A stretch of DNA of 64,000 nucleotides from a virus. A model generated the notes under the pieces. That model had not been told where the DNA came from and ran no database searches. It saw nothing but the letters and a program-made list of their open reading frames with translations. The position numbers were made by a program, and so were the translations under genes. Every line of letters begins with the position of its first letter. Within the stretch, counting starts at the first letter, position 1. The stretch is taken from the IMG/VR virus record IMGVR_UViG_3300025018_000143, positions 1-64,000 of that record. One strand, 5' to 3'. Shown here piece after piece: positions 1 through 64,000 of this stretch.

Positions 1-81
1 TAGGAGAATTTTCATATATATATATATATAAGTAAGAGACAATGAAACAATGACAGAAACATAATAAAAAGAGAGGATAAT

Positions 82-2550
82 TTGAAAACAGAAGAATATT
101 TTAAGAATAACATAATGGCATTGGATGTATTCAATGCCAAATACGCACATCCAAAACAATCAGGAGAGCTTGAAGATGTAAGCGAAGTATTCCGGCGGGT
201 ATGTGAAATTCTAGGTAAGGATGAACATACCATTATCCGAAATACATGGTATGATGATATGATGGATGGTTGGTATAGACCTGGTGGGTCTATCATATCA
301 GGCGTTGGTAGTCCTGAAGTTGTTTCTCTTGCAAACTGTACCACAATCCCATTGCTTGGCGATTCAATTAAGGACATCATGAAGTGTATGTCCGATACAA
401 TGCATTGTGCAGCAAAGAGACAAGGCCTTGGTGTTGAGATGTCGCCTCTGAGGCCTGCCAAGGCAAAGGTTAATAATGCTGCTATTGAATCAACAGGAAC
501 TGTCCCATGGATGTCCTTCCTCAATTCCATGGGGCAATATGTAGGGCAAAAAGGAAGATTACCTGCTATTCTTCTTTCCTTGAATGTTAGTCATCCTGAC
601 ATTGAGGCCTTTTGTACCTCTAAGTCGGATCTTGATTCAATCAAGAATGCTAATATTTCTGTCCAGATTACCGATGACTTCATGGTTGCTGTTGCAAATG
701 ATGCTGATTGGAACCTAGAATTTGAGACAAGGCATGAAAAGATATCAAAGACAGTGAAGGCAAAGGACCTGTTTACATTGATATCAAAGCAAGCCAGAGA
801 CCATGCTGAACCAGGTGTTCAATTTATTGATGCTGCCCGAGCTGGATCCATTATACATCAAATATATCTTGCAACTGGTGATGAAAGATTTAAGATAGTT
901 AGCACCAACGCTTGCAGCGAGAAGTTTTTAGCTGCGTACGGATGTTGTATGCTAGGGTCGCTTAATATGGGAATGTTCCCTATTAGTGAGAAAGAATATA
1001 AACCACTTCTTCAGGAGAAGGTTTTTAACCTGGTCAGAATGATTGATAATGCCATTACATACGAGATTGAAGAAAAACGTTATGGCGTAATTGAGCAGAA
1101 AGAAATAATGGAGCTGACCAGAGAGATTGGTCTTGGGTTTACTAATCTACATCAATGGTTCATTAATGCCAGTGTTCAGTATGATTCCGATGAAGCTATT
1201 AACATGATTGATACCTTCATGAAATGGTATGCTTATTATGCCTTTGCAGCTTCTCAAGCTTTAGCAATAGAGAAAGGACCAGCTAAAGCATATGAAGAAT
1301 TGAATTTCACCAATCAAGATTTGATGGGAAGTTCATTCTTCAGGAATATTGTCGATGAATTCTATGAAGGAAACCCAAAATTAGTAGGACCTCTAAGAAA
1401 CCTTGCTCTTATGAGTATTGCACCTACTGGATCATTGAGTTTGATCTTTCCTCGAGCCTGCATTTCATCTGGTGCAGAACCTTGCATGCCTGCTCATTGG
1501 CGAAAGACAAGAGCAATGTCCAAAGGCGAGTATGAATGGTATTTTATTCTTCCTGGCTTTATTAAGGATGAATTACTTGAAAATATCAATAACGTTATGG
1601 GCGCAGATGCTACTGAAGACTTAGCCTTCATTATGAATGTAGGCGAAGCTACTCCTGATAATGGCGGAGAATTAGGAATTGAGGTTTTGCGCATCATTGA
1701 AGAATATCTTGGTAAAGGTACCTTCAAACCTGCTCATGATATCGATCCTCTTCAAAAAGTAAAAATGATGTCCAGAATTTATCAATGGGTGGATGCTGCT
1801 GTTAGCACCACTTACAATGTACCTGAAAGAACAACTGCTGAAGAAATAGAAGAAATATACATGGAAGCATGGCTGCAAGGTGTACGAGCAGTATCAGTAT
1901 ACAGAGAAGGCTCCAGAGAAGGCATTCTTGTGTTTGATCCTCCTCAATCAAAGGATGTAAAGAAAACATCATACTGTGAACAAAGGCCTGAGGATATAGT
2001 TTTTACCTGCGCGCCTAAAAGAAAGATGGATATGCCCTGTGAAATACATCATTGCAAAGTTCAAGGCAAATCATGGATCGCCTTGGTTGGTATGCACAAT
2101 AACTATCCTTATGAGGTATTTGCAGGCGAATGTCATGAGGATATGTATGTGCCTCAAACAGTGAAAGATGGCATACTCCGAAAGGCGGGTGCTAAATATT
2201 CTTTGATAGTTCCTATTCGCAGAAGTGAAGTAGAGTATAAAGATGTGGCTAGCGTTTTTATGAATGCTAATTACAGGGCCCTGACCAGGATGATTTCATT
2301 ATCATTACGGCATGGAGTAAGACCTGCATTTATTACTGATCAATTGAAAAAAGCGGATGAAGGCCTCACGGAATTTAGCTCAGTAGTCAGTCGTGTTCTT
2401 AACAAATACATGAACAAACTTGACTATGATTTTCTTAACAAAAAAAGTAAAGAAGGAGAGGCGTGCCAATTTTGCGGCAGTACAGATTGGACTCATGTAG
2501 GTGGATGTCTCATTTGTGCCAATTGCCAAAGAGGTTCTCGCTGTGATTAA
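82..2550 (+). CDS. nrdJ: Class II (adenosylcobalamin-dependent) ribonucleotide reductase with C-terminal TSCPD-like and Zn-ribbon domains
   Basis: RNR motifs PGGSI, SLANC, TNACSE (NPCxE-like), IAPTGSLS, AVSTTYN, YREGSR; C-terminal CQFC...CLICANC..SRCD; no NrdB alongside; TTG start after GAGAGG RBS. Confidence 0.9.
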   Translation: MKTEEYFKNNIMALDVFNAKYAHPKQSGELEDVSEVFRRVCEILGKDEHTIIRNTWYDDMMDGWYRPGGSIISGVGSPEVVSLANCTTIPLLGDSIKDIMKCMSDTMHCAAKRQGLGVEMSPLRPAKAKVNNAAIESTGTVPWMSFLNSMGQYVGQKGRLPAILLSLNVSHPDIEAFCTSKSDLDSIKNANISVQITDDFMVAVANDADWNLEFETRHEKISKTVKAKDLFTLISKQARDHAEPGVQFIDAARAGSIIHQIYLATGDERFKIVSTNACSEKFLAAYGCCMLGSLNMGMFPISEKEYKPLLQEKVFNLVRMIDNAITYEIEEKRYGVIEQKEIMELTREIGLGFTNLHQWFINASVQYDSDEAINMIDTFMKWYAYYAFAASQALAIEKGPAKAYEELNFTNQDLMGSSFFRNIVDEFYEGNPKLVGPLRNLALMSIAPTGSLSLIFPRACISSGAEPCMPAHWRKTRAMSKGEYEWYFILPGFIKDELLENINNVMGADATEDLAFIMNVGEATPDNGGELGIEVLRIIEEYLGKGTFKPAHDIDPLQKVKMMSRIYQWVDAAVSTTYNVPERTTAEEIEEIYMEAWLQGVRAVSVYREGSREGILVFDPPQSKDVKKTSYCEQRPEDIVFTCAPKRKMDMPCEIHHCKVQGKSWIALVGMHNNYPYEVFAGECHEDMYVPQTVKDGILRKAGAKYSLIVPIRRSEVEYKDVASVFMNANYRALTRMISLSLRHGVRPAFITDQLKKADEGLTEFSSVVSRVLNKYMNKLDYDFLNKKSKEGEACQFCGSTDWTHVGGCLICANCQRGSRCD

Positions 2551-2556
2551 AAAACA

Positions 2557-2727
2557 ATGACAAAAGCAAACTTAAGTTGTCCAGATTGTGAAGCAGATTT
2601 TAAGGTTATGTATGATATGGAAGAAAGAATGTACAAGCCAAGATTTTGCGCATTTTGCGGGGAAGAGATAGTTAATGAAGAAGATGATATAAATTTAGAT
2701 TATGAGGATGAGGAGGATGGCGAATAA
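2557..2727 (+). CDS. Small Zn-ribbon protein with acidic tail (56 aa, not in ORF track)
   Basis: Hand translation MTKANLSCPDCEADFKV...PRFCAFCGEEIVNEEDDINLDYEDEEDGE; two CxxC pairs. Confidence 0.75.
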   Translation: MTKANLSCPDCEADFKVMYDMEERMYKPRFCAFCGEEIVNEEDDINLDYEDEEDGE

Positions 2728-2956
2728 TGTAGCTGAGAAAGCAATGACCAAACAATTGAGAGTGGTGGTGATTTTCATGGACGATTCTCAATTAGCCGGG
2801 ACAATTCACATCAATAAAAATATTAGGTTGTCTGATGTTTTGAGGGTCATGACCTCACAATTTATTGCACTTACTGATGTGTCGTATAAGGGTAAGGAAA
2901 TTGATACCTTCATTCTCAATATTTCCCAGATTCGAGGAATTATTCCTATAGAATAA
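2717..2956 (+). CDS. Small hypothetical protein (Sm-like/DUF6812-like)
   Basis: GTIHI...RLSDVL...FIALTDV...FILNISQI pattern; start re-set to the ATG after GAGGAGG. Confidence 0.5.
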   Translation: MANNVAEKAMTKQLRVVVIFMDDSQLAGTIHINKNIRLSDVLRVMTSQFIALTDVSYKGKEIDTFILNISQIRGIIPIE

Positions 2957-2975
2957 AAATAAATTGATTTTACTG

Positions 2976-3041
2976 TTGACAAGTAGCCTCCTTAATGTTA
3001 TAATATCTTATAAAGAATGAGAGATAAACATTAAGGAGGCT
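2976..3041 (+). promoter_or_regulatory. Early sigma70-type promoter cassette with a 15-bp inverted repeat covering the RBS
   Basis: TTGACA(2976)-17 nt-TATAAT(2999); AGCCTCCTTAATGTT 2985-2999 is the reverse complement of AACATTAAGGAGGCT 3027-3041. Confidence 0.85.
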
Positions 3042-3046
3042 TTCCT

Positions 3047-4423
3047 ATGAGTACAGTTAAAATACATAATTTGTCAAATATTCCTTCAGATGTGAAATTA
3101 ATATGGCATACATTAGAAGATGCTGGCTTTAGTTCATATTTAGTTGGAGGAGCTGTCCGCGACATGATTCTTGGACTTGATCCTCATGATTTTGATCTTG
3201 CAACAAGTGCTACTCCTGAAGACATTGAAGAGATTTTCTCGGATCTTGAAGGCTTTAGATTAGATTTCGTTGGTGCATCTTTCGGTGTCATGCTCGTTAA
3301 TGGTATTGAAGTTGCTACTTTTCGTAGCGACAATTATGATGACGAAGGTGATTTTTCAGGTGTTACTTTCCGCAACACAATCAAAGAGGATCTTTCTAGG
3401 CGTAGCATAACAATAAATGCTATGGCTCTTACTTCTTCAGGAATCCTGATTGACCCGTTTGATGGTTCAAATGATCTTGAAAAAGGTATCATTAAATTTG
3501 TTGGTGATCCTCGCAAAAGAATCACTGAAGACCCTGTTAGAATGATAAGGGCTTGTAGATTCATTAGTAAATTGGATTTTCTCCCTGTAACAAGTACATT
3601 GATGGCTTTCTGGGATTGCTGCGAGATGGCAAAAACAATTGCTCCTGAAAGAATTAGAATTGAAATTCTCAAAGCAATGGAAGCAGACAAGCCAAGTATC
3701 TTCTTTGATGCTCTCCGTCTAACGGATTTACTTCCTTTTGTATTTCCTGAATTAGCTGACAGTATAGATCATACTGGAGGAAAGCATCATCCTGAATCAG
3801 TTTGGGAACACAACATGCTTGTTGGTGATTCTCTTCCAAAAAGTGATCCTATTCTTAGGCTCGCAGGATTTCTTCATGACATCGGAAAGCCTGAGGCATG
3901 GAAACAATGTATTGCTGAAAATAGAGGAGGTCAATTTACTAATCATCATTACATTGGTTCAGATATTCTTGAGGTTAGGCTTGCTGAGCTTAAATTTTCC
4001 GATCAAGAAATCAGCAAAATTTGTGGACTAGTTAATTGTCATATGTTCTTTATCAAAGGATTGACTCCTAGGGCACAAAGGAAATTGCTGAAGCGTCTTG
4101 ATGAATTCAACGTCAATTGGCGGGATCTTGTCAGGCTCAGGATTGCTGACCATAATGGTAACATTGGGAAACCTTTTATTACCATTACAGAAATCAAAGA
4201 AATCATCAAAAGTTTTACTCAAGTAGAAAGCTCTCCAAGGGACGTTAAATCGCTTCCAGTCTCTGGAGGGCAAATCATCAATGAATTTCAATTAGTCCCT
4301 GGGCGTATAGTCTCTGATGTACAGAAAGCTCTTTTGTTGTTTGTTATTGAAACCGGGGTCGAGGATGAGGATTGTCTTCTGCTCCAATGTCAAAAAATCT
4401 TAGATGGAGTCCAAAATGGGTAA
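3047..4423 (+). CDS. cca: tRNA nucleotidyltransferase (CCA-adding/poly(A) polymerase family) with HD domain
   Basis: YLVGGAVRD, DFDLAT, EVATFR, DLSRRSITINAMA, EDPVRMIRACRF, ERIRIE, LHDIGKP. Confidence 0.9.
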   Translation: MSTVKIHNLSNIPSDVKLIWHTLEDAGFSSYLVGGAVRDMILGLDPHDFDLATSATPEDIEEIFSDLEGFRLDFVGASFGVMLVNGIEVATFRSDNYDDEGDFSGVTFRNTIKEDLSRRSITINAMALTSSGILIDPFDGSNDLEKGIIKFVGDPRKRITEDPVRMIRACRFISKLDFLPVTSTLMAFWDCCEMAKTIAPERIRIEILKAMEADKPSIFFDALRLTDLLPFVFPELADSIDHTGGKHHPESVWEHNMLVGDSLPKSDPILRLAGFLHDIGKPEAWKQCIAENRGGQFTNHHYIGSDILEVRLAELKFSDQEISKICGLVNCHMFFIKGLTPRAQRKLLKRLDEFNVNWRDLVRLRIADHNGNIGKPFITITEIKEIIKSFTQVESSPRDVKSLPVSGGQIINEFQLVPGRIVSDVQKALLLFVIETGVEDEDCLLLQCQKILDGVQNG

Positions 4424-4586
4424 TCTTAAAGCGGTTCTTTTGGTTGTGCTGTATGCGACTATTACCTTATTCGTCGTGTATGCTGTGTGGTGGGTAGCTA
4501 AGACAGGAAGTTATGTATTCTTCTATGAGGCTATGGTTCAAGAGACCATTAGGGAGATGGTCAAACCAGAGTATCTAATCAAATAA
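4416..4586 (+). CDS. Small membrane protein
   Basis: Single hydrophobic segment; overlaps the cca stop. Confidence 0.6.
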   Translation: MGNLKAVLLVVLYATITLFVVYAVWWVAKTGSYVFFYEAMVQETIREMVKPEYLIK

Positions 4587-4587
4587 A

Positions 4588-4668
4588 ACGAGGGAAGTGT
4601 TGATTTTTTCTATTGACACTTCCCTCGTCCTATGTTATACTCTTTATATAAGATTGATTGAGAGAGAA
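4588..4668 (+). promoter_or_regulatory. Early promoter cassette with an upstream hairpin overlapping the -35
   Basis: TTGACA(4613)-17-TATACT(4636) followed by CTTTATATAAGATTGATTGAGA; ACGAGGGAAGTGT/ACACTTCCCTCGT inverted repeat. Confidence 0.85.
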
Positions 4669-4692
4669 AAATAAATTACTAAGGAGAATATT

Positions 4693-5190
4693 ATGAGTAT
4701 TGAAGCAAAAGAAGAATACAAATTAATTTATTCAAGATTGTATGATTTATGTGAGGAAAATGGCTGGGGCGACCCATTCTCATATGCAAGAAGCAGAGAA
4801 ATCCTTATAGCCAGCTATCTAGGTCATGAAATATCCAACACACTGGCGGGTGATGATGGATATGACGAAGAGGGTGCTTGTGAATATAAATCAACAATTT
4901 GTGAAAATATCCATGGATTATATTCAGGCATGTCAAAGCAATCCACTTGGGAAAAACAGAAAGAATATCTAGTAAATGAAAAAATACTTCCTTATAAAAA
5001 TCATTATTTTATTAGATTTGAAGTAGGGAAAATTAAGGAAGTATGGAAATTATCAGGAGAAGATGTGTATACAATTCTCCTTCCTAAAGTAAAGAAGAAT
5101 TATTTTTCTTCTGGATCAAGAAAAGATCCTAGAGTAAGAGGCGAGATAACAAAAAAGGAAATATATGACTACGGGAAAAGAATTCTTTAG
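4693..5190 (+). CDS. PvuII-like PD-(D/E)XK restriction-type endonuclease
   Basis: GDDGYDEEGACEYKS resembles the PvuII catalytic segment GNDAVD..GQEYELKS; similar length and C-terminus (KDPR...IYDYGKRIL). Confidence 0.6.
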   Translation: MSIEAKEEYKLIYSRLYDLCEENGWGDPFSYARSREILIASYLGHEISNTLAGDDGYDEEGACEYKSTICENIHGLYSGMSKQSTWEKQKEYLVNEKILPYKNHYFIRFEVGKIKEVWKLSGEDVYTILLPKVKKNYFSSGSRKDPRVRGEITKKEIYDYGKRIL

Positions 5191-5737
5191 CAAAACTTTG
5201 TTGTATTCTAAAGGTAATAATGATGAATGTTATACTCCTGCGTACGGTGTATGGCCAATATTAGAATACATACCACTTAATAAAATTGTTTGGTGCCCTT
5301 TTGATAAAAAAGAAAGTGAATTTGTAAAGCAAATATCCAAGACCAATGAAGTGATACATTCGCACATTGAAGATGGAAAGGATTTTTTCCAATATGAACC
5401 AGATAAATGGGATATGATTGTATCAAATCCACCTTTCACCAAAAAAAGAAAATACTTTGAAAGGGCATTATCATTCAACAAGCCTTTTGCTTTGATAATG
5501 ACAAATACATGGCTCAATGACAGTGCGCCTAAGATTCTATTTAAGGATAAAGAGTTGCAACTCTTGCTGTTTATTGATAGGATGGAATTTATACAGAAAA
5601 ACAATAATAATCAACCAAAAATAACATTCAGTTCAAGTTATTTTTGCTGGAACTTTTTACCGCAACAAATAATTATTAAGGATTTCACAAATCCAAACAA
5701 TAAAACTCTGAAAAAATTTCTTGACACATCCTCATAA
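5165..5737 (+). CDS. DNA N6-adenine methyltransferase
   Basis: DECYTP, VWCPFD, GKDFF and SNPPF (motif IV); overlaps the endonuclease gene. Confidence 0.8.
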   Translation: MTTGKEFFSKTLLYSKGNNDECYTPAYGVWPILEYIPLNKIVWCPFDKKESEFVKQISKTNEVIHSHIEDGKDFFQYEPDKWDMIVSNPPFTKKRKYFERALSFNKPFALIMTNTWLNDSAPKILFKDKELQLLLFIDRMEFIQKNNNNQPKITFSSSYFCWNFLPQQIIIKDFTNPNNKTLKKFLDTSS

Positions 5738-5790
5738 TAATGTTATACTCTTTATATAAGATGAATTGAGAAACAAAATTCTGAGGAGAC
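5721..5790 (+). promoter_or_regulatory. Early promoter cassette
   Basis: TTGACA(5721)-17-TATACT(5744)-CTTTATATAAGATGAATTGAGA. Confidence 0.85.
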
Positions 5791-5993
5791 AAATATATAT
5801 ATATGAGTCATATATGAGACATCAAAATTACAGCAATATGAGCATATACGAATTGAAAATGGCATATCAATCTGTCTGTTCGATTGCTCCTCAAAACGAG
5901 CAGGAGAGAGCAGCTAGATACATGGATCTTGAAGTTATTGATGCTGTTCTTGATCAAAAAGTTATTGATGCTCTTCTGGCAAATCGGAGATAA
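5766..5993 (+). CDS. Hypothetical protein (true start probably an internal ATG near 5813)
   Basis: ORF downstream of promoter and GAGGAG RBS. Confidence 0.5.
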   Translation: MRNKILRRQIYIYESYMRHQNYSNMSIYELKMAYQSVCSIAPQNEQERAARYMDLEVIDAVLDQKVIDALLANRR

Positions 5994-5996
5994 TGA

Positions 5997-6266
5997 ATGA
6001 AAGATTATTACGCATTACAAGGATCCAATTTGGTGTTTTCTGACATGGGCAAACCGGTTAAGATTTCAAAAACAAAATATATGGCCCTGAAATTTAACGG
6101 GTATGAGACATTCAGTGTCCCTGCAGGAACCAATTATATCGGCGTTGTAATACAAGCAGTAATCAACCGAGGAGCAGCAATAGGTTCTTGGACAATGGAG
6201 AAGGCTCTGAAAGATTATTGTGGTGTAGAAATTATAATCAAAAAAATTGAAGGAGAAACAAAATGA
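5997..6266 (+). CDS. Hypothetical protein
   Basis: Tightly packed co-oriented ORF. Confidence 0.6.
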   Translation: MKDYYALQGSNLVFSDMGKPVKISKTKYMALKFNGYETFSVPAGTNYIGVVIQAVINRGAAIGSWTMEKALKDYCGVEIIIKKIEGETK

Positions 6267-6730
6267 TTTACGATCCAGAGAAACATGAGGTTCAAATAGA
6301 TTTCCCTGTTAAGTCAGATTTCGCCCGATATTATCTTTATTCTAAAGGCGAGGTTGTTCTTAAAGGTGCAACTGCTGAGGAACTTAGAATTTTTCTTATT
6401 GCTAATACTCCTTATTGTGCTGTAGGTTCAGACATTAATGAAGTCAAGCGATATGTCGATAACAACACTCAATATATTCTTGAGTCTGTTATCGATGAGG
6501 ATGCTTTCAAAGCTCATCGATTCAAATATTACGAGGAAAGTGATAGATTGGCAGGCAAGTACAATGATGATCTTTATAAGGAATACGGGTATGATATTTC
6601 CCGCAATGTGTTTGATATTTGCTTTTCTGAGGCTTGGGCGAGGAGTCATTCATCTGGTTATCATGAAGTGGAAAGTACCCTGGAAGATGTGATTGATTTT
6701 GCTCAAACCATCATAAATGCACCTAAATAA
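6263..6730 (+). CDS. Conserved phage hypothetical protein
   Basis: GGAG RBS, ATGA overlap; C-terminal AWARSHSSGYHEV motif. Confidence 0.7.
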   Translation: MIYDPEKHEVQIDFPVKSDFARYYLYSKGEVVLKGATAEELRIFLIANTPYCAVGSDINEVKRYVDNNTQYILESVIDEDAFKAHRFKYYEESDRLAGKYNDDLYKEYGYDISRNVFDICFSEAWARSHSSGYHEVESTLEDVIDFAQTIINAPK

Positions 6731-6746
6731 TACAGAGGACAAATAA

Positions 6747-7121
6747 ATGAAAAAAGGCGATGTGGTAGTTGTATGGAATTATGACAATCCTGATGATCGT
6801 GAGTTGACTATCTTTCTTAGGAAAGACAGTGAAAAATTTGTTTGTCTTAATACTTTATTTTCATTGAATGAATTTCTGGAGCGTAAGGATGTCCATGAAT
6901 GGGTTTTTGATAATGCTGAGTTGTATGAAAATACATGCACACCAAAAGTAAAGAATCCAGTGGAGATTATGGCACATCTTCTGGATCAGGGATATGAAGT
7001 AGATCACCTTGGCGAATGGTGTACTGAAAGTGATAAAGTTTGTTTTATCCCTGAAATGTGGCAATACTGCGGAAAAGAAAAACCAGATAAATGGAAATGG
7101 GAGCCTGAATGGCTTGAATAG
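6747..7121 (+). CDS. Hypothetical protein
   Basis: GAGG RBS, co-oriented ORF. Confidence 0.65.
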   Translation: MKKGDVVVVWNYDNPDDRELTIFLRKDSEKFVCLNTLFSLNEFLERKDVHEWVFDNAELYENTCTPKVKNPVEIMAHLLDQGYEVDHLGEWCTESDKVCFIPEMWQYCGKEKPDKWKWEPEWLE

Positions 7122-7203
7122 TAAGTTGTGGTGTTATATATAAAGTATAGCACCGCAACATAGATATAACATCTTGAGCGGCTAAATAGGAGCTCAAGAT
7201 AGA

Positions 7204-7734
7204 ATGAAAGAAGAGTACAAAGAAATAAAGTCAGGCGATTTATCCAAAATACGCCAAGAATTATATGACGCCCAAAGTGGCGTCTGCCCTATATTGAAGC
7301 AAAACTTTCCAATTGAAAGTTTTGTCGTCGACCATCAACATAGATTAAATAAAAGCCAGAAGATAGGAGAAGATGGGGCTGGCTTAATCCGAGGAGCAAT
7401 TCAAAGACATGCTAATGCACTGGAAGGAAAAATTGTCAACAACTGGCGAAGGAACGGGATGGATAAGTTTGATATTAGTCTTCCTGATTTTCTTAGAAAT
7501 CTTGCTGATTATCTGGAAAGACCCAACACTGACATTGTCCACCCTACTGAACTACCTGGCCAACCAAAAATAAAAAAATCAAATTACAATAAATTATTAA
7601 AAGTCCTTGATGATAAGGATAAAACTAAAATTCCTGCATGGAAGGAAGATGTCAAGAGTAGACATAGAATGAAAATGACTAAGCCTCTAGAAAAATTATA
7701 CGAAAAATATAATATAACCCCGGAATTCTATTAA
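7204..7734 (+). CDS. gp49: Recombination endonuclease VII-like Holliday junction resolvase
   Basis: Q.GVCPIL, VVDHQH, G.IRG, NALEGKI, FLRNLADYLE, HP motifs of T4 gp49-type proteins. Confidence 0.75.
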   Translation: MKEEYKEIKSGDLSKIRQELYDAQSGVCPILKQNFPIESFVVDHQHRLNKSQKIGEDGAGLIRGAIQRHANALEGKIVNNWRRNGMDKFDISLPDFLRNLADYLERPNTDIVHPTELPGQPKIKKSNYNKLLKVLDDKDKTKIPAWKEDVKSRHRMKMTKPLEKLYEKYNITPEFY

Positions 7735-7735
7735 T

Positions 7736-8116
7736 ATGAAAATTATAATAACGGTATTACTCCTTTTGCTTATTACGAGCATGTCCTACGCGGATAATGC
7801 TTACCAGAATATGAATGACTATATTAATGACCACAATATAGACACGCCAATCCATGCCGCTGTTGGTATTGGCGGCTATCTTGCTGCTGATTATCTTTTA
7901 CCTGAAGAGATACAAGGTAAATGGAGAGTCCTTGCTTCTTGGTCTGTTCCTGTTGTTTTTTCATTAATTGATGAATGCTTTAATAAAAATTTTAATATCA
8001 ATGATGTTGGTGAAGTTGCTAGTTTTGCTGCTGTTGTTCCTATCGTAACATTCACTTTTGAGGAAATCAGTGAATATTTTGAGCCGCTTACAATAAAAAG
8101 ACAAGTTAATGATTAA
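7736..8116 (+). CDS. Exported/membrane hypothetical protein
   Basis: N-terminal signal peptide (SYA-D) and hydrophobic segments. Confidence 0.6.
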   Translation: MKIIITVLLLLLITSMSYADNAYQNMNDYINDHNIDTPIHAAVGIGGYLAADYLLPEEIQGKWRVLASWSVPVVFSLIDECFNKNFNINDVGEVASFAAVVPIVTFTFEEISEYFEPLTIKRQVND

Positions 8117-8121
8117 ATCTA

Positions 8122-8190
8122 TTGACAAGCACTGGGATTAATGTTATAGTATATTATACAGTAATTGAGAGATAAACTTTTAAGGAGAAT
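8122..8190 (+). promoter_or_regulatory. Early promoter cassette
   Basis: TTGACA(8122)-17-TATAGT(8145)...AATTGAGAGA, then AAGGAG RBS. Confidence 0.75.
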
Positions 8191-8193
8191 ATT

Positions 8194-8358
8194 ATGGAAT
8201 TTGTTTTGTGCGGCGCATTTATAGTTTTTATCGTTGGTATTTGCAATAAGAAGAGTATTTGGGGAGCCCTTAAGGATGCTTTTATAGTCTCTATAGTATT
8301 GTTTATTATTTTCGTGTTAATTTCAGCTGGATCGGTTGCTATTTTACTCAATATGTAA
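8194..8358 (+). CDS. Small two-TM membrane protein (not in ORF track)
   Basis: MEFVLCGAFIVFIVGIC...ILLNM after AAGGAG RBS. Confidence 0.65.
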   Translation: MEFVLCGAFIVFIVGICNKKSIWGALKDAFIVSIVLFIIFVLISAGSVAILLNM

Positions 8359-8368
8359 GGGTAAGGAA

Positions 8369-8458
8369 ATGAATGAAATACAGAAATTTATTTTGACAAT
8401 TGTCAAAGGCTTTGTGATTGGGTTAATAATTGGAATTTTCATCCAAATTATATTATAA
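8369..8458 (+). CDS. Small single-TM protein (not in ORF track)
   Basis: MNEIQKFILTIVKGFVIGLIIGIFIQIIL after AAGGA RBS. Confidence 0.5.
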   Translation: MNEIQKFILTIVKGFVIGLIIGIFIQIIL

Positions 8459-8468
8459 AGGATAAATT

Positions 8469-8990
8469 ATGTATTACTTTACTGCGGACGAGCACTATGG
8501 ACATGCCAAAATCCTCAAATATTGTAAACGTCCATTTAATAATGTTGATGAGATGGACGAATATATGCTTGTAGAGCACAACAATATTGTTGGCCATGAT
8601 GATACCACAGTCCATATTGGTGATTTTTCTCTATACAGCCGAAAATATAAGGATGTGTATGAGAAATATATTACCCGCCTTAAAGGGAAACATATCTTCA
8701 TTCCTGGTTCGCATGATCAATGGCTGAAAGGGACTAAGATGAATTCTCATATATGGCAAAAATCAATTGATTACAAACAAATCGTTTGCTGTCATTATTC
8801 AATGAATGTATGGCCTGCATCTCATTATAATTCATGGCATTTGTTTGGTCATTCACATGGTAACTTGGAAGGGAAGGGATTGTCATTTGATGTTGGTGTT
8901 GATTCACATGATTTTAAACCTTGGTCATTTGAGGAAGTAAAGGAGAAAATCAAGAGTATTTCGGAATCACTTAAAGGAGAAACACAATGA
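8469..8990 (+). CDS. Calcineurin-like metallophosphoesterase
   Basis: ADEHYGH, HIGDF, GSHD, HLFGHSH, DVGVD. Confidence 0.9.
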   Translation: MYYFTADEHYGHAKILKYCKRPFNNVDEMDEYMLVEHNNIVGHDDTTVHIGDFSLYSRKYKDVYEKYITRLKGKHIFIPGSHDQWLKGTKMNSHIWQKSIDYKQIVCCHYSMNVWPASHYNSWHLFGHSHGNLEGKGLSFDVGVDSHDFKPWSFEEVKEKIKSISESLKGETQ

Positions 8991-9829
8991 AAAAAATAAT
9001 ACTAGGTATTGCTGCAACCTTTATACTGTTGGCTTCAAATAGCATGGCTATCACTGTTCAATTTGAGGATGATGTTGTTAATTGGGAAGGTTATAGCAGA
9101 TACACTGAAGATGAGATAGGTAACCCAAAAGTTGATAGTATTACTGTGAATTACGGAAGTAAGATCAACCGTATCACTGTTGAAACCAAAAAGAATTCAA
9201 TGTTCAAGAGCTATAATAACTTGTTCATTGATACGAGAAATGATGGGTACTGGGATTACATAGTTCATACTGGCGGAGAGACAATGAAGAATGGTCTCTA
9301 TAAGGTTCTTCCTGGGTACGAATACACATACGCTAATGTAGGAAGAAAGGGCCACCCTAATGGTATTGAACCTTTGTATCTTGAGTATGTCTCGCCAGTT
9401 GAATTCAATGTTACAGGGAGCAAGCCAGAAGGATATTCTGCTGAATACAATTTTATCGGGAAAGGAATTTTTGCTTATGGGTTCAGGGTAGGATTTACTC
9501 CTTATTGTGCTAATGATGTCGCTTATCATGCATCTCCTTATAAAGACATGTGGCTGCCATTTGATACATCAGGTATCACGCCTCATGAGGATCCCCAGTC
9601 TAGTTTTGATGATAAAGAAAATAATGGCAGAGGTTATGCCTATGGACGAGGAAACGGACATGGCCATGGTGGTAATGACCATAATGATTGCTGTAAACCT
9701 TGTGACCCTCCTAACCCACCAAACAATCCTGTACCTGAGCCAGCTACCATGCTGTTGTTTGGTGCTGGGTTGGTTGGATTATCTGCTGCAAGAAAGTTGA
9801 AAAAACCTGTTGACAAGCCCAAGGAATAA
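8987..9829 (+). CDS. PEP-CTERM (exosortase-sorted) surface protein
   Basis: Signal peptide; CANDV motif; C-terminal VPEPATMLLFGAGLVGL followed by basic RKLKK. Confidence 0.9.
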   Translation: MKKIILGIAATFILLASNSMAITVQFEDDVVNWEGYSRYTEDEIGNPKVDSITVNYGSKINRITVETKKNSMFKSYNNLFIDTRNDGYWDYIVHTGGETMKNGLYKVLPGYEYTYANVGRKGHPNGIEPLYLEYVSPVEFNVTGSKPEGYSAEYNFIGKGIFAYGFRVGFTPYCANDVAYHASPYKDMWLPFDTSGITPHEDPQSSFDDKENNGRGYAYGRGNGHGHGGNDHNDCCKPCDPPNPPNNPVPEPATMLLFGAGLVGLSAARKLKKPVDKPKE

Positions 9830-9880
9830 TGTTATACTCTTTATATAAGATTGATTGAGAAACAAAATACATTCTGGGGT
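9810..9880 (+). promoter_or_regulatory. Early promoter cassette
   Basis: TTGACA(9810)-17-TATACT(9833)-CTTTATATAAGATTGATTGAGA. Confidence 0.85.
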
Positions 9881-9886
9881 GACATA

Positions 9887-10111
9887 ATGCAATACGGACT
9901 GACATTAGAAAATGAAGCACTTATCATTGAAAAAGCGAAATCAAAAAAAGATGGTGTATATACTTTTCGAGGTGTCTATTACAGAGTCAATAACCATTAT
10001 GTCACCCATTACGCATGGAAATACGAAATTCTTGAAAAATACGGTTACTTCAATGTGGTTTGTGGTACTTATGATGTTGATCCTGCTAAAATACTAAAAC
10101 AAATAAAATGA
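9887..10111 (+). CDS. Hypothetical protein
   Basis: ATG after GGGGTG RBS downstream of promoter. Confidence 0.65.
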   Translation: MQYGLTLENEALIIEKAKSKKDGVYTFRGVYYRVNNHYVTHYAWKYEILEKYGYFNVVCGTYDVDPAKILKQIK

Positions 10112-10344
10112 TAATGCTTGATGTTGCACAAATTGGTATAAGTGTGTTTGGCTGTACTTCTTTTCTTCTTGTTCTAAGCGAAAACAGGAAGAGACAAAAG
10201 ATAGGAGCCATGTTGGGCTTATTCTCAGGATTATTTTGGTATACAATGATGGTATGTACAGGAACGTATCTTATGTTGCCTGTTCATCTAATGTATACAT
10301 TCGGGTGGGCTAAAAAATTATTTGAATTGAGGCGAATCAAATGA
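10108..10344 (+). CDS. Small three-TM membrane protein
   Basis: Hydrophobic helices; ATGA overlaps at both ends. Confidence 0.65.
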   Translation: MIMLDVAQIGISVFGCTSFLLVLSENRKRQKIGAMLGLFSGLFWYTMMVCTGTYLMLPVHLMYTFGWAKKLFELRRIK

Positions 10345-10535
10345 AAGATTTTCTAGGTAATGAATTACATGTTGGTGATGAAGTTGTATACAAGAGCATC
10401 CTCATTGGTAATCTAAACAGAGGTATAATTACCAAAATCAAAGGTAAAGTAATAACTATCAAAAAAGGAATGTTTAGTTCTCACCAATTTGCAGATCAAA
10501 TAGTCAAAATACCTGTTGACAAATTAGCTGATTGA
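10341..10535 (+). CDS. Small SH3/KOW-like hypothetical protein
   Basis: MKDFLGNELHVGDEVVY pattern common in phage small proteins. Confidence 0.6.
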   Translation: MKDFLGNELHVGDEVVYKSILIGNLNRGIITKIKGKVITIKKGMFSSHQFADQIVKIPVDKLAD

Positions 10536-10546
10536 TGTTATACTCT
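10516..10546 (+). promoter_or_regulatory. Sigma70-type promoter for rnh
   Basis: TTGACA(10516)-17-TATACT(10539). Confidence 0.8.
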
Positions 10547-10580
10547 GTAAGTTGTTAAATATATCCTTAAGGAGGAGTGA

Positions 10581-11489
10581 ATGATTTGTACGGATTTTTC
10601 AGGTGTAGCTTATTCAGCTATTATCAATTCAGCAATGAGAGAAAAGGTTACTCTTGATGAACAGATTGTCAAGCACATTGCCATTTCTACATTCAGGAAT
10701 ATACATGTAGCTTTGGCTAAGGAGTATGGTAATCATCTATTGATTTGTGATCATAGATCATGGAGGAAGGATGTATTTCCTTTCTATAAAGCGAATCGCA
10801 AAAGAGATGATTCAGAGGAAAGTGCCATCGATTGGGAAATGTTATTCAGGGTTATGGATGAATTGAAAGAGGCATTTGACAAGCATTTCCCTTTTCATGT
10901 TATAACAGTTCCTAATACTGAAGCTGATGATGTTATCGCTGCCTTTGCTGTTAAGGCAAAAGAACCTGTTGTTATTGTATCAAAGGATCATGATTTTCAT
11001 CAATTGCACAGTGCAAAAGTCAAGCAGTATAATCCATCAAAAAAGAAATTCATCGATATTCCTGATCCTAAAGAAGCAAGATTGATGCACATCATTGGAG
11101 GGTGCGCTGGTGACGGTGTGCCTAATGTTCTTTCCGATGATGATGCTTTTGTTAATTCTTCTAAAAGGCAGAAAGCTCTTAGGCAGAATAAAATAGCAAT
11201 GTGCTTGGAGTATGCCAAAGATGATTTCAATTCCGCTCCTGCTGAATTGAAAAAGAATTGGGACAGGAATAAATTGCTTGTTGATTTGACTTCTCCTGTT
11301 GATTTTGCTCTTGCGGCGGTTGATAAATATTACGCACAAGGACCCAAAGAAGTATCACAAAATGATACAGCCAATTGGCTTGCTAGTCAACGTATGGTAA
11401 TGTTATTAGGAAAAATAACAGACTTCTATAAAGGAATTAGAAACCAAAGTACGGAAGAGCCGAAAGGGCCTCTTTCTAATTTTATGTAA
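10581..11489 (+). CDS. rnh: T4-type RNase H (5'-3' flap exonuclease)
   Basis: SWRKDVFPFYKANR, EADDVIA, IVSKDHDF.QL, GDGVPNVLS. Confidence 0.92.
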   Translation: MICTDFSGVAYSAIINSAMREKVTLDEQIVKHIAISTFRNIHVALAKEYGNHLLICDHRSWRKDVFPFYKANRKRDDSEESAIDWEMLFRVMDELKEAFDKHFPFHVITVPNTEADDVIAAFAVKAKEPVVIVSKDHDFHQLHSAKVKQYNPSKKKFIDIPDPKEARLMHIIGGCAGDGVPNVLSDDDAFVNSSKRQKALRQNKIAMCLEYAKDDFNSAPAELKKNWDRNKLLVDLTSPVDFALAAVDKYYAQGPKEVSQNDTANWLASQRMVMLLGKITDFYKGIRNQSTEEPKGPLSNFM

Positions 11490-11506
11490 ACCAGAGGATT
11501 TAATTT

Positions 11507-12232
11507 ATGGATCAATATGATAGACATGCAGCTGACACACAAAGAATTATTAACGAAAAATTCAAACAAGGGAATGTAAAGAATCTATACATTCCTGAAA
11601 TCTTGGAAGGGATTGATGAAATAGAATCATTTGATGATAGAGTTAAAGCTCTGCGAGCTAATTCTGACCGATCATTGAATACAATACTTCAAGTTACTTT
11701 CAAAGAAGAAAGACCAAGATTGACTGCTCAGGACATCGAGGCGATTAAATACAAGCCTGCATACTCAGGAGATGATTTTTCGATCTCTCCGAGCACTCTG
11801 TACGATGTTTCTAGGCGAGTGTATATCTTTTATCGTACAGACATAACTGTTGCTCAAATGTCAAAAATAGCAATGGAAATACTCTCTAATCTTCATCCTA
11901 TTGAAGCAGAAGTATTCAAAGGTATCTTTAAAGGTAAAATGCCTTATAAGAACATTACCAAGGAATTAGTAAGAGCTGCATTTCCTGATTTGTTTGCTGG
12001 TGAATTGACAGAAGAAGAAAAGAAGGAGAAGGAAGAAAAACACGCCGAGGCTCTTCGGCAGGCTAAAATCTTGGTTGATGCGGAAGAGCTAGCCAAAGCA
12101 AAGAAACTTCTTCAAACTGAAGAGGCTAAAGTAAAGACAGAGCCAGAAAAAGATACTGAAGAGAAGAGTAAACCAGAACCAAAATCAACACAGAAGCCTG
12201 CTCCAAAGAAAGCAGTAAAAGGAGATAAGTGA
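11507..12232 (+). CDS. Conserved T4-like hypothetical protein downstream of rnh (DUF6433-like)
   Basis: L..LHPIEAEVF, YKNITKELV..AFP motif; synteny with rnh. Confidence 0.6.
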   Translation: MDQYDRHAADTQRIINEKFKQGNVKNLYIPEILEGIDEIESFDDRVKALRANSDRSLNTILQVTFKEERPRLTAQDIEAIKYKPAYSGDDFSISPSTLYDVSRRVYIFYRTDITVAQMSKIAMEILSNLHPIEAEVFKGIFKGKMPYKNITKELVRAAFPDLFAGELTEEEKKEKEEKHAEALRQAKILVDAEELAKAKKLLQTEEAKVKTEPEKDTEEKSKPEPKSTQKPAPKKAVKGDK

Positions 12233-12498
12233 TGCCACTCTATAGCTATTTTTGCTACGAACACAAAGGCGGATGTGGACATAAATTCGAGGAGCAGCTT
12301 TCAGTAGATGAAAGGATGAAGCCCATGAATGAACCTTGTCCTAAATGTAAGAAAGAAAATACCATCTGTAGAGAATATAAATCTAATCTTGCTCCTTCAA
12401 TGATTGTTAATCCAAAAAGCAAGATGGATGATTCATTCATAGAAACCATGACGCGGATTAAAAAAGAAAACCCGGATATGCAAAGTACATGGTTTTGA
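12232..12498 (+). CDS. FmdB-family Zn-ribbon protein
   Basis: MPLYSYFC..C.HKFE...PCPKC. Confidence 0.8.
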   Translation: MPLYSYFCYEHKGGCGHKFEEQLSVDERMKPMNEPCPKCKKENTICREYKSNLAPSMIVNPKSKMDDSFIETMTRIKKENPDMQSTWF

Positions 12499-12640
12499 TT
12501 CTCATATGATACATTAGGTTCATAACGTACATTATACTATACAAAAAGCATCATAATGTAAATTATGATGTACATTATGATACTATATCTAAAATGATCT
12601 ATTATAAAGCATATTTTAGTGGATAAATGGAGATCAAAAA

Positions 12641-12940
12641 ATGGAAAAGCCTCAAATAACAGAATGCCTTAGGAATCCTAATTTCAATGAGTACATTTGC
12701 AAAATGGATACTGATGTTGAACTTATAATCAGGAAGATCAATAAAGATAAAGATACATATGGACAAAAATCCTATGTCAAATTGAAATTGCCTTCTGATT
12801 ATGACTTATTTGCAGAGTATACAACCTCTGAATACAGTGTTAAGATGATTGCAGCTTCATTGAGGACTTTGGCTGATAATATTGAAGCTGTTCAAAAAGA
12901 AGTAGAAAAGATTAATGATGTCCTTGGGTTCATGGATTAA
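12641..12940 (+). CDS. Hypothetical protein
   Basis: GGAG RBS, ORF. Confidence 0.65.
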   Translation: MEKPQITECLRNPNFNEYICKMDTDVELIIRKINKDKDTYGQKSYVKLKLPSDYDLFAEYTTSEYSVKMIAASLRTLADNIEAVQKEVEKINDVLGFMD

Positions 12941-12952
12941 GGAGAAGAATTT

Positions 12953-13156
12953 ATGCCGTATTATTCATATGAATGCACTGCATGCAGTAAGCCGTATGAG
13001 GATTTTGTTCGCCTCAGGTTTGAGGATGGGAAGGATCTTACTGTGCATCCTTTCTGTCCATTCTGCCATGCTGAAGGGAAAAAGGTAATCACTGCTGCAA
13101 ATTTCAAGATTAATGGCTACTCAGAAAAGAATGGGTATTCTAAAAATAAGTCTTGA
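12953..13156 (+). CDS. FmdB-family Zn-ribbon protein
   Basis: MPYYSYECTAC...CPFC...KVITAANFKING. Confidence 0.8.
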   Translation: MPYYSYECTACSKPYEDFVRLRFEDGKDLTVHPFCPFCHAEGKKVITAANFKINGYSEKNGYSKNKS

Positions 13157-13230
13157 CAGTTCCTCAGAATAATGTTATACTCTTTATATAGGATTGATTG
13201 AGAGAAAAAAATAAATTCTGTGAGGAGAGT
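13153..13230 (+). promoter_or_regulatory. Early promoter cassette
   Basis: TTGACA(13153)-17-TATACT(13176)-CTTTATATAGGATTGATTGAGA. Confidence 0.85.
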
Positions 13231-13233
13231 AAA

Positions 13234-13536
13234 ATGAAAAAGATTAATGGACGTTGGATCGATGAAAACAACAATGCATGGAATGGCGCCTTAAGTGAAG
13301 AAGAGGCTAATCTCCTGAGTGCTTCAATGATAAATTGCCATGATTGTAATGATTGCAGCGATTGCTTTGATTGTGAGTATTGTAATGCTTGCGTATATTG
13401 TAGACATTGTGAATGTTGCATCAATTGTATTAGTTGTGATTATTGTGATTATTGTCAGGACTGTACGGATTGTTTGTATTGTACCCATCAAGATGGCTGC
13501 CATAATGGCAACAATTTATGTGAGAATAAAAGATAA
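13234..13536 (+). CDS. Cys-rich (Cxx)n repeat protein
   Basis: NCHDCNDCSDCFDCEYCNACVYCRHCECCINCISCDYCDYCQDCTDCLYC; start after GAGGAG. Confidence 0.75.
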   Translation: MKKINGRWIDENNNAWNGALSEEEANLLSASMINCHDCNDCSDCFDCEYCNACVYCRHCECCINCISCDYCDYCQDCTDCLYCTHQDGCHNGNNLCENKR

Positions 13537-13633
13537 CCTAAATAATATGGTTCTAATAACAATCAAACTTATAATAACAATCGCTGTTATTATAAGATTA
13601 TGTAAATCCCTAAAATAAAAAGAAGGCATATAC

Positions 13634-13831
13634 ATGACTCTAAAAATGTTAAAACCTGGTTATAGGAATGATTTCATTTATCACGGTATTTGTGGAAATT
13701 GCGGAGCTGAATACGAAGCTAGTCCTGAGGACATCAAGACAGCTCGCAAGGATCAAAATTGTCCGTTCTGTCAAGGAGTAAGGACAATACGATTTGAGCC
13801 CGTCAATAAAGCACAATATATAAACGGATGA
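13634..13831 (+). CDS. Small Zn-ribbon protein
   Basis: CGNC...CPFC. Confidence 0.65.
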   Translation: MTLKMLKPGYRNDFIYHGICGNCGAEYEASPEDIKTARKDQNCPFCQGVRTIRFEPVNKAQYING

Positions 13832-14469
13832 TTGAAATTCAGGAATGTGATACGACCTATGATAATATAGGTCGTATTTATAAAACACCGTTGGGTTCAT
13901 ATTATAGCGTTACCACAATGTTGAGCAATTCCAGTGAGAAGGAATTTCTCCAAGATTGGAAAGAAAGAATAGGTGAAGAAGAGGCGGCAAAACAAACCAG
14001 AGTAGCAAGTCACTTAGGCACTAATTTTCATGAGTTAGGCGAAGCATATCTCCTAAAACAACCGATGCCTAAAGTACAATGGAAAGCAAAGTATCTTTTC
14101 GACAGAGCAATCCCAATTCTCAAAGAACATGTTACTAAGGTTCATGCCGTTGAAATTCCTCTTTGGAGTGAGATTCTTCAATTAGCAGGAAGGACTGATG
14201 CTGTTCTTGATTGGGATAATGAATTGTGCGTATTTGATTTTAAATGTATAGGTCATCATAATGAAAAGTGGCTTACGGATTACTGGATTCAAACAGAAGC
14301 GTATGGTGTTTGCCTTAAGGAAATGTATGGTGTTGATATAAAGAAACTTGTTCTTCTTTGCGCAAATAAAAAAACATTAAAGGTGAAGGCCTTTACTATC
14401 AAACCGAAAAAACATTATATTGATTTAAGAGACAGAATAATAAAATTTAGAAAATTTTTAAGGACGTAA
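13828..14469 (+). CDS. PD-(D/E)XK exonuclease (Cas4/RecB-like, common in T4-like phages)
   Basis: YSVTT, GTNFHE, AGRTD, DFK, Q.EAY motifs. Confidence 0.85.
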   Translation: MIEIQECDTTYDNIGRIYKTPLGSYYSVTTMLSNSSEKEFLQDWKERIGEEEAAKQTRVASHLGTNFHELGEAYLLKQPMPKVQWKAKYLFDRAIPILKEHVTKVHAVEIPLWSEILQLAGRTDAVLDWDNELCVFDFKCIGHHNEKWLTDYWIQTEAYGVCLKEMYGVDIKKLVLLCANKKTLKVKAFTIKPKKHYIDLRDRIIKFRKFLRT

Positions 14470-14499
14470 TTTACAATTATCAAAATGCCAACAGTGCAT

Positions 14500-14672
14500 T
14501 GCAGGTATGGCGCCTTCTTTCATACTTAGGGAAATGTATGGAATGAATGCAAAGAAGCTAATTCTGGTTTATGTGAATAAAAGACTCTGAAAGTGAAATA
14601 TTTTTCCTGCCATGGCGTATAAATATGCTCAAGAAGTATCAAAAAGAATTATAGCTTTTAGAAATAAAATGA
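14500..14672 (+). pseudogene. Degenerate second copy of the exonuclease 3' end
   Basis: Encodes LREMYGMNAKKLILVYVNK versus LKEMYGVDIKKLVLLCANK in the intact gene; frameshifted afterwards. Confidence 0.7.
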
Positions 14673-14742
14673 TTGACATTCATCCAAATTAATGTTATAA
14701 TATCTTATACAGAATGAGAATAAAACATTATGTAGGTGAAGC
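14673..14742 (+). promoter_or_regulatory. Early promoter cassette
   Basis: TTGACA(14673)-17-TATAAT(14696)-ATCTTATACAGAATGAGA. Confidence 0.85.
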
Positions 14743-14824
14743 ATGAGCTTATTGAGTGTGCTTCCTCTGAACCTATGTACATTTACATTGCCAAAGAAAA
14801 AATATTTATGATAGAGGATATGCA

Positions 14825-15181
14825 ATGAGTGGTTACCCAAAAATAAAATATTATGGATGGGATTTTACTGAGCTTCATAAAGCATTCCAGATTCCTTACT
14901 GGGATGATATGGAGTTGGAAATGACAAATGAATGGGATGCTATAATGCTGAAAAATTATCTCAGTGGAGTTATAGGAGCCTCGAAATATCATTACGGTGG
15001 TAAGGATTTTGTTCTAATCTATACAGCAAAAGAAATTAGGCGATACCTTGCAGCGCTAATTAAAGCAGGCAGAAATTGTCATCCTGATGATTGCCTTCTT
15101 TGGGAAGCAATGCTTAATTACAAAGATGACATGAATTTGGTTCGGATTTTTATGCACAATTGCGAAGAGGCTTGGGCATGA
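14825..15181 (+). CDS. Hypothetical protein
   Basis: GAGG RBS, ORF. Confidence 0.65.
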   Translation: MSGYPKIKYYGWDFTELHKAFQIPYWDDMELEMTNEWDAIMLKNYLSGVIGASKYHYGGKDFVLIYTAKEIRRYLAALIKAGRNCHPDDCLLWEAMLNYKDDMNLVRIFMHNCEEAWA

Positions 15182-15377
15182 TAAAGAAATTTTGTGATGC
15201 TTGTGGTAAGGACATTACTGATACAAGAAGCAGAAAATTTTCATATGGCTGCCATCTAGGAATGCCAAATCTTGGCAGCCATTCTAATGCTGAAAGTAAT
15301 TCTGTTTCAAGACGGGATTACTGCCGTAAACAAATTTAAATAACTCAAAAAAGATAATGGAATAGAATGAAACATGT

Positions 15378-15451
15378 TGGGATATAGTTCAATGGTAGAG
15401 CGGATGACTTTGAATCATCAAGTTCCAGTTCGAACCTGGATATCCCTTCCA
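15378..15451 (+). tRNA. trnQ: tRNA-Gln(UUG) with encoded CCA
   Basis: TGGGATA..GTTC-AATGGTA-GAGC..GATGA-CTTTGAA-TCATC..TCCAG-TTCGAAC-CTGGA-TATCCCT-T-CCA cloverleaf. Confidence 0.93.
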
Positions 15452-15467
15452 ACATACGAGGGCATCA

Positions 15468-16487
15468 ATGAATAAATTACTAAAGCCATATGACATAGTT
15501 GAGATTTATAAAAATGCAACTAAGGATGTAATCAAATACGTCCATAATAATGGCTCTGAAACAACGATCAAAACAGTCAATACTTGTATTGGTCCTGCAG
15601 GTATTGTGGATAAAAGCAAAGCAGTAATGTTTATATCTGTGTCCTCTGGCTGCTCACAAAAATGTAAATTTTGCTATCTGACGAGCAAGAAATTTCCTTT
15701 TTGTCAATTAGATACAAATACCATAATTAAATCATGCCTAGAAGTTCTAAAGAAATCAACAGAGCAATTAGAAGGGAAATATCTTAAAATTTCATTCATG
15801 GGTATGGGAGATGCTTTTGCTTCCAAGACAGATATGAATGAAATTGTCAAAAAGGTATTTCTGTTCGCATACTGTAAAGGAATGATTGCTGGCATTGATG
15901 GTGTTGATATCGGGACTTCATATCCTAATGTGGATAATTCAGGGATTTATAATTCAATTAATATGCTGAAAGAAACTATCTTTCACCTCAATATACCTTT
16001 TAATCCTTTCTATAATTACAATAAAATTGCTATGGAGTATCCTGATTCAAGGACTCCTGTTAGATTGTTTATATCATTGCATAGTATTAATGATACTGTT
16101 AGGTCATATTTGATGCCCAATTCTTCATCAATACAAAGAATATTGGATGATATTAAAAATATTGACATTGATGTTATATTCCATTATATCATGTTTGATG
16201 GCATTAATGATTCACAAGATGATATAGAAAAAATTCTTGCCTTCTTTGATCGTGATACCATGAGGAAGTATGAATTAAGGATCCTCAGATATAATATGGA
16301 TATGAACACAGCAGGGCTTGCTGAATCTCCAGTTGTCAATGAAGCAATCAATACATTGAAACAATCAAAGTTAAAATTCAAGTACCAGATTTCTGCAGGG
16401 TCTGAAATTTCAGCATCCTGTGGACAATTTCTTTGCAGAAGATTTACAGATAGAAAAGAAAACTCCTCTGTTAGCTCAATGGTTTAG
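15468..16487 (+). CDS. RlmN/Cfr-like radical SAM enzyme
   Basis: ISVSSGCSQKCKFC (CxxxCxxC), SFMGMGD, ISLH, GIND, C-terminal SASCGQF (AACGQL-like). Confidence 0.8.
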   Translation: MNKLLKPYDIVEIYKNATKDVIKYVHNNGSETTIKTVNTCIGPAGIVDKSKAVMFISVSSGCSQKCKFCYLTSKKFPFCQLDTNTIIKSCLEVLKKSTEQLEGKYLKISFMGMGDAFASKTDMNEIVKKVFLFAYCKGMIAGIDGVDIGTSYPNVDNSGIYNSINMLKETIFHLNIPFNPFYNYNKIAMEYPDSRTPVRLFISLHSINDTVRSYLMPNSSSIQRILDDIKNIDIDVIFHYIMFDGINDSQDDIEKILAFFDRDTMRKYELRILRYNMDMNTAGLAESPVVNEAINTLKQSKLKFKYQISAGSEISASCGQFLCRRFTDRKENSSVSSMV

Positions 16488-16520
16488 ATCGGAGAATCAA
16501 AATAAAATATGCAAGGAGGC

Positions 16521-16752
16521 AATGATGGAAGAGATACAGGTAGTTGAACCACAACAAGCAGTAGAAAAAAGAAATGGATCATATGAGGACAAGGTAATAA
16601 AAGCTTTGCTCCCCGAATCAGGAAAGATTACTGATTACGAATTTGGACCGCCGCAAAGATTGAAAGCTGAGCCAAGAGAGTTCTATGTCATTAGACGTAA
16701 ACTTGAAAAGCAAATTCTCAAGATGAGAATGAGGCAAGGCATTTCAAAGTGA
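16521..16752 (+). CDS. Hypothetical protein
   Basis: AAGGAGG RBS before MMEEIQ. Confidence 0.6.
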
Positions 16753-16840
16753 GTTGTACAGCAAACATCATTCTAATAAAATAAGAAAAGGGCTTATATT
16801 AAATTTTATAATGCCCCTTTTCCTTTATAAAGGAGAGAAA

Positions 16841-17137
16841 ATGCAATCAAACAGAGAAATAAAAATAAAAACGACGTATGAGATTGATATCGACGACCAG
16901 CTTATTGTAATTGACATTGATGAAGTAAAGGAATTGTATGACCTTTTAAGTAAAATACTCAAACCAGAGAAAACCACGCTGGAGGAAACTCTCCAGCCTG
17001 ACATTTATAAGAATCCAGGTTGGGAGTTTCCTCAGTATTTGGCTGATCCTTGTTTTGGTACTTGTGATGGTACTACTATGGTTGGAAAGGGAAACAATCC
17101 GCCGCTTCCTACCAATGATGATTTTTCAGCTAAATAA
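16841..17137 (+). CDS. Hypothetical protein
   Basis: AAGGAG RBS before MQSNRE. Confidence 0.6.
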   Translation: MQSNREIKIKTTYEIDIDDQLIVIDIDEVKELYDLLSKILKPEKTTLEETLQPDIYKNPGWEFPQYLADPCFGTCDGTTMVGKGNNPPLPTNDDFSAK

Positions 17138-17171
17138 TCATACTCATTGTCATAAACCACATATTACATTG

Positions 17172-17179
17172 TATAAATA
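17172..17179 (+). promoter_or_regulatory. T4-type late promoter for the lysis cassette
   Basis: TATAAATA about 65 nt upstream of the holin. Confidence 0.7.
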
Positions 17180-17242
17180 ATATTGTAATTCTTTTACTTA
17201 ATCTTTTTCTTAATCTGGTTAACGGATGCAATATAATATTCA

Positions 17243-17650
17243 ATGTTTAACAATAATGAACAACTACAATTTATAATATCTGCTGTGATGATGTCTATAG
17301 TTGGAGGCATCGCCAACTGGCTCATGGCAGATAAGCACAGTGTATTCCAATTCATTGTTGCAGTATTTCTAGCTGGGTTCGCAGGATTCCTGGTAGGGCA
17401 ACTATGCCTCGAGGCCAAAATCTCTGAGGCAGTTTCTTTCTTCCTTTGCGGCTCAGCTGGATTATGTGCTGAAATGATCCTCAAAATTTCCAAGAAGGCA
17501 ATGCTTTCTAAATTTAGCTTAATGACTGACCAGAAGCTGGATGAAGAATTGGACATGATTGAAAAAGAATATGCCAAAAGAAAATCCCTACATGTATCAA
17601 CAGAAGATGAAAAAGAGTCAAATAATCTAAAAAATTTCCTTAACAAATAA
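17243..17650 (+). CDS. Holin (LydA-like, three TM helices)
   Basis: SIVGGIANWL..., FLAGFAGFLVG, FLCGSAGLCAE pattern; charged C-tail; upstream of a cell-wall hydrolase. Confidence 0.75.
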   Translation: MFNNNEQLQFIISAVMMSIVGGIANWLMADKHSVFQFIVAVFLAGFAGFLVGQLCLEAKISEAVSFFLCGSAGLCAEMILKISKKAMLSKFSLMTDQKLDEELDMIEKEYAKRKSLHVSTEDEKESNNLKNFLNK

Positions 17651-17655
17651 CTCCC

Positions 17656-18510
17656 ATGCAATATATTCATGATCTTATTTTCACCCGAACTATAAATATC
17701 CACCATGCGTATTCTATAGTTGCTCTTATAATTTCTTTATTTGGCCTTGGTATAGCATTCTTTATAAGAAGGGCGGCTGTGTTTAGATTAAAATTAGCCT
17801 GTGTTTACATTTTATTATTCGTAGCAGGGTTAGGTGGCTTCTTATTTGAGCATGAGAAATTTGGTATGGTTGAGCAGACTCTATACACATCATTCTTTAT
17901 TCTTATGACTGTTTTATATTGGAGGGAAGTCTCTTCATATATGACCACAGAAGGATATCACCGCAAATCTCTTGGAATTTATATAGATGATGTTCCAGAT
18001 TTGATATGGGTAAAGGATCTTGAGCACAGGTATACCTATGTAAATAAAGCTGTATCAAGTCTTTTGGGATTACCAATTAATCTTATACTTGGCAAAACTG
18101 AAAATGATATCCGTGAAGTTTTTGAACGAACAGGAATGACTTATACTATTGGGTCAGAAGCCATTAAAGTAGATAATAATCACACAGGCGATTTCATGAT
18201 AGAGCCAAGAATTTTTCTTGATTCTGGTATTATCAATCGAAGGTTTATTGCACTTCAGGTATATAAAGGCCCTCTATATAATAGCGATGATGTAATCACA
18301 AGAAAGCATGTGGGATATTTTGGTATCGGAAGAGACCTGACATACGACGTCGAAGACCATAACAGAATAACTGAACATATAGAAAAAAATGAAATGGACG
18401 AGGCAATGATAATGTTCCAGATTCATAAAAATAGATATCAAAAAGTAAATATTTCTTCTATTAGTTTAAGAAGAAAAGAAGAGGATCAGGATGATAAAAG
18501 TAACATGTAG
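17656..18510 (+). CDS. Three-TM membrane protein with a cytoplasmic PAS domain and no output domain
   Basis: IDDVPDLIWVKDLEHRYTYVNKA..LLG....ILGKT and terminal GYFGIGRDLT are PAS_4/PAC hallmarks. Confidence 0.8.
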   Translation: MQYIHDLIFTRTINIHHAYSIVALIISLFGLGIAFFIRRAAVFRLKLACVYILLFVAGLGGFLFEHEKFGMVEQTLYTSFFILMTVLYWREVSSYMTTEGYHRKSLGIYIDDVPDLIWVKDLEHRYTYVNKAVSSLLGLPINLILGKTENDIREVFERTGMTYTIGSEAIKVDNNHTGDFMIEPRIFLDSGIINRRFIALQVYKGPLYNSDDVITRKHVGYFGIGRDLTYDVEDHNRITEHIEKNEMDEAMIMFQIHKNRYQKVNISSISLRRKEEDQDDKSNM

Positions 18511-18916
18511 CTCAGAAGATTTGGAATGGCTTGCGAGAAATATATATTTCGAAGCCAGGAGTGAAAATATTCTTGGCAGGATGGCGGTTGCTTTTGTTAC
18601 AATGAATAGAGCAACCCATCCAAGAGCAAGATGGGGAAAATCAATAACAAGTGTTGTCACCCAGCGGCTTCAATTTTCATGGTACAACAACAGAGTAGTT
18701 CCTGAGATAAAGAATCAAAATCTGTATAAAGAAATCAAATCACTTGCAAAGCAATGTGTTGAGATATACAACAATATGTCTGATGCAGGATATGAATTGG
18801 ATGGTATCGTCCAAGGAGCAGACCATTACTACGCTACTTGGATTGCACCTCCTAATTGGATTGCTTCAATGAAATTCGTGTGCCAAATTGGGGTACATAA
18901 ATTTTACAAGGCTTGA
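18491..18916 (+). CDS. Cell wall hydrolase, SleB/Hydrolase_2 family (probable endolysin)
   Basis: LARNIYFEARSE, AVAFVTMNR, QFSW, GADHYYA, IGVHKFY. Confidence 0.88.
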   Translation: MIKVTCSSEDLEWLARNIYFEARSENILGRMAVAFVTMNRATHPRARWGKSITSVVTQRLQFSWYNNRVVPEIKNQNLYKEIKSLAKQCVEIYNNMSDAGYELDGIVQGADHYYATWIAPPNWIASMKFVCQIGVHKFYKA

Positions 18917-19579
18917 TTTATTTTTGCAATTGTCGAAGTGCCATCTTTTCATAGGAGCAATTTTGCCTTCTTTTCCGCAATAAACACATACAACATTGGA
19001 TTTTGATAATGATGTTTCTCTCATTTTTTGTTTAGTTGATGAGGAATGAATTCTATTCTTTCCTGCAATAGAAAGATTTTTTTTATGTTCTGGTGATATT
19101 ATTCTTCCTTTATGGGCTGCACTGATTTTTCTTTTGGTTGCTTCGGTTCTAGTTTTACCTTTCAAAGCTTTGCTTATTTGTTTCTTTTGCCATTCGGATA
19201 TTATCATGCCTTTATTAGCTTTGCTTATTTTGTCTCTAGTTTCTTGAGAAATTATTCTACTTTTATTAGCGACAGCAATTAATTTTTTAATTTTTTCATA
19301 GCTTCTACTGTTAATTTTATAATCACGGTACTGATTTTTAGATTTTCTATGTATCATACACCAAAATGCATAATTAATTTTATGATTACTATGCATTTTG
19401 GACAATAACCAATGGCATATAAAATGTTCTCTGGCTTCCAATTCCACTATATTATATTTTGAATTATTCCCTCCCAAACAACTAGGTATTATGTGATGTC
19501 TTTCTTTATAAATATTTTGAAGTAAACATCGATTATTTGCCTTATTTATGATGGATTGATATATTTTAGAATAATTCAT
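18866..19579 (-). mobile_element. Free-standing HNH/NUMOD3 homing endonuclease
   Basis: ERHHIIP..LGG.N...N.VEL.AREHF.CHWLL; repeated SxET..KIS.A.KG (NUMOD3); C-terminal C..CGK...RWHFDNC. Confidence 0.9.
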
Positions 19580-19617
19580 AATAGTTCCTATAGGATATTA
19601 ATAAATGATGTTTATTT

Positions 19618-19625
19618 TATTTATA
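19618..19625 (-). promoter_or_regulatory. Late promoter for the HNH gene
   Basis: TATAAATA on the minus strand about 40 nt upstream of the HNH start. Confidence 0.65.
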
Positions 19626-19725
19626 AGACCATTACTACGCTGATTATATCAAGAAGCCTGTATGGGCAAAGTATATGAAGCCTACTGTTAAGATAGGTGT
19701 TCATGAATTCTATCATGATGTATAA
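19626..19725 (+). pseudogene. Displaced alternative 3' end of the cell-wall hydrolase
   Basis: Starts with the 16-bp repeat AGACCATTACTACGCT (also at 18820); encodes DHYYADYIKKPVWAKYMKPTVKIGVHEFYHDV*. Confidence 0.85.
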
Positions 19726-19770
19726 TAACTAACCCAGCGCCGGGCAATCGCTACCACTGTGCGGGGAAGG

Positions 19771-19802
19771 ACCTCTCTTTCGAAAGATTGAGAGGTTTTT
19801 TT
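19771..19802 (+). terminator. Rho-independent terminator
   Basis: ACCTCTC-TTTCGAAAGATT-GAGAGGT followed by a T-run. Confidence 0.75.
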
Positions 19803-19813
19803 ATGGTTAATGC

Positions 19814-19960
19814 TTGACAACGCCTTTCCTTTGTGTTATAATCTTTATATAAAGAATGAGAGAAGAAAACAAAAAGAGATGAAAAAAATAATTATTGACA
19901 GAACAAATTAAAAATGTTATAATCTTTATATAAGATGAAAAACATCTTAAATGCTCTGTG
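19814..19960 (+). promoter_or_regulatory. Two tandem early promoter cassettes
   Basis: TTGACA(19814)-17-TATAAT(19837) and TTGACA(19895)-17-TATAAT(19918), each followed by CTTTATATAA. Confidence 0.85.
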
Positions 19961-20024
19961 ATTGAATTTTCAAAGCAAGACATACTAACAGACACAAATC
20001 AATTTTAAATGCGAGGATCAAGCA

Positions 20025-20195
20025 ATGGATGACGGAATGATGAATTTTATTGACATGAATTGGGATGAGATTATTTCTGTGATCAAAGCAGAAGGAATAC
20101 CAACAAGAAGTCTGGATTATGATGATATTGAGGACCTGATTATGAATATGGAATCTCTGTATCTGTGGGCTAGTGAAAATGGCGTAATTGATTGA
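20025..20195 (+). CDS. Small acidic hypothetical protein (not in ORF track)
   Basis: MDDGMMNFIDMNWDEIISV...WASENGVID after GAGG. Confidence 0.55.
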   Translation: MDDGMMNFIDMNWDEIISVIKAEGIPTRSLDYDDIEDLIMNMESLYLWASENGVID

Positions 20196-20204
20196 AAATA
20201 GTTC

Positions 20205-20278
20205 TTGCAATTTGCCTTTTAGTATGTTATAATACTTTATAAAGAATGAGAGAAGAAAACAAAAATCAAAAGGAGATA
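20205..20278 (+). promoter_or_regulatory. Early promoter cassette
   Basis: TTGCAA(20205)-17-TATAAT(20228)-ACTTTATAAAGAATGAGAGAAGAAAAC. Confidence 0.8.
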
Positions 20279-20282
20279 CAAC

Positions 20283-20498
20283 ATGGCTATGAAAGATTTT
20301 AATACTGTTTCTGTTAAAGTTGATGGTCGTCAGGAATTCTTTGGTAATGTTTATGCTACCAAAGAGGAAGCAAAGGCGGGTGCAGATACTGGTTATACTC
20401 CTGTTCTTGTTGCTTCACTTAATGGTGCAGAGGTCAACGGTTGGATGAATCATTCAAAATTCGGCTATCAAGAAGATTGGGCTTGCAATGCGAAGTGA
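20283..20498 (+). CDS. Hypothetical early protein
   Basis: AAGGAG RBS after promoter. Confidence 0.7.
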   Translation: MAMKDFNTVSVKVDGRQEFFGNVYATKEEAKAGADTGYTPVLVASLNGAEVNGWMNHSKFGYQEDWACNAK

Positions 20499-20700
20499 TA
20501 CTTTCAGGATGTATGTTCTTGTTATGTCAAGTCTTCAGAGGATTCTTGACATGGCATGAACATTTCCCAAAGGGTCATTTATCAAAAATGGATGAAGGAC
20601 CCTGAGCATTACAGGCGAACTGAAACAAGTGATGTTTTATATCTTAAGGAGAAAACAGCATATGGCTCCAAGAAATAATACAAATTGAAAAAGGCTATAA

Positions 20701-20925
20701 ATGATACTCAAAAAAGATGAATTTTCACAGTGGGTAGAAAATACCCACTCATTCACAAAAGAGAGCTACATGGATACTGTTCTGCAGGGTTGTGATAGAT
20801 TTAATGTAGAAATTGAATTTATACAGCCCCTGCTGAGTGAGCAAATAATCCAAAAGATTAAAGCTGAGGCGATAAATCTTAGATATTTCAAAACGTCCTC
20901 AAGATCACTCAAAGCATTTCTATAA
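20701..20925 (+). CDS. gp33: Late promoter transcription co-activator
   Basis: SYMD.VL..C...N.E.E...LLS..I..KIKAEA..L; gp33-59-32 synteny. Confidence 0.8.
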   Translation: MILKKDEFSQWVENTHSFTKESYMDTVLQGCDRFNVEIEFIQPLLSEQIIQKIKAEAINLRYFKTSSRSLKAFL

Positions 20926-21518
20926 TGGGTCCTGTTCGGCTATATGAAGTTTTCAATACAATGAAACTTCATTGGAATACCAATTATGATTTTGTCAGGT
21001 ATAAAGGAAGGTCAAAGAATTTCAATGCTGAAAACTTGGACAAATCGAATAATAAGCATGTATACTATCAGGTAGCTAAGAGATACAAGATAGAAAAGGA
21101 TTTTGTGCTCACAATATTGCCTATATTCCTTGAAAATAACAATACTCAAATATCCGATTTATTGAGCAAAGAAAGATGTGAAAAAATATCGATGGAGTGG
21201 TACAGAAAAATCCAGACTATGCAAAAGTGGTTTTACGAGGATTGTGAGGTTATCTGCAAATACATCAAAGATAATGGCATGAGCTTTCAGCAATTCTTTC
21301 TAGGGAATCCAATATTGGATTTTCTTCTTTATGACCACATAAATATAGAGACATTTATTATATTAGACAGGTTCATTTTTTTCTTGACAAAGAACAAAAA
21401 GAAGAGTATAATATATACTCAAGTATATGAACAGAAAGTGCAAAATTATTCTTCTTTCATACAAGTTGAAACTGATAAATATGATAAATTGTTTAAGAAG
21501 GCTATGACGAGGAGGTAG
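20925..21518 (+). CDS. gp59: Helicase loader
   Basis: MKLHW..NYDFVRYKG; INIETFIILD; synteny. Confidence 0.8.
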   Translation: MGPVRLYEVFNTMKLHWNTNYDFVRYKGRSKNFNAENLDKSNNKHVYYQVAKRYKIEKDFVLTILPIFLENNNTQISDLLSKERCEKISMEWYRKIQTMQKWFYEDCEVICKYIKDNGMSFQQFFLGNPILDFLLYDHINIETFIILDRFIFFLTKNKKKSIIYTQVYEQKVQNYSSFIQVETDKYDKLFKKAMTRR

Positions 21519-21625
21519 AGAGATGTAGACCTGATACGATTTACAGTAAACTTAAAGTATCTGTATACAGAAAGGAGGAAGATTATGTAGCCTTGGCAAG
21601 CTATACACGATAATATCACAGCAAT

Positions 21626-21665
21626 AATACACGGTAAGACACGAAAATACACGGTAAGACACGAA
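21626..21665 (+). repeat. Perfect 20-bp tandem duplication in the gp32 leader
   Basis: AATACACGGTAAGACACGAA x2. Confidence 0.9.
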
Positions 21666-21689
21666 AATTAATATAAAGGAATAACAAAT

Positions 21690-22619
21690 ATGGATTTTAA
21701 GAATATCAATGCAAGCAACAAAGGCGCCTCAGCTCTCCTGAATGAACTAAAAAAACGAACCAGCGTTATTAAAAGTGATTATTCAAGAGATGATGAATGG
21801 TCAATATCCAAAGATAAAGAAGGTAATGGTGCTGCTGTTATTCGGTTTATCCCTTCTAAAGATGGTGAATTGTTTCAAGAAGTGCGTAGTCATGGATATA
21901 AAAATCCAATGACTAATCGTTGGTATATTGAGAATTGTCCTAAAACATTGGACTGGGATAATCCTTGCCCTGCTTGTGAACATGCTCAGGCTCTTCTTGC
22001 TGGTCGTGATTACAAAAGCCTTACAGAGAATGAGAAGAAAGAAATCAAACCTTTCTTTGCTAATACCTCTTATTGGTCAGTAATCAATGTTGAAAAGGAT
22101 GATGCAGTGCCTGATAATGAAGGTAAATCATTCAAATATCGTTATGGTAAGAAAATTCTTGAGAAGATTGGCGCAAGAGCAGCTGATGATCCTCTTGATG
22201 ATTCTGTAAAAGGTATCAATGTCTTTGATGTTAAGGACGGTGCTAGTTTCAAGCTGGTTGTAAAGAAAGTTGCTGGATATCCTAATTATGATTCTTCATC
22301 TTTCAAGAATCCAGAGCCTCTTCTTGGTGGTGATAAGAAGAAAGTAGAAGCTCTTCTTAGTTCTGGACCAGAAATCGGTTATATGTCCACTGAAAAGAAT
22401 TTCAAGGAGTACGGTGATCTTAAAAAGAAATTCTACAATATTTTAGGAGTGAATGAGAATATTCCTACTTCAGCCGAGAAATTGGATGACACAACAGAAG
22501 AAACTAAGTATTCTGCTCCAGATATGTCAGGGACGCCAGAGGTTAATACTTCATTTGATTCTGGTGATGATGATGAAGATTTGGATTACTTCAAGAATCT
22601 TTCTACTGAATCAGTGTAG
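21690..22619 (+). CDS. gp32: Single-stranded DNA-binding protein
   Basis: GNGAAVIRFIP, WYIENCP, CPACE, YRYGKKI, GYPNYDSS.F, acidic tail DEDLDYFKNL. Confidence 0.95.
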   Translation: MDFKNINASNKGASALLNELKKRTSVIKSDYSRDDEWSISKDKEGNGAAVIRFIPSKDGELFQEVRSHGYKNPMTNRWYIENCPKTLDWDNPCPACEHAQALLAGRDYKSLTENEKKEIKPFFANTSYWSVINVEKDDAVPDNEGKSFKYRYGKKILEKIGARAADDPLDDSVKGINVFDVKDGASFKLVVKKVAGYPNYDSSSFKNPEPLLGGDKKKVEALLSSGPEIGYMSTEKNFKEYGDLKKKFYNILGVNENIPTSAEKLDDTTEETKYSAPDMSGTPEVNTSFDSGDDDEDLDYFKNLSTESV

Positions 22620-22644
22620 GTACATTAGAAGTACCTAGATAGTC

Positions 22645-22681
22645 AAAATGGAACAATATTTTATTATTGTTCCATTTTTTA
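22645..22681. terminator. Bidirectional terminator between convergent genes
   Basis: AAAATGGAACAATA...TATTGTTCCATTTTTT. Confidence 0.75.
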
Positions 22682-22685
22682 TGGT

Positions 22686-25139
22686 TTAATATCCTAGTTG
22701 TGATTGAAAGGAAGCCCATGTAGCATCGGTTTCATAAGGAGATGCACCAGTTTGGTATGTGTTGTTGTTCGATGAGTTAACAACTTTAGTGCTTGAAGGA
22801 GCATTCACAATATTTGCTGATGCTGAGGATGCTTTTTCTTTATCAACTGCATCCTTTTGAACTGTTGTTACTGCTTGAGCATTAAGATTTGCTCTAGGTT
22901 GTACCTCAGCTATCTTATCTTCATCCGTTGCGCTCATTGACATCTTATCTGCTAGGTTAGCTCTTCTTGCAGCTTCGCCTTCCTTATCAGCAGGTCTTTC
23001 ATAAAATTTAGAAAATGCTCTTGCTGCTGATCTTGGAGATTCTGCATTTTCTAATTTTTGCCCTGCTTTTTTTTCAGTATTTTGTAATTCCCAGTCTATA
23101 AATCTTGCTTGATCCTCAACAGATGATCCTTTCATACTCTTGCCAAAAGCCTTTTCAAATTTTGCTTGTCTATCAGGATGCCATTGAGCAATACCATAAG
23201 CAGCACCACTATCACCAACAGCCTTTGGATCAAATTTACTTTCTCTTTGAAGATTAGCAAGTATACCAGTAATCTGGTCATCCGTATAATTACCAGTCTC
23301 TTTGAGAGTCTTTCTCACTCTTTCCATATTCTCTTTGGCATCTTTTGTGGGAGGAGCTGAATCTTTACTACCCATGTACCTAGGGCTAGTAATAGCATCT
23401 TTCACGTCTATGGCTTTATTTTTTATTTTAGTCAAAAGGCCTTCTTTTGCTGGCTCAGTGGCGGTTGCTTCTTTGCCAACTATCTTTTCCTTTCCCCAAG
23501 AGAAAATGCCTCTAGCTTTATTAACAAGTGAATCAATAAGCTCCTGGAAAATATCAGTCATTTTTTTCATGCCTTCTGTCAACATTTTTTCAACAGAAGG
23601 AATTTCAGGCAATTCAAAATTAAATAAAGCTTCAACCCATAATTTCATAGCCCGAAGAGGAACAAGAATTACTTCCTTGAGAGAAAATCCATCTGGGAAA
23701 AACACATCACCTAGCTTAGTGAAGAAATCGATTACCTTTGTAGCTAAGCCATTGAATTTCTCATTACCGAAATCAATCAGTAATTGAAGTTTTTCTTCCA
23801 CCCATGCATCAAAGTTATTTTTGATGCTACTGAAGAAATCCTTAACTGTATTGAATAATGATTCAATGTTACTCCATAATCCTTTGAAGAAATCAAATAC
23901 ACCAGCAAGAGATTTGGTCATGAACATATCAACCACAGGACCTATTTGCGTCTCTATACCAAAGAACCCAAGTATACTGTCAAAAAGACTAAATGTCCCG
24001 CCTATGAACCCACCTGCTGCTGAAGCGACCTTATCGGAAAGAGTTGCTTGTTCTTTTCCTAGTTTCTCTGCTGCTTTTCCCCAGCCTTCAAAAGCTCCCA
24101 TGAAACCTTTATATGCTGTGTATGCCAACGCAAGAGTTCCTATTACTGGTAATGCAAATGCTGTAATACCACTAATAACGCCAGTGATCAAAGGTATAGC
24201 CCCAAGTAACATTATTCTTATATTGGCTGCTGATTCAAGAAAACCTGTTAATGAAGCTGCTGTTTTCTTTTCTTCTGCAGGAGCAATATCAGCACCTAAT
24301 GTACCAGCTTCGCCTTGTTCTTTTACTGCATCAATAAGAGCTTCTTCACGGCGAATCCTTTCACGTTCTCTCTCAATATCAGCAAATTTACTGGATTGAG
24401 TATCACCAACAATTACATCTAGCAAGGAGCCTATATAATCTAATTTACCTGAATGCGAAGCCAGAATGTCAGCTGTTTTATTTGCTGAATCCTGCTTCCC
24501 TTCAATCGCTGTACTTTTTTTCGATGCCTTCTCTGGCTTGCTTTCTTTCTCTGCTGCTGCTGCTTCTTGGCCTTCTAATTCAGTCCTAATAATTTCAGCT
24601 TGATGTTCATTAGCTAGGTCTTGCTCTTTTTCAGCAATTGCTCGCCTCTGGTTAATGGTATCCTGTACCATATTACCAAGAAACATGAATGCAGGGTTGT
24701 TAAGACCAAGCGCGCCTAGAACACCAGCAATGGAAGGCAGGTTAGATTTAAATGATGTTGAAAGGGTTTTTGCCATGCTGTGCTGATTTTTTACCAGAGT
24801 TTTACTAACACCTGCTAATTCATCATGCATTGATTGTAAGCTGGCTAGTTCATCATATGTTAATTCATTTGATTTACTAATATTAAGGTATAATCTTTCA
24901 AGTTGTTTATTAGCTTGAATGGCTTCTTTTCTTGAAGTTACATTGGTAATATTTTTACTTACTGATTCAAAATTCTTTGAAAAGGCCTTATATGCGTTTG
25001 TTTGATCTTTGATATTATCCTTCTGGTCCATGGACATTTTATCAAATATCATACGAACGCCGTCAAGGAAGATTTCACCATTAACTTTGAATAATTTTTC
25101 TAACGGCTTTGAAATTTCTAATGGTTTCTTCTTCTCCAT
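22686..25139 (-). CDS. Tape measure/baseplate hub (gp29-like) with phage tail lysozyme domain
   Basis: Long helical Ala/Gly-rich region; GILANLQRES.FDP.AVGDSG.AYGIAQW lysozyme motif; T4-like C-terminal NAPSSTKVVNSSNNN. Confidence 0.8.
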   Translation of the reverse strand: MEKKKPLEISKPLEKLFKVNGEIFLDGVRMIFDKMSMDQKDNIKDQTNAYKAFSKNFESVSKNITNVTSRKEAIQANKQLERLYLNISKSNELTYDELASLQSMHDELAGVSKTLVKNQHSMAKTLSTSFKSNLPSIAGVLGALGLNNPAFMFLGNMVQDTINQRRAIAEKEQDLANEHQAEIIRTELEGQEAAAAEKESKPEKASKKSTAIEGKQDSANKTADILASHSGKLDYIGSLLDVIVGDTQSSKFADIERERERIRREEALIDAVKEQGEAGTLGADIAPAEEKKTAASLTGFLESAANIRIMLLGAIPLITGVISGITAFALPVIGTLALAYTAYKGFMGAFEGWGKAAEKLGKEQATLSDKVASAAGGFIGGTFSLFDSILGFFGIETQIGPVVDMFMTKSLAGVFDFFKGLWSNIESLFNTVKDFFSSIKNNFDAWVEEKLQLLIDFGNEKFNGLATKVIDFFTKLGDVFFPDGFSLKEVILVPLRAMKLWVEALFNFELPEIPSVEKMLTEGMKKMTDIFQELIDSLVNKARGIFSWGKEKIVGKEATATEPAKEGLLTKIKNKAIDVKDAITSPRYMGSKDSAPPTKDAKENMERVRKTLKETGNYTDDQITGILANLQRESKFDPKAVGDSGAAYGIAQWHPDRQAKFEKAFGKSMKGSSVEDQARFIDWELQNTEKKAGQKLENAESPRSAARAFSKFYERPADKEGEAARRANLADKMSMSATDEDKIAEVQPRANLNAQAVTTVQKDAVDKEKASSASANIVNAPSSTKVVNSSNNNTYQTGASPYETDATWASFQSQLGY

Positions 25140-25158
25140 AAACTATCCTCTATATAAA

Positions 25159-25320
25159 TTACTTTTTTGTTTCTTTTATATGCTGTATTAAAAGGGAAAC
25201 ATACACATCCCTTTCCCAAGGAGACAATGAGTTCAACTCAAATAGACTGAACCCATGGAATTTAACAAGATTGAAATTCATCTTTATCCTAGTCGCCAAA
25301 TCTTCATGGGAAAGGGCTAG
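25159..25320 (-). CDS. gp51: gp51-like baseplate hub assembly protein (not in ORF track; -1 frame relative to gp26)
   Basis: Hand translation LALSHEDLATRIKMNFNLVKFHGFSLFELNSLSPWERDVYVSLLIQHIKETKK*; PWERD.YV.LL motif. Confidence 0.75.
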   Translation of the reverse strand, partial: LALSHEDLATRIKMNFNLVKFHGFSLFELNSLSPWERDVYVSLLIQHIKETKK

Positions 25321-26045
25321 ATGAAAAAATTTCGTATTCCTTTAAACTTGTAATGATTATCAGCGCCACAATGAGTGCATTTCAAATCGAATTCATGCTG
25401 AATAGAAGGCACCGCATTAATGAAATCTGTGATTTTCTGAATGGACTTCGAGGCCATTGATTTGACAAAAAACACAACTTCCTCAGGATTCAATTCAGAC
25501 ACCTCGATAATATTATCACCATTCACTATCTGTTTTATCAATGATGCTATCATCCCGAATATATCATTATCGCCTTTTAGCTCTAATGATTCAAGTATAT
25601 CAAATCCAGGATATTTCATTATTAGAGATACTTTATCGCTCAATTCTATTATATGTGAATTTTTAATAACTACTGGTTTCTTGATATCAAAGATGTTTAT
25701 AACAGCTGGATTTGGTTTTTCGCACTCTTTACATTTCATAGTGATTTCAATCTCTTCACCAACAGACCTAGCTCTCAAAATTATCAAGAGATATTCTATA
25801 TCAAATGATGATAATGTTTCCACATCCAATTCACCAAAGGTACAACTTTTTATACATTCTTTTGTGCCTTCAATAATCAAATTGACATCATTAGAGGCTT
25901 TTGTTACAAGAAGAGCTTGCTCTTCTCCTGCGGAATATCCTCTGTATTTGAATTTTTTATTATTACTAGGTAATGTATCAGAGTAAATTGGCATTGTCAA
26001 CAAGCCATCCAATACGCCTTTTTTTGTTGTTTTATTCTCAATCAT
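25317..26045 (-). CDS. gp26: Baseplate hub assembly chaperone
   Basis: LPS....KYR.Y...EE..LL, FDIEYL...LRARSVGE, two CxxC, MKYP, ends GIRNFF. Confidence 0.85.
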   Translation of the reverse strand: MIENKTTKKGVLDGLLTMPIYSDTLPSNNKKFKYRGYSAGEEQALLVTKASNDVNLIIEGTKECIKSCTFGELDVETLSSFDIEYLLIILRARSVGEEIEITMKCKECEKPNPAVINIFDIKKPVVIKNSHIIELSDKVSLIMKYPGFDILESLELKGDNDIFGMIASLIKQIVNGDNIIEVSELNPEEVVFFVKSMASKSIQKITDFINAVPSIQHEFDLKCTHCGADNHYKFKGIRNFFI

Positions 26046-26063
26046 TATTCTCTCCTTAATAGA

Positions 26064-26564
26064 TTAACGTTTTTCAAAATGGTGATATGCCCATGTTACT
26101 GTAAATTCAGTTATCCTACCTCCTAGGTTATAGCCAAATTCAATCGGGCTTATTGATATAGGATACGCTTCAAAAAGTTCATATGATGCTTTTAAATTAT
26201 CTTGCTTATCTTCAACTTCTATTATAACTGAGCCGATAAAATCATGATAATATGCCATGTAGTAATCAGCCCCTGCTATAAGTTCTTGCCATGCATTGAA
26301 ATATTCATGTAAATTCATATCCGCAGTCATATAAAATGTTGTTGACACATCATCGTATAATTCTGCATAAGGAACTTTCCTTATAGGGCCATGATTATAT
26401 TTATCTACAGTGCTGAAGCCGCGACCCGGTAGTTGAACAGCACTACAAAGAACTGAGAAATCCTGCTTTAATGTTCCCGCAGGACCTGTTATCAGCACCT
26501 TGTATCTTGATGCATCCAATATTGGATTTTTTGCTATAACTGACTTGAATCCGCTTATATTCAT
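26064..26564 (-). CDS. Tail-tube-like baseplate protein (gp54-like)
   Basis: LC..VQLPGR, YF..WQ, L.EAYPISI, FTVTWAY: gp19-fold paralog. Confidence 0.7.
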   Translation of the reverse strand: MNISGFKSVIAKNPILDASRYKVLITGPAGTLKQDFSVLCSAVQLPGRGFSTVDKYNHGPIRKVPYAELYDDVSTTFYMTADMNLHEYFNAWQELIAGADYYMAYYHDFIGSVIIEVEDKQDNLKASYELFEAYPISISPIEFGYNLGGRITEFTVTWAYHHFEKR

Positions 26565-26576
26565 CTTGGCCTCTGC

Positions 26577-27158
26577 TTACTTCTGATATTTTATTTTAGA
26601 ATCATTCCAGACTTGAATTAATGATGCACCTTTGAAATTAGCAACAGGTAAATTAATAGCCACTGGCCATTGTTCTGGTCTTATAATCATTATTTTTGAT
26701 CTTATTTGATTCTTAAGATACAATTTAATACAAGGTTTGAAGTATCTAAATTTAGTCGCTTCTTGTAATATTTGATATGTAGCTTTAAACTTTGTTGATT
26801 TATTCATATGATCATTATTCACTGTATCCATTAAAGCCTTCATAAATACTATTCTCAATTTAGGAGGCAGATAATGTAAATTCAGTCCTTGTATATATTT
26901 ATTGGTTTCACCTATCACAATTACAAGAGGGAATTTATCCCAGTATGGCAATTTACCATCATATTTTGCTTTATATGCATAATAAATCATCCTGCCCTCT
27001 AATGGCAAATTACCACGATATCTAATATCACTCATATTGATACTTAAATCACTAGCACTCAAATTATTAATTTTATCTCTAAACCACATCTTTGCATTTT
27101 TAACTTCTTCTTTGCGGAAGATTGCAGTAGCGAAAGGATTACTTTTTGGGGCCATCAA
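26577..27158 (-). CDS. gp2: DNA end protector protein
   Basis: Y.AK....LPYWDKFPLV, GLNLHYLPP, KPCIK.YL. Confidence 0.9.
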   Translation of the reverse strand: MMAPKSNPFATAIFRKEEVKNAKMWFRDKINNLSASDLSINMSDIRYRGNLPLEGRMIYYAYKAKYDGKLPYWDKFPLVIVIGETNKYIQGLNLHYLPPKLRIVFMKALMDTVNNDHMNKSTKFKATYQILQEATKFRYFKPCIKLYLKNQIRSKIMIIRPEQWPVAINLPVANFKGASLIQVWNDSKIKYQK

Positions 27159-27705
27159 ATTTTCCTATTGTTTTTTTATATTTCGGAGCTTTCATTGCTG
27201 GGATTTTACTTATTTTCTTTTTAGACTGAATCATCTTGAATGGTTTTGATGTTACTGTTGGTATTCCCATTGCATTCAATTCTTTTTCAGTCCATATCAA
27301 GAATTTCGCATTTATTTTGTCAGCGTATCTTGTTGCTGCTTCCCATTTACTTGTATTTGTCGTATATGTAATGACTTCATTAAGTAGCCGTTTTTTTGAT
27401 TTCTTAGGACCTTGCTCTGGTGCTTGTGTTTGAATCCAAGGTTTAACCTCAATCAAATATTCTTTTTTATCAGAAGTCTTAATATAGAAGTCAATGTAAT
27501 ATCTATGTTGTTTCCCGTCAACTTTATTTATATAAGGTACTATTACTTCCTCAGAGCCCCATGCAATAACTTTTGCTGAATTATCACACCATATCATTAC
27601 TCCTCTTTCCCAGCTACTTCTTGATATTATATTATCCAGTCTATTTTTATTGATATATTTTTGTGGATTTTTTACTCTGTATATTGATTTGAAAGCTCTT
27701 GACAT
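27139..27705 (-). CDS. gp4: Head completion nuclease
   Basis: KNPQKY, RSSWE, W.SEEVIVPY, HRYYIDF, IEVKP, N..KW.AA; start re-set to MSRAFK. Confidence 0.9.
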   Translation of the reverse strand: MSRAFKSIYRVKNPQKYINKNRLDNIISRSSWERGVMIWCDNSAKVIAWGSEEVIVPYINKVDGKQHRYYIDFYIKTSDKKEYLIEVKPWIQTQAPEQGPKKSKKRLLNEVITYTTNTSKWEAATRYADKINAKFLIWTEKELNAMGIPTVTSKPFKMIQSKKKISKIPAMKAPKYKKTIGKFDGPKK

Positions 27706-27722
27706 AATATTCCTTAAGGTTA

Positions 27723-27754
27723 TATAAATAGAAACAAACATACATATATTTATA
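27723..27754. promoter_or_regulatory. Pair of oppositely oriented late promoters serving gp48 (+) and gp4 (-)
   Basis: TATAAATA at 27723 (+) and at 27747-27754 (-). Confidence 0.75.
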
Positions 27755-27766
27755 TAAGAGGATACT

Positions 27767-28525
27767 ATGTCAAGAATTGATCTTTTATTAACACAAAGCC
27801 CAAATAGAGTACCTAAACGTCTGGGTGATATAGGTGCACTAGCACCATACGTGCATTTTCTCTGTGCTGAAGAGAGTGCCATATTACCAATGCCCACAAA
27901 TGTCACATCAGGAAATCAAATATTATGGGAACAAAAAGACTTTACTCCTGATTCCATAGGTGGAGCTGCTGCTATTTCTGCTTATAAAAAATCTGGTGAA
28001 ACAGGAGCACTAGAGGCACTAGGTTCTGGAGGAGCTGGAGTTATAGCAGGGAGAGCAAAAGATGCTGCATCCAGCGTTGGTTCTAGCGTATTAGGAGCTT
28101 CGGATCTTGGTGATTATGTTCTGCACAAACAAAATAAGGCAGTAAATCCTAATAAAGAAATGACATTCAATGGTATTGGATATAGATCATTTCAATTTGA
28201 ATTTGAACTAATACCTCTGAATCAAAAAGAGGCAGCTGCAATTAAACAATTCATTGAATTCTTCCAGACACAAGCAATGCCAGATTTCGCGGGTGAAGGA
28301 AGCACTTACTTTGCCTACCCTTCAGCATGGGATATAAAATTCGGAAATGCTGAATGGCTACCGAAAATTCTTCCTGCTTATTTAACTGATTATAGTGTGA
28401 ATTACGGAGGAGTAGGAAAGATGGTTGCTCATAAAGACAGCGCAGTTCAAACCAATATACAATTGACCTTTACTGAATCACAACTCCATACAAAAGCAAA
28501 AGTAAAAGAAGGCTATGTAGGATAG
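27767..28525 (+). CDS. gp48: Baseplate tail tube cap
   Basis: NPNKEMTFNGIGYRSFQFEFELIP.N..EA..I..F; synteny. Confidence 0.8.
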   Translation: MSRIDLLLTQSPNRVPKRLGDIGALAPYVHFLCAEESAILPMPTNVTSGNQILWEQKDFTPDSIGGAAAISAYKKSGETGALEALGSGGAGVIAGRAKDAASSVGSSVLGASDLGDYVLHKQNKAVNPNKEMTFNGIGYRSFQFEFELIPLNQKEAAAIKQFIEFFQTQAMPDFAGEGSTYFAYPSAWDIKFGNAEWLPKILPAYLTDYSVNYGGVGKMVAHKDSAVQTNIQLTFTESQLHTKAKVKEGYVG

Positions 28526-28527
28526 AT

Positions 28528-29091
28528 ATGGCAACTATATTTGAAAAAAGAAATTTCTATTTCAGAGGATTTAATAAGATACCATACACTCTTGACAATG
28601 AAACCCTAGCGGTATTGGACTTTATCCATCGTTGGAAGATTGTTGATGAAGTTAAAAAGAATGCCTCTGTATATTCTCTCTGGAATATTAGAGATGTTGA
28701 TACCTTATTAAATATATCCAAAAAATTATATAAATCAGAGCATTATTATTGGGTAATTATGATGATGAATGACATGATGGATCCATTCTTTGATTGGCCA
28801 TTAAATGAAGGTGATTTGCGCAAATATATTATATCTGTGTATGGTGTTGAAAATATTTACAGCATTCATCATTATGAATCAGAATATGATGCCAATATAT
28901 ACGCATTGCCTGCAGGTCATGAAGTTTCAGATGATTATGCTTACAATAAATTAGCCATCAGTAATTACGATTATGAATCGGATTTAAATGAAGCTAAACG
29001 CTCAATTAGATTATTACAACCAGAATATCTTGATATGGTTAAGAAAGAACGTGAAGCTATATTATCTTCTAATTTTTCAAGAGGTATATAA
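28528..29091 (+). CDS. gp53: Baseplate wedge subunit
   Basis: YYWVIMMMND..DPFFDWPL, IHHYE, YE...NEAKRSI.LL. Confidence 0.88.
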   Translation: MATIFEKRNFYFRGFNKIPYTLDNETLAVLDFIHRWKIVDEVKKNASVYSLWNIRDVDTLLNISKKLYKSEHYYWVIMMMNDMMDPFFDWPLNEGDLRKYIISVYGVENIYSIHHYESEYDANIYALPAGHEVSDDYAYNKLAISNYDYESDLNEAKRSIRLLQPEYLDMVKKEREAILSSNFSRGI

Positions 29092-30545
29092 TGGCGTATA
29101 GAAAAAATGACATTACTATAGCACCATTTGGGTATGATATAAAATCATTACTTCTTATTTCAGAAGATGCTGAAATAGATTTGACTTATCTAATGATAGA
29201 GCTTAATATCAATGAAAGCATGTTTTCAACTTGTATTGTTGGCAGCATAGTAATTGTTGATTCTCTTAACTTAGTAACAAATCTACCTATAATGGAAGGT
29301 GATCTTATTAAAGGTCATTTTGTCCGTAATGAAAATGATCCTTATGTTCAAGAATATGACCCTGAAGATTTAAAATTCACATTTGAAATCATAAAAATCC
29401 TAAGACAAGAAAAAACAAAACAGGATCAACAAACAGTTGCGTTATCATTTGTCTCAAGTACATGGACTGACCATTTATCTTCCCGTGTATCAAAAAGTTA
29501 TAATCAAATGCCATATTCATCTATGGTTAAGGATATATACGATAATTGGTTATCAAAGGGTGGATTAAGAGGTGAATTGCCAGTTAAACCAATTGAAGTA
29601 GGCGTTTCAGACAGATTATGGAATATTGTTATACCTAATCTAAAGCCATATAATGCGATAAATTTTCTTTCAAGAAGAGCTTTTTCAGGTGATTCTGTGA
29701 ATTTCTTATTTTGGGAAGATAAGGACAAATTTAATTTCAAATCATTCTCTGAAATAATGGCTGCTGATCCAGTAGCTGAATATGTTACTGCTATAGGCGA
29801 AGAGGTAGCAGATACAATGGGCGAGCCAAAACCAGAATTCTTGAAATCACAGTATCTAAATGTTATGTCCATGAAGAGAGTAGGATATCATGATTTATCC
29901 GCAGCTGCTATGTCTGGCATGATGTCAAACAGATTAATACGCCATGACATATTTCATAAAAGAGTAATTGATTATCATCCTACTGGAGATAGTGCAGGGA
30001 ATTATTCTCTTGATAAACAATATGATTATTATTCTGATTTTGGTAAATTACCTCACACAGACAATCAATCAAAATTAGTAAGAGAATACACAAATAAGAA
30101 GATGGCTACTGATGGGGGAAATACAATTATCAGTATATGCCCTGAACATTCATGGCAATATGATAATCAAGAATCATTTGAAGTAAATAATTGGGTTAGA
30201 CAACGTAAAGGTCAATTAGCTCAATTAAATTTTGTGAAAATGCAGATGACAATTCCAGGAAGCATGACAAGAAAAATAGGCGACAAGATAAAAATAAAAA
30301 TGTGGTCACCAGAATGGAAACTAAAAACTCCTTCTGATGAATCACCATCGAAAGATTCAAGATTCGCAGGGCATTATATTATAACTGCAATTAGAAGAAA
30401 ATTCTCTGGTGATCATTTTTCTTGTATATTGGAAGTAATTAGAGATGATTATGCTAAATTAGAATCGAATCCATTATGGGAAGAGGCTGGTGCTCCCGGG
30501 AGCGGAAGCAGAGAAAGTGTACCTGGTGGAAGAGGAGGCGTGTAA
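29091..30545 (+). CDS. Baseplate hub protein (gp27-like)
   Basis: INESMF....G.I.I.DS, FLFWE, G.YIIT.IR; position between gp53 and gp5. Confidence 0.7.
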   Translation: MAYRKNDITIAPFGYDIKSLLLISEDAEIDLTYLMIELNINESMFSTCIVGSIVIVDSLNLVTNLPIMEGDLIKGHFVRNENDPYVQEYDPEDLKFTFEIIKILRQEKTKQDQQTVALSFVSSTWTDHLSSRVSKSYNQMPYSSMVKDIYDNWLSKGGLRGELPVKPIEVGVSDRLWNIVIPNLKPYNAINFLSRRAFSGDSVNFLFWEDKDKFNFKSFSEIMAADPVAEYVTAIGEEVADTMGEPKPEFLKSQYLNVMSMKRVGYHDLSAAAMSGMMSNRLIRHDIFHKRVIDYHPTGDSAGNYSLDKQYDYYSDFGKLPHTDNQSKLVREYTNKKMATDGGNTIISICPEHSWQYDNQESFEVNNWVRQRKGQLAQLNFVKMQMTIPGSMTRKIGDKIKIKMWSPEWKLKTPSDESPSKDSRFAGHYIITAIRRKFSGDHFSCILEVIRDDYAKLESNPLWEEAGAPGSGSRESVPGGRGGV

Positions 30546-31909
30546 TGGATTCATCAAATTCAGTAAAAAATGTAATGGGCATGGATGGCTTTTATTGGTT
30601 CATGGGTGTTGTAGAATCCACTGCTGATCCTGAGAAGCTAGGCAGAGTTCAGGTACGAGTGCTCGGCGATCATACACAAACAAAATCGGATATCCCTACT
30701 GCTGATTTACCATGGGCAATGCCCATGATGCCAGTTACTACTGCATCAATGAATGGTATTGGAGAAGCGCCAATTGGTCTTCTTAATGGATCGTGGGTGA
30801 TGGGATTTTATCGTGATGGTATAGATAAACAGCAACCAATTATAATGGGTTCAATAGGAGGAATTCCTATTGATGTGAGTACTCCAGGAGTTGGGTTCAA
30901 TGATCCTGATGGGTGTTTTCCTCAGGATTCTAAATTAAATGAGCCTGACACAAATAGACATGCAAGAGGTATTTCAGGTAAACATGTTAAAGAGCCTGTG
31001 CCAGTAACAATAAGAAAGGCAAATGTGCTTAAAAATGTTGCTACTGCTTATAGTCAATGGTCTGAACCTGAAACGCCATATGCTCCTATATATCCATACA
31101 ATTATTCATGGGAAGGTGTATATAATCCTTCATGCGATGGTTGCGAATGGGGACATATTGAAGAATGGGACAGCACACCTGGTTCAGAAAGATATTTTAG
31201 ACAGCACAAATCCTCTCAAAATTTTTTAGAAATACACCCAGACGGTAAAGAAATTAGAAAGATATATGGTGATGGGTTTGAAATTGATTTAGCTAATAAG
31301 CATCTATATGTTGAAGGTGATTACCGTGTAACTGTCAATGGAAACAAAGATGAACATATTAAAGGTAATTATTGGCAGCATGTGGAAGGAAATATGATTA
31401 GAGTTGTTGATGGCGACAAATCAACAATAACCAGAGGCAATGATGCTATGACCTCTTATTCTAATACCGTTCGTAGGTCATCAGGAAGCATCATAGACGC
31501 AACACAAAATAATCATGTACGATTGGCTAATAACACCATAAATGATTCAGCAGGGTCTAAAATAACAGCATTGGCGGGGTCAGAAACAACATACGGTGTA
31601 GGATCCTATTCTCCTGTATCAATAAGCACAGTAACAGCCAGCTCAGTATCTTCAGATGGATATAACAGTGTTGTATTATCATGCTTCGAAGCCAATGGGG
31701 GAAAGGGGAGTGTATCTGGTACTATTATTTCTAGTGTCCCAGGGTTCGGCTCTTCAGCTAATAGCACAGCCAACACACAAATCAAAATAGTACCCTCAAG
31801 AATATACATCGATGGTATTGCTATCTGTAAAAAATTAGTTACTACGAGCTTTAAAGCTCCTCGAGGAAATATTACTTCATCAGTGTCAATATCTACTGAA
31901 ACACCATAA
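30545..31909 (+). CDS. gp5: Baseplate central spike (gp5-like, without lysozyme domain)
   Basis: WFMGVVE...DP..LGRVQVRV.G.H, LPWA, YPYN, GHIEEWD.TPG.ER, beta-helix V.G repeats; start re-set to MDSSN. Confidence 0.88.
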   Translation: MDSSNSVKNVMGMDGFYWFMGVVESTADPEKLGRVQVRVLGDHTQTKSDIPTADLPWAMPMMPVTTASMNGIGEAPIGLLNGSWVMGFYRDGIDKQQPIIMGSIGGIPIDVSTPGVGFNDPDGCFPQDSKLNEPDTNRHARGISGKHVKEPVPVTIRKANVLKNVATAYSQWSEPETPYAPIYPYNYSWEGVYNPSCDGCEWGHIEEWDSTPGSERYFRQHKSSQNFLEIHPDGKEIRKIYGDGFEIDLANKHLYVEGDYRVTVNGNKDEHIKGNYWQHVEGNMIRVVDGDKSTITRGNDAMTSYSNTVRRSSGSIIDATQNNHVRLANNTINDSAGSKITALAGSETTYGVGSYSPVSISTVTASSVSSDGYNSVVLSCFEANGGKGSVSGTIISSVPGFGSSANSTANTQIKIVPSRIYIDGIAICKKLVTTSFKAPRGNITSSVSISTETP

Positions 31910-31921
31910 TAAAGGAATACA

Positions 31922-32341
31922 ATGACTTTAAAATATAATTACACTGAACCAAATCCATCAAGAATATACAGTGATGTTAATATATCACTGACTCCACATC
32001 CTATATCATTGGATTTCTCAAGGAAAACTGGAGATAATGCTATCAAGCAGGCATTAAGAAATCTTATATTGCTTAATAGAGGTGAAAAGCCTTTTCATCC
32101 TGAAATAGGCGGTGGTATATATGATATGTTATTTGAGAATTATGATCTCCCTGGAGGAACTGATACCTTAAGATACACAATAGCTAGTTTAATTCATAAA
32201 TACGAGCCTAGAGTTGAATTAACCAGGATTGATATAGATGCTAATCCTAATAGCAATTCATTATCTATAAATATATATTATATAATTCTTAATACATTAA
32301 TTCCAAGTAATGTAGAGATATTCCTCAAGACAATTAGATAG
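31922..32341 (+). CDS. gp25: Baseplate wedge subunit
   Basis: YSD, AIKQALRNLI...GEKPFHPEIG, YEPRV. Confidence 0.92.
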   Translation: MTLKYNYTEPNPSRIYSDVNISLTPHPISLDFSRKTGDNAIKQALRNLILLNRGEKPFHPEIGGGIYDMLFENYDLPGGTDTLRYTIASLIHKYEPRVELTRIDIDANPNSNSLSINIYYIILNTLIPSNVEIFLKTIR

Positions 32342-32349
32342 GTTACCAT

Positions 32350-34158
32350 ATGGCATCAAATAAATCCGAAATAAATGTAGCTGAGTTAGATTTTGATTTA
32401 ATAAAGCAAGAATTAATAGATTATTTCAAATCGGATCCTACATTCCAGGATTATGAATTTGAAGGATCTGCGATTAATATTCTTATGGATATATTAGCGT
32501 ATAATACCCATATGAATGCAGTTATTGCAAACATGTCCGCTAATGAAATGTTTATTGATTCAGCACAACTTCGGTCTTCTGTTGTGTCGATTGCTAAATC
32601 CATTGGGTATACTCCAAGGAGCAAAAGAACAGCAAGAGCGGATATTGACTTATATTTTCCTGCAGTAACTGGCAGTCCATTGTTCCTTACAATGCCAGCT
32701 GGTACAAGATTTATAACCGCAGAAAATATAATTTTTTCAACAAAAGAGCAACATCTAATATATCCTAAACCAGATGGATTAGTAAGTGAATATTTAATAG
32801 AGGATGTTGATATATATGAAGGAGTGTATAATACCTTCTCATATACTTTTGACGTTAATGCAGAGCAAAGATTTATAATCCCTTCAAATGATGCTGATAT
32901 ATCCTCCCTTACTGTTTCTGTAACATCAAATAATGAGGTTACAGAATACGCTAGGAATGAAAATATTTCTACAGTTACGCCTGATTCTTTGACATACTTT
33001 TTACATGAAAGAGCTGACGGAAGATATGAAGTAAAATTCGGTGATAACATAATAGGGAAGCAACCAATAAATAATAGTACAATAAATCTTTCTTATATTA
33101 TTTCATTGAAAGGTGAAGAGGCAAATAATTCCAAGATATTCAAAAAGCAACAATTGATTGACAATAATAATAATTACACGATAACAACAAAAACTGTTGC
33201 ATATGGTGCAGCTGATAGAGAATCAATAGAATCGATCAAGCAAAAAGCCCCAAATATGTACACTTCTCAATCAAGAGCAGTAACAACAACTGATTATGAA
33301 AATTTTCTGTTAAAAGAATATCCATGGATTGATTCAATGAGAGTGTGGGGTGGTGAATACAATTCACCACCGATATATGGAAAAGTCTTTATAGCTCTAA
33401 AACCAAAACATACTGATTTTCTTTCAGAGACCCTTAAGGATTCCATTAAAAATGATTTGATTAAAAAATATAATGTAGTTACTGTAATGCCAGAAATTAT
33501 GAGTCCTGATTATTTGTATGCAGTTGTAGTTTCTAATGTAACATACGATGTGAGCAAAACTAGTCTTAAAGCTAATGAGCTTGTCGTTCTGGTAAATCAA
33601 AGCATAGCAACATATTTCAATGAGAATACCAGATTATTCAGCAAGCCATTATATTACTCAAAATTATCAACTGCAATAGATAATACATCAGTTGCAATAG
33701 TGAATTCCAATACCAGTTTTCAATTGATGAAGAAAACATTCCCAGTGCTTGGTTTGTACGAAACAAAGGAAATTAAATTTTCCAATGCGATAGTACCTGG
33801 ATCTTTATTTTCATCTTATTATAACATAACTGGTACTGAAGGCGCAAGAGTAAAACAAGTAATATTGGATAATTCAGAAGGTGTGCTATTCACAAGAAGT
33901 GTATTGACTAATGAAATCATTCATAGCAATATAGGCTCAATTGATTATACAACAGGCGATGTCTATTACTCAATGACAGTTTATGATTTGCCACAAGACA
34001 CATTGGATTTGAGGTTTTATTGTACTGCTGTTAATAATGATATTATTCCTGGATATAACCAAATTATTCTTCTTGATGAAACGCCATTGGCAATCAATTA
34101 TAGAAGACTTCAGGGCGTTACTGTCAATATGTATGCTCAAAATAAGGATATAAAATAA
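32350..34158 (+). CDS. gp6: Baseplate wedge subunit
   Basis: LDFD.IK, DYEFEGS, LAYNTH, RAVT..DY, WGGE...PP.YGKVFI. Confidence 0.93.
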   Translation: MASNKSEINVAELDFDLIKQELIDYFKSDPTFQDYEFEGSAINILMDILAYNTHMNAVIANMSANEMFIDSAQLRSSVVSIAKSIGYTPRSKRTARADIDLYFPAVTGSPLFLTMPAGTRFITAENIIFSTKEQHLIYPKPDGLVSEYLIEDVDIYEGVYNTFSYTFDVNAEQRFIIPSNDADISSLTVSVTSNNEVTEYARNENISTVTPDSLTYFLHERADGRYEVKFGDNIIGKQPINNSTINLSYIISLKGEEANNSKIFKKQQLIDNNNNYTITTKTVAYGAADRESIESIKQKAPNMYTSQSRAVTTTDYENFLLKEYPWIDSMRVWGGEYNSPPIYGKVFIALKPKHTDFLSETLKDSIKNDLIKKYNVVTVMPEIMSPDYLYAVVVSNVTYDVSKTSLKANELVVLVNQSIATYFNENTRLFSKPLYYSKLSTAIDNTSVAIVNSNTSFQLMKKTFPVLGLYETKEIKFSNAIVPGSLFSSYYNITGTEGARVKQVILDNSEGVLFTRSVLTNEIIHSNIGSIDYTTGDVYYSMTVYDLPQDTLDLRFYCTAVNNDIIPGYNQIILLDETPLAINYRRLQGVTVNMYAQNKDIK

Positions 34159-34160
34159 TC

Positions 34161-36116
34161 ATGTCCAATAAATTCAGATCAACTTTAATAGAAAATAATA
34201 TACCTTCGTTTATTAGACAGGATTATCCCAATTTTGTCGAATTTATTAAAGTTTATTATTCCCAACAAGATAATGAGGGAGAAGCATATGAATTTATTGG
34301 GAATATATTAAAATATTCTGACATAGACCTCACATCATTAGAATTTCTTGATAATTTTGCAAGGAATTTTATATATACTCTTAAGGATAATATTGATATT
34401 TCCATAGACAAAAGAAATTTGATATCAAATATCAAACAATTCTATGGATCGGGAGGTTCTGAAAAGTCCATTCAATTTATCTTCAGGGTATTGTTTAATG
34501 AAGAAGTAAATTTATATTATCCTTCAAATGATGTCCTGCGAGTTTCTGATGGTAAGTGGTCTAAAAATAATATTATAAAAATATCAAATAACAGAGATAA
34601 CGGATTAATTGTAGGCCTTGAAGGGACAGAAATATTAGGAGCACTGAGTGGTGCAATTGCTCTTGTTGAATCAGTAACATTATATACAGCATCGAATGGT
34701 TTCCATGTAGCTGAATGTGCTGTGTCCACTATAAATCCTGTCAATAGCCCATCATCATTCATCGTTGGGGAAACAATTACTGGTACAACTATCGACGGCA
34801 TCACCAGTATCTCTGAAAAAATTTATAGTATTATAACTGACATTTCACTAGATGTTAATGCATTATACAACAAAAAAAGTGATGTAATCACTGTGACGAG
34901 CAATGTTGGTGTTGATTCGTATATAACAATAGATGAAATTGAAAGCGGTTCTATTGATGATTTAGAGATAATACAAGCAGGCACTGGCTATTCAGTAAAT
35001 GATATAATCCTATTCCCTAGCACCTCAGGCAGAAATGCAAAGGCTATTGTTGAAAGTGTTGATGGAATAGATGGAAGTATAACAGGTATCAAAATGATTT
35101 CTGAAGGATATGGATATCAAGAAATGCCTTTAATTGATATCAGATCCACTGGCACTGGAGCAATCTTATATCCTGTTTCAACAAGCATAGGAAAAATTAA
35201 AAGAATAGGTATTATTGACCATGGTGTCAATTATCTCGGTTCTGAATTTGCTGGATTCCCTTATACATTCCCTATCAATTTTATATTTGTTGAGGCAAAA
35301 ACCTCATTCAATACAAATGCCTTTATATATGATTTTGCATGGAATGAAATAGAGTACCTAATCAATGAAACAGTAGAAGGATCCATATCTGGTGCACAAG
35401 GTATAATCAAGCATTATAACCGAAGCACAAATTCAATATCATTCAAAATAACCAATGATATTGAATTTATTGAAGGTGATAATCTAATAGGTATTTCTTC
35501 AGGTGCTTCTGGGTTTTATATTCACAAGATATTTCAGACAGCAGGAAATATAGTACCAGGAGCATTAGGAACATTACAAGGCATATATAGAAATACTGAT
35601 GGTTATGTCTCTGGTAATAAATACATTCAAGATTCATATTATTACCAAGATTTCTCTTATGTAATAACCACTCTGAAAAATAAGAGTGAATGGATATCCT
35701 CTATCAATGATCTTGTTCATCCTTCAGGGACTATAGTATTTGGTTTTGGTCTTGAGGAAGGAGATGTTTCTAGTTTCTCATATGGTGGCTTTATAAGTCC
35801 TACATTAAATAATGTGGAATTTTATAAATATAATTGGCAAGAGCATTTATCAGATACATTAACGTGGACTGATTTTGGCGATACACAAATATCAGCCTTT
35901 GCAGATATTGTTATATACAAAGCTAGCTATATTGATGTGGATTCATATGAATCAGGCGAAGAATTATATGGGATTGATGACATAAATACAATTAGAAAAA
36001 CAAATATATGCTTTGGTTCAAAAATAGCATATGAATTCGCTGATATAGGTCAGAGTGTATTTATAGATGAATTGAACCAATTATTAATTGACACTGAAAA
36101 TATTTTACTCTTATAG
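34161..36116 (+). CDS. Baseplate wedge initiator (gp7-like)
   Basis: IP.FI..DYPNFVEFIK.YY, GSEKSI.F.FRVLFNE, IQDSYYYQDFSYVI, VHPSG. Confidence 0.75.
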   Translation: MSNKFRSTLIENNIPSFIRQDYPNFVEFIKVYYSQQDNEGEAYEFIGNILKYSDIDLTSLEFLDNFARNFIYTLKDNIDISIDKRNLISNIKQFYGSGGSEKSIQFIFRVLFNEEVNLYYPSNDVLRVSDGKWSKNNIIKISNNRDNGLIVGLEGTEILGALSGAIALVESVTLYTASNGFHVAECAVSTINPVNSPSSFIVGETITGTTIDGITSISEKIYSIITDISLDVNALYNKKSDVITVTSNVGVDSYITIDEIESGSIDDLEIIQAGTGYSVNDIILFPSTSGRNAKAIVESVDGIDGSITGIKMISEGYGYQEMPLIDIRSTGTGAILYPVSTSIGKIKRIGIIDHGVNYLGSEFAGFPYTFPINFIFVEAKTSFNTNAFIYDFAWNEIEYLINETVEGSISGAQGIIKHYNRSTNSISFKITNDIEFIEGDNLIGISSGASGFYIHKIFQTAGNIVPGALGTLQGIYRNTDGYVSGNKYIQDSYYYQDFSYVITTLKNKSEWISSINDLVHPSGTIVFGFGLEEGDVSSFSYGGFISPTLNNVEFYKYNWQEHLSDTLTWTDFGDTQISAFADIVIYKASYIDVDSYESGEELYGIDDINTIRKTNICFGSKIAYEFADIGQSVFIDELNQLLIDTENILLL

Positions 36117-36122
36117 GAAGAT

Positions 36123-37910
36123 ATGGCAAATTACGATAGCAATAAGCAAGCACATGAGCTTGTTATAGTAACTGAAACAATCACAGAGGATTCTTTATTC
36201 CTTTGTCAGGATGCTATAGGAAATCCTCTAGGAGTGGCAACTCCTGCATCAATTATCAAGACAGGATCAATTGATGATATACAGGATGGTACTGAATACA
36301 AAAAAATATCATTGATAACCAAAACAGGATATGATGAGCATTTAGTTGATGTAACAAATCCGCATTATGTAACAAAGGATCAAATTGGTCTTTCTAATGT
36401 GGATAATACTGCTGATTTGGATAAGCCAATAAGCACTGATGTTGGTAGTGCCTTGAATATTCTTACCATTCAGACAAACAGAATTACTCCTATAGAAAAT
36501 GAGCTTGATTCTCATATAGGAAATATATCGAATCCACATACAGTATCAAAAGACCAAGTTGGACTTTCTAATGTGGATAATACTTCTGATTTGAATAAGC
36601 CAATAAGCACAGCTACACAAAGTGCTCTCGACACCAAAGCTAATGGTACAGGTACTGCATATGGATCCAATACCGGCGACCAAATAATTCCAACAACGTT
36701 GCCTGCTTCTGATGTATATGCCTGGGCTAAGCTCCCAGAGCCGCCAGATGCCACTATTCAATTTTATGATTATGATAATAGAAATGATGCTCGGGCATTT
36801 GAACCTCTATCCGAAAATGTAATAATATCAATAGAGAGTTTAGGAGTTTTTTCTTGGAATGAAGGGAGTACAGAATTAGATGATGATGAAAGCTGTTTTC
36901 TCACTGCTAATGGCGCATGGTTATTACAAGCAGCACATTGGGATTTAATTGATGCATGGCATGCAGATGAATTTGATATTAATGCAAAAGAAGTAATTCG
37001 CCTTGAATCTGAAATTAACAGTCTTGAAAGTGAATTAAGCACTTCAAATAGTTATATTGGCAATTTAATTAAATTAGTTGATAATGAAAATAATATACTC
37101 AAAGCATCATTCACAAATACAGTTACTAGTGTTGCTGCGGATTCCTTAATCACTCTTAATGTCACAGTTACTGGCGCTGTTGTTGGCGATACTGTTATTA
37201 TAACACCATCTGGGACAAGCCCATTTGGTAGTGATATTGGTGATGTATATGGTTTTGTTTCAGTAATTGATAACGTTGCAGTTACATTTATAGGGTCAGA
37301 TACAAATATTAGCTATTTCCCAGCTGGGACGTGGCAAATATATGTGATAAAGGATATTTTGGATATTAACCCTAATCACATCAAAACAACATTTTCAAAT
37401 ACTGTAGGAGCAGTTAGTCCCTTACAGAGATGGACAGTGAAAGTATCAGTGCCCGGTGCAAGTGTAAATGACACAGTTACACTTACAAGGAGTGGCCTCG
37501 GAGGAGGCAACCGCGATGGCGATGTATATGGTTTTGTTTCAGCAACTGATGAAGTAACCGTTGTATATACTGGTCGGGTCATCGACCAGGGCTCTTTTTC
37601 AACTGGTTCTTGGCCAATATGTATTATACAAAATAAATTTAAAGAATTAAATAATATAGAGATATTATTTAGGAGTACTATAACTGTAGTTAGTTCAAAC
37701 CTTTGGGTAAAAGAGAAAGTATCAGTGCCCGGTGCAAGTGTAAATGACACAGTTATAATTACAAGAAATGGGCTGCCAGTATCAATGATAGAAGGGGACG
37801 TATATGGTTTTGTTTCAGCAACCGATGAAGTAACCGTTGTATATACTGGTCGAGACAACCAGGCCAGTTACTTCGCTGCTGGAATATGGACAATATGTGT
37901 TATAAAATAA
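36123..37910 (+). CDS. Tail fibre/receptor-binding protein with internal repeats
   Basis: NPH.V.KDQ.GLSNVDNT.DL.KPIST x2; three C-terminal ~90-aa beta-rich repeats. Confidence 0.7.
   Translation: MANYDSNKQAHELVIVTETITEDSLFLCQDAIGNPLGVATPASIIKTGSIDDIQDGTEYKKISLITKTGYDEHLVDVTNPHYVTKDQIGLSNVDNTADLDKPISTDVGSALNILTIQTNRITPIENELDSHIGNISNPHTVSKDQVGLSNVDNTSDLNKPISTATQSALDTKANGTGTAYGSNTGDQIIPTTLPASDVYAWAKLPEPPDATIQFYDYDNRNDARAFEPLSENVIISIESLGVFSWNEGSTELDDDESCFLTANGAWLLQAAHWDLIDAWHADEFDINAKEVIRLESEINSLESELSTSNSYIGNLIKLVDNENNILKASFTNTVTSVAADSLITLNVTVTGAVVGDTVIITPSGTSPFGSDIGDVYGFVSVIDNVAVTFIGSDTNISYFPAGTWQIYVIKDILDINPNHIKTTFSNTVGAVSPLQRWTVKVSVPGASVNDTVTLTRSGLGGGNRDGDVYGFVSATDEVTVVYTGRVIDQGSFSTGSWPICIIQNKFKELNNIEILFRSTITVVSSNLWVKEKVSVPGASVNDTVIITRNGLPVSMIEGDVYGFVSATDEVTVVYTGRDNQASYFAAGIWTICVIK
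37380..37910 (+). repeat. Tandem duplicated fibre domains with near-identical DNA frameworks
   Basis: AAAGTATCAGTGCCCGGTGCAAGTGTAAATGACACAGTTA and GTATATGGTTTTGTTTCAGCAAC(T/C)GATGAAGTAACCGTTGTATATACTGGTCG each occur twice. Confidence 0.9.
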
Positions 37911-37928
37911 TATAAAAAGGAAATAAAA

Positions 37929-38843
37929 ATGCCATCAGTACATACAATGAGGCTATTACGCAGCCTAGAAAAAAGCCAATTGACAAGCGGCGAATTAGAA
38001 ACATATCTAAATTCAAGCATAGGTAATCTTTCTGAATTTAATATATTATTGTCATTACAAGCGCAAGCACAAAGAATTGCAGCTGCGGAATCAACTCTCA
38101 CTACAATTCTTGGTTCCGCTACTGCATCCAAATTGTTATTGAATAACCCAGTGTCATATGAAAAATTATTAACAGGATTCTCAGCATTTGGTGAGGCTAC
38201 TGCATCAACGGATTTTGTAACATATATTCTAGCCAATCGAGGCGATTTTGACATAAATACTCTTTTTGAGGATATATGTCAAACAAATGACAAATCCTTA
38301 ATTGCTCCTTTTCTTGCATCTTCTGAGTTTGTTACAACAGGGACTTCATTAAATCCAATTGGATTCTTTTATACTATATGGTCAGATGATAATTGCATTA
38401 CATCATTAGGTACCAGCGAAGCGTCTAAAGATGTATTAATAAATTATGCCACTGCCCAATTAGCTGCTGATACAACTACTACATATACAACTATGAATAA
38501 ATATTTGGAGCCTGCAAGCAATACATTTGTCGCCCAAGGCACAGAAGACAAATTTTTGGTATGCGCGATGGGATCTGAACAATATAATAACGCCACGTAT
38601 ACATTTACTGTTAATTCAGCAAGTAAAAGAGAAGGCTCAAATATTGAAATGTCTTATATCACTAGCACATTAGCTCAAACAGCTAATGTGCTAGTGATAT
38701 TAAACACAATGAAATCGAGATATCTAGCTGATGCCAGCTGTAAGAATATACTACCTTTACAATATCCAGTATCAGGTATACACACGCCGGGCGTTTTAGC
38801 ATGGGAACAATTATTATACATACCAATAACAGAACCTATTTAA
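37929..38843 (+). CDS. Hypothetical tail-associated protein
   Basis: AAGGA RBS; within the baseplate/fibre operon. Confidence 0.6.
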   Translation: MPSVHTMRLLRSLEKSQLTSGELETYLNSSIGNLSEFNILLSLQAQAQRIAAAESTLTTILGSATASKLLLNNPVSYEKLLTGFSAFGEATASTDFVTYILANRGDFDINTLFEDICQTNDKSLIAPFLASSEFVTTGTSLNPIGFFYTIWSDDNCITSLGTSEASKDVLINYATAQLAADTTTTYTTMNKYLEPASNTFVAQGTEDKFLVCAMGSEQYNNATYTFTVNSASKREGSNIEMSYITSTLAQTANVLVILNTMKSRYLADASCKNILPLQYPVSGIHTPGVLAWEQLLYIPITEPI

Positions 38844-38864
38844 CATTTATAATAAAGGAATAAT

Positions 38865-39248
38865 ATGAAATTATTAATTAGAGAAAATAAAATTATCGGC
38901 AGCGCTACTGATGCATACACTGGTCCCGAAGAATTCATTACAGCGCCAGAAGGAATGGATGTTTCTAAATTGAGTGAATACGTCCTTAAGGATGGCGCAG
39001 TTGAGAGAGTGTATACAGTAACAATGCGACAGGCAAGGCTAGCTCTCCTACAATCTGGATTGCTGCCTACTATTGAAACAGCAATTGATTCAATGACAGA
39101 TGAGGCACAAAAAGCCGCGATAAAAATAGAATGGGAATATGCAATGGATGTCAAGAGTGATTGGCCATGGGTTGTTACAATTACTGAAGGCCTTGGAATG
39201 ACCAAAACAGATGTTGCCAATCTTTTTGAATTAGCTTCATCCTTATAA
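38865..39248 (+). CDS. Tail fibre assembly chaperone-like protein
   Basis: VTMRQARLALL..GLL...IEWEYA...LF..A motif typical of genes that follow fibres. Confidence 0.65.
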   Translation: MKLLIRENKIIGSATDAYTGPEEFITAPEGMDVSKLSEYVLKDGAVERVYTVTMRQARLALLQSGLLPTIETAIDSMTDEAQKAAIKIEWEYAMDVKSDWPWVVTITEGLGMTKTDVANLFELASSL

Positions 39249-39257
39249 AGGAATAAA

Positions 39258-40571
39258 ATGTCTGCAACCATAACAACCAGTTCAAGAGTTAATGCTGCTA
39301 TTGTAGCACTGCAGGATTTCGCTGACTCGGATGTATACTTTTTTGCTGGGAGAAATGAAGTCTGGGATGATGAAGGTGTCCCTGATGTTGCTTTAAATTC
39401 TCCTAGTGAAATACGAAAAGTAAAACGATCCAATGTATTCATCAAAAATATATCCGATGAGAGAGCTGCCACTGGGCTGAAAAGATATGACTGGGAAGAA
39501 AATGTGATTTATACGCCATGGGATGATTCATTTGATATAAATGACTTCAATGAATGGCTAAGTCCTACCCAACCATTCTATGTCTTTGTCATTGATTCTA
39601 CTCCTTCTGGTCCACAATATAATGTTTATATGTGCATTGATAATAATTTTGGTTCTGCTTCTGTAAATAAACCTGTGGGGCAGGATCTTAATATTGTATC
39701 ATACCAGGATGGTTATAAATGGAAATTCATGTATAATATACCATCCGATTATATTACATTTATAAGTGAATCATTTATTCCGTGTCCATATAAAACTGAG
39801 GACAAATCCGATCAACATATAGCAGTGGAAGCAAATGCGATACCCGGGACGATTGAAAGATTTGTTATAGAAAATCCTGGGAGTGGGTACACAACCGCCA
39901 CAATAACAATATATGGTGATGGTACTGGTGCTTTTGCATCTCCAGTAATTGATGCAGAAGGATTGGTTACAAGTTTTATTTTATCCTCATCTGGCACAAA
40001 TTATTCATATGCAGATGTTGTTATATCAGGCGATGGTGCTGATGCTGTTTTCCGTGCTGTTGTGTCTCCATTGGAAGGACATGGTAGTAATGTAAATGTT
40101 CAATTAGGCGCTAATTTTGCATTATTCAAAGGTAGCTTAATAACAGATGAAGCAGGAGTATTTCCTAGTACTGTCAATTATAGACGCATTGGATTAATAA
40201 AAAACATGCAGAATAAATCCAATGTTCTATTAACTGGAGATCGGTATGATTTGACTGATCAAATTGAAGTATCCAATATAATAGGGTCTTTCTTATATTC
40301 TGAAAGAGTTGTAGGTAATGTTTCTGGAGCTACTGCTGTTTTATATAATATTTCAAGCAGCGTTTTTTATGTGTCAGACCGTAGAGGAACTTTTTTAGTA
40401 GGAGAAGCAATTCATACAGCCTCAGATCCTAGTGTTATCGCCACAGTAACAGGAATTACTCTCAATAATATAAATCTTAATAAAGGTGATATTCTGTATT
40501 ATGAAAATTTTCAGCCAATGACAAGAAGGGCTGGTCAATCCGAATCATTCATTTTTAGTATAGAATTCTAA
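39258..40571 (+). CDS. gp8: Baseplate wedge subunit
   Basis: RYDW, VYMCIDN, DGYKWKFMY, GHG, YRRIGLIKN, GDILYYEN. Confidence 0.85.
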   Translation: MSATITTSSRVNAAIVALQDFADSDVYFFAGRNEVWDDEGVPDVALNSPSEIRKVKRSNVFIKNISDERAATGLKRYDWEENVIYTPWDDSFDINDFNEWLSPTQPFYVFVIDSTPSGPQYNVYMCIDNNFGSASVNKPVGQDLNIVSYQDGYKWKFMYNIPSDYITFISESFIPCPYKTEDKSDQHIAVEANAIPGTIERFVIENPGSGYTTATITIYGDGTGAFASPVIDAEGLVTSFILSSSGTNYSYADVVISGDGADAVFRAVVSPLEGHGSNVNVQLGANFALFKGSLITDEAGVFPSTVNYRRIGLIKNMQNKSNVLLTGDRYDLTDQIEVSNIIGSFLYSERVVGNVSGATAVLYNISSSVFYVSDRRGTFLVGEAIHTASDPSVIATVTGITLNNINLNKGDILYYENFQPMTRRAGQSESFIFSIEF

Positions 40572-40581
40572 AGGAAAACAT

Positions 40582-41283
40582 ATGTCTGGGTTTGCATCAT
40601 ACATTTATAGCAGCAAAGATTATGGTTGGATTGATGATGGTGATATTTCTGATGATGATGATATAGGACTTCTTGATTTTGAAGATGAAGAAGCCCCTAT
40701 AGGCTTAATTTTATCAGCTTCTAAAAATAATGTCGCTCCAGTCACTATAGGACTTTGTATAAGATCAAGTGAAGAATGTACCATAGAGAATAGAATCTAT
40801 ACTGGTTTATTGATATCAAAAAATTCCATAATGCCTTGTGAAACATTGAATGGTCCTGTTGATGATAATGAATATATTAGACTTGAAGGTGGAGATACTT
40901 CAAACAATAAATCAGGCGGCATACGATTTGGTCTAGGATATTTTGCATATGGTATTTCAACTTCAGAAAGTAATTTTCATAGTGATTGTGCTATACTATT
41001 AGGGGAAAGCCAGAAAATAGTCGTAGGATCAGGGCCAGAAGATGATACATACATAAGATTTTCAAGAGCCAGTGAATATTTAAATATACAAGGTATTAAT
41101 TCAATAAGGATTAATGGTTTGCAGGTACTTCATGAAAGAATATCTGGATGGACCGCGCCTGCAGGAACTATATCAAGAGGTGGATTCAATATTGATGATC
41201 CTTTATTAACTGCTGCTGATGTTGGTAGTGCTGTGGGAGCATTAATAGCTGATCTAACCTCTCATGGATTAATAGGGGCATAA
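40582..41283 (+). CDS. Hypothetical fibre-like protein
   Basis: C-terminal GWTAP.GT..R..F...ALIADL..HGLIG motif seen in fibre proteins. Confidence 0.55.
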   Translation: MSGFASYIYSSKDYGWIDDGDISDDDDIGLLDFEDEEAPIGLILSASKNNVAPVTIGLCIRSSEECTIENRIYTGLLISKNSIMPCETLNGPVDDNEYIRLEGGDTSNNKSGGIRFGLGYFAYGISTSESNFHSDCAILLGESQKIVVGSGPEDDTYIRFSRASEYLNIQGINSIRINGLQVLHERISGWTAPAGTISRGGFNIDDPLLTAADVGSAVGALIADLTSHGLIGA

Positions 41284-41284
41284 T

Positions 41285-41458
41285 ATGAAAATAGAATTAA
41301 ATGAAAAGCAATTGAAGGTATTGAATGATGCTTTAATAGAGCTTCCTTTTAAAATAGCTGCGCCAATAATTAATCATATAAACAATGAAATAAATAAGAA
41401 TATTGAATTATCAAATACAATTAAAAAAAGTAATGATGAACCATTGATAAATACATGA
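41285..41458 (+). CDS. Small hypothetical protein (not in ORF track)
   Basis: MKIELNEKQLKVLNDALIELPFKIAAPII... Confidence 0.55.
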   Translation: MKIELNEKQLKVLNDALIELPFKIAAPIINHINNEINKNIELSNTIKKSNDEPLINT

Positions 41459-41507
41459 GGAAGTACTAAATTGAATTTACCCATTATCAAAGTAACAAAG
41501 GAATAAT

Positions 41508-44500
41508 ATGATATCTTTCAACCGCAGCCCATACTATGATGATTTCGAAGGATCAAAGAAATTTCATAGAATCCTATATAGGCCTTCCTATGCTGTACAA
41601 GCAAGAGAGCTTACCCAACAGCAAACAATTTTACAAGCACAAATTTCACGATTCGGGGAGCATATATTCAAAAACGGGTCCATGGTAATTCCTGGACATA
41701 TTATGTTTGATACAGAAGTCTTCTATGTGAAAATTAATGCTGCTTATAATGGATTTGAAGTTGATGAAACAGCTTTTATTGGTTCTATTATAGAAGGGGT
41801 TACCTCTGGCGCAAAAGCTGAAGTAATGCTTTCTTCTGGTGTTGAAGGAACTGATCCTAAGACTTTGTATATCAAGTATACTGACTCTGGGCCTCTTAAT
41901 GCTCTTTCATTCCTGGATGGTGAAGTTCTTCAAATAGTAGCTAATACAAATGTCAAATGTGAAGTCCGAGGGACTTTTGATGGCACTTCAACATTGAATA
42001 TTGGTGATAGCTGTATAGCATCTATTCAAGAAGGTATTTACTTCATTAATGGATATTTCGTTATAGTTGACACCCAATCGATTGTTGCTAGTAAGTACAC
42101 AAACAACCCCTCATTGAAGATTGGACTCCAGCTATACGAGTACATTGTTACAGCCGAAGATGATGCGTCATTGAGAGATAATGCACAAGGATCGTATAAT
42201 TACGCTGCTCCCGGTGCTGATAGATATAAACTTGATCTTAAACTTGAAACTGCAGGCATTGATGATATACTGAATGATGATTTTATTGAAATACAAAGAA
42301 TAGATGCTGGGTACATTGTTAATGAAGTACGTGACCCAGAATACAATGAACTGGAAAAAACATTAGCAAGACGGACATATGATGAGTCAGGTGATTATAC
42401 CGTTAGAAAATATAATCTTAATATCAAAGAGCATCTCCTAGATCCTCTTATCCCTAGATTGAAAAATGGTAGATATCTTGCGATAGAAGGCGGCGATGAA
42501 TCAAAAATTGCTATTGGTGTTGAACCAGGGAAATCATATGTACGTGGGTTTGAGCGATCAAATATTGCTACTACATGGGTTCCTTCTAATAAAGCGAGAA
42601 CTACCTCAGCAAATAACAATAGTGTAACAAATTGCAATATTGGTCAATTTATTTATATTCAACAGCTTCATAAATTCCCAGATATTGCTAAATATGCAAC
42701 CATTAAATTATATGATGTTGCTGGGAGCGATGGTGTATTATCAAGTGTAAATAATTTAATAGGTACTGCAAGGGTTCGTGGGATTCAACTAGTTGAATCC
42801 GATGCTACTCCTTCGCTTTCTGTATATAAATTATTCTTATTCGATATTGCTATTAATACAGGAAGAGCTTGGTCTGAAGTTCTTTGGATTGAATCACAAG
42901 ATACTGATCTTATTTTCACAGCAAGCACTGACATTGATATATCCAGCGCATATTATGATTATGCATTCTCGATTCAACAACCAGCAAATAAAACCTCAGT
43001 ATTTCATTTACCTCATCAATACATAAAAACATTGAAAATTGATGGTGTGTCTGATACCACATATACTGTACAGAGAACATATACTAATAAAAGTTCCAAT
43101 GCTGGTGTTATTGCTATTTCAGCAGGATCCAATCAATTATTTGATACATACAATGGATCAAATTATGTTGTAATGAATATTAACGGAACTACTGCTAATA
43201 ATTCATTTGTTCCTATATCAAGTGTCACATTAGTTGCTGGTGGAGCTTCTGTTGAAATTAATCTTGGAGCGTATCCTGATAGTGATTTCAGGGTGATATT
43301 GCCTGTAATTAAAACTGTTGCTGTAGAAAAAACAAAAACAAAACAAACAGCTGTTTTTGATATTGTAGGCGCAGATATAAATTTAATACCAAGTGGATAT
43401 AATGTTCTGAATAAAGCTGATGGTTATAGATTAGTTTCTGTAATGCTGAATTCAGTTACTGATATTACCAATCGGTATGAATTTGATTCTGGACAGAGAG
43501 AAGCTTTTTATGATCTAGCAAGAATTCGTTTACGTAATGATGCAGCTCCTGTAAAAAGTACAGATACATTAACCGTAACATATGAGTATTTTTCACATGG
43601 TGCTGGTGATTATAGTTCTGTAGATTCTTATTCAACTTTGGATTATAGTGAAATTCCTTTCTTCTTTTCAGAATCTGGAGTTTTTGCATTATCGGATTGT
43701 GTTGATTTTAGACCTGTTGCTAATTCTTCTGGTGGGTGGGATACAAGTAATGAATTACCGATACCGCTATCAAATTTTAGATCGGATTATGAATATTATC
43801 TTGGAAGAATAGATAAACTAGTTATTGATTATACTGGCATATTTAATGTTATTGAAGGTCAACCTTCATCTTCTCCAAAGCCGCCGAAATCTCCTGATAA
43901 TGCTATGCTATTATTTGAGATTACAATGAATCCATATGGTGTTTCTGTTGCTGATATAAAACCGAAGTTTATTGAAAATAAACGATATACAATGAGGGAT
44001 ATTGGTAGCCTTGAGAAAAGAATAGGAAATCTTGAATATTATACAGCTCTTTCTCTTCTTGAGAGAGAAACTGCTGAATTTCAAATAAAAGATGAAAATG
44101 GTTTGGATAGATTTAAGAATGGTTTTATTGTAGAACCATTCAATAGTCATGCTCTAGGTGATTCAACAAGTATTGATTATAAATGTTCAATTGATCAAAC
44201 TGAAGAAAAAATGAGACCTACTTTTTCTTCTGACTCTATAGATTTGGAATTTGATCCTGATCTTTCAGTTAATGTTGTTCGTAATGGGAATCTTGTTACA
44301 TTGCCATTTACTAGCGTTGCGCTTATTTCACAAACGTTAAATTCTACCTCAGAGAACATAAACCCATTTGCAGTAAGATCATTTCGGGGTGTAATGGATT
44401 TCAATCCTGATTCTGATAACTGGTATGATACATCTAAAAATGGTACTATCATTGTTAATGATGATGAAAATATGGCTGCTTTACAACAAATAGCAGACCA

Positions 44501-47411
44501 AGCAAACCTTAATGGTATAACATGGAATGATTGGGAAACCACATGGACTGGTGTAGAATACTCACATCGATATGGATGGAATAGATATCTTGGCTTAGAT
44601 GGTGCCGGCGGACCTAGTTGGTACGGCAATGTCAGATACCCTTATAATAATAACCTTAATGGCTGGTATAATGGCGATTATTACGGCGGTGTCGACGGCT
44701 GGTACAGCGACAATTATTATGATCGTGGGTTTAATAATTATAATGATATAACATGGAATAATTATTGGTATCAGACACACGGATGGTCCAGGAACTGGCT
44801 TGCTACCACTGTTTCAAGCCAAGAAAGAACTGGTCTCCAGACTACAAGCACTGTAAATATTTCAGAGCGTGATATCGGTGATCGTGTTGTTAGTATGAAC
44901 TATATCCCTTATATGAGAAGTATAGCAATACTAATCAAAGTAGAAAATATGAAACCTAATACGATCATATACCCTTTCTTTGATGATATCGATGTTGCTC
45001 CATATTGTATTCAAGCTTCTAGGGTGGCTATATCATCTAAAGTAGGTGATTTTCTCACAAACAATAAATCTGAGGAATATGTAACATCATCTGGTGGTGG
45101 GAATGCTAAAATTGTATTCCAGAGTCCTTCTGAATTGGCTTTTGTGGAATGGGATGGTATAGGATTTGCTTCAGGACAAACTGTTATTGGAAGCACTTCT
45201 GGAAGCACTGCAGTGTTGGCTGCTAATCTTGTGTTGAATTCTGCAAGCGGTCCATTTACTACTGATGCATTAGGTAGAGTTGCTATGATGTTTCGTATAC
45301 CTAGTAATGATACTTTAAAATTCAGAACAGGCGACAGAACATTTTTACTTACTGATCAAATAAATAATACCCAATACAACCAAACAGTAAGCCAAGGTAT
45401 TTTCAAGAGTGAAGGTGTAATGAATATTACTGAAGGTACTATTCTTTCTACTGCTACTCTTCAAACAACAACAAATACTGTTGAAGAAGAAAGAATTGTT
45501 AGAAACACTAATCTATTTGGTTGGGGTTGGAATAAACATGATAAAAGGGCAAGAAGATATAGTGCATCTGGCTGGCCATACAGTTATTGTTATGATGATC
45601 CTCTTGCTCAAACATTTCTCATTGAAGATGAAGGTGGTTGTTTTGTTACAAAATGTGATATTTACTTTAAGGATAAAGATTCTGAAAATAGACCTGTTAT
45701 TTTCCAGATTCGTGAAGTTGAGAATGGATATCCTTCTCAGGCAGTAGCACCATATTCTGAAGTCATAAAATATCCACATGAAATAACCACATCAACTGAT
45801 GGTTCTGTTGCTACAACCTTTGTTCTTAATTCACCTGTATATTTACAACAAGGCACTGAATATTGCTTTGTGTTGCTTACAGATTCATTTGATTATAATG
45901 TATGGATAGGTGAAGTAGGACAAACTGATATTATATCCAATAATTTGATTTCCAAGCAGCCTGCTACTGGTGTTTTATTCAAATCACAGAATGCAAGTAC
46001 ATGGACTGCTAATCAATTACAGGATATGAAATTCATTTTATATAAGGCTAGATTTGCTATTGAAACTGCTGAGGGTTCAGGCGTACCTAATTATGGTGAA
46101 ACAGTATTACATAACAAATCACTTTCTCCTGCATATATTGGATCAAATCCATTAGAGACATTTGAAGGCTCTAATCTTGTAAGAGTTAGACATTATTCTC
46201 ATGGATTCTCAAATGGAAGCACAGTAACATTATCAGGATTTGATGATTCTGAAGGATTGTTTAATAACATCCCTGCAAGTGAAATTAATGGTTCTCATAT
46301 TGTATACAGAGTTGAAATTGACTCCTATGTGATTCAAGTTTCAACTCTTGCGAATGATTCTGGTTTGGTGGGTGGTAATACTGGTTTGGCAACAAGAAAT
46401 GTACAATTGGATGTTTTTAGACCTAATATAACAGAAGTGATTGTTACTGGTGCTGGATCTTCTTGGTTTGTAAGAAGTACATCAGGTCAATCTGTTAATG
46501 GAAATCAAACACCTTATGTAAAGGAATCATCTTATTCATTAATAAATGTTACTGAAAATAATTTTTTTAATACAGCAAAAGTTATTGCTAGTGATGATAA
46601 TGAAAATATTTCAATGGCAGGTGAGAAGTCATTGGATGTGAAAAATGTAATTTTTAGTAATAACAGAAATATTTCACCTGTGCTTGATCTAGGCAGAGCT
46701 TCTTGTATTGCAGTAGGTAATAGAATTGATTATCCTTCTTATGATACTGCTAATAAAACTATAACAGTTACAGCAGGTAGTTATGAAGTTGTTGTGTCTC
46801 ATGTTGATCATGGAATTTCAACAGGGACATTTGTTGAAATATCAGCATCCACAACAATTGGTTCATTAACAGCAAGTGAGCTTTCTGGATTCTTTGGTAT
46901 TACAAGAATTGATGATGATTCATATAAATTTAAAGTGATTTCTAATACTACTCCAACAAATGGATCTGGTCTTGTCAGTGTAACATGGAGTACCTCACAT
47001 TATAAGAATATTCCAGAAAATGTTCCTGCAGGAAGCTCTGGTATAGCTAGGTATATAACAAGAAGAATAACATTGGAAGAGCCTGCTGTTGCAGTAAAGA
47101 TTATTATATCTGCTGTTGCAATGGATGAAGCTGAATTTGAGATTTGGTATAAAAAACAAAGTCCTTCAGATAATAATTTATTTGAAAATCTACCTTGGAC
47201 TAAATTAACTACTGATTCTTTTGTTGCATTGTCAAGTAATATTACTGATTATAGGGATTATGAGTACACAAAAGAATTCTTTATTGATGAACCAACAAAT
47301 AGTATCCCAGATGAGTATACATCTATTGCTTTTAAATTAGTAATGAAATCAACTAATTCAAATAGAGTTCCTATATTTGATAACCTCAGAGTAATTTGTT
47401 TAGGCACTTAA
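41508..47411 (+). CDS. Large virion structural protein (DUF4815/VrlC-like)
   Basis: SPYYDDF, VQARELTQ.Q, APGADRYK, RRTYDESGDY, NKRYTMRDIG.LE.RI, DPLAQTF. Confidence 0.85.
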   Translation: MISFNRSPYYDDFEGSKKFHRILYRPSYAVQARELTQQQTILQAQISRFGEHIFKNGSMVIPGHIMFDTEVFYVKINAAYNGFEVDETAFIGSIIEGVTSGAKAEVMLSSGVEGTDPKTLYIKYTDSGPLNALSFLDGEVLQIVANTNVKCEVRGTFDGTSTLNIGDSCIASIQEGIYFINGYFVIVDTQSIVASKYTNNPSLKIGLQLYEYIVTAEDDASLRDNAQGSYNYAAPGADRYKLDLKLETAGIDDILNDDFIEIQRIDAGYIVNEVRDPEYNELEKTLARRTYDESGDYTVRKYNLNIKEHLLDPLIPRLKNGRYLAIEGGDESKIAIGVEPGKSYVRGFERSNIATTWVPSNKARTTSANNNSVTNCNIGQFIYIQQLHKFPDIAKYATIKLYDVAGSDGVLSSVNNLIGTARVRGIQLVESDATPSLSVYKLFLFDIAINTGRAWSEVLWIESQDTDLIFTASTDIDISSAYYDYAFSIQQPANKTSVFHLPHQYIKTLKIDGVSDTTYTVQRTYTNKSSNAGVIAISAGSNQLFDTYNGSNYVVMNINGTTANNSFVPISSVTLVAGGASVEINLGAYPDSDFRVILPVIKTVAVEKTKTKQTAVFDIVGADINLIPSGYNVLNKADGYRLVSVMLNSVTDITNRYEFDSGQREAFYDLARIRLRNDAAPVKSTDTLTVTYEYFSHGAGDYSSVDSYSTLDYSEIPFFFSESGVFALSDCVDFRPVANSSGGWDTSNELPIPLSNFRSDYEYYLGRIDKLVIDYTGIFNVIEGQPSSSPKPPKSPDNAMLLFEITMNPYGVSVADIKPKFIENKRYTMRDIGSLEKRIGNLEYYTALSLLERETAEFQIKDENGLDRFKNGFIVEPFNSHALGDSTSIDYKCSIDQTEEKMRPTFSSDSIDLEFDPDLSVNVVRNGNLVTLPFTSVALISQTLNSTSENINPFAVRSFRGVMDFNPDSDNWYDTSKNGTIIVNDDENMAALQQIADQANLNGITWNDWETTWTGVEYSHRYGWNRYLGLDGAGGPSWYGNVRYPYNNNLNGWYNGDYYGGVDGWYSDNYYDRGFNNYNDITWNNYWYQTHGWSRNWLATTVSSQERTGLQTTSTVNISERDIGDRVVSMNYIPYMRSIAILIKVENMKPNTIIYPFFDDIDVAPYCIQASRVAISSKVGDFLTNNKSEEYVTSSGGGNAKIVFQSPSELAFVEWDGIGFASGQTVIGSTSGSTAVLAANLVLNSASGPFTTDALGRVAMMFRIPSNDTLKFRTGDRTFLLTDQINNTQYNQTVSQGIFKSEGVMNITEGTILSTATLQTTTNTVEEERIVRNTNLFGWGWNKHDKRARRYSASGWPYSYCYDDPLAQTFLIEDEGGCFVTKCDIYFKDKDSENRPVIFQIREVENGYPSQAVAPYSEVIKYPHEITTSTDGSVATTFVLNSPVYLQQGTEYCFVLLTDSFDYNVWIGEVGQTDIISNNLISKQPATGVLFKSQNASTWTANQLQDMKFILYKARFAIETAEGSGVPNYGETVLHNKSLSPAYIGSNPLETFEGSNLVRVRHYSHGFSNGSTVTLSGFDDSEGLFNNIPASEINGSHIVYRVEIDSYVIQVSTLANDSGLVGGNTGLATRNVQLDVFRPNITEVIVTGAGSSWFVRSTSGQSVNGNQTPYVKESSYSLINVTENNFFNTAKVIASDDNENISMAGEKSLDVKNVIFSNNRNISPVLDLGRASCIAVGNRIDYPSYDTANKTITVTAGSYEVVVSHVDHGISTGTFVEISASTTIGSLTASELSGFFGITRIDDDSYKFKVISNTTPTNGSGLVSVTWSTSHYKNIPENVPAGSSGIARYITRRITLEEPAVAVKIIISAVAMDEAEFEIWYKKQSPSDNNLFENLPWTKLTTDSFVALSSNITDYRDYEYTKEFFIDEPTNSIPDEYTSIAFKLVMKSTNSNRVPIFDNLRVICLGT

Positions 47412-47426
47412 TAATTAGGAGATACA

Positions 47427-47612
47427 ATGAAATCAAGCTTTAAAAAAACAAATCATGGCGTTGTTATAAATACTAATACTACTAGTCTAGTAGAGGCTAG
47501 AAAAAGAAAAAGAATACAGATGCAAAAGGAAAATCGTATAATTGAACTTGAGAAAAGAGTTCAATTTATCGAAGAGACCTTATCAAAAATACTTTCAAAG
47601 TTATCGGTATAA
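47427..47612 (+). CDS. Small coiled-coil protein
   Basis: GVVINTN...coiled coil; GGAG RBS. Confidence 0.65.
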   Translation: MKSSFKKTNHGVVINTNTTSLVEARKRKRIQMQKENRIIELEKRVQFIEETLSKILSKLSV

Positions 47613-47615
47613 TTT

Positions 47616-48293
47616 ATGGCAATAATTAATGTAACACTTAAAGATACATTTGATCAATGGCGGGTCAAATGTAATGAGATTGCTGCTGGAGGAGGGGATT
47701 TATCCCTCCTCCAGACAACCATAAAAACCTCTTCTGTGGATGCCATAAATGAATTAAAATTAAGAACTGATGAACAAGGTTCTTTAGTGGACCTTGATAC
47801 CGATTATAAAATTGATATTGTTGGTTCTATTAATGAAGTCCACAGTGATACAAATCTTTTATTATCAAATGTAGGAGATTTAGTAGACCTTGATACCGAT
47901 TATAAAATTGATCTTGTTGGTGCTATTAATGAAGTCCATGGAGACTTCAATCTTTTATCTCAAGATATAAACACAAGAGTTCCATATGCTCATGATTCAT
48001 TGCAGGATCTAGGAAATGCTGGTACAAGCATTATTATTAATACAATTGATTATGACCAATGCATGTTTACAAGAGATGCTAACACATTAGTTTTAGATGC
48101 TTCTGGATTGCCTGTCGGTAGGACATTTGAATTGATAATGACTAATGCTGTTGTAGGAACTATTACATGGCCTGTAGGTACCAGATGGCCAGGAACAATC
48201 CCAGAATTTGGATCAACAGGAACTGACAGAATTAGATTACAAAGAGTAAGTTCCTCTGTTATTCATGCTACTCTTATCGGGTCAGATTATTAA
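47616..48293 (+). CDS. Fibre/fibritin-like structural protein
   Basis: DTFDQWRVK.N N-terminus; LVDLDTDYKID.VG.INEVH x2. Confidence 0.6.
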   Translation: MAIINVTLKDTFDQWRVKCNEIAAGGGDLSLLQTTIKTSSVDAINELKLRTDEQGSLVDLDTDYKIDIVGSINEVHSDTNLLLSNVGDLVDLDTDYKIDLVGAINEVHGDFNLLSQDINTRVPYAHDSLQDLGNAGTSIIINTIDYDQCMFTRDANTLVLDASGLPVGRTFELIMTNAVVGTITWPVGTRWPGTIPEFGSTGTDRIRLQRVSSSVIHATLIGSDY

Positions 48294-48305
48294 TAAGGAA
48301 CATAT

Positions 48306-51149
48306 ATGGCTTTAATAGACATACCAACAAAAAATGTTGATGGCAATCTTACAGCTTTTGAATTCAATCAATTGATTGAAGCCCTCAAAACTGCTATACG
48401 AGGAATTAATACATTAGATGTGCAAGCTAGCACTGGCACTTTTTCTGGTGAAGTTAATTTTTTAGGTAATGTCAGTATAGATGGTGAATCTGGTCCATTT
48501 TCTAAATTTTGGGAAGGTCAGAATATAATCTTTATTGGGAAGAATGGTGGAGCATATGACGGAGTTACTTACAATGGCAAATCGCCTGATAAAGCATTAA
48601 ACAGCTTCCAGAATGCTATTGACAATGTAGCAGCTATTATCGGAGAGCTGCCATCAAGCACAAAGCCAGTGGGCTTGTTTTGTATTGATGCAGGAATATA
48701 TAATGAAAGCATAACAACAATGGATTATCTTTCTATTTTTGCGCCTATGGCTACATTAAAATTAGGCGGGGTGAGTAATTTACAGCTGGTTATTAAAAAT
48801 TGTTATGTTTCTTTTGGTGAAATAACGAGAGAGACCGGCAATAATGATATGATTAATATGTCTGCAACCTCTGGTTGTTCACATATAGCTGTTGGCGATA
48901 TCAATGATTATGGTTCTGGTACTGCTATTGCACAGACAAGTACAGAAGTGGCATATATTGATGCGAAAAGATTAGCGGTATTCGGTAGTGGTGTTGGTAT
49001 ATCGGATGATAGTGCATTGACTAGTCATATGCATATATGGTTGCATTCATTAGTTCTTGCCTCTAATAATGCTATAGGTATTAAAAAAACAAGACCTGGT
49101 GCTTTATATGGATATGTTGATGGATTTTCATATAACGGATATATAGTTACTGGGACTACTGGTATTTTACAGACTGACGGCACAATAAGCATGAGTCTTA
49201 TTGAATTAAAAGCAAATACAGCTATTGATGTGTCGAGTCCAGGTGTTTTGAATATATACGCAAATAGAATAACAGGAACACAGACTGGTACAGGAACAAT
49301 TGATATAGTTACTCCTAGTATTATTTCAGATGCTATAGATGCTATAGCGAATAAAGAAGATTTTCTTGAATATCCTGCATCAAGCGGGCAAGTTTTATCG
49401 AGCCTCATTGATGGGACAAGGTCATGGATTACTGCTGGTAATATGTTAAAATCAGTATATGATCCAACCAATTTACAATCGGATGCATTCAATCATGAAA
49501 ATCATCATGGTGATTTTATTGATATTGATATTGATACGCCAACACCTTCATACACTGAAGGTAGATTATCATGGAATGATGAAGATAACACATTAAATAT
49601 TGCCACAGGTTTAAACGGTTCAGTATTACAAGTTGGACAGGAATCAGTAAGAAAAATATATAATAATACAGGTGGTGTTTTAGATAATGGTAGAGTAGTT
49701 CATTATCTGTCAGAGCAAACAAACGGACACCCTCATGCTGAATATGCTATTGCTAACACATACGAAACACTTCTAGGTTCTCTTTCTGTAGTAACAGGCG
49801 ATATCTCACCAGGTGAGTATGGATTTTCAACATTTTTTGGTAAGGTTAGAGGTCTAAACACTTCTGGATTAAGCACCGGGGTAGTTTATCTTTCAGACAC
49901 AACACCAGGCGCTTTGACAAACACTCCTCCTGATTTTCCTTCTTACAGAATGTATATGGGAGCAGTAATAATTTCAGACAGTGTTAATGGTGAAATTGTT
50001 GTCTCGCCACAAAGCCATGTGAATGATTCTTTTGTTAATAGCTGGAATGGCAGTATAAGGGAATCAATTGACTTTAGGGTAACCAGCAACGGAACAGTAA
50101 TTACTGGTTCTATGGAAAGATCAGGAGGTGGTGATGTTACATTAATGTTTAGTACTGGATTATATCTTCTTGATACTACTCCAGCACTGACAATTACTCT
50201 TACTCCTGGTACCGTTTCAATACCAGTAAAGAATTATGTGTATATTCCTGAATCAACAAAAGTACTCACTTCTTCAACAGTCGATTGGCCTGCAGGCGAG
50301 CATATTAGAGTTGCTGAATGTGTACTACAAAGTGCATCATACACAAATCTTTATGGAGCCTTTTCAAACAGAAACTGGAATGATCATATTCAAAGCACTG
50401 ATGGCATAGGCGATCTAATTCATATTTCACAATGGATACGAAATCAATCAGCAACTTGGCTTTCTGGTGTACAAGGCATTGTTACTGTGGTAAATCCAAC
50501 ATCATTATATTTCTCTTGCACATCAGGTAAGGTATACCAAAAACACCCACAAACCTTTAATGCTGCTAATCAACAAACAGGGAAGCCTCTTTTTACTGTC
50601 AATGATTCTGTAACACCATATAGTATTTGCACTAATTTAACACAAAAATTAACTGATGCCAATGGCGTTTCAATGGCTACAAGATTTTACAATCTTGTAA
50701 TTTGGGGAGTAAATAATAAATCAGGTGAACAAAATCAGATTATGATGAATCTGCCGAATGGTTCATATGGCACATTAGCTGATGCAATCAATGATGTTTC
50801 AAATTATGATGTATACACAATACCCACAATGTTCAAAGGGACTGGATTCTTAATTGCTAGATTTACTCTTAAACATGCAAATCCATCAACATGGACTCTT
50901 GAGAATACTACTGATCTCCGTGGGATACAAAGTAATGCTGCAGGAGGTGGTGTTGGCTCTGGAGGTGCCACATTATTCACTAGCTTAACAGACACACCAG
51001 CATCATATGTTGGTAAAGCTGGTGATGTACCAGTTGTAAATGGAACAGAAACTGGTCTTGAATTTCTTGCAGGAGTTAATGGATCTTTCACTACTGCTGA
51101 TGCAAAAACTGTCACAGTAACAAATGGCATTATAACAAGCATAGTGTAA
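48306..51149 (+). CDS. Tail fibre/spike protein
   Basis: Beta-rich, Gly/Thr-rich; FTSLTDTPASYVG and TVTNGIIT terminal motifs. Confidence 0.65.
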   Translation: MALIDIPTKNVDGNLTAFEFNQLIEALKTAIRGINTLDVQASTGTFSGEVNFLGNVSIDGESGPFSKFWEGQNIIFIGKNGGAYDGVTYNGKSPDKALNSFQNAIDNVAAIIGELPSSTKPVGLFCIDAGIYNESITTMDYLSIFAPMATLKLGGVSNLQLVIKNCYVSFGEITRETGNNDMINMSATSGCSHIAVGDINDYGSGTAIAQTSTEVAYIDAKRLAVFGSGVGISDDSALTSHMHIWLHSLVLASNNAIGIKKTRPGALYGYVDGFSYNGYIVTGTTGILQTDGTISMSLIELKANTAIDVSSPGVLNIYANRITGTQTGTGTIDIVTPSIISDAIDAIANKEDFLEYPASSGQVLSSLIDGTRSWITAGNMLKSVYDPTNLQSDAFNHENHHGDFIDIDIDTPTPSYTEGRLSWNDEDNTLNIATGLNGSVLQVGQESVRKIYNNTGGVLDNGRVVHYLSEQTNGHPHAEYAIANTYETLLGSLSVVTGDISPGEYGFSTFFGKVRGLNTSGLSTGVVYLSDTTPGALTNTPPDFPSYRMYMGAVIISDSVNGEIVVSPQSHVNDSFVNSWNGSIRESIDFRVTSNGTVITGSMERSGGGDVTLMFSTGLYLLDTTPALTITLTPGTVSIPVKNYVYIPESTKVLTSSTVDWPAGEHIRVAECVLQSASYTNLYGAFSNRNWNDHIQSTDGIGDLIHISQWIRNQSATWLSGVQGIVTVVNPTSLYFSCTSGKVYQKHPQTFNAANQQTGKPLFTVNDSVTPYSICTNLTQKLTDANGVSMATRFYNLVIWGVNNKSGEQNQIMMNLPNGSYGTLADAINDVSNYDVYTIPTMFKGTGFLIARFTLKHANPSTWTLENTTDLRGIQSNAAGGGVGSGGATLFTSLTDTPASYVGKAGDVPVVNGTETGLEFLAGVNGSFTTADAKTVTVTNGIITSIV

Positions 51150-51153
51150 TGAT

Positions 51154-51696
51154 ATGAATAAACCATCAAAAGATAATATTAAGGAACCTATACTTTCTCC
51201 TATTAAACAAAAATATGATGATAAAAGTATAATCAAAAAAATTATAGCCTGGAGAACCCATAATAGACATTTTCAATTTATAGAAGATTATATTGTATGG
51301 GTTGAGTCTATTCAATTATGGGTTAAAATTCCTGCAGGTTTTTTGTTTGATGGCGCCTCCATACCTAAATTATTACAATCAGTGACCAGTGCAATTGATT
51401 CTCTTTTTTATGGCAGTATTCTTCATGATTTCATTTACAGAACAGGTCAATTAATAGTATGCAATGATGCAAATTATGGTTGTTGGCATTTAAAAGATTT
51501 TAAAAAAGATGAAGCTGATAGTATAATGGCTGCCTTTTCCGATCAAATGGAAGGGGTTACTACTCCTAGTATAATTGTAAAGAATATGTTAGGTGTTTTC
51601 GGGTGGGTAGCCTGGGGGAATGCAAGAAAAAGAAATATGCGTATCACCACTCCGTATCCTCCTTTTAATGATAAAACATTAAACTACTATAATTAA
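51154..51696 (+). CDS. DUF1353 domain protein
   Basis: IPAGF.FDGASIP...LHD..Y...EAD. Confidence 0.8.
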   Translation: MNKPSKDNIKEPILSPIKQKYDDKSIIKKIIAWRTHNRHFQFIEDYIVWVESIQLWVKIPAGFLFDGASIPKLLQSVTSAIDSLFYGSILHDFIYRTGQLIVCNDANYGCWHLKDFKKDEADSIMAAFSDQMEGVTTPSIIVKNMLGVFGWVAWGNARKRNMRITTPYPPFNDKTLNYYN

Positions 51697-51702
51697 AAAG
51701 AT

Positions 51703-52461
51703 ATGAATCCTACATCCAAAGCCACTTTTATTACATATTGTTTACAATCTCTAGGCTCACCAGTCATTGATATCAATGTTGCTACTGAACAAATCGATGA
51801 CCGTGTTGATGAAGCCCTACAGTTATTTCAATTATTCCATATGAGTTCAGTAGATAGAATGATACTAACTCATACAATAACACAAACAGATATTGATAAC
51901 GGGTATCTCACAATTCCTGAGCCTGTAATGTCAATAACAAAAGTATTCTGGGATGGTAACGGTACGATCATAGGCGACTTTGCTTCTGGTTTGTGGCAAT
52001 ATCAAGCAGATGTTTTTGGTAAGTTAGGATTTACTTCTTCAGGAGGTTCATCCAATACATTAACTGATTATGTTATTTCTATGCAAAATTTGTCAAATAT
52101 AAATTATGTTCTTGGGAATAATCCAACAATAGAATACTCACAGCACTCGAACCGTCTTTTTATTCATGATGATTTGACCCTTCTTAAAATTGATCAAGTG
52201 CTCGCTTACGAGGCTTTTGTTATAATTGATCCAGTAGTATACACAGACATTTGGAATGATGTATGGCTCAAGGATTATGCAACGGCGTTGATTGGAAGAC
52301 AGTGGGGTGAAAATCTCAGTAAATTTCAACAAGTAGAATTGCCAGGTGGAATGATACTGAATGGAGATTCAATATATGATAGGTATAATGAGCGTGTAAA
52401 GGACCTTAAGGACGATCTTGATAATCGTTACTCATTCCCTGCAGATTTTATGATAGGATAA
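51703..52461 (+). CDS. gp13: Neck protein
   Basis: YCL..LG.PVIDINV..EQIDDRVDEALQ; QWGENL.KF..V.LPGG. Confidence 0.93.
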   Translation: MNPTSKATFITYCLQSLGSPVIDINVATEQIDDRVDEALQLFQLFHMSSVDRMILTHTITQTDIDNGYLTIPEPVMSITKVFWDGNGTIIGDFASGLWQYQADVFGKLGFTSSGGSSNTLTDYVISMQNLSNINYVLGNNPTIEYSQHSNRLFIHDDLTLLKIDQVLAYEAFVIIDPVVYTDIWNDVWLKDYATALIGRQWGENLSKFQQVELPGGMILNGDSIYDRYNERVKDLKDDLDNRYSFPADFMIG

Positions 52462-52465
52462 TAAA

Positions 52466-53086
52466 ATGACTATAAGTCAATATTTTCGACATATAACAGC
52501 TTCTAATGAACAGAAACTAGTTAATGATCTTACCATCGAATGCATACAGATGAAAGGTCTTAATATGAAATATGTTCCTAGAGATTCAACAAATTTAGAC
52601 AATCTATTTGGAGAAGATAATCAAAGCACATTTACTGCTGCTGTTGAATTAGAAATGTATTTCAATGAGATGACTGGATTTGGTGGAGAGTCCGATATAT
52701 TCTCTAGGTTTGGTCTAAACATTAATGATGAAGGAACATTCATCATTTCTTACTCAAGGTTTAAGGATGTTGTTACTGCCGCCTATCCTTTAATCAATAG
52801 ACCAAGAGAAGGTGATTTGATCTACTTTGATTTACCGACCTCTGTATTTGAGATTGCATGGGTAGAAGATGAAAAACCATTTTATCAAAATGGTATATTA
52901 ACTATCTGGACATGCCATTGTAAGAAATTTGAATACAATCATGATATCATGGAATCAGGTGTTGATAATGTGGATGATATTGTTCTTGATCCTGTAAGAA
53001 CAGCTGATAATGATGATATTCAAACAGAAAGTGATACTTTTGTTAATTTTGATGAAAATGATCCATTCAGCGATAACTCTTATTAA
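52466..53086 (+). CDS. gp14: Neck protein
   Basis: EQ.L...L..E.I...G, RPREGDLIYF, FDENDPF. Confidence 0.93.
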   Translation: MTISQYFRHITASNEQKLVNDLTIECIQMKGLNMKYVPRDSTNLDNLFGEDNQSTFTAAVELEMYFNEMTGFGGESDIFSRFGLNINDEGTFIISYSRFKDVVTAAYPLINRPREGDLIYFDLPTSVFEIAWVEDEKPFYQNGILTIWTCHCKKFEYNHDIMESGVDNVDDIVLDPVRTADNDDIQTESDTFVNFDENDPFSDNSY

Positions 53087-53094
53087 GGAACAAT

Positions 53095-53874
53095 ATGGCA
53101 ATTACAGATTTTTATTCTCATGGGACAATAAGGCGATGTGTAACAGCATTCGCCACATTGTTTAATGGGTATAAAGTAAGAAAAACAGACGGAACTTTGG
53201 TTATGGTTCCGTTGAGATGGTCATCAAAGCAAAAATGGCATACAAAATATCAAGAGGATAATACCGGAGCTCCAAATACTTTTGTGTCGATTACATGGCC
53301 TAGAATGGGATTCACTATAGCCAATATATCATATAATTTTGAGAGAAAGGTTTCTAGTTTAAATAAAATTTCTGCTGCAAATACTTTAGATGCAGGGAGT
53401 ATGCTTAGAACTTATTCAGCGGCTCCATATACAATCGATTTTGATTTGTTTATTGGTACAAGGACTATTGATGAAGGGTTACAATTGATTGAGCAGATCA
53501 TTCCTTTCTTTACACCATCGTTTAATATTACGATTTCAGAGCTTGATACTCTAGGATTGGAACGTGATGTGCCTATACGATTAAACAGTGTACAACCTAA
53601 TCTTGATATAGAAGGTATGTTTGATGGTGATGATGTAAAATTATGGGATTTGAGCTTCTCAATGGAAGTCAACCTATATAAGAATATTAAGAGTGAAAAA
53701 ATAATCAAGAAGATAATAGTTGATACTTATCCTTCCACTGATGTGACAGAAGAAACTATTAAATTTAGAACAAAATATACTGTTGATCCAGAGACAGCAT
53801 TTATAACTGATGAGTATTCCATATTAGAAGAAATTGGATATGTGTCATATGATACACCAAAATTACCAGCTTAG
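53095..53874 (+). CDS. gp15: Tail sheath stabilizer/terminator
   Basis: FY.H.TIRR....F.TLFN, PRMGF, QLIEQIIPFFTP. Confidence 0.92.
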   Translation: MAITDFYSHGTIRRCVTAFATLFNGYKVRKTDGTLVMVPLRWSSKQKWHTKYQEDNTGAPNTFVSITWPRMGFTIANISYNFERKVSSLNKISAANTLDAGSMLRTYSAAPYTIDFDLFIGTRTIDEGLQLIEQIIPFFTPSFNITISELDTLGLERDVPIRLNSVQPNLDIEGMFDGDDVKLWDLSFSMEVNLYKNIKSEKIIKKIIVDTYPSTDVTEETIKFRTKYTVDPETAFITDEYSILEEIGYVSYDTPKLPA

Positions 53875-53887
53875 AATGTGATAATAT

Positions 53888-53933
53888 AAAAAGGAAAGAG
53901 GAGACAAAAAATCTCCTCTTTCCTTTTGGTTTT
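53888..53933. terminator. Bidirectional terminator after gp15
   Basis: AAAAGGAAAGAGGAGA...TCTCCTCTTTCCTTTT perfect stem with A/T tails. Confidence 0.8.
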
Positions 53934-53945
53934 ATGAGAAGGATC

Positions 53946-54255
53946 TAATGCGAGGACTCTGAAGGAGTCCTCCAGGTTCGGAGAACCTGCACTCTCAGCC
54001 TTCTAAATGTATTAAGAACAAAGCCATAAGGAAATCCTCTTCATGTTTCTATACATGAAGAGGATAATTATGCCTAAGTACTTTTAATCTGACCATGTAC
54101 TTAATGTATTATAATAACATAAAAATCATATTTAATTTATTTTTATGCTGTTATAATACATTAAATTCTTAATGTGTATTAAGATGTCTTAATGCTTCAT
54201 TCACTCCGTGAATGATGTTCATGATTATGCTCCGCATAATCATTCACGCATTTAA
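53946..54255. other. Hairpin/palindrome cluster, candidate replication origin
   Basis: Four triloop hairpins, a 13-bp perfect stem at 54034-54065 and an AT-rich imperfect palindrome at ~54101-54165; no ORF. Confidence 0.45.
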
Positions 54256-54349
54256 TTTTTTATTCTTTATATTAAATTCTTCATTATTATTTACTCAGCC
54301 ATGGTTTACCCTTTAGCTTGATTTAATTGTTTATAGTAGAGATGAAATC

Positions 54350-54995
54350 TAAAAAAAGAGGTTATTTTCAGCTATATTTTTTTAGCAAAACACAGCGAGA
54401 ATCCCTTTGTAGTGTTTAAGTGACACAATACTTTATATTCTCTTCTTTTTTTATTGCCCGTCAGACTGGTCAATTAGTTTCCTAATTGCATCAAGCGTTC
54501 CATTTCCGGAACAAACCAGCTCGATCGGTGGCATCGGAGGTTGAAGCGACCTGTTTCAATGTGTTACAATTTCAGAACACATATCAGCTGTACCACCATC
54601 TCTACATCAACTTAGGCTTTCTACATTCATGGAACTGTACTTTTTGTATTTCTACGTTTTTCTAATCCAGATGAATGGAGCGGTTAGAATCTACAGCAAG
54701 AGGACTAGCATCTGGGAAGTCAGTATCCACCCATCTGGGCTTAGTTATCTCCAAATCCTCGGAACATATTTGATGCTAGTCATTATCTGTATAAAGCAGT
54801 CTTATTCAAAATATAATTCTAAATCACTCCGCAAGTCACTAAAGTTTTCGTCTGGTCATTACTTGTTAAGATAAATATTACCATATGCTTTTTTCAGATA
54901 TTTATCCAAGCACCAGAGAGAATAACAATTTCAGGCATTCTGTTACCAAATGCTTCCCCTTACTTTTGTTATCCTGACTACATCTTTTCAATCTA
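54350..54995 (-). ncRNA. Candidate large structured non-coding RNA
   Basis: No credible ORF; nested helices; GAAA and GTAA tetraloops on the minus strand; TATAAATA at 55002-55009 (-). Confidence 0.55.
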
Positions 54996-55020
54996 CATAT
55001 CTATTTATACAACTCAAAAA

Positions 55021-55257
55021 TTACTTCTTTGTTCTGCTTGCCCTGATATTTGGATTTTCCAAATATTTGTTTAAACAAGGGTCACATATTTCAACATGAG
55101 TAATATTAAATCTTTTTGTTCCTTCAAGACCAAGAAAAAATACTCTGGCGTACATGCCTTCATACATTTTCCCACATTCACAGCATTTTTTATACCCTAA
55201 CTTTCTTAATGCTTTTTGTGCTTTGCTTTGTTTTCCAGCATTTCTCGATTGGTTCAT
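55021..55257 (-). CDS. Small Zn-finger protein
   Basis: CCECGK...ICDPC. Confidence 0.65.
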   Translation of the reverse strand: MNQSRNAGKQSKAQKALRKLGYKKCCECGKMYEGMYARVFFLGLEGTKRFNITHVEICDPCLNKYLENPNIRASRTKK

Positions 55258-55274
55258 ATTACCTTCAATATTAA

Positions 55275-55580
55275 TTATTTTCTGCCTGTAAATTTACACA
55301 TTTGATTTTCTTCTGTCCATTTAGGACTGATTTCGATAATTTCATCAGGCTTTGACCAATCAATAATTGAATCCAATTGGTTTTTGATTGAAGCTGATAA
55401 ATTCTGAGCTTCAATTTTACCTAATTCAGCATAAGGTCCATATTTCTTATCAAAAGGAGCCTCACCTTTCAATTGAAATTGAACACTAGGCCTCTTCCAA
55501 ATCTTTACTTCCCTTGATATAATCATATTTATCTCATTAATTTTTGCATTCCTGAAAAGTCCAATCATAGAAATCATCAA
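55275..55580 (-). CDS. Hypothetical protein
   Basis: Co-oriented ORF in the minus-strand early operon. Confidence 0.55.
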   Translation of the reverse strand: MMISMIGLFRNAKINEINMIISREVKIWKRPSVQFQLKGEAPFDKKYGPYAELGKIEAQNLSASIKNQLDSIIDWSKPDEIIEISPKWTEENQMCKFTGRK

Positions 55581-55770
55581 TTGAACACACTTTCCTTACT
55601 GGAATTCTCTCAAATCTGTAAACAGAACAAAGAACTTTATCCAAGCCTAACTCTCTGACTGCTTTCTCTACTCGACTTAAGTCATTCATTTCTGGCACAT
55701 GCATACCACAACAGAAACCAATGATCTTCCAATTTCTGTTTTCATCTTCATAAATGTCAACTGATATCAT
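55537..55770 (-). CDS. Hypothetical protein
   Basis: GAGGAG RBS downstream of early promoters. Confidence 0.65.
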   Translation of the reverse strand: MISVDIYEDENRNWKIIGFCCGMHVPEMNDLSRVEKAVRELGLDKVLCSVYRFERIPVRKVCSIDDFYDWTFQECKN

Positions 55771-55794
55771 AATTTTCTCCTCAAGATTTAATTT

Positions 55795-55922
55795 GTACTC
55801 TCATTTTCTTATAGTATATTATAACATCTAATATATCCTTTGTCAAGTATTTTTTAATTTATTTTTTCTTTTTTCTTCATTCTTTATATAGAGATTATAA
55901 CATTAAAAATTCCTGGTGTCAA
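55795..55922 (-). promoter_or_regulatory. Two tandem early promoter cassettes
   Basis: Minus-strand TTGACA(55922)-17-TATAAT and TTGACA(55846)-17-TATAAT with the same downstream core. Confidence 0.85.
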
Positions 55923-55950
55923 GTATTTTTCTTGTGTTTTTTTTCATTTT

Positions 55951-55958
55951 TATAAATA
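55951..55958 (+). promoter_or_regulatory. Late promoter for the terminase genes
   Basis: TATAAATA about 30 nt upstream of gp16; a reverse copy lies at 55968-55975. Confidence 0.75.
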
Positions 55959-55989
55959 TATAGAGAATATTTATATACAGGAGGATATT

Positions 55990-56376
55990 ATGGAAAACCA
56001 AGAATTGTTAATACCTGAATCAATAGGGATGGATGTTGCTAAATATAATGACATCGATCAAGATGCCTTTGATGATATTGAAGAGGTACGACAAAATTAC
56101 AAAACACTTTTAGAAAAGGGTAATGATGCCCTGGACACAGCAGCTTCAATTATTGAATCATCCGAGCATCCACGTGCTATTGAAGTTTTTTCTGGTTTGA
56201 TATCAAATCTTGCTAATGTGAACAAGCAATTAATCGAACTTCACAAATCCAAAAAAGAGCTTCGTGAAGCCAGAAAAATGAATGATGACCAAAGCAACGG
56301 GAATAACATTCAAAACAACATGTTCATTGGGTCTCCAAAAGATTTGCTTGATATGCTAATGGCTAATAATGGATAA
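55990..56376 (+). CDS. gp16: Terminase small subunit
   Basis: SEHPRAIEV, NNMFIGS..DLL; upstream of gp17. Confidence 0.9.
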   Translation: MENQELLIPESIGMDVAKYNDIDQDAFDDIEEVRQNYKTLLEKGNDALDTAASIIESSEHPRAIEVFSGLISNLANVNKQLIELHKSKKELREARKMNDDQSNGNNIQNNMFIGSPKDLLDMLMANNG

Positions 56377-58063
56377 TGAAGAAAAACAAGCCCATGATAA
56401 TCAGCAAGAATTATCGGAGATAGGCTACAGAGGGAATAAGAATTTAAGAAAATCCGGGCTTACCCAGAAGTGGACAAAGAGACAATTAATTGAATGGAAA
56501 AAATGTCATGATGATCCAATATATTTTATTAAAAAATACGTAAAAATTGTTCATATTGATCATGGTATTGTGCCTTTTGAGTTATGGGATTTTCAAGAAA
56601 AATTAATAAATGATCTACATAATAATAGATTTGTTGTGGGATGTTGGAGCCGCCAATCTGGGAAGTCTTCAACCATTGCAGCTTATATGCTTCATTATGT
56701 ATTGTTCAATTCTAATAAAACCTGTGCTATACTTGCGAATAAAGCAGCAGGTGCCAGAGAGATACTTGGAAGAATTCAGATGGCTTACGAATTATTGCCA
56801 TTCTGGATGAAAATGGGCGTAGAAGATTGGAACAAAGGTAATTTCAATCTTGAAAATGGATCAAGTATTATTGCTTCAGCTACGTCCAGTTCAGCTATAC
56901 GTGGTTTGTCAATATCATTTCTTCTACTGGATGAGTTTGCTTTCGTACCAAAAAACATAGCTGAGGATTTCTTTAGGTCAGTATATCCTACAATTTCATC
57001 TGGTAAAGAATCTAAAATAGCTGTTATTAGTACACCATATGGCATGAATCATTTTTACAAATTATGGAATGAAGCATTAACAGGCGTTAATGGGTATGTA
57101 TCTAACAGAGCATATTGGCATCAGGTTCCTGGTAGAGATGATGTATGGAAAGCAGAGACAATTAGAAATATTGGGTTAGAGGCATTTGATCAGGAATTTG
57201 CAATTGAATTCCTAGGATCCTCAGGGACTCTTATTTCTTCTGCTAAACTATCAGCAATGTCCTATAGGACACCTATATTACAAAATGATGATGGATTCAA
57301 GATGTATTATGCTCCTAAACCAGACCATGCTTATATCATGACTGTTGATACTGCTGAAGGCTTAGGATTAGATAGCCATGCTATTAGTGTGTTTGATGTT
57401 ACTGAAAAGCCATACCAACAAGTAGCAGTGTATAAGAATGCTTTTCTCGAACCATTATTACTTCCTGATATTTGTTTGAGTATTGCAATAAAATATAATG
57501 AGGCTTTTATAATGGTTGAATTGAATCACTTAGGCCCTCAAGTAGCGAATACATTATATCAGGATCTTGAGTATGAAAATATGATGTTTACAACTATAGG
57601 AGGCAGAAGTGGCCAAGTACTTGGTGGTGGCTTCGCCGGCAAAGCTCAAATTGGTGTTAAATCAACTACTCAATCAAAGAGAGTATCCTGCTCATTAACA
57701 AAAACATTAATTGAAAACGATCAATTAATAATAAATGACTTTGACACATATTCCGAATTTACTACATTTGCTAGAAATAAAAATTCATATGAGGCAGAGG
57801 AAGGAGCTAATGATGACCTTGTAACCACTGTTAGATTGTTTGCATGGATAACAGGTCAGAAATATTTTAAGGAGGATTTAGAGCGAGATTTGAGGGATAA
57901 TCTAAACCGACAATCAATTAATAGAATGGAAGAATTATTAGTTCCATTCGGCATAATTGATAATGGTATAGAAGCTGATGACATTCACACAAGAGCAGAA
58001 CAGCATAAATATCAGGTTGATTATACAACCAGATATAGTGATATGTCTAATTTCAATGAATGA
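56369..58063 (+). CDS. gp17: Terminase large subunit
   Basis: SRQSGKS Walker A, LLDEFAF Walker B, STPYG.NHFY, DTAEG, DDLV. Confidence 0.96.
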   Translation: MDNEEKQAHDNQQELSEIGYRGNKNLRKSGLTQKWTKRQLIEWKKCHDDPIYFIKKYVKIVHIDHGIVPFELWDFQEKLINDLHNNRFVVGCWSRQSGKSSTIAAYMLHYVLFNSNKTCAILANKAAGAREILGRIQMAYELLPFWMKMGVEDWNKGNFNLENGSSIIASATSSSAIRGLSISFLLLDEFAFVPKNIAEDFFRSVYPTISSGKESKIAVISTPYGMNHFYKLWNEALTGVNGYVSNRAYWHQVPGRDDVWKAETIRNIGLEAFDQEFAIEFLGSSGTLISSAKLSAMSYRTPILQNDDGFKMYYAPKPDHAYIMTVDTAEGLGLDSHAISVFDVTEKPYQQVAVYKNAFLEPLLLPDICLSIAIKYNEAFIMVELNHLGPQVANTLYQDLEYENMMFTTIGGRSGQVLGGGFAGKAQIGVKSTTQSKRVSCSLTKTLIENDQLIINDFDTYSEFTTFARNKNSYEAEEGANDDLVTTVRLFAWITGQKYFKEDLERDLRDNLNRQSINRMEELLVPFGIIDNGIEADDIHTRAEQHKYQVDYTTRYSDMSNFNE

Positions 58064-58144
58064 TAAATAGTAATAAGATAAATAATAGTATCTAATTACA
58101 AAGAACACAATTACAAATAAATAATAAACCCAAAGGAGTATAAC

Positions 58145-60067
58145 ATGGGAATGTCTTTCCAGCTTAGTCCAGGTGTAGTAACCAGAGAATTTGATCTTAC
58201 AACTATGGTGCCTCAGGTAGCAACATCTTCTGCTGCATACGTAGGTTCTTTTCAGTGGGGACCATTAGATCAAATCAAGACTATTTCATCTGAAGAAATT
58301 CTTAACAATGTATTTGGTACACCTAATGATGATACCTTTTTGCATTATTTTTCAGTAAAGAATTTTTTAGATTATTCAAATAATATTAAAGTTATTCGTG
58401 TAGCTGAAGCTACTGCATTAAATTCAACTGTTGATGGCACAGGAATTGTTGTCAAAAATGATGCTGATTGGGTGGATAATCATTCTGCTGGCGTTAATGG
58501 TATTGGTGAGTTTGCTGGAAGATATCCAGGTATTATCGGTAATAATATAAAAATAGAAATGGCTGATGCTCATTCATATAGCTCTGTTGTTTCTATTACA
58601 ATTACTGACCCTGGTTCTGGATATACCACTGTTGCTGATGATGGGGTTGCTGTTATAATTGCTGACCCTGTATCAGGAACAACAGCTACCGGCACAATGA
58701 TTGTTGCTGGCGATGTTCTTACTGGCGTATTACTAACAGAGACAGGAACAGGCTATAAATCAGCACCTGCAATAACATTCCCAGTACCAGTTGGTGGTGG
58801 CGTTGCTGCAACAGGTACAACCAGTCTTTGGGCATATCGTGGTCAATTTCTTTCTCCTCCTGGTACCTCTGAATTTGTGGCTAATAAAGGCGGTACAAAT
58901 GATGAGCTTCATATTATAGTAATTGATGCCACTGGCGCAATTACTGGCGATGTAGGTACTATTCTTGAGAGATATCCTTTCTTGTCTAAAGCTAAGGATG
59001 CAAAAAATGATGATGGTACTAATGCTTACTATGTTGATACTATCAGGGATTCTTCCAATTATATTCACTGGATGGATCATCCTATAATTGGCACTAATTG
59101 GGGTGAAAATTCAGCTGGTACTAATTTTGCATTAACCGAAGAAATTTATTCTGTAACTCTTTCTGGCGGTGTTGATGGCAATGTTGTATCTAATGATGAA
59201 TTGATATTAGGCTGGGCTATGTTCTTGAATGCTGAAGAAGTTGATGTAAGCATTCTCATTGCTGGCCCTGCTGATGCGACTCTTGCTCAATATTTAATCC
59301 AGAATATAGCAGAAACAAGAATGGATTGTGTTGCAGTTATTTCTCCTCTATTTGTTGCTGCTGTAAGAAATGCTGGTAGTGAAATGGATGATATCATTAA
59401 TATGAGAGATACAATGACTTCTAGTTCATATGGTATCTTTGATTGTAACTGGAAATATCAATTTGATTCTTATAATAATACTTTTAGATGGCTCCCTTGT
59501 AATCCAGATGTTGCTGGTTTAATGGCAAGGACTGACCATACTAATGATCCTTGGTGGAGCCCTGCAGGATTTAATCGAGGTCAAATTAAGAATGTTGTCA
59601 AATTAGCATGGAATCCTTCTAAAACTGAAAGGGATGAGTTGTATCAAAAAGGAATCAATCCTATTGTAGTAATTTCTGGCGAAGGCACTATTCTTTATGG
59701 CGATAAGACAATGCTCGCCAAGCCTTCTGCTTTTGATAGAATCAATGTAAGACGATTGTTTATTGTTCTTGAAAAGGCGATTGCTAAAGCGGCTAAGTAT
59801 TCCTTATTCGAGTTTAATGATGCATTCACAAGAGCAAGATTTGTACAGATGGTTGAACCTTATCTTCGTGATGTACAAGGACGAAGAGGTATTACTGATT
59901 TCAAAGTTGTGTGTGATACGACAAATAATACTGGTTATGTTATTGATTCTAATGCATTTGTTGGGGATATATACATCCAACCAGCAAGAAGTATCAATTT
60001 CATTACATTGAATTTCATTGCCACTCCCACTGGAGTGGACTTTGAAGAGGTTATTGGAACTTTCTAA
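58145..60067 (+). CDS. gp18: Tail sheath protein
   Basis: SPGV..REFDLT, FQWGP, PWWSPAGFNRG, FDRINVRRLF, PARSINFITLNF. Confidence 0.97.
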   Translation: MGMSFQLSPGVVTREFDLTTMVPQVATSSAAYVGSFQWGPLDQIKTISSEEILNNVFGTPNDDTFLHYFSVKNFLDYSNNIKVIRVAEATALNSTVDGTGIVVKNDADWVDNHSAGVNGIGEFAGRYPGIIGNNIKIEMADAHSYSSVVSITITDPGSGYTTVADDGVAVIIADPVSGTTATGTMIVAGDVLTGVLLTETGTGYKSAPAITFPVPVGGGVAATGTTSLWAYRGQFLSPPGTSEFVANKGGTNDELHIIVIDATGAITGDVGTILERYPFLSKAKDAKNDDGTNAYYVDTIRDSSNYIHWMDHPIIGTNWGENSAGTNFALTEEIYSVTLSGGVDGNVVSNDELILGWAMFLNAEEVDVSILIAGPADATLAQYLIQNIAETRMDCVAVISPLFVAAVRNAGSEMDDIINMRDTMTSSSYGIFDCNWKYQFDSYNNTFRWLPCNPDVAGLMARTDHTNDPWWSPAGFNRGQIKNVVKLAWNPSKTERDELYQKGINPIVVISGEGTILYGDKTMLAKPSAFDRINVRRLFIVLEKAIAKAAKYSLFEFNDAFTRARFVQMVEPYLRDVQGRRGITDFKVVCDTTNNTGYVIDSNAFVGDIYIQPARSINFITLNFIATPTGVDFEEVIGTF

Positions 60068-60075
60068 AATAATCC

Positions 60076-60195
60076 TTGCAAATCTTGAGGATTGATGTTA
60101 TAATGATTTAATAGTATAAGAAGAGGATAGGGTCTGCAGCCTGAAAGCAAGAAAACCTATCTTGTTTCCTCTTCTGTTTTTAATTAATAGGTGAT
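60076..60195 (+). promoter_or_regulatory. Sigma70-type promoter and structured leader of the Hef-like gene
   Basis: TTGCAA(60076)-17-TATAAT(60099); AGAAGAGGA/TCCTCTTCT stem with internal hairpins. Confidence 0.6.
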
Positions 60196-60212
60196 TCTTA
60201 AAGGTAAAGATA

Positions 60213-61847
60213 ATGACTAGAGAAGAAGCTAGAATTTGGATATTGAATAATTGTTTCACAAAAAAAGGAGATAAATTGTCTCCTTGTTATTGTAGGGTGG
60301 AATATTTAGCAGCAAAAAATAAAGATGTATATGAAATTTTATTAAAAAAAACGAATCCAATATATTGTGATTCAATATCCAAAATGATACAATTATTTTT
60401 GGATGACAAATACCAATGTGAATGTATTTCCTGTGGTAAAATACTTAAAAAATTAAATCTTTTTTGTGATGCAAAATGTCAAAATAAATCTGGTTTATAT
60501 GAAAATTTTAAGAATTCTCACAGCCCAGAAGCTAATAGGAAACGAAAGAAAACTAATATAGAAAAATTTGGTAATGAATATGCTGTAGCTTCAGAAACAG
60601 TAAAGAAAAAAATTAAAACTGTTTGTAGAGAAAAATACAATGCTGATAGTTATTTTGGGTCTGATGAAGGTCAACAAAAAATAAATGAAACACAAATTAA
60701 ATTATATGGCGCTGTTGGATTAAAATCAAAATTCATACTAAACAAGACACAAGAAAAACAGAAAGTTTTATATGGTGGAGTTGGCTTAAAATCAAACTCT
60801 ATATTATTAAAGGCTCATAAAGAAAAAAATAAATTAAATCCTTTTGGTGTGATTGATAAAAATTCTTTACGTGAATCTGTAAAGGAAAATGGTGTTTATC
60901 GATTATCATTGATTAACAATTGTGATGATAGCACAATTTATAAAGCTATTCATCGTTGTGGATTAAATAAAGAATTATTAAGGAAGCAATCATCCATCTT
61001 CGAGGATGAAGTTTATAATTTTGTCCTTAAAAATTCAGCTTATAAAGTAATTAAAAATGATAGGAATGTGATTAAACCTTATGAGATGGATATCTTAATT
61101 CCTGAATATAATATTGGATTTGAATGTAATGGTCTTTTTTGGCATTCAGAAAAATATAAAGATAATAATTATCATTATATCAAATCCGAACAATCTAGGG
61201 CTAATGGAATTAAATTAATTCATATATGGGAAGATGATTGGAATTATTCTAAAGATATTATCAAACATAAAATTTTACATCATTTGAATAAAAATGATAA
61301 AGTATACGCTAGAAAAACTATTCCAGGGTTTGTTGGCAAAATAGAAGCTAAGGATTTTTTAATTAAATACCATATACAAGGCAATGGTAATTCATCAATA
61401 GCAACTGGTTTGTATTATGATGATGTATTAATTTCATTGATGACCTTTAAGAGGCATAAAAATAATGAATACACATTGGATAGGTTTTGTTCTAGTTGTG
61501 ATGTAATTGGTGGGTTCTCTAAACTCCTCAAATACACTATTAATGAATACAAGATTGGTGTAATACATACCTTCCATGATATATCATACAATGGAATGGG
61601 CAATAATGTTTATAATAAATCTGGGTTTGAATTTGATTATCTCATTAAACCAGATTATAAATACTTGTATAATAATAAAAGAATACACAAATTTAATTTT
61701 AGACATAAAAATTTAAAGAGAATTCTTAATAATTATAATGAAAATGAATCCGAACATACTAATTGTTATAATCACAAAATATATAAGGTGTATGATGCTG
61801 GTAAACAAAAATATAAAATGATTATAAAGGAAAATCTAAATGCCTAA
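60213..61847 (+). mobile_element. Hef-like homing endonuclease (Vsr/DUF559-type nuclease with repeat N-terminus)
   Basis: T..EKYG repeats; FEDEV, EMDILIPEYNIGFECNGLFWHS, IHIWEDDW, YARK, HIQG, YDAG; very AT-rich. Confidence 0.8.
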
Positions 61848-62559
61848 TGCTATAATAAAATCATTTGCTAAAAAGGCTGGTAAGTCAACTAGGGAAGTTG
61901 AAAAGCTTTGGGATAAAGCTAAATCTGCTGCTTATTCTGCTGGGAAGAAACCTGATGATCCTTCATTTTTTGCTTATGTTACTGGTACATTAAAAAATAT
62001 GTTAGACATAAAGGAAAATAAATTGATTAGATTCAAGGATTATATAATTGAGGAAGATGATAGAGAAGAGTATGGTATACTGCTTGTTAGATTAGACCAA
62101 TTGGTCAAGGATAAAATACTTGAATTTGCTTTAAGAATACCTCAGGAAGAATTATATGTTGCTGAGGATGAAGGTTATGGTATTGAGTATGATACTCATA
62201 TTACATTACGATACGGGACTAAAATAACAGATCCTTCTAAATTGGATGATATATCAACTTTCTTACCTATTACAGGGAAATTAAGCACTACTTCTTTTTT
62301 TAGCTTACCTGAATATGATGTTCTTAAGATTGGTGTGTCAAGCAAATCTTTAGAAATAGCAAACAAAGCTGCAGGAGAAATGATATCTTTCCCGGGAGAA
62401 ACCTTTCCTGAGTATAAACCTCATTGTACAATGGCATATCTAAAAAAGGGATTCATTGGTAAATATATCAATGATTCTATATTTGAGGATGTTAAATTTG
62501 ATATTAATGAAATATATTTTATCGATCATATGGATAACGAATATGTAATTTCATACTAG
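61840..62559 (+). CDS. 2H phosphodiesterase (Acb1/gp57B-like) with N-terminal extension
   Basis: Two HxT motifs: THITLRYG and YKPHCTMAY. Confidence 0.75.
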   Translation: MPNAIIKSFAKKAGKSTREVEKLWDKAKSAAYSAGKKPDDPSFFAYVTGTLKNMLDIKENKLIRFKDYIIEEDDREEYGILLVRLDQLVKDKILEFALRIPQEELYVAEDEGYGIEYDTHITLRYGTKITDPSKLDDISTFLPITGKLSTTSFFSLPEYDVLKIGVSSKSLEIANKAAGEMISFPGETFPEYKPHCTMAYLKKGFIGKYINDSIFEDVKFDINEIYFIDHMDNEYVISY

Positions 62560-62628
62560 ATAAATAAACAAGTAAGCAAAAGAAGTATACAAGTAAATAA
62601 TAATTAAACATTTTAATAGGAGTATAAC

Positions 62629-63141
62629 ATGGCCGAATTATCGATTTCAGCTTTTAAGGGGCAATTTGCCTCAGGCGCAAGACCTAATCTATATACTGTT
62701 ACAATAGCTGAATTAGGCTCAGGCGTGGAATTTCTTTGTAAGGCAACATCTTTGCCTTCAAGCACAATGGGACAAATTGATGTTCCTTATAAAGGCCGTC
62801 AATTAAAAGTCGCTGGTAATAGAACATATGCAGATTGGGTTGTTACTATTCTCAACGACACAAATTTTAATATCAGGCGAGCAGCTGAATTTTGGCAGCA
62901 GCAAATTAATGGCGCAGCCTCTAATATTGGAGCAACTAGTGTTTCTGATTACATGAGAGATGCTGTTGTCCAACAATTAGATCAAGCTGGTTCTGTTCTG
63001 TATACATACATGTTTAAGGATATTTGGCCTACAGAGATTGGCGAAATTGAGCTGGCGTATGATACGAATGATACTATTGAAGAATTTACTATTACATTTG
63101 CTATTGGTTCTTATTTTCAGTCTGATGGCGCCTCTCTTTAA
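62629..63141 (+). CDS. gp19: Tail tube protein
   Basis: GARPNL, FLCKATSLP, GR..KVAG.RT..DW, IWPT, IEEF..TF. Confidence 0.95.
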   Translation: MAELSISAFKGQFASGARPNLYTVTIAELGSGVEFLCKATSLPSSTMGQIDVPYKGRQLKVAGNRTYADWVVTILNDTNFNIRRAAEFWQQQINGAASNIGATSVSDYMRDAVVQQLDQAGSVLYTYMFKDIWPTEIGEIELAYDTNDTIEEFTITFAIGSYFQSDGASL

Positions 63142-63153
63142 TATTGAACAAAT

Positions 63154-63178
63154 CAAAGATGGCTTAATGCCATCTTTG
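63154..63178 (+). terminator. Hairpin after gp19
   Basis: CAAAGATGGC-TTAAT-GCCATCTTTG. Confidence 0.6.
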
Positions 63179-63196
63179 AACTAATGGAAGGGATTA

Positions 63197-64000
63197 ATGG
63201 CTATTAATATATTTGGCATCACCATAGGGAAAGAAGAAAAACAATCACCAACAATTGTTTATGATAAAACTCCTGACGGCGCCACAGAAATTGTTGATTA
63301 TGGTGGAATTTATTTTGATGGATATGATGACATTGTACGTAATATTAAAGATGAAAAGGAATTAATAACATTATACCGTGCTCTTGCTAATGTTCCGGAG
63401 GTGGATCAAGCAATAGTTGAGATTATAAATGATGGTATTGTATATCCAAAAGCTGATATATATCCTGTCAAATTAAATCTTGATGAAATGGATATTTCTG
63501 ATGGCATAAAAAATAAGATGATTGAATGTTTTGATGAGGTTTTACAAAAGCTCAAATTTGAACAAAGAGCTGATGACCTTTTCAGAAACTGGTATATTGA
63601 TGGAAGATTACCAGTGTATATTCATCTTGACAAAAATAAAATGAATAAAGGTATTGATAAATTAATATATGTTGATCCTTTACAAGTGAGAAAGATTAGA
63701 GAAGTAAAAAAGGCGATGGATGACAATGTTGAGAAAATTGTCGAAATTCAGGAATATTACATTTATATGCCTGATACAAATACGCCTATAGAATTTTCCA
63801 ACATGTCTGTTGATCAATACAACGTTGGCGGAGCAGCAACAAAAGGGATAAAATTTTCTAAGGATTCTTTTGTATATGCTACCAGTGGGCAAATGGATGC
63901 CCAAAGAAAATTTGTAGTATCACATCTACACAAGGCAATAAAACCATCTAATCAATTGGAGCAGATTGAGGACTCAATTGTAATTTACCGTCTATCAAGA
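63197..64000 (+). CDS. gp20: Portal protein, truncated by the window end (not in ORF track)
   Basis: MAINIFG...LITLYRALANVPEVDQAIVEIIND...FRNWYIDGR...SHLHKAIKPSNQLEQIEDSIVIYRLSR. Confidence 0.95.
   Translation, partial: MAINIFGITIGKEEKQSPTIVYDKTPDGATEIVDYGGIYFDGYDDIVRNIKDEKELITLYRALANVPEVDQAIVEIINDGIVYPKADIYPVKLNLDEMDISDGIKNKMIECFDEVLQKLKFEQRADDLFRNWYIDGRLPVYIHLDKNKMNKGIDKLIYVDPLQVRKIREVKKAMDDNVEKIVEIQEYYIYMPDTNTPIEFSNMSVDQYNVGGAATKGIKFSKDSFVYATSGQMDAQRKFVVSHLHKAIKPSNQLEQIEDSIVIYRLSR

Follow-up and report, generated by a model that had tools for sequence, protein, structure and literature searches.

Lysis timing sets the burst size and the fitness of a phage. To our knowledge, the characterised controls of lysis are either built-in clocks, set by holin/antiholin ratios, or depend on a superinfection signal, as in the T-even phages and ICP1, and we know of no PAS domain in RI or RIII of T4. 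VqmA of vibriophage VP882 is a PAS protein that serves as receptor for a quorum-sensing molecule of the host, and by reading this small molecule it decides on host lysis. VqmA acts as a soluble transcription factor that binds DNA, at the lysogeny/lysis decision, and is not a membrane partner of a holin. In T4, a separate antiholin binds the holin T, blocks its oligomerisation and responds to superinfection, and RI has been found to function even when it is membrane-anchored (available portion of PMC11413866). Lysis inhibition outside the T-even phages has been described for ICP1, in which the antiholin ArrA is encoded by a gene separate from that of the holin TeaA (PMC7182436, in the sections accessible to us). 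In P1, the holin LydA is paired with the antiholin LydB, which delays lysis by a mechanism that is unknown according to the accessible text of PMC9025707.

Here we describe a gene cassette in which a holin, a membrane-anchored PAS protein (TM-PAS protein) and an endolysin are encoded in direct succession. The source phage is uncultured and T4-like. The DNA that was analysed, referred to as the window, is 64,000 nt long and contains the following features:

17172..17179, plus strand: TATAAATA motif, weak candidate for a T4-type late promoter, 63 nt 5' of the holin start
17243..17650, plus strand: LydA-family holin, 135 aa (Pfam PF16083, PHROG; three predicted membrane helices, charged C-terminal tail)
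17656..18510, plus strand: TM-PAS protein, 284 aa, candidate holin-coupled lysis regulator (ORF, homologs, AlphaFold2 model)
17707..17931, plus strand: membrane module of the TM-PAS protein (residues 18-92), three helices, predicted N-out/C-in (hydropathy, model)
17992..18345, plus strand: PAS core of the TM-PAS protein (residues 113-230), predicted to be cytoplasmic (Pfam PAS_8/PAS_4/PAS, model strands, Foldseek)
18346..18444, plus strand: conserved two-helix C-terminal tail of the TM-PAS protein (residues 231-263; model helices, conservation)
18491..18916, plus strand: SleB/CwlJ-type (Hydrolase_2) endolysin, 141 aa, without signal sequence (PF07486, PHROG 938)

Comparison of the cassette with described lysis systems

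As its gene follows that of a LydA-type holin, the TM-PAS protein occupies the slot of LydB in P1, and the holins of both phages belong to the same Pfam family, PF16083. In P1, lydB overlaps lydA by 4 nt with a late promoter in front and the endolysin is encoded in a separate operon, whereas here the TM-PAS ORF begins 5 nt past the holin stop, as given by the ORF coordinates, and the endolysin gene is part of the same cassette. The two proteins in this slot also differ: LydB has 147 aa, no predicted membrane helix and, as far as the accessible text of PMC9025707 describes it, no sensor domain. The TM-PAS protein was rejected as a relative of LydB, as PF16084 gave no match at E ≤ 1 and hhalign against P1 LydB returned a probability of 0.16%. 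T4 and the source phage are both T4-like myoviruses; however, the holin T of T4 is of a different family from the LydA-type holin found here, and RI works via periplasmic domains. The likeness to TeaA and ArrA of ICP1 is one of description, and, unlike for the TM-PAS protein, no PAS domain is reported for either of them in the accessible sections of PMC7182436.

Judged by its sequence, the product of 17243-17650 is a LydA-family holin for which hole formation is predicted. It scores 32.1 bits against the Pfam family PF16083 'LydA holin' (cut-off 28.4), for which P1 LydA scores 30.1 bits, and it matches the three PHROG holin families 6384, 785 and 1527. Hydrophobic segments are located at residues 10-29, 32-58 and 64-82, so that the three-TM holin proposed in the initial annotation is well supported. 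An hhalign comparison of the holin alignment with P1 LydA yielded an E value of 5.2e-5 at a probability of 67%. A tblastn search of 50,697 GenBank phage records with the holin gave no match, for which the low-complexity filter is perhaps responsible. The T holin family, whose accession we take to be PF11031, did not match the contig in a search in which the control also matched nowhere.

Membrane module, PAS core and tail of the TM-PAS protein

The second product of the cassette had initially been described as a three-TM protein with a PAS domain, encoded directly behind the holin, and ORF spacing, hydropathy, structural modeling and Foldseek agree with this description. In a hydropathy profile of 43 family members, three stretches of hydrophobic residues stand out (about 20-34, 47-62 and 76-88), and in the same profile the first loop is basic, with R38, R39, R44 and K46 occurring in 81-95% of the members. 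This loop suggests a cytoplasmic position of the PAS domain (predicted topology N-out/C-in). In the AlphaFold2 model, which has a mean pLDDT of 76.7, the membrane helices span residues 15-36, 41-63 and 66-96 with pLDDT values of 90-97, and the third of these helices runs, in the model, unbroken into the PAS domain. There, five strands (116-120, 126-129, 185-193, 196-208 and 218-227) form the PAS core. Foldseek returned 265 matches in the PDB at E ≤ 1e-3; the top ones included the BvgS PAS domain, LOV domains, DosP and NifL (E 1e-6 to 4e-5, probability 1.00), and VqmA was also among the matches (7dwm_A, E 2.9e-5). Based on Pfam, the window protein is a marginal match to PAS_8 (22.3 bits, cut-off 21.8) and lies below the cut-offs for PAS_4 (20.8 against 23.1) and PAS (20.5 against 22.6). 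The initially suggested PAS_4 assignment is thus borne out at the level of the family, in which 37 of 45 members match PAS_4 at E ≤ 1e-3 (best value 6.8e-13), but not by the score of the window protein. Taking family profile and modeled fold together, the 284-aa protein is a PAS-domain protein, its own Pfam score being marginal.

The fold, as identified by Foldseek, is that of a PAS core with flanking helices, as in effector-less short LOV proteins. Members of this group such as PpSB2-LOV, PF5-LOV, SBW25-LOV and MrLOVe similarly consist of a PAS core with N- and C-terminal helices only, and the short LOV structures 7a6p, 9vf7, 7r5n and 7yx0 were among the top matches. Short LOV proteins are soluble, carry a conserved cysteine motif for flavin binding and relay the signal within the dimer by shifting their flanking helices; the flavin-adduct cysteine in the PAS core is the feature by which LOV photoreceptors are defined. 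In contrast, the PAS core in the window (residues 113-230) contains no cysteine at all and is anchored by three membrane helices. The family alignment likewise contains no invariant Cys, His or Trp as a cofactor-type residue in the PAS core. Searching PDB sequences with the family profile gave nothing at E ≤ 1e-3, and thus the class of ligand cannot be guessed from a sequence-level relative. The PAS domain may also be a dimerisation module only.

In the model, the tail of the protein (232-263) is formed by helices at 232-243 and 247-263, in which H235 is present in 91% and H257 in 88% of the members. Mean pairwise identity within the family is 0.28 for the membrane module, 0.33 for the PAS core and 0.26 for the tail; for the final 21 residues it is 0.08. 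In the window protein, Pfam detected no kinase, GGDEF or DNA-binding domain at E ≤ 1, and neither HisKA nor HATPase_c, in line with the earlier statement that the protein has a short helical tail in place of an output domain. Pfam matches across the 45 members comprised PAS families and DUF4383 and nothing else.

Occurrence of the holin-PAS pair in related phages

Thirteen homologs of the TM-PAS protein were identified, and the family comprises about 45 representatives at ≤50% identity, which have 230-340 aa and share a constant architecture. In the sequence searches, all members came from viral or metagenomic DNA. There was no DNA or protein match to the family in 50,697 GenBank phage records, a pattern-limited scan covering 185,579 prokaryote species genomes gave no full-length member, and PHROG contains no corresponding family. 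A word-based search, which provides weak evidence, found neither short proteins with the membrane module alone nor longer fusions.

Genomic context was read for 17 contigs, with roughly 30 further representatives outside this set, and the loci are not independent, as seven of the 17 contigs form one syntenic T4-like group. Lysis genes accompany the homologs. Of 13 distinct loci tested, 12 have a LydA-type holin gene (PF16083 match) as the immediate upstream neighbour, and 12 of the 14 contigs with 1 kb or more of sequence downstream carry an endolysin gene there within 2.5 kb. Among 14 loci examined, 12 holin-PAS junctions were checked, and in each of them the two genes overlap or are 0-23 nt apart. 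The pair is found in T4-like contexts (the window, L002 and L004-L009) as well as in others (L011, L089, L095 and L013-L015), and the endolysins beside it belong to at least three families, Hydrolase_2, Amidase_2 and Phage_lysozyme, with further matches to PHROG 465 and 938. As the pairing is kept in many related phages, the TM-PAS protein probably tunes the time of bursting.

Two of the loci extend this evidence from position. In L011, a second holin (PHROG 36209) is encoded between the PAS gene and an amidase gene, so that two holin-type genes flank the PAS gene, and L191 encodes a 109-aa protein that consists of the membrane module only (38% identity over 78 aa, E 9e-18) and whose gene overlaps the holin gene by 4 nt. 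As this protein has no PAS domain, the sensor appears to be dispensable in at least one phage. Both loci would also agree with a role of the TM-PAS protein in promoting lysis, either as a second or accessory holin, that is, a PAS-gated co-holin, or as an activator of the holin. Class I holins have three membrane helices in N-out/C-in topology, which is also the predicted topology here, and the tight junction of the two genes, with the products presumably translated together, would equally suit such a role. Systems with several holins do exist, as exemplified by LydA, LydC and LydD of P1 (PMC9025707, accessible text). Nevertheless, we regard a pro-lysis function as unlikely, since almost all loci already encode a bona fide holin, the membrane module matches no PHROG holin family, and a cytoplasmic domain of 190 aa is unlike the short charged cytoplasmic tails that known holins carry. 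A paralogous origin of the membrane module from the neighbouring holin was ruled out, with an hhalign probability of 0.2% against the holin alignment.

It might alternatively be argued that the protein has no part in lysis and is a membrane sensor or decoy, for example one that pairs with PAS sensor kinases of the host and so disturbs them, or a superinfection-exclusion factor, and that it is encoded next to the holin because both are late membrane proteins. The PAS core does resemble those of thousands of cellular multi-PAS sensors (28,252 hits at E ≤ 1e-3, with 20-31% identity), and membrane histidine kinases rank first in the Atlas structure search. Furthermore, the gene upstream in L096, which belongs to a variant subfamily and is the exception indicated by the alignment, is not of the LydA type, and L014 and L015 have no endolysin gene within the 1.1-1.5 kb of downstream sequence present. 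However, chance or co-expression leaves unexplained why the pair stays joined across unrelated contexts and endolysin types, and why the membrane-module-only copy in L191 still keeps its junction with the holin. We therefore consider this explanation, including that of the adjacency, improbable. Finally, it is hardly credible that the protein is left over, without function, from the decay of a sensor kinase captured from a host. In its order of membrane helices, PAS domain and helical hairpin it is similar to the first half of membrane histidine kinases (Atlas rows 1-3), but the reading frame is intact, about 45 diverged representatives share one architecture with all three modules, the tail included, similarly conserved, Pfam detects no remnant of HisKA or HATPase_c at E ≤ 1, the membrane module was found in no longer protein, and no full-length relative was found among the best 80 prokaryote-genome loci.

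Possible role in lysis control

From its position we strongly infer that the TM-PAS protein would act on the holin. By analogy to described antiholins, the putative action is most likely inhibitory, with putative binding of a signal by the PAS domain. We thus favor the view of the 284-aa protein as an antiholin-type lysis regulator that is coupled to the holin and has a cytoplasmic sensor input, a view that appears reasonably probable to us. The proposal of a sensory antiholin or lysis timer in the initial annotation stands with respect to the linkage to holin and endolysin genes and to the exclusion of a decayed kinase fragment; the late promoter on which it also drew does not (see below). 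On a broader level, it might be speculated, more tentatively, that the family represents a virus-only, widespread class of sensor-antiholins whose PAS domain reads an internal state of the host, such as energy, redox or a metabolite, and thereby holds or releases a LydA-type holin.

According to this model of a holin-coupled regulator, the holin and the TM-PAS protein, whose genes are tightly joined, would be translated together from what is presumably a single late transcript. The three-helix module would be located in the inner membrane beside the holin and gate its oligomerisation into holes, most likely by restraining the holin in the manner of an antiholin. A change in the PAS domain, caused by a ligand, by the redox or energy state or by a shift of the dimer, might be passed on to the membrane module, so that the holin would be freed or held more tightly; the third membrane helix, which in the model extends as a continuous helix into the PAS domain, would allow such a change to reach the module. 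The tail might provide the helix pair for dimerisation or output of the PAS domain, or a contact site for the cytoplasmic tail of the holin. A complex prediction for the PAS protein and the holin from alignments, run without controls, gave a score of 0.00, a value that bears on binding in neither direction. The initial annotation knew of no characterised PAS-regulated lysis cassette, and our literature search, covering titles and abstracts, likewise found no published characterised lysis protein or cassette of this kind in phages.

If this role holds true, strictly lytic phages could set their burst by host physiology instead of by a fixed clock or by superinfection, with the time of lysis linked to the internal state of the host through a holin partner that carries a standard input domain for signals. 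Holin, TM-PAS protein and endolysin would then provide a simple two- or three-gene test system and, for synthetic biology, a compact lysis switch gated by a ligand. They would also inform on the LydA/LydB slot, in which the way LydB acts has yet to be explained (PMC9025707, accessible text).

Regulatory signals and endolysin

The late promoter claimed initially is a single 8-mer, TATAAATA, at 17172-17179. This motif occurs 18 times in the window, compared to 12.7 ± 3.7 copies expected, and counts of 18 or more arose in 11 of 100 shuffles. In the related loci, it is absent from the 200 nt upstream of the holin gene in 13 of 13 cases. As the window has no excess of the motif and the relatives do not share it, we do not maintain the assignment. 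Sigma-70-like sites were found at chance level by a promoter scan (17 compared to 16.1 expected), and a terminator scan identified no plus-strand terminator inside the cassette.

The third gene had been proposed to encode an overlapping SleB-type hydrolase. Accordingly, its ORF shares 20 nt with the TM-PAS ORF and scores 58.4 bits against PF07486 (Hydrolase_2; cut-off 27), and it matches PHROG endolysin families, 938 among them (1.1e-18). No hydrophobic segment is present in the endolysin of the window; having no signal sequence, it would rely wholly on the holes made by the holin. In contrast, the endolysins of L002, L004-L009 and L191 possess an N-terminal hydrophobic segment.

A holin–PAS–endolysin cassette in a T4-like phage

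The IMG/VR record containing the window comprises 73.5 kb and is estimated to be 42% complete. The window, with a G+C content of about 34%, encodes a T4-type baseplate wedge, tail sheath, terminase and ribonucleotide reductase, which identify it as part of the genome of a large T4-like myovirus; no near relative at the DNA level was identified among 50,697 GenBank phage records. The layout proposed in the initial annotation, a holin followed by a PAS protein 5 nt on and then by an overlapping SleB-type hydrolase, was found at 17243-18916, where the three ORFs are arranged head to tail:

17243-17650, plus strand: LydA-type holin, 135 aa; Pfam PF16083 and PHROG holin families
17656-18510, plus strand: PAS protein, 284 aa; begins 5 nt past the holin stop
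18491-18916, plus strand: SleB/CwlJ-type endolysin, 141 aa; 20-nt overlap with the PAS gene

The holin matches PF16083 ('LydA holin') above cut-off as well as three PHROG holin families, and its three hydrophobic segments agree with the three-TM holin originally described. Similarly, the endolysin is matched by Hydrolase_2 (SleB/CwlJ type) and PHROG endolysin families.

A scan for transcription signals yielded no plus-strand terminator between the three genes and no excess of sigma-70-like sites over chance level. The motif previously read as a late promoter, TATAAATA, is indeed present upstream of the holin (17172-17179). However, the promoter role is not supported: the window contains 18 copies where 12.7 are expected, 11 of 100 shuffles reach the observed count, and no copy precedes the holin in any of the 13 related loci examined. 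The designation of the motif as a late promoter therefore has to be regarded as a guess and not as a finding. A second exact copy of TATAAATA at 17691-17698, within the PAS gene and 35 nt past its start, is probably due to chance.

Domain structure and predicted topology of the PAS protein

Taken alone, the Pfam match of the 284-aa protein is thin, PAS_8 scoring 22.3 bits and thus barely above the cut-off of 21.8. Since PAS_4 is matched at E<=1e-3 by 37 of the 45 family members, and the five-stranded core of the AlphaFold2 model (mean pLDDT 76.7) resembles solved PAS and LOV domains (Foldseek probability 1.00), the PAS assignment is nevertheless settled. No solved structure related at the sequence level was found. 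As had been claimed, Pfam detects no kinase, GGDEF or DNA-binding domain, either in this protein or in the 45 family members.

The hydropathy profile of 43 aligned members displays three hydrophobic blocks at residues ~20-34, 47-62 and 76-88, in line with the three TM segments initially assigned. Basic positions in the first loop (R38, R39, R44 and K46) are conserved in 81-95% of members, with further basic residues after the third block. According to the positive-inside rule, the conserved basic first loop predicts that the N-terminus is located outside and the PAS domain in the cytoplasm. The model shows the third membrane helix (66-96) continuing nearly straight into a helix (98-112) capping the PAS core (116-227); the short helical tail noted earlier consists of two helices, 232-243 and 247-263, followed by 21 disordered residues at the C-terminus. 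The core ends in G-R-D-L-T-Y-D-x-x-D-H, a sequence similar to the D-I-T motif found at the end of many signalling PAS domains, and the tail residues H235 and H257 occur in ~90% of members. Mean pairwise identity is similar in membrane module (0.28), PAS core (0.33) and tail (0.26), and therefore all three appear to be under constraint; that of the last 21 residues is 0.08. Among family members no invariant cofactor-type residue was observed in the PAS core, and the core of the window's protein contains no cysteine.

Extent of the family and its genomic context

A word-based search identified 13 homologs of 167-288 aa with 34-55% identity. An exhaustive profile search returned 28,252 proteins at E<=1e-3, the majority of which are long multi-PAS sensor proteins aligned over the PAS part only; about 45 representatives of 230-340 aa align along almost the full profile. 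A subfamily of ~320 aa shares the PAS core and tail and has a longer, different membrane region. No shorter or longer protein with the membrane module emerged from word-based searches, which is weak evidence. None of the 45 members matches a PHROG lysis family, two have weak contact with a 'transcriptional regulator' PHROG, and tblastn gave no match in GenBank phage records. In a pattern-limited prokaryote scan (one genome per species, 185,579 species), the best 80 of 94 confirmed loci all align only from query residue 48 onward at 19-31% identity; judged by these alignments, the 80 matches are PAS domains of cellular sensors and not family members. A virus-only Atlas cluster of ~233-aa PAS_4 proteins (159 members) has a similar predicted structure (TM 0.53/0.63) and offers no more than a lead.

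The survey of holin-PAS-endolysin synteny covered 17 distinct contigs, including the window, with loci partly related by descent; labels denoting the same contig include L002, L003 and L186, L005 and L012, L007 and L010, L008 and L090, and L096 and L181. The gene directly upstream of the family member matches PF16083 in 12 of 13 distinct loci (L005, L007 and L014 were omitted as near-copies of L004, L006 and L015), the alignment indicating L096, from the variant subfamily, as the sole exception. At each locus checked, the holin-PAS junction is a gap of 0-23 nt or an overlap. Flanking genes are common to the window, L002 and L004-L009, but not to L011, L089, L095 and L013-L015; the holin-PAS pair is thus kept despite differing surroundings. 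Downstream sequence of 1 kb or more was available for 14 contigs, and 12 of these have an endolysin within 2.5 kb. None was found downstream of the PAS gene in L014 and L015, which represent one phage type and carry there an HNH gene together with genes for a DUF1353 protein and a secreted protein.

Enzymes encoded downstream of the PAS gene
Hydrolase_2 type: window, L002, L004-L009 (46-58% identity); also L089
Amidase_2: L011, placed after a second holin-type gene
Phage_lysozyme: L095; same ORF in L097
Two PHROG endolysins: L096

At L096 (1486-4958), the gene ahead of the 326-aa variant member encodes a 158-aa protein with a single helix, not a LydA holin, and two genes of endolysin type lie ~1.5 kb downstream, one matching PHROG 465 and the other, with a membrane anchor, PHROG 938. 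In L011, a phage that is not T4-like, the PAS gene is separated from the Amidase_2 endolysin by the second holin-type gene (4831-5274; PHROG 36209, with a single helix at the N-terminus), giving the order holin, PAS, holin, lysin. L182 (3646-4990) encodes a soluble 207-aa PAS protein whose core shares 40% identity with the core of the variant subfamily; an 81-aa membrane protein overlaps the end of its gene and a PHROG 894 endolysin follows, so that another PAS gene heads a lysis cluster.

Possible function in lysis control

The architecture of the PAS protein, its predicted topology, its virus-only distribution and its close, conserved linkage to a LydA-type holin within lysis gene neighbourhoods are established features of the family. 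A similar slot is known from phage P1, where lydA and lydB overlap by 4 nt with a late promoter ahead. P1 LydA scores 30.1 bits against PF16083 and aligns with the holins of these loci at E 5.2e-5 (hhalign). In P1, LydB acts against LydA, lysis comes too early in lydB amber mutants, and LydB lacks a predicted membrane domain and acts in a manner not known (PMC9025707). The PAS protein, in contrast, has three predicted membrane helices, and LydB (PF16084) was rejected as a relative (hhalign probability 0.16%). Positioned behind a LydA-type holin and unrelated to LydB, the PAS protein thus fills the LydB slot without being a homolog of LydB. The literature, judged on titles and abstract openings, yielded no account of a PAS protein within a phage lysis cassette.

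A scan with the holin alignment revealed one further holin locus, L191, where the gene for a 109-aa protein (2917-3246) overlaps the end of the holin gene by 4 nt. The protein corresponds to the membrane module only (38% identity over 78 aa, E 9e-18) and terminates just past the conserved L-Y-W-R-E; two unrelated small ORFs take the place of the PAS domain and tail before a signal-bearing SleB-type endolysin 0.85 kb further on. This PAS-less version suggests that the effector function resides in the membrane module, to which the PAS domain adds regulation.

We favour, with some reservation, a role of the PAS protein as a holin-coupled lysis regulator. Within the inner membrane, the membrane module would contact the holin and control holin oligomerisation. 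If so, the holin would rather likely be inhibited, in analogy to LydB and to T4 RI, which can act membrane-anchored and probably blocks holin oligomerisation (PMC11413866). The PAS domain might modulate this control via the continuous helix, much like the flanking helices of short LOV proteins. That the protein instead promotes lysis as a co-holin appears unlikely, and an equally doubtful reading is that of a membrane sensor or decoy without a role in lysis. A decayed fragment of a host sensor kinase, raised in the initial annotation, is highly improbable and contradicted by a conserved, intact family of fixed length.

Endolysin variation and an antisense HNH gene

The window's endolysin (18491-18916) lacks a signal sequence or N-terminal hydrophobic segment, and such a segment (signal or signal-anchor) is present in the homologs L002:2249-2884, L004:4869-5573 and L191:4091-4675. 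Therefore, close relatives are predicted to differ in having an exported or a wholly holin-dependent enzyme. The 3' end of the endolysin gene is overlain in antisense by a further gene:

18866-19579, minus strand: HNH/NUMOD-type homing endonuclease

A 16-mer at 18820-18835 is repeated at 19626-19641, on the other side of this gene, and beyond that repeat an intact alternative C-terminus for the endolysin remains stranded in frame. Likewise, in L007 an HNH ORF follows the lysin and is itself followed by a 35-aa duplicate of the lysin end.

Follow-up and report, generated by a model that had tools for sequence, protein, structure and literature searches.

The DNA analysed here, hereafter the window, is a stretch of 64,000 nucleotides at the start of an IMG/VR virus record that is 73.6 kb long. 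The source is an uncultured T4-like myovirus present in aquifer and wastewater samples, from which come the nine metagenome runs that contain the stretch. Its large terminase is about 50% identical to those of the nearest cultured relatives, namely the Methylophilales phage Melnitz, cyanophages and a pelagiphage. On the plus strand, Pfam identifies the T4 neck protein (52466-53086), the tail sheath stabiliser gp15 (53095-53874), the small terminase gp16 (55990-56376), the large terminase (56369-58063) and the sheath protein (58145-60067). The gp15 gene is complete, its Pfam match covering positions 2-228 of 245. Between gp15 and gp16 there is an insert of 2.1 kb, which is absent from most T4-like relatives; at one related locus that has no such insert (L080), the gp15 match ends at position 4672 and gp16 starts at position 4980.

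The insert is composed of an ORF-free gap, 53875-55020, and of three small minus-strand genes of 78, 101 and 77 amino acids (55021-55770), which are located upstream of the terminase genes. The gap is the largest in the window, and its segment 53875-54628 is the longest part of the window devoid of any ORF of at least 60 amino acids (754 nt, versus 286 nt for the runner-up). An initial annotation of this DNA had described about 600 nt, 54350-55009, as ORF-free; the stretch is gene-free, but the extent of the gap had been understated. The segment 54355-54956, hereafter the element, is followed on its gp16 side by the 78-aa gene (55021-55257, minus strand), which ends just before it. This gene codes for a basic, zinc-ribbon-like protein with a CxxC...CxxC pattern and is a called gene on two contigs in protein records; it has its own stop codon, and its frame is shut again 10 codons further. 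We describe it as context and not as a partner of the element. The remainder of the gap is a zone of strong hairpins, 53930-54320, that includes an AT-rich palindrome with arms at 54101-54126 and 54139-54164. It could be part of one unit with the element or be separate from it.

Absence of genes and of known RNA families

Each of the six frames of the segment 54300-55020 has 7 to 21 stop codons of mixed kinds. The only ORF of at least 60 amino acids in this region is an 81-aa plus-strand frame with two hydrophobic stretches (54629-54874), which sits within a stop-to-stop frame of 109 codons (54545-54874). None of the eight ORFs of 30-59 amino acids in the stretch is recorded as a called protein, and the small ORFs have no match in Pfam or PHROGs. 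A search of 5.8 billion protein clusters gave no relative of the 81-aa frame. The 109-aa frame gave one match among 1.84 billion representatives (E 5.9e-4, 33% identity), to a tandem-repeat protein that was matched seven times, and we regard this match as spurious. One plus-strand frame has TAG as its only kind of stop between 54424 and 54813. Stop-codon recoding was considered and rejected, since the only tRNA of the window is a tRNA-Gln(UUG), which leaves no suppressor, and stops of all kinds occur in the six frames. The remaining genome reads well in code 11. These results agree with the initial view that 54350-55009 contains no credible ORF; a match to a decayed protein gene, which had been named beforehand as an outcome that would count against a structured RNA, was found neither in Pfam and PHROGs nor among the protein clusters.

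A search with the Rfam 15 models, including ROOL, GOLLD, OLE, raiA and HEARO, gave no gathering-level match in the window other than the tRNA (matched at 15378-15448), as expected from the suggestion that the element belongs to no known family. When E values up to 10 were allowed, the only matches in the element were to mir-2944 (16.8 bits, against a threshold of 56) and to psRNA6 (11.7 bits, against 60). No tmRNA or tRNA-like structure was detected in the element by ARAGORN or Rfam. The tRNA itself, identified by the same two programs, is ordinary and lies at about 15378-15451, 39 kb from the element. Rfam likewise gave no match to group I or group II introns; the flanking gp15 is complete and the 78-aa gene ends at its own stop, so that no interrupted host gene is present. 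These results agree with the initial annotation, to which the element did not look like tmRNA or a group II intron. A limited literature search, together with Rfam, found no described RNA at this locus in T4-like phages, and the matches that it returned concerned staphylococcal phages only.

Secondary structure

Several complementary segments can be located in the element. The segment GACTAGCATC (54703-54712) pairs with GATGCTAGTC (54772-54781), and ATGTGTT (54559-54565) pairs with AACACAT (54576-54582). The helix TCTGGT (54851-54856) with ACCAGA (54912-54917) encloses a second one, formed by GATAAATAT (54870-54878) and ATATTTATC (54898-54906). There is also a hairpin, CAATTAG-TTTC-CTAATTG (54471-54488), whose loop reads GAAA on the minus strand. 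All of the helices that had been quoted as evidence of nested structure are therefore present where they were placed, but they are no more than is expected by chance, as judged by dinucleotide shuffling. The minimum free energy (MFE) of the element, compared with 100 dinucleotide shuffles, gave z-scores of -1.70 on the plus strand (4/100 shuffles as good) and of -1.75 on the minus strand (8/100). For its central part, 54392-54803, the values over 100 such shuffles were -1.22 and -1.09, respectively (13/100 and 14/100 as good). With 20 shuffles of the longer segment 54350-55009, z was -1.58 on the minus strand, where three of the 20 folded as well, and -2.66 on the plus strand, where none did. 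Local folding is similar: 14 windows of 120 nt in the element have a mean z of -0.33/-0.47, while 109 such windows of the surrounding, mostly coding DNA have a mean of -0.48/-0.35 (sd 1.17/1.14). The helices of the element are at chance level, and its folding equals that of dinucleotide shuffles and of coding DNA. The proposal of an exceptional multi-helix fold comparable to ROOL and GOLLD had itself named folding no better than dinucleotide-shuffled controls as a result that would speak against it; with z-scores of -1.1 to -1.75 and local values equal to those of coding DNA, the proposal is not supported.

Other structures were tried and rejected. A closing helix, or terminal inverted repeat, between 54361-54380 and 54808-54827 is only 75% complementary, and it is broken by two changes, at 54809 and 54823, in the related phage described below. 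A hammerhead-like motif CUGA...GAAA, seen by eye at about 54545-54590, lacks the conserved G of CUGAUGA and has no Rfam match. The element is no more complementary to other parts of the window than chance would give, the longest match being 14 nt (E 0.12). Strong folding is found next door: the segment 53875-54350 has z-scores of -11.4/-10.8, and 120-nt windows in the zone 53930-54320 range from -3.2 to -7.7. The sources of these values are a bidirectional terminator, a perfect 13-bp hairpin and the AT-rich palindrome with its 26-nt arms.

Sequence conservation

Contigs of four runs were compared with the segment 53500-55400. Three of these runs (X5-X7) carry the window's own sequence, with no differences in the element. 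The relative is a phage in wastewater run X2, so the values below describe one relative and one pairwise comparison, made with short contigs of depth 2-5; the flank contigs are presumed to share a genome with the element contig. A contig of 602 nt from X2 covers 54355-54956 with 11 differences, nine of which are listed by position: 54385, 54391, 54566 and six within 54804-54843. On the basis of these differences the element could be divided into a core, a linker and a second block, all considered here on the minus strand.

The core, 54392-54803 (412 nt), has a single listed difference, 54566 A>G, located in a hairpin loop, and at most three in all. In the flanking coding contigs, 45 of 372 sites differ (about 12%; Fisher p = 1.6e-14 versus the core), a rate at which about 50 differences would be expected in the core. 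These flanks are gp15 (53655-53868), with 24 of 214 sites and two 1-nt indels, and the 101-aa gene (55243-55400), with 21 of 158 sites. The flank differences are enriched at third codon positions (16/30, p = 0.019), and in the 78-aa gene five of the eight listed differences are at third positions. The linker, an AT-rich segment of 40 nt (54804-54843), differs at six positions (54804, 54806, 54807, 54809, 54823 and 54843; 15%, Fisher p = 2e-6 versus the core). It is followed by the second block, 54844-54956 (113 nt), which would be the 5' part of the putative RNA and includes the stems 54851-54856/54912-54917 and 54870-54878/54898-54906. No listed difference falls in this block, and at most two unlisted ones could. 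Thus, in the only relative compared, the sequence of the element appears to be far more constrained than the coding DNA beside it, and the linker, which diverges at a neutral-like rate, parts the conserved DNA into two blocks. The core is also richer in GC: it has 40.3% (the 95th percentile of 400-nt windows), compared with 34.5% in the window and 30% in 54804-54850.

The two remaining listed differences, 54385 G>A and 54391 C>T, are in the 3' flank of the core (54351-54391, minus strand), which consists of a hairpin (54368-54393) and a U run (54358-54351). The change at 54391 improves its pair: in the minus-strand hairpin G-U becomes A-U, or, on the plus strand, C-A becomes U-A. At the other eight positions, the base is unpaired in the minus-strand MFE structure or has a low pairing probability. 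Upstream, an X2 contig that is about 10% divergent in the 78-aa gene differs over the 61 non-coding bases 54960-55020 by a single substitution and a deletion of 4 nt. Since this contig is divergent in the gene and then becomes conserved, the same divergent lineage carries the element. No X2 contig lies over 53884-54331.

Of the six X2 changes in the 81-aa frame, five are on codon positions 1 and 2, and the first 58 codons are unchanged. With one third-position change among six and none in 58 codons, selection would be acting on the nucleotides and not on a protein. Furthermore, the conservation reaches 237 nt upstream of the start of this ORF.

Distribution of the element

No homologue of the gap 53875-55020 was found among GenBank phages with blastn in distant mode, nor of the segment 54355-54956 among plasmids. 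Against 290 related loci (1.9 Mb), nhmmer gave no match to 54355-54956 at E values up to 10, and blastn of the related loci was also empty. The best BLAST hit in five whole related records had an E value of 0.058 over 17 nt. Exact 20-mer and 18-mer scans of IMG/VR did not find the element, and neither did scans of the same database for peptide patterns taken from the 109-aa plus frame or from the 78-aa neighbour. This lack of homologues in related loci, GenBank phages, plasmids and IMG/VR scans suggests that the element is young or narrowly distributed.

Scans based on gp15 in IMG/VR, JGI metagenomes and GTDB genomes returned relatives of at most 65% identity, and may have excluded records very near the window. 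Homologues of gp15 with 45-65% identity (P0002, P0003, P0006, P0010 and P0013) are encoded on contigs of 22-72 kb. The sole relative at 65% is broken at the spacer, its contig (L162) stopping 87 nt past gp15; a contig of the same metagenome with 79% identity in the large terminase (L212) begins inside the 101-aa gene. A clade at 45% identity (L163, L164 and L167) carries an insert of another kind, in which 1.5-1.8 kb are ORF-free. We rejected it as an analogue, since its sequence is unrelated and is less conserved than its flanks.

Promoters and terminators

The T4-type late-promoter motif TATAAATA is present on the minus strand at 55002-55009, 12 nt past the stop codon of the 78-aa gene, as had been noted initially. 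It stands at the -10 position upstream of the putative transcribed unit, which is the arrangement of a T4-type late unit, and could mark the 5' edge of a minus-strand transcript, whose predicted start is near 54995. The same octamer precedes gp16 by 31 nt (motif at 55951) and is found before other late genes: 36 nt ahead of an ORF at 27767, 63 nt ahead of an ORF at 17243 and 38 nt ahead of a minus-strand ORF ending at 19579. It is not enriched in the window: 18 sites were counted for an expectation of 12.7 +/- 3.7, and 18 or more were also obtained in 11 of 100 shuffles. Two sigma-70-type promoters, TTGACA-17-TATAAT with an extended TG, match at 12/12 positions each on the minus strand (55922-55894 and 55846-55818) and are predicted to drive the three small minus-strand genes.

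No terminator-like site was found on the minus strand between these promoters (55818) and position 54065. The nearest one downstream of the promoters is a perfect 13-bp hairpin with a T-rich tail, 54065-54034. A second hairpin of 16-17 bp, 53927-53889, is terminator-like in both directions; it follows gp15 and would be the last stop for minus-strand read-through. These two hairpins sit 290-460 nt past the conserved block. The U run that had been pointed out near 54351, downstream on the minus strand, is indeed present at 54351-54358, but a canonical intrinsic terminator was not found there. The minus strand of the element is purine-rich, as are the coding strands of the genome, and the sign of its GC skew is that of the adjoining minus-strand genes, in keeping with the strand preference of the initial annotation. 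From these motifs, we infer transcription, its strand and its ends.

Discussion

The stretch 54355-54956 is probably functional and behaves like a functional non-coding element. The helices recognised by eye are at chance level, and the informative signal is the conservation profile against the related metagenomic strain. We tentatively regard the element as lineage-specific, about 600 nt long and strongly constrained, and its likeliest nature, although we hold this reading with less than even confidence, as a minus-strand non-coding RNA gene. The gene absence, the GC rise, the conservation in one relative and the promoter and terminator motifs are observed, and from them we infer that the function resides in RNA.

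Recent recombination can also yield near-identical tracts, and the near-identity with X2 might accordingly come from a recent recombination or transfer tract, or from contigs of two strains, the element being leftover intergenic DNA. The spacer between gp15 and gp16 is hyperplastic, gp16 lying within a few hundred bases of gp15 in most T4-like loci; the insert of the L163/L164/L167 clade differs, and its ORF-free DNA is less conserved than the flanks. The lack of a homologue outside the near lineage, the low depth of the contigs and the chance-level fold would all suit such a neutral mosaic, and it would make the element an ordinary piece of a hyperplastic region. We nevertheless consider it rather unlikely. 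Both boundaries of the tract are inside the ORF-free stretch and coincide with the GC rise, and the contig that is divergent in the 78-aa gene turns conserved right outside the gene. Two conserved blocks divided by a neutral-like linker are not easily explained by a single recombination tract. Moreover, the element contig has a depth of 5.1, compared with 2.3-4.2 in the flanks, which fits a sequence common to the strains present. A hidden or decayed coding function, whether by stop recoding, by a frameshift in a gene or by an 81-aa frame that encodes a small membrane protein, is by far less probable still. The open plus frame of 109 codons, the two hydrophobic stretches of its ORF and the frame closed by TAG alone could be taken to suggest it, but there is no family or homologue, the single tRNA is no suppressor and the rest of the genome is fine in code 11. 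The X2 changes in the 81-aa frame are on codon positions 1 and 2 in five of six cases, with no synonymous change in 58 codons, and the conservation does not begin with the ORF but 237 nt before it.

The element might instead act as DNA, serving as an origin of replication, as a site related to packaging or as an array bound by proteins, together with the adjacent hairpin and palindrome zone. T4-type origins consist of a middle promoter and an unwinding element. Here, the origin features amount to the AT-rich palindrome next door, 54101-54164, and one recurring hexamer, TGTAGA, which has four minus-strand copies where 0.11 are expected. The adjoining palindromic zone (z -11), the position about 1 kb upstream of the terminase genes and the absence of excess RNA folding are compatible with a cis-acting site. 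However, 412 nt of almost unchanged sequence is far above the usual length of a binding site, and no long specific site is known to be required for T4-type packaging. DnaA boxes are not in excess: with one mismatch allowed, the element has three matches and the window has 198, versus 221 expected; iterons and tandem repeats are absent beyond the hexamer, one copy of which (54993) is altered in X2. We judge a function at the DNA level to be improbable. A large, intricately folded 'ornate' RNA of the ROOL and GOLLD kind overlaps our preferred reading and seems to us no more probable than the cis-acting site. Its size would be comparable and its setting a phage locus, it would fit with the late-promoter motif as well as with the conservation and the raised GC content, and stem-enclosed domains can be drawn locally, for example at 54445-54515 and 54703-54781. 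The fold as a whole argues otherwise, the MFE z-scores being -1.1 to -1.75 and local values equal to those of coding DNA, and Rfam gives no match to such an RNA even at E values up to 10. In addition, ROOL and GOLLD are described as being often near tRNA islands (PMC12286853), while the only tRNA here, at 15378-15451, is distant.

If the element is a minus-strand non-coding RNA gene, transcription late in infection would begin a few bases past TATAAATA (55009-55002). Read-through from the early operon at 55922/55846 would be expected to reach the element also, since there is no terminator-like site between 55818 and 54065. The predicted RNA would have its 3' end at one of two hairpins, 54065-54034 or 53927-53889, and would be about 0.6-1.1 kb long. 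We propose that it would recognise a partner through its sequence, either a protein that it binds or another nucleic acid with which it pairs, and would not be a compact, self-folding RNA; near-total constraint of the core with a chance-level fold favours such specific contacts over an ornate fold that is self-contained. The hexamer TGTAGA could be a binding motif, although its recurrence is a weak indication.

The roles of long non-coding RNAs in large phages, of which ROOL, GOLLD and the lncRNAs of phage K are examples, are almost wholly unknown. An RNA at this locus would be a T4-lineage case of a long phage non-coding RNA with a clear late-promoter context. It would also be unusual in combining extreme constraint of its sequence with a predicted fold that is not stable, and this would point to a partner-dependent function. 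One could go further and see in it a new class of large phage RNA, 0.6-1 kb long with a core of about 0.4 kb, which would be expressed late in infection by a T4-like phage whose hosts are bacteria of groundwater and wastewater. Its constraint, at almost every nucleotide, would come from a higher-order RNA or RNA-protein assembly, as in ROOL and GOLLD, with unrelated sequence and architecture and a location away from tRNA genes. We think that so specific a proposal has a small chance of being correct.

Comparison with known phage RNAs

T4 has stable RNAs with no assigned function, C and D, of about 120-140 nt, which belong to the tRNA cluster and undergo processing together with the tRNAs. The element could be likened to them as a putative non-coding RNA of a T4-type phage with no assigned function, but it is far from a tRNA gene. 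The T4-like cyanophage S-PM2 has an antisense RNA, CfrI, of about 225 nt, which is antisense to a gene. CfrI and the element would both be non-coding RNAs of environmental T4-like phages; however, nothing is encoded opposite the element, which is two to four times longer.

ROOL and GOLLD are reported to be frequently, although not obligatorily, beside tRNA genes in phages and prophages (PMC12286853). The element would share with them, as they are portrayed in that source, a phage-borne location, a length of several hundred nucleotides, a function that is unknown and the lack of a protein partner gene (PMC12286853). The expression of GOLLD is described as going up during lysis, and this rise would parallel the putative late promoter of the element (PMC12286853). 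The element belongs neither to ROOL or GOLLD nor to another Rfam family. It has no match to the Rfam models of either RNA, and its tRNA is 39 kb away. ROOL and GOLLD are characterised by a complex conserved secondary structure that contains pseudoknots and is backed by covariation; in the element, a complex fold is unsupported by the folding z-scores.

The closest in kind to the element may be the long intergenic RNAs of virulent myoviruses, such as lnc001 and lnc002 of phage K, the likeness being one of kind only, drawn without sequence comparison. The two phage K RNAs, found by RNA-seq, measure 635 and 1154 nt; each is read from the minus strand and has a promoter of its own, and their function is given as unknown (PMC9241854). 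They are abundant transcripts, adjacent to tRNA genes in the account given there (PMC9241854). Unlike these detected transcripts, which are beside tRNAs, the element is a predicted RNA gene whose tRNA is 39 kb off, and the two phages are unrelated. Like them, it has no Rfam family and occupies gene-free intergenic DNA of several hundred bases to kilobases in a large lytic phage (PMC9241854), and it would be read, also like them, from the strand opposite the neighbouring structural genes and from its own promoter, which is here a predicted one.

Sequence features of the element

On the minus strand of 54606-54997, the hexamer TGTAGA occurs four times, with 5' bases at 54997, 54695, 54625 and 54606, where the remainder of the window would predict 0.11 copies, and the heptamer ATGTAGA is found three times against 0.03 expected. 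After correction for the number of k-mers tested, the TGTAGA excess is borderline. Four copies in this segment read AUGUAG, a start-stop. In X2, a wastewater metagenome run with a related phage, the copy at 54997 is altered and the 4 nt at 54998-55001, directly downstream of the T4-type late-promoter motif TATAAATA on the minus strand, are missing, so that the spacing from this promoter motif to the first TGTAGA is shorter.

The plus strand has one frame, 54424-54813, in which TAG is the sole type of stop (five over 130 codons), and this frame coincides with the conserved core. A recoded gene was considered for this frame and rejected; because a tRNA search found no suppressor tRNA and the translation is not protein-like, the TAG-only frame is taken as chance.

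Surroundings of the element

Directly upstream, on the minus strand, lies the gene of a 78-aa protein (55021-55257), which has basic ends and a CxxC...CxxC pattern, is zinc-ribbon-like and has no family match in Pfam or PHROGs. One idea is that this protein may bind the element. On the other side, strong hairpins are densely clustered at 53875-54350, with an MFE z-score of -11 on both strands. This cluster comprises a bidirectional terminator (53889-53927) and a perfect 13-bp hairpin (54034-54065), followed by a palindrome at 54101-54164, which is rich in AT and has arms of 26 nt, and by paired triloop hairpins (54197-54243); the segment 53884-54331 is covered by no contig of the X2 relative. 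Two 40-nt AT-rich stretches, 54097-54141 and 54254-54295, recur with 2-8 differences in otherwise dissimilar contigs of 0.2-2.7 kb from the further runs X5-X7, on one of these contigs in both orientations. These matches could be low-complexity chance or a short shared repeat.

Comparison with related phages

The clade of the T4-like phage loci L163, L164 and L167, whose gp15 identity is 45%, likewise carries extra DNA in the gp15-gp16 spacer: an insert of 3.4-3.8 kb that includes small minus-strand genes and 1.5-1.8 kb of ORF-free DNA (L163, 5008-6478; L164, 5436-6906; L167, 5922-7710). This ORF-free DNA is unrelated in sequence to the element and has no Rfam match, and between L163 and L167 it is less conserved than its flanks. 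The IMG/VR contigs L162 and L212, from the same metagenome, look like one relative by their sequences (gp15 65%, gp16 66%, the large terminase TerL 79%, the 77-aa gene 64%). Their assembly break falls exactly over the spacer from gp15 to the 101-aa gene, and palindromes or strain variation in this spacer would fit as its cause.
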